Under the pieces are notes generated by a model. It had not been told where the DNA came from. It saw nothing but the letters and a program-made list of their open reading frames with translations, and did no database searches. Both the position numbers and the translations under genes were made by a program. From Iphione sp. A-MEVVRFRX5 (Eukaryota), in contig OZ320318.1 of assembly GCA_976226885.1 (NCBI GenBank), forward strand, positions 67,766,001-67,830,000: 64,000 bases of DNA, written 5' to 3'. Numbering within the stretch: the stretch's first letter is position 1; each line of letters starts with the position of its first letter. Shown here in pieces: positions 1 through 64,000 of the stretch.

Positions 1-1684
1 TCCCTTATCCATCCAGTGATAAACATGTACACGCATCTATTCGTTTAAGGTGAGATTTACCAAATGGGGTCATAAGAATAACAAAAAACGGGTAAGGGCA
101 AGGACCAAGTGCTTGAGTTTAATACAAAAGGGCCGCTGGATTAGTTTAGGAAAAATCTATGTACAGAGGGAGGAGTCCTGGGAGTTTAAGGGATATTGTT
201 AATTTTCTCCATCAATTTCCCCCCACCAACCTTTACACTCCCCCTTATAATTCACGCTAACTGTATTGATCTTGGTAATGACCAACATGGGTTGACAGCT
301 GAGGACGCGTCCCACATTACTGAATTGATGGCCAGAGTGTCAGCCACACAGCTACAGCGTACTCTTCTTGTGCCTTTTCTGGTGTCATAATGAAATTTCA
401 ACCAGTGAAAATGCTTCACAGTAAGAAAGCTGTGCAAAAAATCACATTGTAGCATATTTTTAACCGCTCAACGAAAGCCGAACTGGACAGAACCTCACTT
501 TCAACTTTGCTGCTGATGAGATTACATACGTTATACCATGACAAATAGCGAGGCGCTCCATGCTGCACAGATTGAGAACCAAGCCCAGTTGATGGCCTTC
601 TTTTGGGAAAATGGCTGACCACAACTATAAAGCCGGACAGCTCATTGTCCATTTCAATGTGAATCGGAGGTGAGTCAGGCGGCGACTTATTTGCATGCAT
701 ATTGGTCGGGGGATCTCACAGTTGCTCACCGTTCGAGCTTTAGGAATTGCTCATACCGGGCCAAACACGGTACTTAAACTTTTGGTGCGAAATCTGCCAA
801 CGCGCCTCATGAAATCAAAATATTGATCTTTTGGCCAATGGCTGCCAGGAAATTAAGTTTCCTGAATGGTATGCGCAACCGATAAGAGATTAAATGCATA
901 AATGCATTTTGTTCTGGAATAATGAATGGCTCACCTACGGTCGGCATCGGCAGCATGTGCTCTGATAAGCGCGTGTGAAAATTTAAAAGCCTTCAATCCA
1001 AATAACACATGCAAAAAGTCTAGGATTTTATTTGATCATTTTGTCCACGTCATGATTTTAAAAATAGCCGTATCATATTCTAATTTCAACATTGTATCTA
1101 CCAGGATATTTGTACCTGGGATGTTCATTCCATTGACATTTTAAAAACTGGACAAAGGAAATGCAAGACATTATGATGGTACTCTTGTCATCAAATGTTG
1201 AATTGGGATGCGGTAATGGATCAGTTAATAAACAATTATGATACTTGATATAAATTTGAAATTACGATCGGACAATCAAAGCCACAGGAGCTTGACATAA
1301 AATAGGGAATAGTTTTATTATATTCGCCAGCAGAAGCGATGACAACGAGAGGAAAATAAAAAAAGGTTAAGAAATGTGGGAATAATGCGATAAAATTAAT
1401 CTGTATAAAGTCCTTCAATGGTTTGTCGAACCTATGACCTAAAGTATTTTACTGAACATCTATGTACCAAGACTACATGTGAATAATGAAGAACGAGGAT
1501 GGAGAATATAAGCTAAGAAGGACGAATTCGAAGCATAAATACAACGTGTATTAGCAGAGCAGAAGCCGCCACCCCTTGAACTATGAACTAGTCATATACA
1601 TAGGTTTACAAATTATACACAGAGGGAAATACACAAAATGACACGGTGATAAGTCATGTATGGCACATAGTTAATCGTACATAA

Positions 1685-3050
1685 GGCCAAACAATAGGTG
1701 TGCTTCTGGTTACCCACTCCTAAATAGTAAAACCTCACCCTACCTAAACATTTTTGACTTAAAAGCATCCCCAAGGCTGAATTTCCTTAGAAGCATGTTT
1801 TCACAGTATGTGTTTGTGATAAATTCAGTGGATAAACAACAAAAATTACTGTAAAACTCATGGAAATTGGTTTAAAAAATCTAAGAAAATGGTTAATTTC
1901 CAGAAAAAAAAGTGAAAACCAAGTTGGCTTGAAAATGACAAAACTCATGAAATTTTTGCTGAAAAATGCTGAGATTCATTCATATTTAGCAGAAAAAGGA
2001 TTTATAAACTGCTTAACAGGTAAGAAAAAGTGAGGAAATGTGAGGAAATATCTTTTTTTGTTTACATGAAACTGCTAACAAGGCCATTTTGATCCCACTT
2101 TTCCTATACTGCTGTGCAAAACATGCATACATGGCTATAAAAAATGGAAAACTTTCCAATCCAAAAACATGCCAGCATGTTCATTAAAACATGCTACATG
2201 TATTGTATACACTACACAGTACATGTATGAGGGAACAGTTCTGGAAGGATCCATAATTCCCTAAAATACACACCATAATGGCCATGAAAACACACATGTA
2301 AGGAATTTCACAATTTAGGTAAGAAACAGAAGAGGAGGGTAATACACAAGGCCAATACAAAAAAGACTTTAAATCTAAAAATTTAATCAATCAATGTGAA
2401 TTATTTACATAGTGTTTTTTTAACCTATTTTAGAGAGATGGCCTTGAAGACCCCTTTGAAAACCCATGTAATGATTCTTCCATTGGCTGACATGATATTT
2501 ATTACTGTTGTGCTGGCTCAAATGCAGAAAGGAACACATCTTTTTTGCAGAAATGGTAGTCTGTGTACCCAAGTAAGGCATTTAGTGATAGAACTGACCC
2601 ATTCAAGGCCATATGGTCTTTAGTATTGTTGAAAACCAGAGGAAGAAAGCAGGCCTGTAGCCAAGGGGGTATCAGGCATATCATCCGATATCCCCTAGAA
2701 GGCTCATGAGTTCCACCTTGCAAAAGAAATGCTCCACAAGACTGGAAAAACTGTGAATTTCATGCAAATTTGACAGAAAAACATCAAACTTGGTGAACAT
2801 GTGTGAGGAAAAGTGAGTTTTTTTGCTTGAAACATAGCTAACATAGGTGTAATGCATGTGGAGTACCACCTGTCTGACCAGGAGTTCCACCTTTCTAAAC
2901 ACAAATTCCATCACTCTAATTTCAGATACCCCCATAAAAATTCCTGGCTATGGGCCCGGGAATTAAAAAAAAATAAAAAAAGATTACCCCCTCCCTACCT
3001 AGGGTTTAGGCTGGTCGTAACCAGTAACACACACAAAAAATTTTTATGCC
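1685..3050. mobile_element. Non-autonomous TIR DNA transposon, PIF/Harbinger-like, about 1.37 kb, with TAA target duplication
   Basis: Left end GGCCAAACAATAGGTGTGCTTCTGGTTACCCACTCCTAAA and right end (reverse complement) GGCATAAAAATTTTTTGTGTGTGTTACTGGTTACGACCAGCCTAAA are degenerate inverted repeats. TAA flanks both sides (1682-1684, 3051-3053). The interior is A-rich and non-coding. Confidence 0.6.
2650..2958. mobile_element. Small hAT-like MITE nested in the preceding element
   Basis: CAGGCCTGTAGCCAAGG at the left and reverse-complement CGGGCCCATAGCCAGG at the right form imperfect TIRs. No 8-bp TSD is recognisable. Confidence 0.4.
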
Positions 3051-6000
3051 TAAGCTTTCCATCGTTCCATTTGATGACTGAGAAAATTCATACATGACAA
3101 CTCATTTCTCTTTATTATCAAAGGAAGCTTTATTCTGGAAAATAAGGTACTGCATTGACTCGAGCGACATGCAGCAAATCTAAGCAGTTCCTGTGGACAG
3201 AAGGCCCTGAAATTTAGATCCGCTAAATGGGTGTACGTCAGTTAGTTGTCACCACTAGAATAATCATATTAATTAGAGGGAAAATTCAAACTCATTGTCT
3301 AGGGCTAGTGGTTTTCAATGGACACTCAAAAGGGAAAAAAACTTATCAAACCAACAATAGAGGCAGAACCTTGCTGCATATCATTTTCCCCTACTTTACA
3401 AAAACATCCACAGAGCATGTCGCCAAAGTGTCATTCACCAACAACTATGATGAGATGAATACATTGCACTAAACCAAATTGTTCCTTTGTTTAGATCCCT
3501 ATCTATTCGGAATAACAAGAACAGTTATGGTATATGATCATAAACTATTGACAATATAATGTGCTACGCATTCCTGGAAATAATTAGTACATGTATGTAC
3601 TCATACTAATGCTCATGCAGTATACCATTATAAGGCATCTAGTGTTCATCTTTAAACAATTGGACAGGGACAGACCCCTGCAACTTGTCTATTGCATACA
3701 TATATATTATGCATCTGAAGACAAAGTAGCATTAACCCCTTTAGCAACTAGATTCTTAATCTCTTTTCCTCTTTTTTAGTTGGACAAGGACAGACACCTT
3801 GGCCATGTGTCCTCAGCATACCTACCGGCAGCAAATCCTTATTAGTAGGTACAGATTGCATCATTGTGTCAACCTCAATTCCACTACTGATGATATATCG
3901 ATCAACACCATTTTCAATCGAGACACTTCAAGCTTATTTTACAGTGTATTCTATGACCACATGTTCCAGACCATACTTTTATAAATAAAGATATTCCTTA
4001 CTGGTCTGCTCACGTCTATTTGATTTAATTAATTCTCTCTCGTAACACTCTCGGAAGACTTACCCTGCCTAATGCATGGCACTTGGTGAAACACAACCTT
4101 ACAGAGAAAATAGCATTGCCTTTTTGGTAGACTTAAGTAGACATACGAAGGAAGTCAGATGTGAGCGTATGCAAGTCCCGACCGCACACCTTTCCACTTT
4201 CTAGCAGTCATAAATGGGGAGCCCCATTTCAATTTATGGCACGCTTATGGCCTTAAATATATATAATGCTTGCATGCCTCATTTAGATATTCTCCTGATT
4301 TTGTATGTCAGACTTTTGAATTGATCCTATTTAATTTTCCCGTCAACCCGTCACCTATCAGAATTCCTAAAAGGTTGAACTCTTTTTTTTTCAATAGTGG
4401 CACTTCCAGTCCTTTAACCTAGGTCAAAAGCATGGCTTTTCCATATCACGCATACTGCATTTCGGCTGTTCATAAACATATCGGTACTATCGAGATCAAT
4501 AGAGTGGTACATAAGATGAACTGCAATTACTGTACAAATGGATAAATTCTACATGTTCTTTTTATTATAAACATCTCTGTCTAACAAAATGACGTCATGT
4601 CCGTATGTCTTAATCCAATCGCATCTTTGATGTGTCTTCTCTCGCTGATATAACCCCGTCGTGCGCATCACGAGGCTAATACACCGGGTAGTCAGAGCCA
4701 CTACATGGAAGAAGAAGCACCTCTTCCTCTTCGACCCACTGACAGGATCGGTAGCCGATGTCCCTGGCGGGGGAGCTGCTCAGGTTTCCCCGGACGAGCA
4801 GCTCATTTTCATGGTGTACAGTTCCTTGTGGTCCGGGGTTCTGTGTGTGACTGGCCGGCAGCCAAGAAACTCCCGGGCCCCCTATGCGTAGTGAGGCAAG
4901 CCTCAGCACTCCGTATCCTGGACACCTGAGGGATAGCTGGTTGTCCTGGTGAAACCCAAACGTTCGTAGTTTAATTCCGTTACATCTTCACTGTCCTACA
5001 AAACAAAAACGGCTTACTCCCTTCAGCATGCTAGTCACTCCAATCAGTAGTAAACTACAGCCAAAAATCTGGTCAAGAGCTGAGACTGTAGTTGCCAACT
5101 ACCGACTCTTGTCAAACCCCCGACCTCTCCACTCACTTGCATGTCTCCACCCCTGCTCTGAACACACAGCATATACGCACATACATACGCACACGAGATC
5201 AGTTTCTTGCCTTGATTCAGATTGTATGGGTCTGGTACCCTGTACCCACCTCGTCCCTTCTTGCGCTCGGATTACCTCTTCTCTAGGGGAGTGACAGATA
5301 TCTTGAAGGTGGGGGTGGGGGAGAAGAGGATGGCTGGCTGCCTCGGGACCTTCTTGTTCCTTCTGTCTGGAAATATGTTTACTTGTCATATTCCTCATAT
5401 CATAGCCGTGTTACTCTCACCTCTGCTTTTGCGAGGCGATCCCCGTTCCTTCATGCTCTTTGTCTCAGTCTCTCCCTCTAACATTTGGCTTAACTTCTCC
5501 CTTCGGTATGCATGTTTTTAGTTAACAGTTCCCCTCTCTTATCCTGTCTTTTCCATACTGTTTTGATATTTCTATCTATAATGAAATTGATTAATTCACA
5601 TGTTCCTTGGTATTGTAGCATATTTATTCCATCTGCATCTGTCTGCTCTCTTTTCAGCCTACTACTTTATGTGTATTTTTGTGTAGTTTCCCACATTTCA
5701 CCATTTGTTTTTAATCCTTTTCCATTCTCTGTAAATCTCTCCTACTCACCTCTCCTTACGCTGATCATGCGGGCATATTTGACACCGTTTTTCGGACGTA
5801 AACCAGATACCATTTTATTTCGCTTCTTTTCTCTTGGTTCCTGTCTTTTTTAAGTCCTAGCCCGCGTAACATGCAACGGTTTCTTGATTAAATGGCCAAC
5901 ACTAGGACACAAACATATTTATATATGTGTCTGATGCATGAGTTTACTCAATTACGTGTAAATGACCTCTGACAAGCAACGTCGTATGAAATAGATGCCC

Positions 6001-7010
6001 TAATTCTATAATGTATTTGACTTGTAGGCGACTTGTCGGTCTTTATGTATAATGCACAGTTTATGCTTCAACGAAACGTTTCCATCTGGATTATGTATGC
6101 TTTTGTTTTTTCACATAATATACGTACTCTGATATATCCAGCTTTATTTCCAAGACAACGCAGAATGGCTAAGGTGCATTTTACTCATATATGGTTTGAC
6201 TTTAACACATCACAAAGAGGCCAATCTGGGGGAAGTATTGGAAAAAAAGGAAGGACCAGCATTAATCATTCCATGTTTGGGGAAAAATGGACGCAGTGGA
6301 TAATGGGCGTGAATAGTGGGTTTCAAGTATAGATGAACTGTAGTAGACCCGATAAACAAATGGGAGATTCTTGCAAAACTGTTAAATTATGAAACACTAG
6401 ATAACACTGCTTCATCTTTGACCCAAAAGCTTCGTCCAGCATCACATTTTGTCCAATAAACGTCAATTAACAAACGATAGTAAAGCCGTCTGTATATGAA
6501 AGGGTTTATTCAGAGCTAGCAATAAAAAAGAGACGATGATAAAGGAAATTAGCAGAATCAAACTACGAAGGTACCAAAAACAATACTACGGCACACAATC
6601 TTTGTTAACGATACATTAACAGAGATGGATATTTGATCTACCTAGAAGAATAGGGTTGATACATCGGGGGCGTGCGCAACGATGCGTGCAATTCACACAT
6701 ACGCCACATCGTCGGAGACCGGAAGTCACGAACGTCATGGAGCCGGATCTAGTGCTAGCCTGACTTGATGAGAGTATTTATTCAACATGTAACCAGCTCC
6801 ACGAGCTCCCCTCCCCCACAGGAATGCCGTCGTCATCTGAGCCATGGCTGAGCAGTTGAGTGAGCGTGATATACATGTATTAGTTCGGATGATCTAGCTT
6901 GAGGAGGAGCGTATCCTCCTCGGTCATCGCATACCAATGTTCTTTCTTCACCGATGAATCTGCTGGACGCGTTCGCGATTATCAATGCTCATGTACATCC
7001 ATATATCCAT

Positions 7011-7163
7011 NNNNNNNNNNNNNNNNNNNNNNNNNNNNNNNNNNNNNNNNNNNNNNNNNNNNNNNNNNNNNNNNNNNNNNNNNNNNNNNNNNNNNNNNNN
7101 NNNNNNNNNNNNNNNNNNNNNNNNNNNNNNNNNNNNNNNNNNNNNNNNNNNNNNNNNNNNNNN
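7011..7163. other. Assembly gap (153 N)
   Basis: Run of N in the sequence. ORFs spanning it are artefacts. Confidence 0.99.
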
Positions 7164-7557
7164 TTTTTTCAATCATCTAGCTAATGGTCTGGCCGAGGCT
7201 TCCCCTTCCACTGCTTGTTCTTTTAGGTTTCTTTTCAAAAAGCAGTTCTTAATTGTCCTTTCACTATGGACATAGTGTGAACCTGTTTACATCACGCACA
7301 GTTTCTGCGGTCCTGCTATTACGCACAAAGTTGTCTATGGAAAATCTAAACCGCTACAATAAAATCTAAAGACACTAATCGGAATTGTGTGCAGAAGAAA
7401 ACAATGAGGCCCCCCCTACGGGGAGGCTGCACTCATAGTGCCATTTAACAGAGGTCGGAAGTAAAGGTCATGCCATGTCCCCAGGAAATCTTCTTCCTCA
7501 AAGGAGTAGGACCTAAACGGCGGTCGTGTTAGCGACGTGAAATGAACGTGCGACTTT

Positions 7558-7681
7558 CCCACCTGGTGGCCAGCGTCAGCCAGCCGTGTCCACCTTATCC
7601 TTGCTTCGCGGGGGGTCACCTTGTTCCGGGCGCGCCTTCCAATTAGCGCCCTCTGTCGGCGCCCGTGGCGCTACCTGGCGG
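7558..7681 (-). promoter_or_regulatory. Cluster of three co-oriented CTCF-like motifs
   Basis: Minus-strand TGGCCACCAGGTGGG (7558-7572), CCGACAGAGGGCGCT (7645-7659) and CCGCCAGGTAGCGC (7668-7681) resemble the CCACCAG(G/A)(G/T)GGC(G/A)C consensus, within a CpG-rich patch. Confidence 0.5.
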
Positions 7682-9177
7682 CGATGGGAGGAACATACAT
7701 GGGGCACCATTGGTGGGAGAGCGAATGATTGGCTAGAATGATGTGTGGGTTGTGGCAAGAGATGGAGATTTTGAGGTGGGCTTGGAGGAGATGGTTGGGA
7801 AGCAGAATGAATGGAAGGGGTGAAGGCTCAGTGGGAGAGGGCAGGCGAGAGCAGTTTTTAAACGCAATCTGGGCATTATTATGTGTGTCGGTTCATGGGA
7901 AATGACCGTCATGGTTGTTGATGGACGTGAAAGTCTTGGTGGGTGGCTGGGAAGAAATAAGACCAAAGACGTCCCAAATGGGTATGTAGCTGAAGTCAAT
8001 ATCAGTACATGTATTTCTTTTTATTGGGGGAAAACTCCGCATACCTAGTCAGCTGGCTCTGTTGGTTGAGTGTGTAAGCTCTGATTTAAGTGAATAGTAT
8101 GACAGACTTAGTATGCTGGGCGTTACTTCCAAAGTCGTGGAAAGAAACTGATATTCTGGTTCAGGTACGGGAAGTGGCGTCTGCTAGCATTCCAGCAGCA
8201 TGAGTCAAAAAACAAAAGGCAAGCTCATTCGATGACAAGTCTATTTTACTTTACACATTCCCTACAAAATGATGTCACTGCTTTCTAACTGAACTGATTC
8301 GTGTGATACACCCCTACCACTGGGTGGTCTGTATCAAGCTTGCGCTTGGTTGACCACCAGCTTTGGCCGGCGGGTACAAGCATTTGTCCTTTGATCGACT
8401 GCACAGAACTAAACAACGTGGCAGCAAGGCGTCAGGTTTATCACATCAAGTGTAAACGGCAACCACGGAGGGGGGTCGAACCATGGACTTAATTTGCACT
8501 CCGTCTTTGATGTCAAATTGTTCGTTTCATTGGCAAGCTTACTCCAAATGTTATCGTTATTTCTTGTGGGATTCACACATCATCGTAACGTTAGTGTTAT
8601 TAAAACGAATCCGAAAATTTCAATCCAGGAACGGGGCTACTGGATCATTAATCACCCAGAAAGATTTCTCGTGAAAAGAAGCATGATAATGACATGCATG
8701 CATCAGTTGATTTTATTGTAGACCCGTTTGTGATGACACAGAGAGAAACATCGCAACCAAGATGAGCAAAAACCTCAGTCTTTCATATATGAGGTAATGA
8801 ACAAAACAATAATATGTGTACAGTTATTGTATACAGGCCCCAAGTCTAGAATGTGTAGACGTCGAAAGCAATGGGTAACATCTTAATTAACTTGTTATTT
8901 GCCTCTTGGTAAATATAATAAAACCATTTTCATGATAAGAAGTAAGCGCGGCCATTTGTGCAAGACAAAAGGACTGGTTGATGAATTTATTGATCACAAA
9001 ATTAATCAAGGTGTCCGCGTAATTAAGTGACCTAGTTGGACAGATCAATATAGCGTTTTTCCATTTTCTCTGCCCTTTAATCTTTTAGTCGGTTTCTGAT
9101 GTGAGCCCATGATAATCTTCATGTTCGTACGTCAGCGTGTCGGTTGTGTGGTTCCGTGACTCTTTGTTCACACTTAC

Positions 9178-9512
9178 ATTCTGCCGTGCACACGTTCTCT
9201 CCCAAAACACCGATCTTTCAGACTTATTGGCCCCGCCAGTGTAGTCTTTCTGCGTACGGTCAAAATGGGCATGACTGCCTTTGGGTTTTGCAAGCTTGAC
9301 TCCTTCGTCATAAAGGACGGTAAATTGTCGCCACGTGGTGAAACCGACAGGCTCGACAGATCGGAGTCTCTCAGTGGCAACAACCTCTCATCATTTATGC
9401 GTTTTGTGTAAGTGATCGAATTACCGTGAAGAACGCCAATGCCATGATATAAAATAGCCACGCATCTAAGGCAACCATCACAAAGATGTCCGAACTCAAC
9501 CCTGCCTGCCAT
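9178..9512 (-). CDS. Candidate first coding exon of an unidentified gene (111 codons + 2 nt, MAGRVEFGHLCDGCLRC...RERVHGR)
   Basis: ATG in gaaATGG context. The frame is open exactly to an AAT|GTAAGTG donor (intron starts 9177) and lies downstream of a promoter-like motif cluster. No family recognised and no matching downstream exon found, so it could be a non-coding first exon. Confidence 0.35.
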
Positions 9513-9949
9513 TTCTGTCTGGCATCTTTTACACTAACCGCTAGTACGACTTTATTGCCGTAGCTAGCATCAACCAATGGGTAGACTTCAAAAAGAACCC
9601 GGGTAAAGCCTTTGGAATGGATGGAATAGAGCAACATTTCGTTCATCATAGTTTTACTTTCCTGTGTACATTTTCTACGGATGTGTACACCGTCAGTGAC
9701 TCTCTCTATTCCCTTACGCGACCCTGACCTCCTGTGCGCTTGCCGAAGCTGACCTTCTTCGTGCTGTTCGCCGACCTTTGGTCCAATGTACATCTTTTCG
9801 AGGCAGCGCAGTCGCTCGTCCGTCAGATTGCCTACATTGGTCTCATGGGTTCAAGCCTACCTCCAGATCAGTTCTTGGCGATACCTATTATCTCGCAGTC
9901 CGCAATGCGTGCACACGGGTCTATCATCGATCACTTATGGGTCAGCTCG

Positions 9950-10022
9950 GCCCACGTGACCCGGCTCGGGTCGCCACCTCTCGACGCGTGGGCATGCGCA
10001 GTTCTGAAAAGACACTTCCGAC
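9950..10022 (-). promoter_or_regulatory. Housekeeping-type promoter motif cluster (USF/E-box, NRF1-like, ETS)
   Basis: GTCACGTGG (9952-9960), TGCGCATGC (9992-10000) and CGGAAGTG (10013-10020) on the minus strand, in a CpG-rich stretch. Confidence 0.5.
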
Positions 10023-12911
10023 CGAAGTTGCGATCAACCATGTACGTTTTCCTATTTTCCGCCTGTTACATAAACACAATTGCAGTGGTTCGAAGCACGG
10101 GCATGTATTTCCCAGGCCTCACGTAACCTATTGATAATCATGAAGGGACGTGCTGTAGAGAATCGGGCAGAAAATCTGCGAGTAAAACCACAGCACCATT
10201 CGCAAAACAATATATATATATTTATATGTATATATAGCGACCGGGCTAGGGATTCATGATGGAGGTTAGAATTCTATTCTGAGAAGGGGGAGCTCTCAGT
10301 TTATAACAGACGTACTGGTTCTACCTGTACAGCTATGCTTTAAAGGATTTAGTTCTCAGCCCCAGACTATAGGCTATAGGCCCTTAGCCTCACGGAGTTT
10401 CTTTCTGGGGAAGAGTGACTTTTCAATGGGGGCTGGTGTTACATTATAGGCGATTTGACATGGAGATTGTACATCCGAACACCCAGGAATAAGTTACACC
10501 AGCAGCACCAGTGGGATGGACATGGCGTGCAACATGTATCTTCTTATACAAGTTGACGTGTGCAGAGTAGGAGTCTGGTCTCTGTGACATATCAACGCAC
10601 CGATTCAATTCAGGTATACATGTACTTAACTTTGAGTGGCGTCCAGTTGGGTTTCAAAATTCTCCGCCTGACAACGGTTTTCGAGGAAGATCCCCATTTA
10701 AGGATATCTTCTTTTCATGTCATCTGAAGCAATCGTTATTTTGATTCACGCGTTCTAATTTTACAGTTAATATTGCACTGAAACACCAAGGGACCGTTTT
10801 CATCTCGTCGGAAAGGTAATATGCGACGGGCGATGAAAAAGTCCCCCTGATTATTGAGATGCAGACTGCGGCAGCAGCGAGCAAAAGAAATTGGTAGCAT
10901 TTGGAAAAGGTATGGAAAATAACTTAAGTCTAAGGAGCAAAACGGACAAAAGTTAAGAAACTATGAGAACAAGAATTATAAGTGTTGCTAGGTACATGGC
11001 ATATCGAAGTTGGTCTGGATGGAATGGGCTGCTCCAGTTTTATTATGTCAGTCATCGGGGCTGATATAAAAATTCTTTAGGCCATCGCTAAGGGTAGTAT
11101 CTCTACCACACACCAGTGATGGTATATGTGTACACGGTGCAGGCTAATTCATCACCCTCAGCACTCATTTATTTATACTTGGCGCTTGAACTCTTGGGCA
11201 CACAAACCATCTGGTGACGCCCGGCGCCCGGGGCGCTGCCTAATGATGCCCATAGATGCCCGGCGATAAGGCTTGTTTTACTGTACCAGCTGACCCACCC
11301 AGCTTCGACCTGCGCTCCGCCAGTCTTCCACACACCTATACACTTCTTGCTTCTCTCTCCTGATGCCTTCCCGGGCATGTTCTATACTGATACATCACAC
11401 CAATGACAAAGTCGGGTCTAAAGCGATATCATTCGGTCGGAGAATGTGTTTTAGGTATATCACCACCAACTTTGTTCTGTCTCGCTCAATGTCATCTATT
11501 GGATCCATCTGGGATCCATTCTGCCACTCTGGATCTCTTCCAGAGTTCCTTCCATCTATCCAACACGTTCTTAGTCTCTCCGCCCGTATATCCTACCCGT
11601 TCGTCTCTGTCCCTTTGTTTCGAAGTTGATACGTCCCACCTTCCACCCTTTCTCCATCTGTGTTTCCCACGAAATATCTCCGCTTACCCAGTCGGTCTCG
11701 TTCTATTACGAATCGCGTGGAGGTCCATGTAAGCTGTTCCTTTACGTGCGTCGCGTCGCCTTTTGCCTGCCTCTATGTTTTCCTTCTCCACCTGTTTCCA
11801 GTATCCACGGTTTATGGAGCTACTGGAGCCATAGCTACCACGCTTGGTTACGTGCCAAAGCCAAAGTTATCATTCTTTAAACGAATCATTTTATGAGCAT
11901 TCCAGAACGGTACAGCAATTTAATATCACATTAGGAATGGTTATCATCATGGTTTTTATGTTTTTTGGTTCAAATGCCAATTTGAACTTCCTTTGTACAG
12001 CTGTTTGTATTCAGTCTTATCATTGTTACCATCTATGCTGCATTCTCTTAGCCACAAGTGTTCCATTTCTCAAAGAGTGTGCCTGGAGCATTAACCAGTG
12101 AAAGGTGGTGCAGGGATCATGCATGATCTGAAGTTAGGTGCCTCAGTTTATTTGCGCTTTCCAAATAATCTACCTTTGCCAGATTTCTTGCGGCCTTCAC
12201 CGTCAACAAATAAACTGCACATCCTTTGGATCCTTGATATGAGCGCTACATTTCAGTCTGGATTCAGTTCCCCCTGCGGGCATCGAAGGGAAAAAGTGCA
12301 AGAGGGGAAGTAGGGTTGTATAAAAGAGCTGAATGAAAGTAAGTCGAAGGTAAAGAAGGTAGAAATGTAAACAACCACCATATTTTGGCTGCTCCCATGA
12401 CCAGCTTTCCAGTCTTAGTGACAAACAGACAGCGGCAGTCAGAAGACCCACGGAAACTATGGTAAACACGTTCTGGCTACAGATGTTTATAATTGTTATA
12501 GTTTCCAGCGCCAGCTGCAATGGGTAACCACATCAAAAGAACAATCCATGACTGCTGACTACCTTATGCATACCACGCGTCGTATTGATGTATACAGTGT
12601 ATATCTAGGCTTTGCGGACTTTCGGTTCACCAATGATCTGCCACAATTAGCTGAAGATATGAGAATAGATTAGTCTGGGACAGGTAATTCCCTATTACGT
12701 CCATCATGTTCAGAATTACACCTGTCCTTCTAAAACAGAACATAAAGCCGAGAGCTGAGAGATAGGGGGTGAGATGTATCCAAAGGTATAAAAATACATC
12801 GTCAGTAACATTCCACTCCAATATCTGACTACTCTCGTCTGATAGTAATATATACTCTCCCAACATTGTAAATATGTTCGTGAGTGAAACCGCATAACCC
12901 TCCAATACCTC

Positions 12912-12998
12912 GGGGAGGGGCGGGGGGAGTGCGCTGCCATTTTGCTTGCAAGGTGGCCCTGTCATCAGGGTAACGGCGTCTGTCATTACCATGGCAAC
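12912..12998. promoter_or_regulatory. GC-box, YY1-like and RFX X-box motif cluster
   Basis: GGGGAGGGGCGGGGGGA (12912-12928), GCCATTTT (12936-12943) and ATTACCATGGCAAC (12985-12998; X-box consensus GTTGCCATGGCAAC). Confidence 0.4.
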
Positions 12999-15877
12999 TG
13001 CCTGTCAGCTCTTGAACCCAAAGTCGTGACGTTGGTCTTTCAACAGTTTGTTAGAATAAAACAACGCCGATAAAAGTTTTTTCTCCCTCTTGCGGGCGAA
13101 TACACACCTAGCAAAGCGTTAGGGAAAACACGGGCAGCAAGTCGCCACATGGAAAACGACTTACTTTCAACCCCCCCAAAATAAATTTCTTTAAATTATC
13201 CTGAGTGCATGTCAATTTCGAATATATCGTATCTTTCAGTTGGCCCAACTGACCTGATAACTGAAAGGGTAGTCACAAAGGCTACATAATGAGGTGTTTG
13301 AACACTTGGGGGAATAAGGCAAGAACGAATAAAGAATTCAACACAGTTGCTAGTTTGCTCATCATATAGAGACGCATATAGCAATTCCGTCGTCCCTGGA
13401 GGGATTCGACAGAATGAAGTAAGCGCGTAATACATGTCCTTCTCACTCTCCGTTTCTAGCGAAGAAACAGAGATGGATGGTCTGCTTTTAACAAAGTACC
13501 TTCAGAAAGAGAAAAACCAACAGGAAAAACCAGAAACGCCTATTCAAAAGAACGGTAACGGGAACAAACAGAGAATGGGGAACACAATAAACCACGAACA
13601 TTTGCACAAGATTATTTCAAGTTCTTTAACCAAGACGGGATGGTAGGACTGACTCTATACAAAACCGTTTATTGAAACTGACCGAGCATATTTGAAGAAC
13701 TGAGTCTAAGTCCACATTCGCCAAATGAATGTCGCTAGGTAAAGATATATGTTTGAGAAGGTGCAAACCAAATCAAGTATTTCCCCTTCATCTTACTTAG
13801 TATAAATCTGGCGGGATACTTTAAGAGATTGTTATACGTGAGGGGATCTCGTTGGTAGAGTCAAAACACTCCTAATGTGCCATATAGAATCCCTTTTTAT
13901 GCCCATCCAACATTCCTTTTGTCGATTGAAGTGTTGTTTAGTTCCTTTGAACGGTCATACACCTCCGTATAATAGAAGAAATAATATCACTCTCATACAT
14001 GTTTTACATATGTATATGTATTATATTTTCTTTTGCTCCCAAGCCAGGTCTGGAGCGGAAAGGTGCCCTTCACTGTGTAGAAGGTAAACTGCACTAAGGA
14101 ATATTCTATATGAATTTTTCACGTTACCTTCGGTGAAGCACTTCATGGGCGCAACCCAGCTATAGCTGATACGTTGCAAATAAAGAGGGGTTTGTTACCA
14201 GATCTCTCCGCCCTTTGCCTCCCTCAAATTTACCTATGGCCAGCTGAGGAGGATTACTCTGCATGCCGGAGCATGTCATAATATACATGTCACTAGCCCA
14301 CTGTATACATAGCGTTTACATGATCTACATGGCATCCTTTCTTGACCCCCTGTAGAGAGGCGGCTGAGGTATCTGGTGGCTGGTAGCATGTTTATGAATG
14401 TATATATGGGTAGGTGCGTGAATGTGTGTAGGTGGGTGTCTCCCTGATAGGATGCATGTGTGGGCGACTAGCCCGCAGCACACAAATCTGACCGGAGCTG
14501 CTTAAACTATTAACCTTCAGGCTCCCAGCTAATACCCTGCATATCCGTACATGTAGGTCCTAATAAAGTTTATGCCGGTGAGAAATGAGTTTGGGAGAGG
14601 GGTGTCCGGGGCACGATCGACACGGACTGTTAGATTAGAAATAAAATAAAATGAAATTCATTTCCACGCATGTCGAGTATGTGCTTATTAATGGAGGCGT
14701 TTTCGGTCATAAATTTATGTAGCTGACACGAAAGTGTCGTATCTTATGTTAACATCACGAAGATACTATTTCGGGGGGTGAAGCAATATTGCGTGCCGGG
14801 AAATGAAACTTGTACAAAAAGAGATGTGCAGAGGCATCAGTACCAGTCTTATTCATTATATAGTTTAATCAATATCTAAATTCACTCGAGCACCATCTGT
14901 GCATAGGTCTCTCCGACTCAACAACACTATGGCATTTACATGTGGTTGAATATAGTTTGCAACTGAAGGCACATTTGTCTGCCAATAACTGTGCCTCTCC
15001 TCTAGCCAGATATTTTCTTTGTACTGTTGATTCCCTCTTCATAACTTTCTCTTAGCGCCTATTTCTCCAAGTGAACACTTCGTTTTTTAACGACCACACT
15101 CAAGTGATTTGCAAAACTTGTGGACAGGTCTCCTTCCCCTCCACTCTTCATACATACATACATAGAAAACACTCGCAAATGTACTTTATGTCAATGCCTG
15201 TTCCTTCATTGCAGAAACCGCAGGTAAGATTAATGTTCTATTTTTTAAAACTAGACCTATCAATTTTCATGATTAAGAAACCTCTCTCTCATAATCAACG
15301 CTGTATCAGATTGGGACTGGAAGCTGCCTGGCATAAAAAAGTAACATGTGGCAACTGCTTTGAACCAAGTCAAGGCTCTTCTCCTATTAAACATATTCAA
15401 AGGATACATGTTACTTCTTCTGGTACACTTCGCTTTCAGACTCTGTGGAAACATCTTTTTGCGCTGTCAAACTGCGGAGCAGCTATTTGAAACAACTAGT
15501 AAGCTTGCTTTCTTCATTCTATCAGCCTGCAGGCTTAGACTGATTTCCAAAGACACCCGATTTTTGCTTGTTGACAGCTTTACCCACGGGCAGAATTCTA
15601 GATTTGATGTCCGGTCAATCGGAGATTTAATGACATGGTTCCTGTAGTAAACAGACGATTACCTTGCCATTGTGGGCAAATGAATAGCTGACTGCAATGG
15701 GAAAACGCAATACATGTAGACTTTTTATAGACTGACTTCTATATAGGAAAGCGCGTCAAAAGTTCGGTTTTCTTGAATTTGCAGAGACGGTAATTTACCG
15801 TCCGTCCCTTTTGCTTGATAATCATAGACATTTTCTGTTATCAGAAGTGTATACTTACGGACTTCACTCTTTGCTAA

Positions 15878-16268
15878 GGCCCTGTTTCCTTACTGGCCAT
15901 CTGTGGGGCTGCGTTTGCCCTCCGTGTGCATTAACAAGTGTTGACATGCATTTTACCTTCATGCAGCCTCAATGGAGAGGGGTGTTATTTGAGGCTGCAT
16001 TAATTAAGGCCGCATTGAGGCTGTGTGAAACCAGCAAATTCGATAGGAAAAATGGCAAAAACCTGTGAATTTGATAGGAAAAATGGCAAAAGCAGTGGAT
16101 TTGACAAGAGAAAACTGCAAAACACAGTGAATTTGAAGGGAGTACGTTCGGAAATGTGTGAAAATGTGCGGAAAACATGAAGAAAAGACCTTGTGTCAGT
16201 CCGTGTTTTTGCATTAAATTATTCAGCAACGGACGGGTAACACACATAAGGAAACCTTGAGGAAGCCC
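15878..16268. mobile_element. PIF/Harbinger-type MITE, about 390 bp, degenerate right TIR
   Basis: TAA|GGCCCTGTTTCCTTAC at the left and TAAGGAAAC...GCCC|TAA at the right. Internal A-rich tandem units (TTGATAGGAAAAATGGCAAAA x2). Same TIR type as 24110-24718. Confidence 0.6.
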
Positions 16269-19200
16269 TAAGCGAAGATGATTTTAAGCAAATCATTTTT
16301 ACTGGGGCCTGTACCTTTGAAGAATGTTTCTGGAGGCATTTCTACAGCAGACATGTTTTGAATAATTTTCTTTTTAAAGCACTGAATCAAAAGCTAACGA
16401 TTGCACTACCTGGAAAACACTGCGTAATTCGTAAAGTATAGGTAACAGCCAATCACTGTTACTTGAGTACAAGGGATTGGGCTGTAGAAATAGAAACTTT
16501 AAATATTTTTTAGATATTGCATTTAAATAATATAACATTTCATTCGGGTGCATTTATTTGAAACTACAGGTATCTCCCTAACAGCTACATCATCAGAGCG
16601 CTCACACCGTTTCAATCGTTGCACCCATTCGTTTCACTATAAAGGATTCTTGAATGTAAAGATGCTCATTGGCGGTTGCTATCCCTAGAATCTTCTGATA
16701 CGACATTATGTAAGAGCGTTTTATACACGCACACCACCTAAATTGTTGAATTGATGCCTCTGTGAATCCGGCAATGACAGCCAAAGCGCAGACGTACAGT
16801 GTAGCATCTCCGTTTGTAACAGGAAACGATGATAAATAGAATTGACTGATTACACACCATATCGGATAGGCATTTATCAAATTCAGCTAGCTACATAATA
16901 TTTGTTTTTTTCCCGTTGACCTGGATACGTATGTAAAAACGTATGTATGAGCATATCTGAAAGTTTATGGTGACGGGGTACACGTGATGCGATCTTGTTA
17001 GGGTGCAGTGTTAAAAATGGCTCAGGTGCTGCTCTTTGCTTTGAAGATGCACCTAGCCAATCCCTGTATGTCTGGTCCCCTTCAATAAACCTATATCAAA
17101 CTTCCGTCATATGCAAACAGATACACAGTGGAGAAAGACAGACTGAAAGCCCAAAGCGGAATCATATTCGCCGCGTCTGTGGTATAGTAGAGGTCGCAGA
17201 GTTCCGAAACATATAGCCTATTTGAGACCCTTTGAGGTACACCGGCGAGCAGTTTGATGACACAGGAACTCTTATCAAAAGGGTAGGGGGTATATCTAAA
17301 CACCACTCCGGTACTTTTCAATGCGAACCAGACACGGTCATTGTGAGGCATGAAATCATAACCACTCTGCAAAGAAGGCTTGCTTTTGAAGTTTGCAATA
17401 TGAAGGATACTACTGCAACTAAATAAAAGGTGAACTCGGCTATTGACTTTCCGTTTTTCATAAGAGGGCTCTCTTGTTACATTAACATACATTGAAGATG
17501 AGGCAATCACGACCATGCAGCCGTGGAGGGCGAATGGAGGGTGTCTACGACAAAGTTATATCAAGGAAGTCAATAGATACATTCAATATACAAGTATATC
17601 TATGGATCATAGCATCCCTTCATAATTATATGCAAGTTGCTTTGATAGGCTGAAACAAGCAAACGTGGGTAATAGCGGGCTCATTCTCACTGTCTAAAGT
17701 TGCACCTGTGCATTAATCTCAAACTTGTGAAATCTTTGTCTGTCTCTTTGCCGTGTACTAAAAAGTAGGAGGTAATCTCACGTTGGAAACATCTCAAGGG
17801 ACACAGACGTTGCACAAAGAAAGCTGCCCAAGTTGTGATCTTTCCCAAAAGATCAGTCAGATCGTACACGACTACGCAGTCTTTTGGATTTTAGAGTCTT
17901 GATCCGATTAACTTAGGTAGACTTGATAAACAGCGTCTAGTTCCGTTTTATGGCCCGCCTCGGCCGCAAAGATACAAATGAGAATGCCGAATTGCATGAG
18001 GTTATGCCCGTCGACTCACTCCCTCGTGTGTTCATGGCTCTATGTACGGCTAGATGGTTGGAAACCGATGGACTCTTTTAAAATCGGGAAATAGCAAATT
18101 CAACCTGACTAGAAAATAACTTTGACCTGCAACATGTAACAAGGAATGCATGTATACCACAAACGCAAAGCCTATGGGTTATTTCTGAAATTGGAAAGGA
18201 TACATTTAGTGCTCTGTGGTCCTGTTACACAGTCTCTTGTTATAAAGATGTTATAAGCAGACGGATCAATAGACGGGTGAATGTACACACTGCATCATCT
18301 AATAGAGATGTACCGTACTTCTTAATTTCTTTCTTGATTACTGCTAGTCACTATATACGTGTTTATGCAAGAAGTCCGAATAAAAAACAGTTTACTGATG
18401 TTATATATTGATCCCATTTGGCTAAGATACATGCAGGTTTTGTGCAATAAGTGAGAAAACATTAAAGAATCATCATCAAGTTTAGTTCTATCACCAAACA
18501 TTCGGAATACATACATGCACATTTATTTCCACTTCTACACGATCTACTGTCTACAGTATCGTTGTTCATATCGTCATAAAAAAATAGGTCTCACATCAAG
18601 TATCCATTTGGAAACAAACATCTGAAAAGTGTCAAGGTTCTATCGTTTACAGCTCTTAAGTAAACTGAAAGAAGAAGGGTATATGACTACATGAATACAC
18701 AGTGGCACAAGCGATCTCAAAGGCCCCTGGTATGTACATATTCGCTGACTTTAAAACATAAATTGTGTTTGTGTAACACACATACTGTCCAAAGATTATC
18801 ATAGAGATTCGAGAGGATAATACTGGAGATGTATTTTAGAATCAAGGGTCTCCTCTAGAAGAAATGAAACTGGGCAAATAATGATTAAAACCGTGCCAGA
18901 CTTCGTCAGGAAAATTTCGAACAGACTTAAATGCATTCTGTCTAAAGAGGTGTTTCTCTAGTTAATAGAAATAATTAACACTACAAGACAGCTGTCAAAG
19001 TGGAAATTGCTTCATAATCTGTTGCGAATGGTCCTCATAGAATCTCATATAATTATAACATATCATTCTGAATTTTCACTGTGACAGGCAAGGTACGCAT
19101 CCCTGACGGAACTGTCTGAGATGGCTGAAGTGACGTGAATTAGCCTTCATGAAGTGAATTGTATGTGGACAACCGTCTCATAATGAATCGTATGTAGAAG

Positions 19201-19769
19201 CGACATTACTGGCATTAGAGTTTTGCTGTTGTAATGCTAATAGCATCATTACGATGGCAACTTACATAATTAAAGCATGTTAAGGACGTCTGTCTAACAA
19301 CCTAGAGCACCTCCCATCAAGGGCAATTTAGGCTTCAGCGTAAGAAAAATCCTATTACTTCATAGCATATTTACCTTCCTTTAGCTTGGCTACGTTTCAA
19401 GACAGACATATTCAAAATTCCGTCTGCTGTCTAAGGTATATAGTCGGCATAATACTGTGGACTTTGGACAGAAATTATTTCAGGCTTTTTAGATCGTTCT
19501 ATGGTCTGTATGTAAAATAATAAAATGACAATAGGTTCACGATTAGTTTCACAGGATAATGGGCATTATGAGTCAAACCCAGTAACTGTCCACTAACGAC
19601 TGACCGAATGAAGTCTTGATATTTCTTCTCTAAGCAGCACCTGGTATGCCATACATTTCTGTATTGATTGTGATTTTATAAGACAGAGTTGCTTCATGCT
19701 TTGAAATTTGCTCATTGTAAAACCCAAGTCGTGTAACAGACATCCCCCAATATCTCCCGAAGAAGGCCT

Positions 19770-19890
19770 CCTACGAAATGGACCCATTCTTTAATGCAAT
19801 CAAATTTTGAAACAGGTGTCCAGACAAAATTAAAATTGAAGAGAAACACACATTTAAGACACATTTAAAGGCAGAGCGTTTCTCTAAAGT
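19770..19890 (+). pseudogene. Decayed C-terminus of a CR1/L2-clade LINE ORF2
   Basis: Translates to PFFNAIKF*NRCPDKIKIEEKHTFKTHLK, matching the FF..AIKLWN.LP..IK....FK..LK pattern at the end of CR1/L2 ORF2, with one stop in place of W. Confidence 0.45.
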
Positions 19891-20029
19891 GACAAAGGAG
19901 AACTGGAGAGTTTCGTGAATCACATCTTGTAATTCTTGAGACAAGGTCGATGATATTACCATTATGACCAAAAAGTATGCTCCTCCTCCATACATTTCAT
20001 TTCATCTCTTTCTATCTTTAAACTCTCTC

Positions 20030-20158
20030 TTTCAAATCTTAGCTTCCTACTTTTTTCTAGATTCCTTCATATTCTATTTCTATTTTTTGGCATAGCATCT
20101 TCAAATCTTAGCTTCCTACTTTTTTTCTAGATTCCCTCTTATTCTATTTCTATTTTTC
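20030..20158. repeat. Tandem duplication, two copies, period about 69-70 bp
   Basis: TTCAAATCTTAGCTTCCTACTTTTTT(T)CTAGATTCC..(C/T)ATTCTATTTCTATTTTT occurs at about 20030 and about 20100. Confidence 0.9.
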
Positions 20159-20777
20159 TTCCCTTCTTTGTCTTTGTTCTACTTGTACATAAGCGAGTGG
20201 ATTATAAGCACAAGTTACTATTTGTTAGTATCATAATTGATGTTGTACATATTGTGTATAACATTGTACATAATACTTTTGAGACTGATCTCTTTATTGT
20301 AGAAACTGAGTTGGTACCATTTGGATTACCAGGGTAAATTAAAGTTCAAAAAAAGAAGTCATTATTGAATTTGCCACATAAGTAAATACCTCGATCAATG
20401 TGACTTCTGAAAGGCGCTTCCTGAATTTTCAGAAAATAATTATGTTAAGTACATATTCACAGAGAGCACGAATCTATGCTGCAACTCAAACCATCTGTTA
20501 TTTAGATAATAATCACCCATACCTCATCCTTGATCTATGGTGGTTATCAAGAAGCAGTATATAAAAGAAACACTTGACAACGGGAATATCATCGGTTGCT
20601 TTCCCTCACCTATCGATATCTGAATTCTGAAAATTAAGAGAGCACAGTAGCTGCTCTCAAAAGTACTGAAATCTTGTGTATTTTAGTCAATCTCATCTCC
20701 TACATGTATGTTAGACAACTCAATGAAACGTTAAAATCTTGGTCTAACATACCAGCGACATGCGGCGAAGTGCTAAA

Positions 20778-21237
20778 AGCTGCCAAAATCGACAAAAATG
20801 ATAGGAAAAATGATTGAAAAGGACAAATATGATGCTAAAAGCTGCCAAAATGGGCAAAACTGACGTGAGAAACGATGATAAAGGACAAATATGATACTAA
20901 CAGCTGCCAAAATCGGTGAAAATGATGGGAAAACGTGTGGTAAAGGACTGAATTATATATAGACATGTATGGACATGGCGATAAAGTGGGTTGAAAGTGA
21001 AGAAATGTGAAGAAATATGAAGAAATAAGACAGAAATAATGAAGAAATAAGACTGCCAAATACCCTCATCTCATCTCCCTGTGCGTTCACGGCAAATTTA
21101 TGGTCCTGGTCCGAAAATGGGCAACGCACTTCACCGCAGGTATGGAAATCATACCATTGAAATCAGTGTGATGGAAAGCACAGAAACACATAGAATCGCA
21201 CACACACACACACTGCAACATGTATGGAAACCGGGCC
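20778..21237 (-). mobile_element. One-ended copy of the same Harbinger-type MITE family, inverted relative to the copy at 24110
   Basis: Ends GTATGGAAACCGGGCC|TTA. Internal AAATTTATGGTCCTGGTCCGAAAA...CACCGCAGGTATGGAAA matches the reverse complement of 24198-24285. Has the A-rich minisatellite (AAAGCTGCCAAAAT units). Other end not found, so the left boundary is approximate. Confidence 0.65.
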
Positions 21238-21529
21238 TTAACCATGAAAATTACCTGGTTGAAAGGTTGTTTAGCTCAGACGATATGTGTGCCAATCGAC
21301 TGATCCAATGAAGCCTGCTAGTGGATAAAGGACCAGGCCACAGAGGCCTTCAACTTGTAGATGGTAAAGGCTGTTGCATAGGATCCTATTACCTAACATT
21401 TGATTCAAAGTAAGAGGAAGGAAATCCCACTCTGGCATCTTCCACTCCGGTATCTCGTCGTTAACAAGACACTATACGACTGGAGGACCACATAAACCAT
21501 AAACCTAGAAATAGGCTACTCCTAGTTAC

Positions 21530-21720
21530 ATGTTTGGCCATTTTCTAAACATTCCTAGCCCTAACTTAACTTTTGATGGCTTTGATAAAGTATTACCTGA
21601 AAACACTAAGATATGTGTACTTGCCACTCTTAAAATATATATTAATCTGGGCAACTGATGAATTACACGTTCTTTCTGATAAAATATTGAAGTTTTCCAA
21701 CTTTGGTAATCGTCTGGCAT
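21530..21720 (-). pseudogene. Possible heavily decayed CR1/L2-like RT fragment
   Basis: Minus-strand translation gives W....FYQKERVIH, a shifted YTYLSV and KVKLGLGMFRK...AY, in the order of the FN..KC.VLH / KYLGV / LG.LRR...AY motifs. Matches are weak. Confidence 0.3.
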
Positions 21721-23374
21721 AGTAGTGAATAATCTTCATATCTTCAGACTTATTTGTATAACGTGGCATACGTAGAATCAGTAGATCTCATCTACCATTT
21801 CCTCCCAGGAAAAGGTCACATGCACCTTGGGTGACGTCCAACCACCATAGCCGACCAGTAAGCAAGGAGATAAGTGTAACTACTCTTGTCGACTGGCCGC
21901 CGCCGCGTTGGCAACATCTGCAGTGGCTTACACCAGGTAACCACAGATACATGTACCTAGCAATGATGTCGTGTGTTCTTTATCAGTAGACGTCTGGGCT
22001 CATTAGGATTCTGCTTCACGCCTATCCAGCCCTGTCTGTAGAGAACATAGAGAGCTCTCTATTGGCCCTGCTCGAAGATTATCTGGCCATTAGTCAGTCG
22101 GGCCTGCTGCTTTCTTTGGAAAGGGCACTCGCTCATTTAACGCATTTCGTACAGAAGTAACTGCCATGTTGGGATAATCTCTTTCTAATCATACCATCTG
22201 CCGTGTTGTTGTTTGGATGCAGTGCCTATCACTATCTAGAATTCCTTTCACGCACGCCATATATGTGTACGGGTATTGCTACGTTTGAATGCTGCCAAGT
22301 CGGATACTAGATCCGTCCTGCCCACTTCACCCCTTTACCTTCGCTGAATGCAACCCGCCCCCTCCCCCAATCGGCGAGTCTGTCCACTGTGAAAACAAGA
22401 CTACCTGGCATGGACTAGGCAGACTGTCTGTGCCATAATTCCTTCTAATTCCTTACCAAGAGTCGGCGAAGCTTGCGCTGCTCGATGCCGTACCATTCAG
22501 ATTCTACCGAGGCAGGGACAACAGGAATAACGGGCACTGTGTTCTATCCAAAGTTCCTCTAAACACCCACCACAGTTCGCGTATGTGCATCTTCGAATAA
22601 ACTAAAATCAGTTCTCATCTGTACCCATACGTTACAAGAAAACACATCCAAATCCCCTTGTGTAATTCTTGTTGTGCATCTATCATAGCCTATTGATCAT
22701 CCAAATATCTACTGAGATCTATTATACACTATTTAATGCTGGGTAGGAGATCTCAAGATGCTATATAGACATAGTAGGTATAGTACAGCAATGACATGTC
22801 ACATTCCTTATGACAGTAGTGTCTAGTCGAATATGTTGAAACCACCACAGAATATCACGCAAACATGCAATTGTCCCTGACTTATTGCACGTTGCGTTCC
22901 TTTCCCTCTTGCAAGCTCCCATTTTTACCATTTCTCTTTATGCTATTTTTAGATGAATAAATGCAACTGAGCCTTCATTGATGAACACACTCTCGTCATA
23001 TCTTTCCTACTTTTCTGGTCACAAACTAATACGGAGGGGCGTTTGTGTATAGGGATGCGTGTTGTTCTCTCAGTCTTTTATGTCACCATGAACCAGAAAC
23101 GAGCGTTCTGTTCGTTTTATTGTTTTTCTTGCTGGTATAAATCTTTATACTGGGGGTCTGGCAGTAAAAACCTCATCACGATTCATGCAGAAGGTGAGCA
23201 GATCGCCTGTCATATCAGTTTGATAACATGAATTAATCCTGCAGCTATTTTGGTCATTACATTGTACAGTGCAGCGTACTGTCTTGGTCTGTGAATTTTC
23301 CCGTTAGACAGTATAAAATGTTGAAGATTATTAGATTGATAATATCGTTTATGATTACGGCGCATGAAATGATA

Positions 23375-23661
23375 CTTTCTCTAGATTTCATACGATAAGT
23401 TTTTCTTTTGACTTCTTGGATTGTCCTCCGAAGCTCCTCGAATTTGTTTTGCATGTCACTGACTGTATCATGCAGGGGTGGGGGCATCTTCTGTCCGAGA
23501 AAGGCATGATTTTTTTTCAAGCCGAGCACCGAAATCTGTTGCCCTACAAATAACCAGTACAAAGAGGGGAATTTACTCTGATAAATCATAAGCCTTGCAC
23601 AGAAATAAGTGGTGATGCCCAAAAGGAGTGGATCAATCTCACTTGTCCGGAACCACACATT
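23375..23661 (-). pseudogene. Myb/SANT (MADF/trihelix)-like domain remnant, possibly from a Harbinger DNA-binding ORF
   Basis: WFRTSEIDPLLLGI...YWLFVGQQISVLG...TVSDMQNKFEELRRTIQEVKRK resembles the three-helix pattern W..EE...LI / W..IA..L / TV.ECK.KW..LR..Y...KK. No initiator context or splice structure is evident. Confidence 0.35.
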
Positions 23662-24109
23662 CTCCTCAAAGTCGGCAGACGGTCATCATATCACCAGTAG
23701 CTGCTGTCCCAAAGAAACTAGCATGTTATAATTGCTTTAGGTTCATCGATACAACGGCGTATTTCAAAATACAGATCCTTTTTAATGACCCCTCATAAGA
23801 AATGTTCATTTTGTTTGGCATGGTGCTTTCATGCGACAGAGTAGCGTTAAGATACACTGAAGAGGCATTTCGATTCCTCGAAAGCATCGCGCAGACCCAG
23901 CAGCTAGTAATAGCAGCTAGTGTTAGCCGTACGTTTGAAATATCGCAAGGATCTTTCCTAAAGCCCAATGTATTGCTGTATTTAATGAAGACATTATCTT
24001 CTGTGTAGGCCAATCTACTAATCATCTCCCCCTTCTCAGGTACAGCAATGAGCTATAAATGTGATTGGCCATTGGGGAATTGACGCAAAGGGTAATCAAG
24101 ATTGACTAA

Positions 24110-24718
24110 GCCCCGGTTTCCTTACGTGCGTGGCTATGCGTGCGTTGCGGTGCGGGAAACGCACAGATTTTATGGTCCTGGTCATTTTAACCAGGGGTGT
24201 TCCTTACCTGCGGTGCTCTGCGTGTGCTCTGCTCTGCGGTGCTCTGCGGTGCTCGTTTTCGGACCAGGACCGTAAATTTCACGCACTTGCACAGCAACGC
24301 ACTGCTATTTGTTCATATTTGTTCACATTTGTTCACATTTGTTCACTTTTTAATGTGAATACCGCACATTTCCGCACAATGACGTTTTTTTCCTGAATTT
24401 TTCCTCACATTTTTGCCGTTTTTCGGCCGAATTTGTATGAAATTAGCGTTTTTCGGCCGAATTTGTATGAAATTAGCCGTTTTTCGGCCGATTTGCGTGT
24501 AATTTGCCGGTTTTTGGCCGAATTTGCTTGAAATAAGCCGTTTTTCGGCCGATTTGCATCGTTTTCCTGTCAATTCACGCACACAAACGCACGCATTGTT
24601 ACGCACTGGTTGAGGACACCCCTGTGCGTTGCAGTGCGGAAACACCCTGCTGTGCGTTTCCCGCACTGAAACGCACACGCATACCAACGGACAGCACCGC
24701 AGGTAAGGAAACCGGGCC
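24110..24718. mobile_element. Intact PIF/Harbinger-type MITE, 609 bp, TAA TSD, with internal minisatellite and an extra internal TIR copy
   Basis: TAA|GCCCCGGTTTCCTTACGTGCG ... CGCAGGTAAGGAAACCGGGCC|TAA. About five 29-30 bp units of TTTTTCGGCCGAATTTGTATGAAATTAGC(C)G. A second TTCCTTACCTGCGGTGCT lies at about 24198. Confidence 0.9.
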
Positions 24719-27191
24719 TAATGTGCGAAAGAAAATGCACACTCACAAACAATGGCAGTCGCAGTAAATAGAAGCAAAGGCACTATAGTAAGTCATAAAA
24801 CCAACAAATTGGTACATAAGGCTCTGTATGTCAAGGCAAAGAGAGCTGCATGATAGAAGTCTCCCCCCGCCGCCTATTTGGTAACACTGGTGCAACACTC
24901 CTTTGGTAACAAACTATTCGAGAAAAAAATCATGAGGATGCTTTGTTTTTAGATCGTGGGATAAATATATTGATTGTGATAAGAATGTATGGGTCCGGGC
25001 ACCAAGAATTGTTTGATAGTCCGCACGTTCACATGAAAGCCTTAATTCATGACATTCTAAATATGTTGTAGCGATTCCGGTGTCGTACCAATGTAAAACA
25101 GTGCAAATTCTCTCATGGAATCTTCGCCGCCCATGAATGCAGCTTGTTCACCTCTGACCCTTGTTGAAAGTCCACGTCTCTAGAAAACAGTGCTCATGTA
25201 AGGAGTTGTTACTTGCTTATGTATGCTCATATTCTCATTGTCCCATCTATCAAGGTAAAGTCCAAAGCCAGTTACCATTTGTCTTGATTTTATAAGAATT
25301 TTCTATGATTTTAATTATTTTTTAGATCTATATACAAACACCCTCCCCATCCTTTGGGTTCCCAGGGATCACAGTGGCTCTATGTATGCATGGGTCACCC
25401 GCAGCGCTACCCGATGTTTGTCTCTATTCGGGTTGATTAGTACATCGAGAACAGAAGATTAAAGGAAAGGGTGTTGTCACTGCATTCCATACTTAATGGT
25501 CCTATGGGGCACTGTGGGAATTTTTAAGGTAATCCTTACGTACTGTAGTATGTCATGACAACTGCTGTCAGTAGCGTGAAAGACCAAAGGGTAGTGGTTG
25601 TGAGTAATAGTATATTTTTGCTTTTGAGGCTACTATAATACTGGCACACATACACTAGGTCCCCCTATGTACGGGTGGGTGGGAAGAGAGTATGATCCAC
25701 TCTAGTGGAACATTGGAAGGTTCTTATAAATGCTTCAGCATTGGTTTATCCGTAAAAGAAATGCCTATGGTTGTATTGACCCTGGGTATGAAAATAGCCA
25801 ACCCGGGCTGCACCAAGTATATACCCCGTGGCCTTAGTACATGTGTGGAAAAAAGAGTCAGGATCAAGTCGGAGCCCCTGGCATATATTAGACAGCCATT
25901 TATATATCTGGCACTGGCTTGTAATGATTTGTGGATAGAAATTTAAATATTTCAATTGGACCCCATTTTATAAACATTTAATTTAATCTCATTGTATCTT
26001 TTACCAGGAACTAGATATTCACCTATCATATGACAGGGCTCTTCCATGTCCTCCTGGGGTAGGATACTACCATCATTTATTGAGAATTGAGGGACCATAA
26101 TACCTGGGGTTGTCCCCTACTCTTATTTTGAATAGGTTTCTGGCATCTTTTTGTGCATAGGGGACAGAATCCTATACACCAATGGCCTTTTAATGAGGTG
26201 TGGACCACTCTGGGTTGGGGCTACAGTAAATCTGTTTGGTTGTGATCAAAAGTCCTAAGCCTGGTATTGTAAGGCCTTATAGCATCTATTCTGAATTTTC
26301 AAAGCGCTCAGTCCTGGAGCGAAATGCGAATTGGGACTATTGAGATTTTTTTCACACCTACTTGAAATTTAAATTGTAATATTTTATTTCACTTCTCACG
26401 TGTATACAATACTGAGATCTTTCAGTGAAATGAAGGTGAAAATGGACGGGGTTAAGAAAAAATAGAAAGTAACATAACATATAACATATTTTTCAGACAT
26501 ACTTCCTAACATAAGTATTACTTTCCCCATAATAGTGCCGACCAACAAACAACTGCACCTGATTTTACTATTGTAATACATGTACAATTTTGAAGAACAA
26601 CGTTAATCCTCTTTGTATCCCTGTCCGTCCCTTTCTCACACCCTCCACCTGCCTTTCTATCGCACATCGACGAACAAGGTCAAACCTCTGACATTATATG
26701 TCACTAGTAAAACTGTAGAGTAATTAGTTACAAGTACTTATTATATCACAAGTTATTGTCTCCTTAGCTTGGGGGAAGTCCGGGAACAAAAAAACACGTG
26801 CACTAACAGATATACGTACATATACATGAATATACACAGTTGATATACCAGGATGCTGGAAAGCATCGGCAGGGTTATATCAACAAACTGCATAGACATC
26901 AAACCACAGGGTGACAAATGTTGGAAGTAACCGGGGAAGGATTGCCTTACTGACCCACCATATTGATAGGAGGCGAGACGCCATCAGACCACGACGACCC
27001 CAGTATTCGTCCATAATCATATTTTCCTAATGTATGCGAGTAAGCTACCATTTTTAATATATGAACACGTTTGGTATACTTTCTGCGGCAATATTGTCAT
27101 ATCGGTATAGGCTATATCGGATCTATACAGGAGTCATTTTTGGATTATCATCTGGCATGATTCTACAAGAGGAGCTCTCATTTCAATGCAT

Positions 27192-27273
27192 CTGTGTGTG
27201 TGCGTCTCTGTCTCTGTCTCTGTCTCTCTGTCTCTCTGTCTCTCTGTCTCTCTCTCTCTCTTTCTCGCTCTCT
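27192..27273. repeat. Compound microsatellite (TG)n/(TCTCTG)n/(TC)n
   Basis: Directly visible. Confidence 0.9.
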
Positions 27274-30200
27274 GAAACACTGCCACGGTTGCTGTCATTT
27301 TCACTACGTTGTGTTCAAGCAGACTATTTCTTTCATGTCTACATCTATTTCTGTACAGCCAATACCTTCCTAGTGTACAGTATCTATTATTCTCTCCACT
27401 ATTAACTTGCCTGGCCCCAACTCTCTTCATAGCCTACACAAGAACGATACGTGGAGAGCTTAATAAATGTGTCACAAAAGTAACATTTGAAAAGCTGGAA
27501 GCTGCACTTTGGCCATGACAATTTGGAATAAACGGACTTCCGAATTTGTATTTTATCTTATATGGATACGATGATTTACTTTCACAGTGTTAACATTCAC
27601 ACTGTGTGTACACAAGGAGCATACAAAAAAGTAGGGCACACAAAAGAACGTTATTCTAGAGCCTCTCTTTACACGCATGCGTACTGCGGATGACCACTGC
27701 GATAACTTGCCATGAAAGAACGTACGTCATCTGCATTATGGACGTCAATCTATTACACCGTTGGCTACGTCGGGCCGTCGCCTCGCTCTTTCATTACTGT
27801 CTCCCGCCGTCCGGCGATTCGAGATCTGACTCAGAGGCAGTAACTTTGTGACGCCGTCTATAAGCTTCCCCCTTCATCTGCCCATGTTTAACTTGTCAAA
27901 TTACAGTGGGATCTTCAGTTTACCGACTCCAACAATGGATCCTCTTAGTGCAGCCCGGCCAGACGTGCCTCCGTGAGAGTCCGCGGCTGGGTACCGATAG
28001 GAATCATTGTATATCACTGCGTGTTGGGAGTTTCTGTTCTTACACAGTACATTTGTACTGGTGATATAGTCGACCTACTGCCGGAACGAGTTTCGTGTAG
28101 ATATGGACATAATTTGAGTTCTCTCTTCGGTGAACAAATTATGTCGAATACCTGCGAATGTATAACGTTGTAAAAGTTTCTCGCTGGAAAATGTTAGCCA
28201 CAAATTACTTTGGTAATTTCAGTTTATCATTTATGTCTTGCAACTCCTGGGAGACACCTGCAGCCAAGGATTCTCCTCAATTCATCCACCCACACGCTTC
28301 AGTCCACCAACAAGAAAGAGCTTGGAAAGGCTTGCGGATGGGGGAGTGCTGTGGGGGGCAATAGGTGGGTCCTCGAGTCTGGAACTCCTTTACAGAATGG
28401 GATATGTGTACTTTACAAGTCTAAAGATAATCCCTGATATAATTCCCGCAACTTGCCCTGTAAGTAGGGTTGTTCGGTCCAGATTTTAAGAAAAATGCAA
28501 CGTATGAAAGACCCATATTAGACTTGATTTCATCCTAAATGCTTAACTCATGTATCACACTTTCCCTTCTCATCCCGATGATGTAAATGCTTCTTTTTTC
28601 GTCTGTTTTCTCTGGATTTGAAAATAAAAACGTGTAGGTACATCCAGCTAACCGTTCTCTTGGCATTATAGGTAGATGAAAATGAAAAATGATAAGGATA
28701 AAGAATAAACTTTTACATCCCTTTAACATCATAGGACAACTTTAAACTAATGAGAAAAATAAGAAAGCGCAAGAAAAATTAAAGAAATGTTACAGAGGTA
28801 ACCTTGGCATTGAATATTCACTATGTTCATTGTAGCAGCCGGGATGAAGTTTCCTCTGTAAACAGGAATGTTTCACCAAGAAACTGACTGTCCTGACCAC
28901 TGCTAGTGCAGCACATATACATTGGCTAAAACTCAAAACTACAGCAGCATGCTCATCAGGGTAGTTTACTTGTACCAGCCAGGCCCCCTGGAGTTACCGC
29001 CTTGGTGATGACAGAGTATCAACAACGTCCACGTATATGCACTCAACCGTGCCCTTCAGGCCAACATAGGGGCGAAAGTGAACGGCTGGCCAATGTGATA
29101 GCTAAATGTGCGTGTGTACGTGTGCGTATATACATGTACGTGTGTGCGTTTGCCACTGGAGAAGAGAGAGCTGCTTAATAACAAGGTAAGAGTTGAACCG
29201 AGTGAACTTGGACGTCATGGGTTGACTAAGGGTGTTCTGGGTTTTGTCCGTTGGTTGACAGGACTAACTGTTTTGGAGACACGTACAAGGGTAATCAAGG
29301 CAAGTCCGACCAGGGCAGCATTATAAACGACGGATGGGAATACTTAACCGAGATTACATATTCTTTCCAATGTTCGCCTTGGTTTCAAAAGCGCAATAAG
29401 TTTTTACGTGAATGATAATAAATGTACAAATTACTACATCGGGTAAAACAGAATAAACTACAGGCACACGTACATTTATGTCCTTCTCTTCCTATCTACA
29501 ATGCCAGACGCGTCGCTGTGTACGTTAATTTAGCTGTCTGTGTCTTATACGATTTACGCACATGGGGTTTCAAGTGTGGTTTAGCTATATGTACATGACA
29601 GCCCTCTCGTAAAGATATATACAACAGAGCTGTGAAGGTTAAAGCAAAGGTCTTCAAGGTTCCAGATAAAGGTTAAGTAGCTATAGACGTCCTTTAGACT
29701 GAGATAACTATTTCAGGAAAGCAGACATCGAAGGTGAAAAAGTAACTATAAAACCGGCCATCTTCAACTGGATTTCTTTCGGTTGCCTTCCGCCCTCACC
29801 CCATCCTTCCTCGCCCTCGCCCCCCTTACAGTGGCCCTTCCTTATTTTCCTGGTTTTTATTTCTCGAATCTGGCAGACATCGTACGTCGGCTACTGGTTT
29901 CCGAGTTGCTTTTGTTTTCTGTTGTGTTGCATTGTTTTTGCCAGCACGGCCGGTCGCTGGGTTAGGTACCACACGTGGAAGTCTTTAAGACGACTAGTGA
30001 ACCTGTTCCTCGAGACGATCCACGTGGCATTGACCCGAGTGACTCACGTGCATCCGATACTGCTGATTGTCTTCCTTATATATGGAGAGGCGCAGTGGAA
30101 CTTTGTCTACCGTCCGCCCCCAACTGTCTGGCGCCCAATTGTACACCAGGAGACAAATCTCATATCCCATTATCCGAGACAAAAGACACACAGATACATG

Positions 30201-30857
30201 TATATGTAGTTACATAATTGTAGGAATAGGCCTGTTTTTTTTTTTTTTTACAAAAGTCCGTGTAACACATACATATATAATACATATATAATACAATGTA
30301 ATAAACTGCTGTTGAAGCACCAGAGTACATGTATATGATATGATAATATCATATCGCATAATTGTCGTTGAAGCATTACGAATGAAGAAATAAGGGAAAA
30401 ATAAATATTACTACTGTATATAGAGTAATAACCTCATATTTCACCATACTGTCTTGCAAGAAATTTTATACTTGAGTAGTGTACAGACTATTACTGTGGT
30501 TTTATTCTTTCACTGCACAGCACTAGGTAGACAGGGGATGTGGAAACCAATTGAAAGTACACGGATATTTTTGGGTGGTTTTTAGTCTCCGGTAAGTGGG
30601 CTCTGAGCGACGTAGACAAAACCAATGGTACTTATCCCGGGAAGATACACGAAAAAGGTTGTGGTAACATAAAAAAACTTCCTTGATCGCACCCCGCTGG
30701 CTTTCCCTCCCCCCTGGTCCTGAGTATTTCAACAAACGGAAGTAGAATCCTATATCTCAAGAGCCCCAGCGCGTCGAACTACCTGAAACTTTGTAGCATA
30801 GATTTCAACTTTTCCCATTTTTTTCCTCGAATATGAGAAGTACTTTGAGGTACTTAC

Positions 30858-31515
30858 CTGTCGGGAAAAGCGGTTTGAACGGGACACTGGTAGACTCGTT
30901 GCCATCCACCTCGTTATCATCTGCATTCTGGTTGGGACGCCCTCTAACCACATGGTTTCCACTGGAAGTTGTCCCTCCTGTCGCCGAGGCAGCACCCGCC
31001 GCCGCCGCAGCTCTTTCTTCCTCCTCCCGCTCGCGATCGGCGACAATACGCTCGACGAGCGCGTTGAGCGACTCGACGGTCTTCTGCATCCGGTTAAGCG
31101 AGGTGCGGACATGGTGGATTTCGCGCTGTTGGTGCGTGCTCTGCGCTTTCAGTCGTCGGATGGTGGCCGCCTGATCGCGGTTGGCGCGACGCGCCAGCTC
31201 CAGCTCCTGCGTGTAGTGGTCGACGACGTCTTCCAGGTGTGTGATGGCCACGGTCTGGTTGAGCACACGGAACTTGTGTTCCAGGCGGTGGACCACGCGA
31301 CGTTCGGCTTCGCGCACCCGCCGACCAAGCCGTTCCTCCAGCAGTGTTAGGTTGGCGGCCAGAGCTGCCGCCATCGACGGCGGAAGTTTGGCCTTGCCTG
31401 AGACATCCGTCTCTTGTAGCAGGAGTGTGTCCTGTGCGCGCGTCGGTGCAGTTACCGCTATTACAAGCGTCAATGTTAAGCTAAGAAGTGGGAGCGTTGG
31501 TAGTCTGTGAGCCAT
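30858..31515 (-). CDS. Exon 1 (219 codons + 1 nt) of a secreted coiled-coil protein, probably angiopoietin-like/fibrinogen-related (scabrous-like)
   Basis: aacaaaATGGCT start, hydrophobic signal peptide (LPLLSLTLTLVIAVTAPTRA), long helical heptad region, N-glycosylation sequons (NLT, NQT, NES), low-complexity linker, then PFKPLFPT ending at a perfect CAG|GTAAGT phase-1 donor. The family call rests on this architecture and on the P.(R/T)DC motif that opens fibrinogen C domains. That domain itself is not seen in the window. Confidence 0.85.
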
Positions 31516-31589
31516 TTTGTTTCTCACGTCACGACTGAAGTACGCAAACCTGTCACTTTATCTGGTTCAATGGTGATTCCCACAGGAGC

Positions 31590-31630
31590 AAATTGCGGTG
31601 AACAGAACGTCCCAAGCCGGTTTTTATAGC
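31590..31630 (-). promoter_or_regulatory. TATA-box core promoter of the coiled-coil gene
   Basis: Minus-strand GGCTATAAAAACCGG (TATAAAAA at 31628-31621), about 105 nt upstream of the ATG, predicting a TSS near 31595. Confidence 0.6.
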
Positions 31631-32336
31631 CGTGGCACCACACTGAAGTTTCAAGAATTCTGGCGCGTCACTGGAAAAGCCGCTGTTGTATTCACCGACG
31701 TCAGCCGAAACTTTTGGGAACTTGCGCGAGCTTAGGTGACAAAATATCGGTATTATTGTATCAAATGTGAGTAACAACCACGGGTCTGCTTACTTAATGT
31801 CTCGGTGACTCAGTGATCAGTTAGACTGAAAGCTTCGAACTAGCATTACCGATTTTGGTCTGCTGTTAAATGTTGCGTGCACACGCATGCATCGGAAGTT
31901 TTCCTGTAAGTTCCTCACGGGGCCTCGAACGTTATCCAATACAACACAGTTAAGCAATGTCTTTCGCGGAAAACGTTGACTTTCTGGTTCCAAACGCTGA
32001 ATTTATATACGTTGAGCCGCACGCGCAATCCACTTTCTAATGATCCAGCGGTTAATTTTATGTCATTATCTAAGGGAGGTGTTTTCCCCTAACAAATGAC
32101 TCTCGCCTTCCCAAAACACGTACTTTCCTAGTATTGTAGATGTGTACTGGTGAAGCCGAAACTTTTCGCTCAAAGTTTTAAACTTGGGCAGTGATGGCTA
32201 GGAAAAGATCTTCGGGCGCTACTCTGTACAGTTGCGAGCTGCTCACGCCACAGACTGTTCGTTCACCGAGCAGTTCGGAGGCTCATCTCCGACTGACGGT
32301 GTCCGCTATCGGCCTCCTTGCTCAAGCTTATCATGG

Positions 32337-32403
32337 ATGGCAGTGGCGGTAGCGGCGGCGGCGGTGGCGGTGGTGGTGGCGATGGTGGTGGTGATGGTGG
32401 TTG
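32337..32403. repeat. Imperfect (GGC/GGT)n trinucleotide tract
   Basis: GGCAGTGGCGGTAGCGGCGGCGGCGGTGGCGGTGGTGGTGGCGATGGTGGTGGTGATGGTGGTT. Confidence 0.85.
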
Positions 32404-33595
32404 TGGATGTGAGGGAGTGGCGGGCACCCAGTGTGGTTATCGGTCGTGTTCCGCGGGGTGGGGAAGGTGTGTAGGATGATCCCCGGCGGTGGGCGGTAGG
32501 TGGCTGGAGGCGGACGAGCAGAGGAGGTTGCAGTGGTGGTGGAGGGTCGGGTCAGCAGGCCCGGAGCGGACTGTTGCAAGTGGAGGGGACGGGCGGCCTA
32601 ATATTCGAGTCTCTTAATTAGCGGAGGCAGTGTCTGTAATAATATGGCGGGCCTTACAAAAACAGTACCAACAGCTTCATCAACTGCTCATTGATCAGAT
32701 GTTACGTAGGACAGAGAAGCAGCGTAGTCACCTTCACGCTCTTTAAGATACCGGCACCACTGTCCCAGGTCGAGGGAGCACCCTACCACGAATGATCAAC
32801 GGCCAGACGGACAAAAAGTAAACACGGGAAGCGTGGGCGTTGCGAGTGTCCACGAGGGGAGTACTAGTTTCAAGCAGCAGGGGGCGTAGGGAGCCACCGG
32901 CCTTTGGGCGTCACAAACGAGACGAGCTGTCGGTGTTTATGGGCGTCGGAGAGTCTTTACCCTTCGTGGCTTCCCACTGACCGGCTTGATAAGTACGTGC
33001 CAGCTAGTTTTTGCTCTTTTCCTCTCAGCTGTCGGTCCCTTGATCCCTCGCCCCTCCGCCTAGCAGCCGGCGGTGGGGTCTCAGCGACGACAGAGACTAG
33101 CCACGGGGCCTGCCGTTCTCCAGGCCCTGTGGTTTACAAGGGCTACCTGGGGTATTAGCAGCGGCGAGCGAGCCGCGTGAAACAGGGAGGCGGCCGGAAC
33201 CGGGCGCAGGCGGAGGCGGCGCCGGGCGGTACAGCCGAAGCCCCCGCGGGAGTCACGGGCGACCTGTGGCCAAGAGCCGAACGGGTGCACTTCGCTGGCT
33301 CCGATGGCTTGTGGTGTTTCTGAGACAATCGCCGGTATGGGGGCCGGGGTATCTTTGGCCAAGGAGGGCCTCGCAACCGACCACGCAGTGAAAAAAAGAA
33401 CGCTGAAGGGGCCGTTTAACGACCACAAACACAGCGAACTTGCTTAAATTCAACCTAGATCTCAGCATGCACCTTCCACAGCTTGCTACTGCAGTCCAAG
33501 GTACACCCGTGGCTCTCTCGTGCGCAGTATACCAGGAAAGGAGCATATATGATCTAAGAATACAGCATTCTACTGTCGAACACTGGTATACTCAC

Positions 33596-33725
33596 CGACT
33601 GAGTAACATTCAAGAGAACAACGAGCCAGGCGTGCCTCTGTGATGCAGTCTTGTATGTTGTAACCAGACCCCTGGTTGATACCCACTGCGCAGCGTACGA
33701 CAGGCGCGTGAACAAGCCTGCCACT
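33596..33725 (-). other. Candidate non-coding first exon
   Basis: Initiator-like TCAGT at 33727-33723 and a GTCG|GTGAGTA donor (intron starts 33595), at the edge of the CpG island. Confidence 0.35.
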
Positions 33726-33909
33726 GACTGCGACGGCTGCAGCAGGAGCGGGCGTGCAGCTTGTCTACTTGAGCGTGCCCAAAATGCATGCGTGCGTGCG
33801 TGTGTGAGTGCGTACGCGTCTGGCGACGATGCATGCGTCAGTGTATTTCGCGGGAACCTAAGGGAAAGATTTCTGTTTAACCAGAATGTCTGTCTTTGTT
33901 ATCACTATA

Positions 33910-34086
33910 CAGTTGAATCCTTTTAATACGGACAGAAAAGGTATTGACCCAAAACTGTTCATAAGATGCCATGTACGGAATAGCAGCAGTATTTACACAC
34001 ATATTTACAGATTCTGTGCTGTCTCTGGACCGTCCAGGATGTGATATGTCCTGATTAGAAGGTGTCCGGATTAAGGGATTCCACTA
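33910..34086. mobile_element. pogo/Tigger-type (Tc1/mariner) MITE, 177 bp, TA TSD
   Basis: TA|CAGTTGAATCCTTTTAATACGGACA ... reverse complement TAGTGGAATCCCTTAATCCGGACA|TA. Confidence 0.8.
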
Positions 34087-36289
34087 TAACGGTGTTTTTA
34101 ATAGGATAAGTATGTATGTGTGAAGTGTGTGTTATGGCCCCTTATCACAAACGGTGTTGACTCTGTGTTGGCGACAGTCCAGGTATGAGTGGTACAGTCC
34201 TTGAACATATCTTTTTGACCGTTTGTGCAATGCATCTTTAGATTGCGTACGTTGTTCACGTGGACGGGTGTGCCCTGCACCGTACGTTCATCAGGTGGGG
34301 AGTCAAACCCTGCCGGACTTCGCCGATATGTACAGAGTGTGGCCAGCTGCCCATGCATCTTTCCCTAGAAGAGAAGACCTCAGTCCGAAACCCGATACAA
34401 CACACAGATCCTGATATGGTAAAAGGAGGTCTTAGAGATTGGTCTATGTTGATGTAGATGAAGTCCGAACAGTTCCTTCTTCGGTCTTCCCTGGATATCC
34501 TTTAGTTATGTGTATACATGCGTACATGTACCTATGTGTACTCAGAGCATCCCTCAAGAAAGGTCATAAAACATGTCGTGGGTCTCACACCGAACATAAT
34601 AGAACTATCAAATAATAGAACACAGTGGAGTATAATATTATTTGTTCTTGTGAAAAATCACTATGCAATCTAGTTAATCTGGGGAGTCATAATCGGTTTA
34701 AGGATATAATCGATAAAGGCGAACAATTAGGATTGAAGAACTCAGGTAATTTTCACAAAAGGTTCTGAAAAGTGAAAATTTTGACGTTTGCTTGAAAACC
34801 CCATGCAGGCGGTTTCTCATAATGGATCAACATATACTTGTATCCAACATGATTGCTGGAGCAGTCTATTATGTATTTGATGATAATGGATCCGTCATCC
34901 TTTTTCTTGGAAGTCCTGTAACGTATCTGGACTAGTCCCACTAAGAGTGGGCTTTCCATGTACATGTACACATAATTATATGTATCTACGGCATGCAGGA
35001 AAACAGGGGTAAGAAATATATCAACTACTACCCTTATGTCTGGACAAATCATATACATATTGATCAGTAGCTGACTGATTTTCCTACATATGGATGTGTA
35101 TGTGAGGTATGTGATACACTGATTTCATTCATGAAATGGCCCCGTCATCGCTTTTTCTATTGTTTGGAATGTGTGTATGGGGAAGATCATCAGACATCCT
35201 GGCGCAGGTCTGTCCACACCCATTCATATCAGAATGACCACCAGGAAAAAAAACATTATATTCACGGAAAGCTCGCCTTAGGCCACCTTTTGATGTACAT
35301 GTCTTTTTAACAGCGCCTGGTCCATCTTGCAAAATTCCCATACCCTCACCTAGCCGGCTGTCTGAAGGTATACCTATGTACATGGGCTAAAGGACAAGGC
35401 AGGTAGCTCCTCCTGCTGGAATCAATCGATTACTCCTCAGGGTAATGCATCTGTATCCGAAAATATCGCTGGACGGTGGATTGACATTACACATTTGTAG
35501 CCATCAAACAAGATGAACCGGCCTATGGGAAGCAGCTTGTACATTCCTTTCGAATCTTTTACACAAGTAACATCAACGTATATGAAATGGGTAAATGTGT
35601 GCAAGGTAAGACCAATTAACTCATGGTTATTGTTAAAATGGATAGGTTGTTTGCAATTATATGTTCCCACTGTATATAGTGTGTCCTGATCAAAGCGAAA
35701 GGCTTTGTAAAAGATAACTGTAATCAAAAGAGTTTACTGCATCCCAATATTATACATCTACTTAAAACTTTCGCACCAAATGGATATATCACATTCTACT
35801 CTTGAGCTTTGCAAGCACAGCAAAGTTCATGTTAACTACAAAGACCAAAATTCACGTCGGCCTTGACAGAGGTTGATGCTTAACCCTTCTCAGGACCGAT
35901 GAAATAGTGTTTCTATTTCTTTATCTTCCATGGCTAAGGGTTTTTTCTAGTCAGGTTCTAGGGTGCTGAAGAAAGGAACTTGGCTTCCACTTTATGTACT
36001 GCTTACATAGACTGTAGATGTTTGTACACCTACCCAGTCTAGCCACTATTGACAGAAATGAACATTGCTTTGTACAAAAGGTCAGGCTGACCAAAGCCAG
36101 CACTACATCAACCATAGCATTTGACTGCTGAATTGAAGATAGGGAATACTCGAGTTATATTCTAAAGAGATAGGCAGCCTTCGTAGAAGACTTAAAAAAT
36201 CAAACCTAGAGGCCAATACGAGATGCCCCTTCCAGAGCTATCTGTCTTGGAATCTACTGTGGCTGTACAGATCAGTAACATAAGAACCC

Positions 36290-36490
36290 AGAACAATATT
36301 AAAGTCAGTGAAGCAGGTCCTAATAGTTGCGTTTGGCACACGACTGACCCATTTTATGGCTCTCCTTGAGAGTTACTAAGAACAGGATGTATACAACGTG
36401 GATGAAATTGGCCTTTTCCTCAGAATCCTCCCTGACAGGCCCCGGGCTCTAAAGTGAACAAATGATGCTGGAGGCAACAAGTCAAGGGGA
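36290..36490 (+). pseudogene. Tigger/pogo transposase (DDE_1) fossil
   Basis: LLESY*EQDVYNVDEIGLFLRILPDRPRALK*TNDAGGNKSR aligns with the pogo/Tigger consensus LL..Y...[34 protein letters not shown]. Two in-frame stops. Confidence 0.8.
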
Positions 36491-39400
36491 GCCCCTGTCA
36501 GCGACTAGGTCATTGGAAAGGCCTCTGATGATTGCAATAGTTGTCAGGCCCCGATGTGTCGCAAATGTCAGCTAACCTTCAATCGCCTTAAATTTACAGA
36601 GTGAGTACACATCTCGGCGACGGAATGTATATTTTTTTATAGGAAATTGTACATAACTATGTGCATATTAATAAGGTCTTCCATTCTTCTGATCATAAGT
36701 CATTCGACAGAGGTTGCATCCAGGTAGGACTTGTGTGTATTTAACCTGATTCAAGAATGTCACAGGAGCGCGGTGGGCGTCTTGCAGGATAATCAGCAGT
36801 TTAGAACAGATAGAAAAAAAAGCAAAAATGAGATGTACAAACGTACGTCATATAAATGTTACGTCCAGAATTGAACATATCCCAACAGCAAACCTGTTTC
36901 CTCATGAATGTACGTAACATATATGTCTATGCCTACTTCAGGCAAATCCATCCATGTTTTTTTGCCTTGCCCCATTCTACGTCACTGTAGATGGGTGCAG
37001 TCAGTAACGTTACAAATAATGAAAAGTGGGCATTAAATTATTATATTGTAGCTGTTGTGTGGCTAGCAGTGTGCGGCTTGCGGTGTGCGGTGTGCGGCAC
37101 GTGGCTGGACTGGTGGTGCGGCTCTGGGGCTCGCCCCCCCGGAGCGGCACTGTCATTCTGTCTTTCAGCTTTGCATTGTTCAGTTAACAATAAATTCTAT
37201 TCTCTTTACCCTTGGAGTCATTTCTTTATTAAGAAGCGGATGCTAAAATACGTGAAATGGCAGTCGTAGATGTTATATATCTACCAAAGAAAAAAAGCAC
37301 ATGTATGCATAACGCAGTGGACATTCCTATGTTTGCTGCCTGAAGTATGTACGCATGCACACTTTTCTACGTGTATGAGCAAAACTAGTCTTGCTTAAGA
37401 AGATGGGAGAAGAGAACATTAACTGTGGGTTGTGTCCTATGGAATTGTAATGCACACATACACTCTGCACACATGCATGCACACACTCTGCATTCATGGA
37501 AACATAGCCTTACACAATGATAAAGACTTTGAACCCAAATGATGAGTATGTTTTATTTACTTGTTTTCAATACGTTTATTTCCATAAAAATATACAACGA
37601 TATACAGGTATCCAGGTTTTCATTTTGTGACAACTAATGAGATCAAGTAGATGCTGCATGTAGCAATGAATAGAAACGTTCTTCTAATAATTTTCAGTTC
37701 TACAAAATAAATGATGTTGTGGTACATCTGGTCTTGATTCTTAAAACAGTTGTCTAAAATAAGAGTGAGCATCTTGAAGTGACATTCCTCCTCCTCTCTT
37801 TGTCATGAATTATTTTACTTCTGGAGGCAGAATGCAGTATATGTACTGAGTAAATAACTTTAGCAGACAAGTATAATTAACTTTTAAAAATTTAGTGATA
37901 AAATCCTAACCATCGGAAATGAACTACTATCATGCTATATGATCCCAATCGTAAGAGTGAGCAAAAACTAGAGACAACTGATACTTAACAACACAGCTAG
38001 TTTATATGACGCCCCTTTATCGAAGGACACTGTATCTCTTAGTTTGCTCAATGTGTATGTTACTAAGTTTGGTATGACGAAACGAAGTAAATTCAACCTT
38101 ACCTTCTGTGATGTGTTTTAGACTGGTGAGGGACTATGTCAGCATCTCATGTAAGTTAAAGAATTAACACGTAAAATCTTATTCACTCTAAGTACAGAAT
38201 GTCAATGTGTCTGTTTATTCATAGTTAGTTTCTCCCTTACAGACAATCAGATCTATTAAGACCTCCACAACAGTGTCATCATGTTCCACAATCAAAGTCG
38301 TGCAACACCTTCTGGGAACTCTTTCTGGATCATGGAAGCCAGATGCTCGAATAGTGGAGTGCCAGAGCACATTTCAGTGTGACACTTGTGTCCATACCGG
38401 ATGGGACATGGTTCTCTGTCTACCACACCTTTAATAAAGAAGTTGCGTGGTAATTCCTGAAGCAAAAGGTAAAGACCAATAATACAACGGATAAGAAATA
38501 CACACATACGCCATCCTCCCAGCTGTACATATTGTTGTACCCTCGTACCAATGTTTGTGTATAACTTATTTTACCATTATAAAGGATGAATGAACCAGTG
38601 AGTTTTTCATGATCTTGTCTTTGAATGGTGTGAACTGTTTTCGTTTCATTTGAGGTACTGTATGTGCAGAGATGTAGTTTAATAAATCTATAGTTTGTAT
38701 GTTTAGATCCTGAAACAGTGCTGTACGTTCCCCATTAATTTCTACAGCAACGATACCTTCTCTCGTATTCCATGAACGACAAACAAAGGGGCCTAAAAAG
38801 AGGAAGCAAACAACACACAGAACAGCCAGGAAAAAAACAGACAAGATTGGATCTCCAAGATAATTAAGGCCAAGTATCAGCTGGATCATACGAGTAAATG
38901 TTGGCCAATATAATTAGAATGAAAAATAGGTTTCGAATATATAAGCATGGTAAACTGCATGTTATTTTTACGTGTTTTTTGCACAAGCAATTGGATGACC
39001 CAAAAATTATATCATCTAATCTATAGTTGTCTGCAATTATGAGCACGAAGGGGATATTAATGCCTAGTAGTGTAGCTCATTAGTGACCCCAAAGTTTAAG
39101 TCATGACCCCCGTGATCTCAAGGAACAGCCATCAGTACTATCTCACAAAAGCCACTAACACATACTTTGTGTGAGTAGGACTAACACAAAATGCAAACAC
39201 GTATCACACACACACTTTGCACATATGCCCTATTTGCCGGTGATATAGGTGATATATTAGATTCTTCCAAAGGTTTTTCAATTTTTACCCAGCAATTCAT
39301 TAATTTCACTACATGTGCAGGATCAAGTATTCAGACGTACTAAGTAATGAGGGTGTTTTGCTAAAACATATCATGCTGATATCAGTATTAAATATTATGT

Positions 39401-40620
39401 GGCTATGGAATGCATAATTCATAATTTCAGAGACAAACTATCTTATACTGGACATTTTCTACACCTGGCTGTTGGTTATATCTACACTCAAACCAGCGTG
39501 GTACGAAATGAACTTTTAAGCCGATTTAATTCCATCGGAAAAGAGACGGGCAGTTCCTGGAAGTATTTCTCAGTGACTGCAGACCAAGGCTGCGACATTC
39601 CAATTTCATGTCATAAATTATGACATCTGTATTTCCGGAGCTACATATGGGAGAGGTATAAAATGTCTAGTGTGCTTAAGTGCATAGATACGAGTTGGTC
39701 AGGGGTCGAAAATTCAGGCGAGGATGGTTTCGAAGGGACTTTCCCTCTCATACAACATAATATGGCAATGCCAAGTTGTTTAGCACCATATAATCCCCAA
39801 GGAAATACATTGACCGAAATTGAGAAACAATTTACCACGATGTATGGAGGTATATTAAACTCCGTAGCATCGTTGTGAGCAGTTATGTCTTATTTAGTGT
39901 AACACATCTGAATGTTAGAAAACGTAAGCTTGCATTAGAAGAAAGCCCTGTTGGAAAGTTATAAAATGATTGTATAGGGATATCCCAAATGCAGAGTGGG
40001 CGTTTTTTCTTCTAATAACAATAGGAAGGATGCGTCGTCCCTCGCAGTTTTGATTCTCACTGTGTTTAGGCTGGAGAGTTAACCTCCGTACGACCCTTGA
40101 CAAAACACTCGCTAAGATCAATAATACAACACTTCGGGTTGCTTCAGGTTTACTGCAGGTCATCCATGAAATATTAAGTCGATAATCTTGTATTTGCATG
40201 ATGTCTCTAGCAAATAGGATCTATGTGTACAATCTTGATACGTCAGGTTGTGTTTTTCCTGAAACTGGAAGACATTTCATTGGCAGTTTTGTTTAAAGCT
40301 TTTAGTCATTCCAACTGAGTGTCTCGTTATCTATGGTAATGACGCACACGCCCATAAAAGGTAACAGGACCGCAAGATATTTTTTCCGGCAAGGTGTCTT
40401 TTTCTATTTATAATCATTTCTCCGTTTACCGTTAGTATGCCTTCATTTTCCTATGTTTCTGTAACTCTAGAGGAGTAAATATGCTCTAATTATTGCCTCA
40501 TTCACTCCCTTTAACCCTCTCCAACTCTTCCATCCCTTCTTATCTTCTTTCCGCACTGCTCTTCACCTTCCCTCCGCTTTCGCCCCTTTCTTGTTGTTTC
40601 TCTATGTTTCCTCTCCCAAG

Positions 40621-40760
40621 CACGCGCATGCGTTCCACTCAATCACGTGATGCCTTGTCTGTTGTTACGGTTGATGCCAGCGCCAGTTTGCGTCACTGTT
40701 ATGCCAAGCTCCACCGAGTGGTGGCGTGCCCAACGCTCTGCTATGTACGTCACGCGCATG
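40621..40760. promoter_or_regulatory. NRF1-like/USF/CRE-like motif cluster
   Basis: GCGCATGCG (40624-40632), TCACGTGA (40643-40650) and TACGTCACGCGCATG (40746-40760), after a long pyrimidine-rich tract. Confidence 0.4.
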
Positions 40761-43700
40761 AGTCTGTTACACTAGCAGTGTAAGCAACGTTTCAAATAAC
40801 GTCTCCGTAGGGATGTTGCCCGGCAGTTTTTCCACTTGCACCCGTGCTCCTTCATTTGCTTGGAGACCCGCCAACGTGTCTGGTAGCATCCCAGACACAA
40901 GGATGGTCTGACCCCTTGACCTTTGGCGTCTTAAATCCTGGTATATATTAACAAGGAAGAGTATCCCAGCTACATTACACCGCTTTCCTGTGGAAGGAAA
41001 CACATACATGCTTCCAACATTATAATTCGTTTGTATACACGTGCACCACTATAAACTCTTAAAAGAGAGTTTTTTTTGAAATCGAACAGATTACTCTGCA
41101 TTTTGTCATGCAAGTTGTACACCCCAGATAAGAAGCCGGAAAATAACCTTTCAATGACACTCGATTTATAAATCACAAACTGTTGGTATAATCTGTCCCT
41201 GTAATAGTACCATGTCATTGGAGTCAAATTTGGACAGCTGCTCCACTTAATATATCTTAATAGTGACATGCGTAAGCTACATACAGCATATTTTGTATTC
41301 TGTAGAATTCTTGTTTTCAACACAGCATATTTCGAATTCAGTACATGTGCTTTTGTCAAAGGTCACTGTACTTTCCAAATAAAGTCTACTGTGAGCTGAA
41401 TGCAATTTACACGTACAGTTTCCATCGAATATTTTAAAGACGTAGTTACCACTGAAGGATTAGACGCGGCTTTGTACTCTCAGTTCAGGGGGTTTGTCTC
41501 ACTACTTAAATTCAGCAGTCAGGGGATCATGGGGACGGTACCTATAGCGATGTCATATTATCTTGAGATACATTATTATCCACGAATAAGATAGCAAATA
41601 CTATGACATGCATGGGGAAGTCTAGTTTACAGTATAGAGCTAATGTACATGCTCATGAAATATGATGAATAAACCTGCATAGAAAGTGGCATAGGACCCT
41701 ATATTTATTGCAATTTCAGTGCTCAGAAATATCGATAGCCTAACTGTCAAGTACAGTGTCCCTTGCTAATTGGACCACCATCATTTCGACCTCAAATGGT
41801 CGGAATAGGGAGTAGCTAACTCGACAGCGGTATGTATGCACATGTATGTACATGTAATTTTGTTCCTTAAAATGTTCTTATTGTAGAGGTGGTGTGGTAA
41901 GAGAGGTGGTAACAGTCCGAACAGACAATGTAACAGACTGTTATCATCTCAATCAACCAATCACAGTATGTAGATTTGTATCCTTGTCGCTAATATTGGG
42001 AAAAATGCATGTCTATGCCATCACACACTAGGCTTTCTTCAGTTCACAAGCAACCCAGGTGATAACGGAGAATTATACCAACAGTCCCTTCTCGCATGCA
42101 GTTCATTATTACTCTAAGAAAAGAAGAAAGAAATTGTAGATTTATTGATGGGCAGCAATGTGTTATCCAACATAGTCTTAGTGTCTGGTTAAATGCTGTC
42201 CCCCTTCCTTATACTAATTAGATGACTTTCTTTTGTCTTTTTTGTGCCCGTCCATTGGTAAATGCGTTTCTCTTCGTTACAATAATCAAAGAAACAGAAC
42301 GTTGGGAATGTTTTCCGTTAAGTTCGTTCTAAAGTTTGTTTAGTTGATAATTCCTTATCTTGAATGGAAGGCCCAACTATAATCTTAGCAATATAGTGTA
42401 TCGGGGTTTGGAATAAATTTTTTCCAGGTTTTGGCAGCTGCCTGCCTGTAGAAGCCTAGATGGTTGCTCTTGAGCTAATCTGGGCTTCACTGTTTAACTC
42501 GAAGTTATCGTTGATATATATTACGTTAAGAGGCGATTGCTCAACTTCCACTAACCTGTACTCCTTAGTGCTTGTTGACAATGCAACAGTGTTCAATTGT
42601 TGGCAGCGGCGTACAGCTAGCTGTAGCAGGTTCTCTGCCACAGAATGCAGAGAAACTTTCTCAAATGATGAAAATATTTCATTCTTAAACATCGTCTGTA
42701 GGTGTTACGGCTTTATGTTTTTTTTAACTACACAGTAAAACTCCTAGATCTGTAATGCTTGTCTACAATTTCTATTTCATGTTCTACTACTCTCGTGTCA
42801 GTGATGTTTCGTTCTATTCCGTAGGGATAACATTGATTCACGTTGTTGCTCCAGGCATTCCACTGTAATAATCTAGCTACAACTGATTTATCCCATTGCA
42901 CCATACTTGCTTTTTGTTGCTGATAAGAGAGCTATACTTTCAGGACGCATGTATCCACGCAAGACAAATACGTCACGGAGATAATGCACGATAACATTAA
43001 ACAGCAAACAATGTCCTGCTGCCAAGATATTCACAAATGTGAAAGATCTACAAAATATGTACCGAAACATGTATGGCAAAAAGGTGACTGGAAATGATAG
43101 TTATATTGTCGCAGCCTACTCTGGATGACAAGAGAGCCTCGAAATCTAAGCCCCATGCGGTAAGAATGAGTCATTGATGATCGAGGTGGCGGAACTGACA
43201 TAGATATTGTTGTTCAAGTCAGTCCTCAGGGCATGACGGTAGGAAAGACAGCGGTAGGGAAATGTATGCGCGCTGTCAGTGTCCAGGAAGGTACTGAAAT
43301 GGCTTCCGTGCCTTAACATTCAGAAATGTGCCTATCATGTTGCTGGGTGATGCCACTGCCATGGCTTCGCCACTATGCTGTTGGTAAGCCAGGAAATTAC
43401 TGCAGACCTCATCAAGAGTGGTCATCGGGTCATTGGGTCACAAATGGTCATAATAATGTTTTCACCATTGAAATAATGTAAACACTACAGCAATTTCGAC
43501 GGGTTTATTGATTGAATGACTTGAAAAGTTACATGTTTAGGATAAGGAGTCAGTAAGTTCACCTACCCCTTAAGTGCAACCACTCAAAAAGCCAAAAACC
43601 AGACGCAAAGTTTTGAAATCTGAGAAAGCTGAGGTGTATAATTATGCAAAACTAGAGCTCAAGTGTCGTATCTTAAGAAGACTTTAATAATTCAAACATT

Positions 43701-46700
43701 TCGAACATATGTCATTCGTCATCAGAGATATTATAGATAAATTTCTCCTTCTAAGGTATCATTCTGGTGGTGATTCGTGGCTGCCATAACGACTATGTTT
43801 TAGGGCCCTAAATTCGTTAGGATCTATTAATTTACGGATAGAAACGAACCGCGTCGTTGTACATACAGAGTATGAGATAACACTTTCTAATCAAAGATTT
43901 GACCTTAAATTACGCAAAGAAGTAATTTTGTTATAACTGTGTGTGTATAGTTCAAAAACTTTATGTTATTTCAAATTTGCAAAGAGGTTGTGTTATTGCA
44001 ATAGCTACATATAAACGTGTACTCTTTGACACCAAATGAATAATCCTTTTCTGCAAATACCATTAAAATATTTAAATAGTGCTAGATACCTACAAGCACT
44101 TGTCTATTCATGTCTACTAAAATATACAGCTGCTAACTTTTATGGACATAATGACATGTAAAATGTATAGAATGTGTAAGACAAATGGTACTTAATAATA
44201 TACACTTGTGCTCAAAGTACAATTCTATTTATATCTAGAAATTTCCGAAAGGATAACTTGGACTTACATGAAGCAGCTCATCTGTAAGATTATGAACAAT
44301 ATCCAGAGTATCTGTTTCTTAGGAGGGCCATGGTGGAGTCAGCATGATCAAATGTCCAAGACACTCTGGAGAAAGTCTTTATCTTGGTGTTCAAAACGTG
44401 GCCGTGTGTATGTATGGAGATATTATGTAACCAAAGGGGCCCCCGAACTGTTTGTATGAATGCATGCAAAATAGTACATACGTATTTACTTTCTTGATAG
44501 AAAACGAGGAGATGCAAGACTAAGATTTGAATAATATCAACAGATCCCTTTTAAAGGAAGTTGTATTGACTCCATAATTCCGTTCAAACCAACCGACAGG
44601 GCTGTGGGCCCAAAACATAGAGCATTTGATGTTAAATGATACTTTTTATTGAAATACAAGAAGAGTGTACCAAAAATTCATCTCTCCTACCTTGGATCAC
44701 TATCGTTTTGTCATCATTTTAATCTTTTTCTCAAGAATTTAGCAGAGTTATAGTCGAATGATATACGCCTCAACGCCATCAGATGGTTCAGTCCGCCATC
44801 AAATTCCTGTTGCAAATCCAGTGCCTCCACCTAGTTATTTATATGTGTCTTACAAAGTTGCTCGATCCTCTGATCCCTCTGGTGGACGAAGAAGTAAGTA
44901 TACGACCGTGAGAGGACGTGCAAAAGCGTAATCATACTGGCATCCCGTTACCAAACGAACAGCTCATGATATTAGCACTGATTTATATTAATTTTTACCA
45001 GGTATCAGTTAAAAAGAATGTCGGCAAACATCGATAAATTGTAAGGCTAATTGTGTGCGTGTGTTTGTAACCAACTTTACTAACATACGTTGTTTTCAGA
45101 GTCACCTAGATGGCGCTGTCGTGTGAAAAGAAGAGGAAAATACATGTCAGGAGCACTAGGTTCATCTTTGATGGCAAACTTGCTTTATTGTTAAAAAGTA
45201 CCAATGAAATGACAAGATAGAAATTTATGTCTGCATGCTTTCGAATTATCTCCTCGAGTCTTCTTTCTACCTATAAGGCTTATTGTCCACACATCCAGTA
45301 TTTCCAATGTACACAGGTGCTCATCTTGTAAAAACGGTCCAATTTTGTTTTGCAGTGTGTACGGCGTGTACAGTGAATATGGTGTCTAATGCGCAAAAGT
45401 TGTGGGAATAGGGTAATAATTATGGATAGATAATCATGTTCTATTCGGGACCGCCAGAGTTCACTTTTTGCTGCGTAGATTAGATTAGAGAAAGTTACCT
45501 TATGTGTGAGCTTCTTGAGTTCAGGGGACTTCCAAAATGTTAGAATAGCGAGGCATACTATACTACTCCAGAGTGATAACGAAACTGTGAAATAGTTGAC
45601 ACATAATATTAAATCATCCAATTCAGAAAGGTTTTATTAGTGACAGGCTTCAAGTAGTGGAACTAATAAAGAATATAGGTTTACTACTATAGTACTCCCA
45701 TGATAAAAAATATATGTGTGTGTTTCTGGTCCCCCCAACCTAGGAAAACCTTACCTTATCTAAAAATATTTTGGCCTCAAAGTTTCCCTCATACACAATT
45801 TTTGTGAGACACAAAGGAAGAGAGAAATAGACAAGGCAGATACACTAAATCATAAAATTTGTAAAGCAATATGAATGTTTTGTACAGAGTACAATCATGT
45901 TTTTATCCTATTCTATAAAGATGACCTGCCTTGGTCCCACAGAAACCTTATTGGACAGCTCTTCCATTAGCCAATATGATATTTATTACTTTTGTTATGG
46001 CTGAAATTCAGAAAGAAACAAACATGTTTTGGACAAGTATTAGTCTCTGTACCGTATGTGCAAGGTAGGTAGTGATGATCAGTATGAACAAACCTATCCA
46101 ATGCCTTATTGCCATAAGAAATGAAAGATCAACCGATGCATATGATTCTAAGTTACAAGTTATCACTTCTACAAGGTGATGCCCTAACTATTTTCATTCA
46201 GCTTCCATTATATAAGAACAGATCATTTACTGTTGTCTGGTGCTTGACAAAAGCTGAAGTATTAAAAATTGCAATGGACGCTGCTGAGTATAGCCTTGGA
46301 TCTAACAACATTTGTGGCGTGTGAGGGTTGGAGTTGGATAAATCACTTTCATGGACAATGCAAACGATATCCTCACAACATTTTTTCTTATCCAAATTTG
46401 TATCAATGTTACTGTTTTTTGTCACTTCTCTTCATTTTTTACTGAATTTCTATTTAGATTTCTTGAACTCTCTCTGTATCCACAGAGGCCAATTCTTCAT
46501 TTGTGACTAAATTAAGACTGTTCACATGTAGGTGTCTGCTGTAGACAAGAGTTCTCAACAGCCAAGAGGTCTTACACATTGAATATAGCATTCCTGCACC
46601 ATTCTGGTGTATTTCTGTCCACAGAAAGGGTTTTGTATCTGTTAGCAGGGTTTCCACTGTATAAACTGATGATCTTAGAGTTAGAAAATTAAAACCTTTT

Positions 46701-49171
46701 TACATTCTTTATTGTCTTCAATCTTTAAGAGGAGTGGGGGAGAGGAGGAACACTGCTGTCCAACCATTGGACTCTCCATCATGATCGTATGGGTCTGCTG
46801 CCTTCTATACGCATGAAAAAAATGACTAAATATTCTTGGAAGGATTAAGTTGCACATAGAGAGGTTCTTCCCTGAACATGTCTATTTTTACTTACTTTTC
46901 TACTTTAACTGTGAGAAATGAATCAATATTATTAAAATTGTTCAGTACATTTGTGCTTAATTCACTTTGAAATAATACTTCGATTATCTTGTGTTTTCGT
47001 CATGCTCTTCTAATTTTAAGTGAGTGTCTATACGGAGACACCTCTCTAAATGCATGTTGTAACGGCAGTAGTTGACTTGCCGGTATAGTTAGTGGTCGGT
47101 TTGGCTATCCTAAACGGGCGTGTTTATGTGAAGTGTGAGTAAATTGCATAATATCTTAACTTCAGTACGTGCAAATTTAGCTTCATAGTGACATTCTTCA
47201 AGGGTTGGTCCTTGTACGGGCATATAGATTGATGTGTCTTCAGCAAATAGCGCCGTAGAGGATGACAGACTGTCATTTTGAGGGGAAAATAGAATAGTCA
47301 AGACACCTTTTCTAGTAAAAATAATACATCCAGGCCCAGTTAACCCAAGGCCGGATATCTCAACCCTTGTGCAGTATATTTAAAAAAAAGGAACGAGGCA
47401 GTAAGTCCTACCCCATTCGTGTATTTGTGTGATGACAAAATTTAATGGGCATGATTATGAATGGGTTGAGCAAGACCTTTTTCTCCATACTCTCCTTATG
47501 CACCTTAATTCACTGAGATAAATAAACCCAAAGGCGGTTTGATATGGATACTAGTTTAATCATATTATCGATTTGTACATCTTCAGTATTTCCCATATTG
47601 AGAACACTTCCACAGGGGACGAACATTAAAACAACTCTTTTTGTTTCAACCGTCTTTGTCTGTTCCGGTTCCTGAACGGTCTTATCCGTTTTTACAGCAA
47701 AAGTGGTAACAGTTTTCACAGAAGTTCAATCCACAACTGGGGTTTCAGCGTTAACTATGTACGTACCGCACGTATCTTAGTTATGGTGGGTGTTTGTGTA
47801 GAACGCGGAGTCAAATATCAGCATTTTGGTGATCTAATGGACTGGGTTCAAGACAACATCAAAAGATCACCACAACCCAAAAGCTTTGAGCGGCATCTAG
47901 TATACAACCTGCCCTGGAAGTAGGTAGAAATCATTTGCTCTGTTTACACCTTGTGACAGCCTTTACTACCCTCGTGTCGAGTCACAAATCATCGGACGCT
48001 ATTTGTACAGCGGCAAAATGTGAGCGTTTTCAAACACAAGATTATCACAATCACCTAGGTCTGAACATGAATTGGACAAACAAGCGCAGAACGACCTACA
48101 CGTACAAGTGAACAAAGGACCCAAGACGCAACGCTCTTTGCAGTACATTCAGAATGGACAAAAATATAAGACGCAAGACGACTAACGGTACTGCAACGAA
48201 GGAGCTGCAGGCTTTGGACATAACGTGAATTTTTCATCACCAAGGCATTGTTATATTTCATTCAAGTTGCAAGAAATAAGAAAATGTTTCATTTAGCGAG
48301 CCCCAGGAACGTGATGAATTTACTTTATATACATGTCTCTGCATGCAGATAGGCATGTGTATAAAGCACGGATTGTATATGCACGCATTGTCACCGTATC
48401 TCTTTTAGAGTGTATATTTAGAATGGCAAAGAAAGATACAGAAGTGAAATCTGATTATGTAATGCTTGAAATTACTATTTTTGCCACTTGTATCTTTGAC
48501 ACATTTATAAATTGTGGATGCGATTTGTAGTCTATACCTAAATTGTGTTTCTTCTTAAAATTTGGTCACTTAATGTCAGTCCAAAGCGATAAGACTTGGA
48601 CCTGAAAATTAAGAAATCCATAATATTGACTCACTGTCAGCTTTAAAGACTAATGCTACATATATCGTCATGGAATGAAAACAATCTATTTCAGATGCTT
48701 AATTCGGCCGATGGGTCATGAAATGATGGAATGTGTCTGTATGATAGGGATCAGCATGCATGAATGACATGCTCTTGAGCCAGTAAAAGCCAGCAGCACA
48801 CAGAGCTGGCCAACGGGGAAAATGTCGTCTGCAACCATGGTACCATCGCCTCGCCGTTTGTCAAGTCGCTGTACTGGACATATCTAAAGCCATCTGTTAG
48901 TCCAATATGACATTCCTCTTTCGTCAATGTCTTCTGGTCTGGCCATTCCTTTCTCATTTCGCTGTAGCTCACTCAAACATTTAAAGTTCCCTTTTATCGA
49001 CCGTGTCCCCTTTCTCCTTTTAGTCTCTGAGTATCAGGGTTTGAAAAACCTATGGGAATGCATTTACTGGAATTAAATAAAAGAAACGCCCGCCCGTATG
49101 GTTGCACAGGTTTCACAGCTTCCATCTGTTCCTTCTATGTCCCTTATAAGCTGATTCCTGCTTGAATCTGC

Positions 49172-49209
49172 TTATTTTCTTATCATGACCACTAAACGCT
49201 TTAGTCTGC
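49172..49209 (-). CDS. Candidate terminal coding exon of the two-TM gene ((C)RLKRLVVMIRK*)
   Basis: Acceptor TTAATTGCAG|GC, phase-1 compatible with the exon ending at 49593. Other endings are equally possible. Confidence 0.3.
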
Positions 49210-49592
49210 CTGCAATTAATGTAGGGCAAGAATGATTACATGGTACAATAGCATAACAGTCATATATACTGTGAAGAGAAGGTAATCTTTTATAGAAGGG
49301 AAAATTATGTCTGGCAGAAAGATTCATCAATGCTTGTTACATGTTTATCAAACAAATAGGAGAACCTTTAAGAAGGCTATAAGTATGGACCTTACAGTTT
49401 AAAACCATCATACCCATAAGGGTAGTTTACTTTGATATTGATAATTGTATATTCGAGTGATGAACCTACATGCCGTAAGAAACATATAATCTACAAGGCC
49501 GAATATTACGAGAGGTAAACAAAAGATCGTTCTATAGCAGAGAGACAGGTACTTACCGCGGTATTCTTCTCTCTCTCTCTGCACCTACTCAC

Positions 49593-49647
49593 ATACAGCC
49601 GTGCCGTACTGGCTATTTACGGGGCTTTGGCTATCCTGCCAGTCTCC
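49593..49647 (-). CDS. Exon 3 of the two-TM gene (GDWQDSQSPVNSQYGTAV)
   Basis: Acceptor TACTCTGTCCACAG|GGA in phase 0, matching exon 2. Donor T|GTGAGT at 49592, with alternative donors at 49596 (GTATGT) and 49556 (GTAAGT). Confidence 0.65.
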
Positions 49648-51287
49648 CTGTGGACAGAGTATAGATCGAACATGTTGTGACAAATAGATGAAGTCACCTT
49701 ATCTTTATTCATACTTCCCATTTGACAGCTTCGGTATTATTTTTCAATCAGTAGACCTAATTTACGCAACAAATGGTTAACATGATACTTCCATATTCCC
49801 CTCGCGACCTCTGTACATTTATTGCCATTGTGGTGACAGGCGAAAACAGGCAATTTGAATACATAAGACTTCATCGGTTAAATAAGTGTTGAGATATCTC
49901 AGCTTAGAATTAATATAAAGTAGCCGAAGTATGTCATCAAATGAATATTTCTGGCCTACAATTCCTAGTTCTAATTCGGACTGTTCTACATCTCACTACT
50001 TTGAAACGAAAGCTTTTGTGGAACTATGATACACTCCTTTAAAATAATGTCGAAAATTTATTTGGCTAGGGCTTGGGATATAAAAGATTATGTTCAGAAA
50101 TTGCCTGGTACTGGATTTGATTTTAGAAAGTGATCTGCAGGAGTAATTAACATATTGACAATAATGCTGAATCAAGGGATGTAGGAATAGCAGGACGTGA
50201 TTAAGTGTCATTCGTGGAAGTCCTTGGGGCTTAAGGCTCAGGGAACAAGAACAGCCTACGAATGAGCATCCCAAGGGAGGTTAGTGGAATAGCAGTGGTA
50301 GTATAGTATCGCTACGATTTAAATGCATACTACTCGGACTGGCGTGCAAAAGTTAGGTTACACTTACAGGATAGTGCTCATGAAGTTGCTGACTATCCTG
50401 AAACGAAGAGAGAGCAACAGTGTTCCCAGAAAAACTCAGCTACCGAGAAATCACACTTCATGCCCAAGGTCAAAAGTCCGGTGAGAACCATCCACTTCGG
50501 AGCAAAGGTCAAGCATAGCACACAGTACATGAAGTAATTTTAGAGGCGACCATTTGCGTAGGCAAACAGAAGAAAAGCTGACAGGTATCAAAAAAGATTT
50601 GAACAATCAGTCTCATGCATCTCATAATTTAAGGAAAAACTGGATTTTGAACACAGTGTAACGATTGTGAACTTTCGGTGAGTTCTTGAAGTAGATGGTT
50701 ATCAAGGACATATGTACTTGGAATAGAAGGTGGAAGTTGGAGGGAAAAGTGAGCAAGTTATTTCGAAGTGATGAGAAAAAGGTTGGAAAGAAAAGGTAAT
50801 TGTGTTAAAGTGACATGCACAAGATGATATGTTAAAGACAGATAACGAGATCCACGCTATGCCTTTGAAACAGGTCATAAAAGGTCACCTTGAGCGTAGT
50901 CGTCTGCTTTAGTTTTTGATGGAAGGAAACATAGTATGGCTGTTACAAAATAGGTGACATTGAATTATAACCGTGAAATCTCTTTTAACATATATAACTG
51001 GACTACAAATAATCTTGTGCATAGTGAATTAAAATTAAGTAATCGGTGCACATATTCCGATACTTAGGATACAGGCATACCTCTTAATGCTACAATTGCA
51101 CATTTTCATTGATATACTATATGACTGTTCCTGCTGTAATAACATATATCATTTACCGGATGCATTGGTCGCATATGAGATCGTTACCGATATGACAATA
51201 CTTCATCTGTCAGCCTCAACTTGAGAGGCGATTCTAAGCTTTCAATATGGTATAAGTGAAATATATGAGCTGGTTTGGAAAACTTAC

Positions 51288-51384
51288 CGTGGAGGACAGG
51301 GAAGACCAACTGATGCTGAGGAAGAAAGCCAGAACCGTCAGAATGACTCCGACGGCGAAGACTACGGATCCAACCAGGATATAC
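51288..51384 (-). CDS. Exon 2 of a small two-transmembrane protein (YILVGSVVFAVGVILTVLAFFLSISWSSLSST)
   Basis: Acceptor CTACTTACTCCCTGGCAG|G and donor ACG|GTAAGT. Its 97 bp complete the phase-2 codon (TC+G=Ser) left by exon 1. Encodes a clear TM helix. Confidence 0.85.
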
Positions 51385-51659
51385 CTGCCAGGGAGTAAGT
51401 AGAGTTGGGTGCAGCGGAAATGAGCGATGAACACGGAGATTTATCTCGGCCTCTCAAATACTTATCTGCTACAGGTTCTTACCAGCGATGCACATGTTTT
51501 TCGATATTTTACGTCACTCTACTGAAAGCTCCAATTATTATTTACGAGCTGCGTGCAAGGCTTACCGACCAAATTTTAGGAGGTCAAAAAGCTGGAGCTT
51601 TGTGCTTGCACAGAAATATATTGATACAGCTAAGAGCTGGGCGAGACCTAAAATGGGCC

Positions 51660-51661
<2 letters not shown>

Positions 51662-51702
<41 letters not shown>
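51662..51702. repeat. (AG)n microsatellite
   Basis: About 20 perfect units. Confidence 0.95.
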
Positions 51703-51706
<4 letters not shown>

Positions 51707-52630
51707 GAGGGAGAATGAAACAGATGGAGAGACAATAAGGGAGTTGGTGAATGAACTGGACGAGAGAGACAGGGGGACAACTATTTTGGTGAAGCATTAT
51801 TCGATAATATAAATATTTAGTTTGAATAATTATTTGCCTTCTAAATTAGGTGCTAACGCTATGCAGCAATTACTGGTGCTCTGTAACCAAAAACCATGGT
51901 GAACCATTATCTGCTCTTTTTTTAAAGCATTATGGATGTTTTTAATTCGTGGTGTAGCATTTTGGTTATACCCTGACACCCCCTGTAGAGAGGGACTATG
52001 ACCGGAATCTCATGTATATTGTTTTTTCTTCCATATACAGAAGAGCCTGCACGATTTGGCCTACTTTCTGGATGAGAACGAACAGACACAGATGCTTAGT
52101 TTCCATGCGTCTGGATTTTGTATGCAGTCTAGGAAGGTGCAAAACAATCTCGTCCTCTGTACGCGTGTTTGTGTCAGTGTGTGTATTTATGTATCTAATC
52201 TAATGGGAATTCCAACCAATCTACGCAAACTATGAGGTTTTTGTGCAGATTTCAAGGAATTCAAACCAAATTTTTGTAAACAGTAAGGTTCTTCTGCACT
52301 AAACTGGACGAATTCTGACCAAATCTCTGTAAACAGATTTATTTTCAGATCTAAATGTTCCTCATTCTTTCAACACCAATTTCTCTATCCTACTCATCCG
52401 AGTTGGTCCACAGTCCGGAGAAACATTAACATTGCTCAGCTTTTAACTTTCTCGTACACACGTACACAGAGTCTGGGGAAAAACCAGTACACATGGAAAC
52501 TGGGTCTATGAAATTTACAGGAACAAATAACTGAAGACATACTTGATCAGGTGCTGTGGTACGTAAAGAGGTACATAATGTAGCCTTTAATAGTAGTGAC
52601 AAATTGTAAGGAATTGCCAGGTTCACTTAC

Positions 52631-52806
52631 GAGTAGTCCTTGTTGTCTGGGTTTGCCCTCAATCTCTGGTGGCCTACGCCGAGTATGATGCCGCCGAGAA
52701 TGCCCAGAACGAGGCCCATAGAACCACAGCAGATGAACATGGGCCGGGGCCGTTTACCACGCCGAACAACAGGGCCTGAGAAGGCCCCATCCCGGGTCGC
52801 ATACAT
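52631..52806 (-). CDS. First recognisable coding exon of the two-TM protein (MYATRDGAFSGPVVRRGKRPRPMFICCGSMGLVLGILGGIILGVGHQRLRANPDNKDY+S)
   Basis: Basic cytosolic stretch, CC, then a TM helix. Ends TAC TC|GTAAGTG in phase 2, matching the next exon. The true start could be further upstream or at Met23. Confidence 0.8.
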
Positions 52807-53386
52807 CACGGAAAAGAACCCAGGGCGTTTGCGGCAAGCGACAAAAGTTAAGGAGGAAGGGGATACCGGTTGGGAAGGAAGGGGGAGGCAAGGGTCTCAG
52901 TATTTGGACAGAGCATGTGTGGTCGCCAACCACCTGAAGTTTGGTTGAATGTGGCGATATCCGCTTGGCCAGGCCATAGCGCCAGGTGCCTTGATGAGTC
53001 CTTGATACTCGTCAATGTGCACTGGTAGTTAGTTTATCCGTGTGTTTCCTTGTAATGGCGAAGTTTTTACGTGTGCATGTATACAGGATCGTTGTGCTCT
53101 TATGTTATATGTGGCTGGGTGTTAATGTGCTTGAGGTGTCCTAGGGGATAACGTTTACACTTGACCGTCAAAAAGGGGTACACCCTCTTCTATTGTATAC
53201 GCCTAGGTGTAGCTATATAGTGCCGACATTTACTGTACAGTGGTATCCTTTACGTAGTCTATAGAGGCGCTGCCTGCACCTCAAGCCTAAGACGGCGAAT
53301 AGGTCCTGCCGACTACATACTGCTCAGTTTGTACCTCCAAGCATCAAGAGCAGCTCATTTAGGTAGAATGTAAATCACATGGCTGG

Positions 53387-53566
53387 TGACGTCATCAAGG
53401 GGCGGGCTGGCTCATGCATGGCACAGTCATTTTGGCTGCTTGGAGGCGATGGGCGGCCGCGTCCTCACAGGTTGGTACGTCCATGGGGCAGGCTGGCCTG
53501 CATGTTACCACCGTCACCATCAGCATCACCTCCTGAGTTGGGTCCCATGGCGGCTATCATGGCAAC
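53387..53566. promoter_or_regulatory. CRE, GC box and RFX-like motif upstream of the two-TM gene
   Basis: TGACGTCA (53387-53394), GGGGCGGGC (53399-53407) and GCTATCATGGCAAC (53553-53566), 0.6-0.75 kb 5' of the ATG. Confidence 0.4.
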
Positions 53567-55824
53567 ATCGACCACTAAAGCACTTCCCTTGCAACAGGCT
53601 CTGAAGGAGATAAGAAAACAGGATATGGGATTAGGAGCCTTCCTCATTTTGAAAAGGCTTTATTAATTTGTTGAGGAAAAAAGAAGGTTCATTAAGGAGT
53701 AATTTTCCGGCCAATTTGCACTTCAGTCGCCGAGCCAAGTCGACACCGTGTCCAGTTAACTGTAACTGACCCATTGGCAAGAGGCTTCGGTTTCTTCACC
53801 TGTCTTTGACTGCTGGTGCCACTAAACCCTTATATAAGTTCTACTTACAGAAAATAGTCCATTCTTCAGCAAGAATCTTTAGTAAAGAAATGTTTCCGTG
53901 GTGCCAGCAGTGAAAGTTGGACAAGGTCCAAGCCTACTAAGGACAGGGCAGTTGGAGACGATACTTCATTAGTTAAATTCAAATACTTTTTATTTCGATC
54001 AAATCTTTATAACACTTCCTCTCCAACCAGTTTAAAAATGTTTGAATTCCCACTGTCATAGAATATTAGGATTTAAGTGTTAACCCTATTGGGGCTGAGG
54101 AAGTTCTCACGAAATGTACCCAGAGGGAAAGTCCGAATAGAAATATATACTACCGGAAGTTGAAAGGGCTCATAGACAATACTGTTAAAATTCATGTTTA
54201 TTATAAATGAAACTACATGTATATAAAACCCTCTATAACAATGAAGAAAATACAATACAATGTATTAATTTTCAACCTCTTTTTATGCCAAATGAATATT
54301 CAAAGCACCTCCAAAATATATCTGGGGTCCATCAGAGGCGTTTGGCTTTGGAATGCCCAATGGCATCATACGGTCTGGTAGGATTAATCATTGGGGACAG
54401 GTTTCCAGCAAACCGGGGATGTCGCCATCCTGCCAATGGGAACCACTTTTAGAGTGAGTCAAATGATCGTTGTAGACCGTGCATAAAAATCATGGAGTAA
54501 AAAGTAGGTATGGATAAGTCATCTAAAAGCGCAAATAGATTTACACAAATAGAATTGCACATATTGAAATGTGTGCTACAAAAGACTAACATTGTAGGAA
54601 TCATTATTTGTCATTGGGCCTAAAACATCTTTCCGACAACATGCTGAACAAATATAGGGTCGGAAGGTAGGCGTCGTTTTTAACTTTAAATTACACTGAT
54701 ATCGTATGAATGTTAAGGACAAGAGGAAGAAATTGTGTATAATATATATCTCTAGCTGCATTCACTCACAAGATATTGGTAAAACGATTGAAAAAAAAAG
54801 TTCCAGAAGGAGCAAAATCGGGGTAGGCCGGGCCAACCCAAAGACAAATTTTGTCTAAGCTCGTATAACAAAGACATCGTCAAATGTCAAATAAACTAAG
54901 GTGTAATACAACATGGAAGTGCTTTTTCAAGATACACCTTACTTAGCAACATTCAGACGTCCTGACCGCCCTTGTGTGATGTAGTCATGGTCATCTTGGG
55001 CTGGGACAGAATGGGACTCGAATACCTCATTTATATGATCAGGCGACAGTATCTAGTTACGAACGCTCTATGGGGACCTGGTCGTAGCGACAGAGAGGGG
55101 ACATGTTACTCGTGCTCACCCCCGTAACAGATTAGACTGCCTTGCTCTTATCTGCCTTCTCCAGGGTCCTCTACGGGAGCAGGCCCCATTGCCTATCATG
55201 TCCCGAACCTCCGGTACCACGAAAATATGCCCGCACGCATCAACAGAGAGAACAGGTATCCACATACATGTCCAAATAGTCATGTCCATTTACAGTTAAA
55301 CACAACTTTGACCAACTCGTGGCCTCTGGCTATCGGGCTGACTTGGGCCTTCCTTATTTCCCCACTACGTACAGACAGAATGTTGTGGGGATTTCTTGGC
55401 CAAAACAAACCAGGGACTAATCGGTGAAACAGAGCGGGCGTCGGGTTGAGATAAGTTGGTGCGCTTTGGACAGGACACAGTGGTGTGTATTAGCCTCGCC
55501 AGCGCGGGAGTGGAGAGGAACTCTACAGCTATTGACCTGACCATATCTGGTTGGCATGCCTGTTTGCCTCTAGTTGGCTAAAGGTCCATCCCCTCCGGCT
55601 TCCCTGCATTGTCTCCCCGCAGCAAGGCCTGCCATGGCTCATGGGGTTTAAACCAGGTACTCAAACCTCGAAACGCTTTGTTCAGTGCTGACCTTTCCTT
55701 CGACCAATGTGCCCTATAGGGAGTACATTTGTTCCACGTGGCCTGCTGGTAGGCACAGATAAAACTCCTTTACACACAAGAGAGTTCAAGGCGGGGAGAC
55801 AAAGATGAATGTAAAACCACTCAC

Positions 55825-55933
55825 CTTCGTTGACCCACTTGGTAGGGCATTCGCTGTAGCAAGTGCTCTACGTACGGTGATTTCGGGCCAGATTCTGGTT
55901 TGCGTATTACGCATGAGTTCACCAAAGCAATCC
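55825..55933 (-). other. Candidate 109-bp upstream exon (5' UTR or coding)
   Basis: Strong acceptor TTCTTATTCTGTTTAG|G and donor AAG|GTGAGT. Two frames are open, but no family is recognised. Confidence 0.3.
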
Positions 55934-57918
55934 CTAAACAGAATAAGAAGCCTGGCAGCTCCAGCTGGTTATGCAGGTGTCTATATCGAATGACGTTGCT
56001 TGTTGAGAACATATTTTCACCTGCCCATTTTCAGGGAATACCTGCTCCTGATATCTCTTTTTATCCTGCTCCATGTCCGACACGTCGCCATCATGCCCCT
56101 TTATACCCACATATTTGGTGCAAAGCCGCCCAGTCCTTTTGTCGACCACTTCCTCGAGGTCAATCTCCTTCTCGCTAGTTCCTCCATTGCATTTGCCTTT
56201 CTTCAGGCTACCTTTCCTGATTCATTCTAGTCGGACTTGTTTCTCGCTGATTCAGTTTCTCTGGCTCGCGCCTCACTATTCACGAGTGTCTCCTTGCCTA
56301 TTCTGATCGAAACCAACTTTTACCTCCTTCCTTGCTAAATGCTCATCATTTTACGCTTTGCTGTGAAGAGGGTTCCTTTTGAATGCTTATATCTCTGTAC
56401 GGGCTGAAGCTTTTCCCTCTATATTTTGATAATACTAAAAAAATGATACTGTCCTGTCTTCTGGTGCTGCCTTGGATGTGATTTTATCTTAACATTATAA
56501 AATATCTTCATCAGAGTACCATACAATTGGTTACATAATAGATAATCTATTACAAATTATCATAACAATTGTCATGACTGATTTTATTTCTGTTGTTTAT
56601 CATATTATAGTACACTATCACTTCACTATAGTGGTTCAAGACTGGTTGCATGGACAACCAGTTCAGTAGAGTGATTTACTGGTATGCCATATCATAATTA
56701 TGTTAGTTTACTATGCTGAAGATAGGAGTACGGTACCGTTAATGCATGCTGGGATTAATGTACCATTTCTCACAGGTCAACGTATAAGAGGGCACCTGCT
56801 GCTATTGAGTGTAATATTCACCTCCAAATATGTCCATTGCTGCCTTCTACAACCTTCTGTTACAAATACATGTAACCTTGTTATCCTCTAAAGCATATCA
56901 TATTCTCGATGACATTGTCTGTTGTGTCCTTTCCTGCTTGTCCTTTTCCTCTTTGATGCTGGAGTAGTCTTACAGCGTTATTAATAACATGGTTCGCCCA
57001 ACCGTTCTATCTCTTAAGCCTACTGCTTTGGTAATTATATCAATACGTATCTTCCAAGGAGGTATAACTCCTACTAGCCATTTCTATACACACCTACATA
57101 TTTCCGTCGTCTTCCTTACTTCTTTCCCTAGTCTCGTACTGCCCAGTAGGTGGTATCCCCTTCAAGTATCGAGCCTGCTAGTCCAAAATCGACCCCTCCT
57201 GTCCAATGTGACTCTCATTTCCCTGTTATTGGCAACCCATCCCCCACAGCTCCACTGGTCATCCATCTCCACCATAGGACTATTCCCCTCAATGATCTCC
57301 GAATCCCAAGGCTCTCATACAGTAGGCTCTAAATCTCCATCCTACACTCCGTTGTCTCCGTCACTGCATTCCAAGCTTGTTCGGTTTACGGATGGCATAA
57401 ATTCTCCCACTACGCATCCCCATGATCGTACAACGTAGTACGCTTTCAAATATTGGAAGAACCAAGATAAACAGAGAAGATTGATAAAACATTCAGGTTT
57501 CAAACTTATGGGAAACATATAGGGCTTTAGGATAGACAGACTGAATAGAGGAACATACAATTCCTAGCATCGGTTCCGTGTGGCTTCTGATCAATAATGT
57601 AAGATGTGATAGCCATACAACTTATCAATAAAAAGACTACGTTTTCCAACTAAAATTCTACATTTCCCAGTAGTGTTGAATTTCGCAGATACACCTGCTT
57701 ATATATACTTGCTTGCACCTGCGTTCAGCAAAGTAACGTTGAGCAAAACATTAAACACAGTCTCTCTGTACATTTAGCGCTGTTTCTCTTATTTACTTTT
57801 GTATTGGACATTTCCTGAGAACTAACACATCGACAGTCTGTTCCCCTTGAGGCGGCGTTGCATTGCTGGGAGATATTTTTTCCCTATCACAAACACCACT
57901 AAGTATCCACTACCACCA

Positions 57919-57921
<3 letters not shown>

Positions 57922-57969
<48 letters not shown>
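57922..57969. repeat. (TC)n microsatellite
   Basis: About 24 perfect units. Confidence 0.95.
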
Positions 57970-57973
<4 letters not shown>

Positions 57974-60900
57974 TTGATACCTCAAGTTAGCTCCTCTGAA
58001 AATACTACACACTAGACGGGAAGCCATAGGTTCACTCAGAGCACCCTTCTGTGTATGCGTCCTCACATTGTAGGAGACCTTCGGGGGCAATGGAGTAAGT
58101 TAGGTAGTCCTGAGAGGACTGTATATGGGTTAGACGAATACAGAGAACCAACTGCAACAGCCTCCTTTCAGGCCAACCAACCCCGTTGAATTATGTATGA
58201 AGCAAAACAACACCAGGTGTAATGAACAATGATGTATTGAAGATAATCCTCAATGAAAAATCGTACTTTCGAAGTACATGTGCATATACTCCAAATTAGC
58301 ATATGATAACAGGCGGAGACGCCAGGTTGCCGCTAGACATAAACGAATATCATATGATAAGGACATGTGTATATCAATTTAGTAGTCGACCCAGAACCAT
58401 TATCAGATATACATGCATACAGAGTACCCCAAAGCAAAAAAGAGAAAGGCGTGAAGAGATATTAGGACACCTTGTGTTATCACATAGTTCAGACAGTACC
58501 ATCCACTCACCCCCACAGCATGTTGCTATGCCTCCCCTTCCCGAAAAATATGGCTCACATCTGGCGCATTAACTCAACGTAATTCGAAAACTGGAATTCA
58601 TTATGGCAGCGTCCATTCGTTTAAAATAAGCCTGTGCTTGTTTCCATCCGCCTTAGTTGTTTTCCCACATGTATGGCTCATTCCTCTAATATAGCTTTAA
58701 TGGGACTTTTCCTCTTCCCTCACCGTTGATGAGATTTCATAGTCGCTCGATATTCTTCATTGCATCTCTTTTGAACATCCTTCCACCGCTGTATCCGGTT
58801 ACGGTTTTCTTTTCACGCCTCGCTTTTAATAACGTGATTGGCGCAATGATCCCCGAGGTAGATCTTTTTATGGGGTAATTCTCCAGATGATTTTATGCAG
58901 GGGAAACCCTGCAACTTGTTTTCCTTTGTCTCACAGCTTCATGCATTTGTTGATGAAAGCATAAACGCTCCTGCTATGACTCCATTCGACCAGAGCTTTG
59001 TCGGTCCGTCCCGGATAAGGCCCTAGCAAGACAAGAGGCTAGGGGAGGGGATAACCAAACTCCCGAAGGAGTTCTTGATAATTAGAATAAAACATCAGTT
59101 ACACGGATGGCAGAGGTCCATGGAGACTGGGGGAGTTAAAGGCGAATGTTAGGCCCTTGGAGGTGGACAAGTCTGTTAGTCAACGAAGGCGTCTGTGCTA
59201 CAGATCCATCTTCATCTTTCGCAGAGCTCCCGCCCCCGGCATGGTGGCACTCCAATACGCCGCCAGTTGCGGGGTCAATATCACTGAACTCATCTAACAC
59301 TCACACACCTACACACCCACACCCCGAACACCAACACACAGGCAAGTACGCACATGCACGTGAACGCACATCGTTTTCTGGCATTCCGAACTGTCGGCGG
59401 CCGGTGCTGGTGGTGTTGAATGCGATGGGGTTGAGTAGGCAGGACCTGTCCATATAGGTCCCAACTGTTAGGTCAATATCAGCAGATCCAGTCCTGTCTG
59501 CTCTCCTCCACTGCTCGAGGTGCTCCCTCGCCCTCTCATAGGCGTTTATTCGTGCGTTCATAAACTTACAAACACACTCGGAAACAGATGGTTCACAGAC
59601 GGCAGATGCGGCGGTCAGGAATAAAATGAAGCGGTCGTTGAACATGCTGATGGTTTTTGCCATTCGCTAAGTGGTATTGATGCAGGGAGCAGTGTACTTG
59701 GCCGACACCGAGCAAACTTTATCAGGCTGTCCCGGAGTCAGGCTTGAGGCACTTCAGACGGACCATAAAAAACGTTGAGAAAAAAAGGAATTGATGTGAT
59801 TAGAACCGTGAAGTTCTAGGTAATATTGAAGCTCTTGTAGTCTAACAGTAAAGTATGAAATACAAACTATGTGCATGTAAACATGTCCTATTGGACGGAG
59901 TAATTCCCTATGGTTTCTTGATTTTCCAAATGCTTATCTAGCCAAAGGGGATGCGTACCATGAAGTCATTAGAATATTATTGTATATGTAAGGTTAAAGT
60001 CATTTTGAATTGGCGATAAATACAGCTAGGCTTATTGGCCATCCTACGACGGTAGGTGTTTAGTAACAGGAGGTGGTCGGCTTGCAGAGGTAGTCGTTAA
60101 GAGTGTTTCGTTATGTATAGGTGTGATAAGCGCCCCTAGAATATCACCTGACCTAACATTATTGGATCTTAGATAATCCAGGGATATATACCATTAACTT
60201 GTGCTTAGATACTGAGATAATAAGATGTTATATTGATGATCTCCACTGCCAACTAACACTGTTAACTGTTGCCGTCACATTATTTTACCATTTCCCCACT
60301 ATTGGTCAGGGCGCCCACTTACCTATATGAACTAAGCGTGCCTGTAAACGTTTTCACCGATCGCAGTTGCGGGGAAGGCGAGCTGTGAGCCGAGGTCGCC
60401 TGAGGCCCCTGGTGTCTCCATGGGGCACGAGAGGGAGCTAACTGAGGTTGAGTTACGACCTAGCCGCCAGGGAAGCTGCTGGCGGATCCTCCAGCCAACA
60501 TAAACTGGTATGAGATCTCGGTTGGGTAAAGTCTTGAGAGAGATATTGAGTGGGTGCAGGAGTAGGGGTTTGGGAAGATGGGGGGGGGGGGAGGCTAATG
60601 TAAGGAGGCATTCCAGCAGCTGGTTATGTGCGCCCCTGTGATGGGGGATGCGTGGGTGAGGAGATGGAGAGTAGGGTGGCGGATGTTTAGGTGGGCGTGA
60701 AAAGGTTTGTGTACAGACTGCCAGGTGACTGGAGTGGTGGGTTTGCAAATGGCTGCCGAGTTTGTAGGTGTACATGTGTAGGTGGAGTATCTGTTAATAG
60801 GTTGGTATATGGGTAGAAACCTATTAAGGATTTATTTAGATATGTAACACGTTCTGAAATGAAAGAGCTGTTATGACATCATAAAAGAGTACGGTAAATC

Positions 60901-63900
60901 TTAATAATAAAGAACCCCCTTTGGTAACGTATTTTAGATAAAACAATTTACGAGTTGTGAAATGCAGGCGGGGTGATGAATTTCTCTCCACTAGTTACTT
61001 TTCGGCAGAAATATTGAACTATTAACCGAAAGGTTTTAGTTTAATGGTTTACATAGCTTTAAACGACGACCGGTAAAGACTTGGCATACGTTTGATGGCA
61101 TGTACAAGAGATAAAGGTTATGCAGAATGTTGCCGGCTTGCATTCGGACAGTCATGCTTGCCCGCTGCCTGGCTGATTGCTCTCAGTGTTAGCTGACCCT
61201 ATGTTCTAGGAATATACATGTAACACCTGCTCAATGCTCAATGTTGACATCTGTATGGTACCCATTCATGTCGCTCCCGGTTGACCCAGAATAGTGGTAT
61301 ATATATATAGCCTACGTTAGGAAGGAACAGTTCCGTGACGGGTGTTTAGATAAGACCAGCTGGTAAATGATTTATGAAGACCAGGAAACACTACCTTTTT
61401 GTATATATTTGAAAAAGTCGCGATTACATACAGTAGGTTCCTGTCCGGGCTAAGCACTGGACGCATTGTGGTGGGCATCAGCACGGAATATCTGTCAGCC
61501 TCTGTTTTTATTCTAGCAAATGCCACCAAGCTACTCACAAAATACTATTATTCATCCAAGTGATTTCTCCCAACGCCATCACTCTGAATTATGTAAAGAG
61601 ACACAAAGGCAATGCTCGCTCTCTATTTGCGAACAATGCCAGCGCAGTGCGTTAAGACACGATCACGTAACTTACCGTCGGTAGCCTGATTACTTAGCTG
61701 AATATTACCGAAAGTTGTATTGCACTGTTAGATTATTAGCTCTACGCGGAAAAACACTTCGATATATCAACTTATGCTGACCATTGTTCCATTCTGTTTC
61801 TGATTAGATATCAGCACTATATTGCTGGCCTTATATTAATGTGTTATGTGTTCGAAATTCTAATGTACACCTCTATCTCCTTTTGATTAAAAGGATGGAT
61901 AGCTCTTACGTCTTATATTGTGTCTTGAGGAAGATGAAGCTTCGAGTCTGATCCAACCTGGTATTATATAACAGAAGATTCTAATCAGGCACCACTACCT
62001 CTGGTACCACCTTTTCGTATACTACTCACAGTGTAACAAATACCTACTGAGTTCAATAACTTGAAGGAAGAGATGGACATTTTACAGAAGCAAATTTAAA
62101 AGAACGCTCACTGAAAACACATACTAAATGTCAATTTTCTTTCTTTTTTAAACAATTCATTATACTTTCTCGTTTAAAAAATTCAGCGTATAAACAAGTA
62201 TTTCCTCCATGCCCGTGATCTTGAATTAAACTCTGCCTTACAAAATCGAAGCGACCGAAATTTTAGCACTGCCAGCAGGCACACCATTCATTGGTTTTAT
62301 TTACACAGCTAATAACGTGCCGCTTCTGCATATTTTGCCTTTATTTTTTTGTCCAATTAGGACTTCCATTTCAAATGGAGCGAGTTGATGAAACATGAGA
62401 CGTTAATACATTCTGTGGCTCTTCCAGAGCCTTGTGCTCTCCTTGATGTTATATCAGGCGCCGAAACTGGCGTTTTTGAAGTCGACCTTTGACATTTGAG
62501 GCGGGAGCTTTCTCTCGAGGTTTTCCGATTTCTAAGTGATTTCAAACAACGGAGAAACCATAACGGGGAAGGTGGCGGCGAATGGGGAGACGTGTTGCCT
62601 GGTTCTGTATGGGAGATGGCTGTTCGTCTGCTACAAGTACGGATGAAGGTATGGAATGTATTTATGAAATCAAAACATTCTCTTATGATGGGACACTAAG
62701 ATGGGTGCTGAGGGTATGTGTGTGCAGTGGAAAGCCACTATGTTGAAAACTCTTTGTTTGGAAGGAAATAATCACTTCTGGTCCGCCTCCTTTAATGGTC
62801 ATGTTTGAAAAATAAAATGGTCAAAAAGAGTCTTTCAGGAATCGCCGCCATTCTGGTCCCTCCTAGTAACTGATGTGTCCTTCTAATGACAATTGTTCTT
62901 CTATCAGTGAATAGGGGCCTCATTATTTGTCCATATCACCGTCAGTGATATTCTTCCAATAGACTTCCAAGTAGGATTGTCGGCCTAGGTTTAAAAGAAT
63001 AGAAATGTTTAATAAAGTCATAACCTGAATAAGGAATGTATATACCCCTACTTGTTTTCTAGAATCTGCATCATTCTTCTATAAATTATATCAGCAGGGT
63101 TCGAACTGAGAGTTTCTGGACATTGACCATGTGGGTCCACCATTTTGGTACTATCTTAAAACACCTAGAAAAAATGTTTTACGCCTGTGCCAAACCTATC
63201 ATGACAAGGGCTGAAATTTTTACCTATGCTAACCCTGTATTACCCAACAGGCAATGAGTGAGTGTTACGTTCACACCCTGAATAGGCACCTGTACGTAAT
63301 GTGCATCCAATATCTGAATAAAATGAGCGTGATTTTAGCATCAGGTGTAAAGGGAAAGAATTACAGTAGGCAGGTACTAATGGTTTTCTCTGGTCATACA
63401 TTAGAGGTCCTTTCAGAGGGAGGTCATAGGTGACTGTCAACGCACCCTTTTGGTAAAGGAGATGTGTCACGGTGTATACAGACGAACAGGAGAGACACTA
63501 AACAGGAGAAGACCTAAGTCTTTGTATCCATGTCGGTGCGCGAGAAAGAATGGATTGAGAAATCCAGATTCCATGTGTAGTCTAATAAATACATTATATT
63601 CCCCTGCCCAGGGAAATCTATTAACCGCATGGTACCAAGAAGTTCTAACAGTGAGCTAAAGGTCATTTGTTCGAGGTGGGAACGCTAGCAGCATACATGT
63701 AGTTGTATTAATAGAGAACGTTATACTGAAGTAGGCCTGGGTACGAGGAGAGAGAGGATGAACATTGGTGTAGAAAAGCTGCTGAGAGGGATGCACCAGC
63801 TACGATAATCTATTCTCTTAAGATGTTGCGTTTGGCGTAAATGTGATAGACGGACAGGTATGTGGAGATAACAGGGCAGATGTTCAAGCCCTCAATTCAT

Positions 63901-64000
63901 GCCATCGTAGAAAACGGGAGAACGATCCATCAGGAGAAACCATTTTCCCTGCATTCTGGGGTTAATGTGGATCCTAATGCCGTGCTCTGAAGACCTATGC

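What the first reader, a model, noticed from the sequence alone, without database searches (positions are those of the whole stretch)
49172..52806. Hidden spliced gene for a small two-TM hairpin protein that the ORF track misses
Seen: three short exons with canonical splice sites and exactly matching phases (2, then 0) join into MYATRDGAFSGPVVRRGKRPRPMFICCGSMGLVLGILGGIILGVGHQRLRANPDNKDYSYILVGSVVFAVGVILTVLAFFLSISWSSLSSTGDWQDSQSPVNSQYGTAV. The layout is basic N-terminus, di-Cys (possible palmitoylation), TM1, short loop, TM2, Ser/Gln-rich tail. Established: this topology is typical of small ion-channel modulators and auxiliary subunits (PIRT, TMEM100, barttin-like). Inference: a lineage-specific or divergent member of that class. 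I cannot assign an ortholog.
Basis: partly seen in the sequence, partly recalled or inferred. Interest (0 to 1): 0.7.

Follow-up and report, generated by a model that had tools for sequence, protein, structure and literature searches.

The report
Unannotated small two-helix membrane protein gene
The three short exons are a real, single-copy gene for a roughly 111-residue membrane protein with two helices, from an unnamed family also found in DNA from marine samples; what it does is untested, and its last exon is unconfirmed.

Summary

Exons 1 and 2 are certainly coding:
- Exon 1 has seven relatives in environmental and Logan contigs (E 8e-11 for the single sequence). All share the Met-Tyr start, an invariant CCGS motif and a GT donor at the same phase-2 position.
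- One 22-kb contig carries a 97-nt exon 2 of identical length and phase (62% identity).
- A polyadenylated transcript from another organism reads straight across the exon 1/2 junction.
- Identity by codon position is 0.60/0.74/0.32.

Exon 3 rests only on splice sites and composition. No RNA run was listed.

The protein is a hairpin: basic N-terminus, di-Cys, a glycine-zipper helix, a short loop, a second helix and a variable tail. It has no Pfam family and no named relative, and it is single copy in this genome.

The PIRT/TMEM100 reading is only a resemblance. A language-model search of the homologue puts PIRT, TMEM100 and TMEM174 nearest, but their Pfam models do not match and the polybasic C-terminal helix is absent. 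The scan had not noted this gene before.

The parts
52631..52806 (-). Exon 1 (coding, 176 nt, ends in phase 2): Met-Tyr start, basic N-terminus, di-Cys, first membrane helix, basic loop ending Asp-Tyr
   Evidence: Sequence and translation. phmmer hits at E 7.8e-11 to 6.7e-06 in 1.84 billion representatives. Profile hits P0010 and P0011, which were not in the profile, at 7.5e-23 and 4.6e-22. GC3 is 0.67 against 0.45 for open frames in the window. Identity by codon position is 0.60/0.74/0.32.
52744..52764 (-). Conserved polybasic/proline juxtamembrane motif (RRGKRPR; the family consensus has RRGK-x-PRP)
   Evidence: Alignment of eight sequences.
52726..52731 (-). Invariant Cys-Cys pair at the cytosolic end of helix 1; candidate S-palmitoylation site (inference)
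   Evidence: Invariant columns C55, C56, G57, S58 in alignments A2 and A3.
52672..52737 (-). Membrane helix 1 (residues 24-45) with a glycine zipper at G31, G35, G39 and G43
   Evidence: Hydropathy maximum 2.33 over residues 24-42. The glycines are read directly. G31, G39, G43 and G45 are conserved in the family.
51385..52630 (-). Intron 1 (1246 nt, GTAAGT...CAG, 40% G+C), containing a (CT)n microsatellite at about 51660-51700
   Evidence: All seven genomic homologues have a GT donor at the same phase-2 position after (D/E/N)(Y/H) plus 2 nt.
51288..51384 (-). Exon 2 (coding, 97 nt, phase 2 to phase 0): membrane helix 2 (51383-51312) and the start of the Ser-rich tail
   Evidence: Translation. 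L005 8495-8591 is a 97-nt exon with the same phases, an AG acceptor and a GTAAGT donor, 62.5% identical at E 1.3e-11. Identity by codon position is 0.69/0.91/0.34. The transcript L004 reads across the junction.
49648..51287 (-). Intron 2 (1640 nt, GTAAGT...CAG, 38% G+C)
49585..49647 (-). Exon 3, coding part (20 codons plus TAG): acidic Ser/Gln-rich tail. The 3' end of the exon is not determined; a strong GTAAGT donor lies at 49551 in the 3' UTR
   Evidence: Translation. It is the only candidate of 13 with G+C 0.57 and GC3 0.60. It has no homology support.
50368..50397 (-). Possible 30-nt in-frame cassette exon (TTTCAG acceptor, GTAAGT donor, phase 0 to 0); speculative
   Evidence: GC3 is only 0.3 by direct count from the sequence, unlike exons 1-3.
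49172..49209 (-). Possible alternative last exon, reached from a GTGAGT donor after 49593. It would give a polybasic 12-residue ending. Speculative and disfavoured by codon usage
Evidence: GC3 is about 0.42 with many A-ending codons (direct count).

Best explanation
This is an intact, single-copy, protein-coding gene on the minus strand. It has at least three coding exons and encodes a protein of about 111 residues from an unnamed, conserved family seen so far only in this genome and in marine environmental or Logan contigs.

Shown:
- Exons 1 and 2 are under protein-level selection.
- The position and phase of intron 1 are conserved.
- A homologous mRNA is spliced there and polyadenylated.
- The protein has two strongly hydrophobic helices joined by a loop of 12-24 residues.

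Inferred:
- It is a hairpin with both ends in the cytosol. There are six basic residues before helix 1.
- The invariant Cys-Cys at the cytosolic end of helix 1 is lipid-modified (palmitoylated).
- The polybasic RRGK-x-PRP stretch lies on the acidic inner leaflet.
- The glycine-zipper face of helix 1 (G31/G35/G39/G43) packs against helix 2 or against the membrane helices of a partner protein.

Most likely role (inference, about 35-40%): a small, non-catalytic accessory or regulatory subunit of another membrane protein. That is the way PIRT and TMEM100 work, but membership of their families is not demonstrated. The C-terminal tail is variable and probably disordered.
For: - Anatomy.
- Composition: the exons have 53-59% G+C and GC3 of 0.60-0.69, against introns at 38-40% and a null GC3 of 0.45.
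- Relatives of exon 1: P0001, P0002, P0004, P0006 and P0007 at E 7.8e-11 to 6.7e-06 against 1.84 billion proteins. P0010 and P0011 come from the profile search.
- Conserved Met-Tyr start and invariant P, CCGS and G columns.
- GT donor in phase 2 at the homologous site in all seven genomic copies.
- Exon 2 orthologue of identical length and phase in L005.
- L004 is a polyadenylated transcript whose reading frame runs ...DDYT-FILTGS... across the junction.
- Identity by codon position is 0.60/0.74/0.32 for exon 1 and 0.69/0.91/0.34 for exon 2.
- Single copy, with no paralogue.
- Two helices in the hydropathy profile and in the AlphaFold2 model of the homologue.
- Nearest language-model neighbours are small two-helix eukaryotic membrane proteins: PIRT, TMEM100, TMEM174 and Neurensin clusters.
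Against: - There is no expression evidence for this species: no RNA run was listed.
- Exon 3 has no homology support, and the tails of the window, L005 and P0006 are not significantly alike (shuffle p = 0.2).
- No AATAAA or ATTAAA lies within 2 kb downstream of the stop, so the 3' end is unresolved.
- The loop is also net basic (3-5 Lys/Arg in most members), which weakens the topology inference.
- Nothing tests the proposed function: there is no Pfam family, no PDB relative and no informative structural neighbour.
- The organisms behind the homologous contigs are unknown.
Confidence: 0.75

Rival explanations
1. It is a true, very divergent invertebrate member of the PIRT/TMEM100 group of vertebrate two-helix TRP-channel modulators. 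It would act by binding a TRP-type channel and inner-leaflet phosphoinositides.
For: - The language-model feature search of the full-length homologue puts PIRT (0.92 and 0.91; 200-204 of 256 features shared), TMEM100 (0.89) and a mixed PIRT/TMEM100 cluster (0.89) among its nearest clusters. The tool states that counts of 170 or more are typical of same-family hits.
- Size and architecture agree: disordered N-terminus, two helices, short loop, both ends inside (PMC6773951, PMC10045937).
- A conserved polybasic patch lies next to the membrane.
Against: - The PIRT and TMEM100 Pfam models do not match any exon or homologue at E <= 10 and do not hit the locus in the genome.
- The same tool warns that when five or fewer of the ten best family-bearing hits agree, the family is probably wrong; here it was five.
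- The shape search shows no PIRT or TMEM100 row.
- The polybasic patch is N-terminal here, not the C-terminal amphipathic helix that binds PIP2 and TRPM8 in PIRT (PMC6773951).
- The three-exon tail has no basic residue.
- The loop intron is, from my memory only, not shared with the vertebrate genes.
Confidence: 0.17
2. It is a self-associating glycine-zipper hairpin that forms small oligomeric pores or membrane-remodelling assemblies, rather than an accessory subunit.
For: - Helix 1 has a perfect G-xxx-G-xxx-G-xxx-G register, and the small residues are conserved in the family.
- Helix 2 carries conserved Gly and Ser at heptad spacing.
- MAFFT aligned the first 12 residues of the two genomic exon-2 peptides onto helix 1 of the homologues, which may reflect similar motifs or may simply be a misalignment of short fragments.
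Against: Small-xxx-small motifs are equally typical of simple hairpin packing and of heteromeric contacts. There is no experimental or comparative evidence for oligomers. The AlphaFold2 model is of modest confidence (mean pLDDT 65).
Confidence: 0.08
3. The gene is real, but the third exon or C-terminus differs from the reader's model. Possibilities are a different last exon, a 30-nt cassette exon at 50397-50368, or the polybasic ending at 49209-49172.
For: - Exon 3 has no conserved counterpart.
- There are alternative strong splice signals: a TTTCAG...GTAAGT microexon, a GTGAGT donor after 49593, and a GTAAGT donor at 49551.
- The best exon-3 candidate in L005, and the tail of P0006, both carry basic patches that the window's three-exon tail lacks.
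Against: Exon 3 at 49647 is the only candidate whose G+C (0.57) and GC3 (0.60) match exons 1-2. The microexon (GC3 0.3) and the 49209-49172 exon (GC3 about 0.42, many A-ending codons) do not match them. All three frames of 49647-49552 reach a stop, so translation ends in this exon unless an internal donor is used.
Confidence: 0.3
4. It is a chance alignment of open frames and splice-like sites, or a dead remnant, and not a functional gene.
For: Short exons with GT/AG are common in 64 kb. No RNA evidence was obtainable. No annotated protein matches it.
Against: - Cross-species conservation at E down to 7.8e-11 in a library of 1.84 billion proteins.
- A conserved start, donor position and exon-2 length.
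- Third-position-only divergence.
- A spliced polyadenylated homologous mRNA.
- Intact frames and a codon bias.
Confidence: 0.02

Closest known systems
PIRT (phosphoinositide-interacting regulator of TRP; Pfam PF15099)
   Same: - A small protein (about 111-154 residues here, 137 in human PIRT).
- A disordered N-terminus, two membrane helices with a short outer loop, and both ends predicted inside.
- A polybasic stretch next to the inner leaflet.
- PIRT clusters are among the nearest in the language-model search (PMC6773951).
   Different: - There is no match to the Pfam model.
- The basic patch sits before helix 1, not in a C-terminal amphipathic helix.
- PIRT is not described as having the invariant CCGS motif or the glycine zipper.
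- The tail is acidic in the window.
- PIRT is known from vertebrates (the Atlas rows are mostly Chordata).
- An intron splits the loop here.
TMEM100 (Pfam PF16311)
   Same: - A two-helix hairpin of about 134 residues with intracellular ends and a loop of about 9 residues (PMC10045937).
- A feature score of 0.89.
- From memory only (unreliable): helix 2 of both has a G-x-V-V-...-G pattern.
   Different: - There is no match to the Pfam model.
- The loop sequences are unrelated.
- The window's model has no basic C-terminal motif.
- TMEM100 is described as unlike any other family and is known from vertebrates (PMC10045937).
CD225/dispanin proteins (IFITM, PRRT2)
   Same: Small two-helix proteins with palmitoylated cysteines at the start of the first hydrophobic segment (from established knowledge, not tested here).
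   Different: There is no Pfam CD225 match at E <= 10. The conserved motifs differ, and dispanins do not appear in the language-model neighbour list.

Membership tests
PIRT (PF15099) | Sequence matches the family profile at or above its curated cut-off (30.6 bits) | tested here: not met
   hmmscan of the three exon peptides and of five homologues at E <= 10 gave no PIRT row. A six-frame search of the whole genome with PF15099 found nothing at this locus; the best hit elsewhere was 18.6 bits at E 1.05.
PIRT (PF15099) | Two transmembrane helices with intracellular N- and C-termini (PMC6773951) | tested here: inconclusive
   Two hydrophobic helices are present. The orientation is inferred only from charge: 6 basic residues before helix 1, a net +1 loop and an acidic tail. 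No topology predictor or experiment was available.
PIRT (PF15099) | Polybasic amphipathic C-terminal helix that binds PIP2 and the TRPM8 S1-S4 domain (PMC6773951) | tested here: not met
   The tail of the three-exon model has 0 Lys/Arg and 3 Asp/Glu. A polybasic ending exists only in a speculative fourth exon with atypical codon usage.
PIRT (PF15099) | Modulates TRP channels | not testable with these tools
   This needs co-expression electrophysiology.
TMEM100 (PF16311) | Sequence matches the family profile at or above its curated cut-off (34 bits) | tested here: not met
   There was no TMEM100 row. The genome search with PF16311 did not hit this locus; the best hit elsewhere was 22.9 bits.
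TMEM100 (PF16311) | About 134 residues, two helices, a short conserved extracellular loop (YSFNSHGSI in human; PMC10045937) | tested here: inconclusive
   Size and helix count agree. The loop here is basic, ends in Asp-Tyr and shows no likeness to that fragment.
Unnamed family defined here (window, P0001, P0002, P0004, P0006, P0007, P0010, P0011) | N-terminal Met-Tyr/Phe start, the RRGK-x-PRP-x-F-x-CCGS-x-G motif, and a Gly-rich helix 1 ending G-x-G | tested here: met
   Alignments A2 and A3 and the MAFFT alignment. The window scores 90.9 bits at E 5e-23 against the profile, but the window's own exon 1 is a row of that profile.
Unnamed family defined here | Phase-2 intron directly after the (D/E)Y of the loop, followed by a 97-nt exon encoding helix 2, (F/Y)IL-x-GS... 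| tested here: met
   The donor position is shared by seven of seven genomic copies. A 97-nt exon 2 is present in the window and in L005. The mRNA L004 is continuous across the junction.

The most novel reading that the evidence does not exclude
This family is the invertebrate counterpart, or an ancient sister, of the vertebrate PIRT/TMEM100 class of two-helix TRP-channel and phosphoinositide modulators. In it, the lipid-binding polybasic element lies on the N-terminal side of the hairpin, next to a palmitoylated Cys-Cys. That would move the origin of this class of sensory-channel accessory subunits well before vertebrates and provide a tractable invertebrate model.
Probability: 0.15. Interest if true: 0.6.

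Novelty: new variant of a known kind. Interest (0 to 1): 0.4.

Why it matters
Small multi-exon membrane proteins are routinely missed by gene finders. This one has no named or annotated relative in a search of 1.84 billion representative proteins. It is nevertheless conserved at the protein level across several marine organisms, with a fixed intron position.

It adds a new family to the poorly charted set of two-helix accessory proteins. Its sharply conserved cytosolic motif (polybasic stretch, prolines, Cys-Cys, Gly-Ser) is directly testable for lipidation and lipid binding.

If the resemblance to PIRT/TMEM100 proved to be homology, it would bear on how TRP-channel accessory subunits arose. 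If not, it is a routine addition to the catalogue of orphan membrane microproteins.

Tried and rejected
- **Pfam on the exon peptides and homologues.** Nothing significant. There were only sub-threshold FAM176 (E 0.062) and DUF5316 (E 0.14) rows, which I reject as noise.
- **Atlas search with exon 1 alone.** No usable hit.
- **Word-index protein searches.** None for exon 1. Only the query itself for the P0006 core. Only exon-1-sized environmental ORFs for the profile.
- **JGI metagenome scan with the profile.** 13 pattern matches, none confirmed.
- **PDB sequence search of P0006.** No hit.
- **Shape search of the AlphaFold2 model in the Atlas.** All rows had TM below 0.5 by query and unrelated families. 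This is uninformative for a helical hairpin.
- **Spurious phmmer hits.** P0003, P0005, P0008 and P0009 are repeat or unrelated proteins that match only the Gly-rich helix.
- **Exon 2 in L006.** The weak hit at 4821-4853 is not an exon.
- **Exon 3 homology.** No counterpart in L005, L006 or L004. The (D/E)Y...LAS likeness between the L005 exon-3 candidate and the P0006 tail is not significant (p = 0.2).
- **MAFFT with exon-2 fragments as separate rows.** It aligned their first 12 residues onto helix 1, so that alignment was not used for searching.
- **Taxon of the homologous contigs.** Their other ORFs have no Pfam family. Only ERR14888979 could be traced, to the EMO BON marine water and sediment metagenomes (PMC12856487).
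- **Profile-profile comparison with PIRT and TMEM100.** Not run. No tool gave me their sequences, and I did not type them from memory.
- **The joined spliced peptide.** All searches used single exons by reference or natural homologues.
Full report
**What is in the sequence**

- Exon 1: an ATG at 52806 opens a frame of 58 full codons plus two bases. It ends at 52631 and is followed by GTAAGT.
- Exon 2: after a pyrimidine-rich tract and CAG (51387-51385), a 97-nt exon runs 51384-51288 and is again followed by GTAAGT.
- Exon 3: after another CAG (49650-49648), an exon starts at 49647.

It is the stop codon of a possible fourth exon (49209-49172). That exon would be reached from a GTGAGT donor after 49593 and would add a polybasic 12-residue ending.

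**Is it more than chance?**

For exons 1 and 2, yes.

Within the window:
- The three exons are G+C islands (53-59%) in 38-40% introns.
- Their third-codon-position G+C is 0.67, 0.69 and 0.60. The mean is 0.45 (sd 0.10) for the 501 open frames of at least 50 codons in the window. Only 2.2%, 1.6% and 7.8% of those frames reach these values.

Across organisms:
- The family scans and the word search left the protein open, so I used the single large phmmer search on exon 1.
- Among 1.84 billion representatives it found five true relatives: P0001 (E 7.8e-11), P0002, P0004, P0007 and P0006. Four further hits were repeat-protein noise.
- A profile of these then found P0010 and P0011 at 7.5e-23 and 4.6e-22.
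- Six of the seven are short ORFs on genomic contigs from ENA or Logan assemblies. These include a TARA metagenome, a "GARB21" metagenome and an EMO BON marine sample (PMC12856487).
- These six stop where exon 1 stops, or read a few codons into an intron.

Conserved gene structure:
- All seven genomic copies (the window plus L005-L010) have a GT donor at the same place. It lies two bases after the (D/E/N)(Y/H) that closes the loop, in phase 2. The donors are GTAAGT four times, and GTTAGT, GTATGT and GTCAGT once each.
- On the 22-kb contig L005, 4 kb downstream of exon 1, lies a 97-nt exon (8495-8591). It is bounded by TTTCAG and GTAAGT and has exactly the length and phases of the window's exon 2. 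It is 62.5% identical in protein, including the ending SWSSLSS.
- The seventh relative, P0006, comes from L004, a 1218-nt contig that ends in poly(A) after an AATAAA, so it is an mRNA.
- The reading frame of L004 runs without interruption from the exon-1 part (...DDYT) into the exon-2 part (FILTGS...). This is the product predicted by splicing at the conserved site.
- The first in-frame ATG of L004 is at 451, so that protein is probably 154 residues, not the 196 that were called.

Selection:
- Codon-by-codon comparison of the eight exon-1 sequences gives nucleotide identities of 0.60, 0.74 and 0.32 at positions 1, 2 and 3.
- For exon 2, window against L005, the values are 0.69, 0.91 and 0.34.
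- Third positions are randomised while first and second positions are held. This is the signature of long-term selection on the protein in this frame and on this strand.

Copy number: the gene is single copy in its 1.18-Gb genome and has no detectable paralogue.

**What remains open in the gene model**

- No RNA run could be listed for this stretch, so there are no junction reads for this species.
- Exon 3 has no detectable counterpart in L005, L006 or the mRNA L004.
- The best exon-3 candidate in L005 (8935, a 30-codon tail with a basic patch) and the tail of P0006 are not significantly alike (p = 0.2 by shuffling). So the tail is variable in this family.
- All three frames of 49647-49552 meet a stop.
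- Two alternatives are visible but fit the codon bias poorly. One is a 30-nt in-frame microexon (50397-50368) with strong sites (GC3 0.3). The other is the polybasic 49209-49172 ending (GC3 about 0.42).
- No AATAAA or ATTAAA occurs until 47560, and a strong GTAAGT sits at 49551. The 3' UTR may therefore be long or spliced.

**The protein**

- Exon 1 encodes a basic N-terminus (6 Lys/Arg, 1 acidic) with the family motif RRGK-x-PRP, followed by F-x-CCGS-x-G and a hydrophobic helix (residues 24-45, hydropathy 2.33).
- The glycines of that helix fall at 31, 35, 39 and 43, which is a glycine zipper.
- The loop of 12-24 residues is basic at its start and ends in Asp-Tyr.
- Exon 2 encodes the second helix (hydropathy 2.76), starting (F/Y)IL-x-GS.
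- Invariant in all members are one Pro, Cys-Cys-Gly-Ser and four Gly.
- AlphaFold2 on the natural full-length homologue gives helices 52-76 and 83-119 and a C-terminal helix 124-152. Confidence is moderate: mean pLDDT 65, and 70-88 in the membrane part.

**How it most likely works (inference)**

- It is a hairpin with both ends in the cytosol.
- It is held against the inner leaflet by the polybasic stretch and by acylation of the Cys-Cys pair.
- It offers a small-residue helix face for tight packing with helix 2 or with a partner's membrane helices.
- I commit to an accessory or regulatory subunit of another membrane protein as the most likely role (about 35-40%).
- A self-associating glycine-zipper assembly is a minor alternative.
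- Nothing here tests function.

**Comparison with known families**

- There is no Pfam family, no PDB relative and no named protein.
The language-model feature search with P0006:43-196 returns an unnamed chordate cluster, then PIRT clusters (0.92 and 0.91; 200-204 of 256 features), TMEM100 (0.89), TMEM174 (0.82) and a Neurensin-bearing cluster (0.82).
- All of these are small eukaryotic two-helix proteins, so the search may be recognising the class rather than descent. The tool's own consistency check was at its warning level: five of the ten best family-bearing hits agreed.
- The direct membership tests fail. The PIRT and TMEM100 profiles do not match the exons, the homologues or this locus in the genome.
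- The shape search is uninformative.
- The polybasic amphipathic C-terminal helix by which PIRT binds PIP2 and TRPM8 (PMC6773951) is missing from the window's tail. The conserved basic element lies on the other side of the hairpin.
- I therefore describe it as working like that class, not as a member.
- A profile-profile comparison would be the proper test. I could not run it because no tool supplied PIRT or TMEM100 sequences, and I did not type them from memory.

**Verdict**

- This is a real, previously unnamed family of small two-helix membrane proteins, a new variant of a known kind.
- Interest is moderate. It rises only if homology to the vertebrate TRP modulators, or a partner, is shown.

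- Earlier notes of this scan call the genome an annelid. I did not test that, and the scan had not noted this gene before.
- Only single exons by reference and natural homologues were used.

Noticed in passing
window 30805-31527 (-): A 240-residue open frame with a signal-peptide-like start and a long charged, coiled-coil-like stretch. It lies beside the most G+C-rich part of the window (32-34 kb, 55.5%). It is probably the first exon of a secreted protein. It has no Pfam family above threshold and no PDB relative.
   Followed up: partly
window 50368-50397 (-): A 30-nt in-frame segment inside intron 2 with a very good acceptor (pyrimidine tract 0.84, TTTCAG) and a GTAAGT donor. It may be a cassette microexon of this gene, or a chance pair of sites.
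   Followed up: partly
window 51660-51700: A (CT)n/(GA)n microsatellite of about 40 nt in intron 1. Similar CT/GA runs occur around 27.2 kb, and just after the stop codon at 49570-49584.
   Followed up: no
window 53371-53580: A 60-67% G+C block 0.6 kb upstream of the start codon. It may be a promoter or a 5' UTR exon. The open frames on both strands there show no family.
   Followed up: no
L004 1-450: The homologous mRNA has a leader of 450 nt before the first in-frame ATG of the conserved protein. The gene caller had extended the ORF upstream from a non-ATG start (196 instead of about 154 residues).
   Followed up: partly
L005 8935-9024 (+): The best exon-3 candidate of the orthologue lies 343 nt after its exon 2. 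It encodes a 30-residue tail with a polybasic patch followed by an acidic Ser/Thr-rich end. This is unlike the window's tail, so the C-terminal tail of this family evolves fast.
   Followed up: partly
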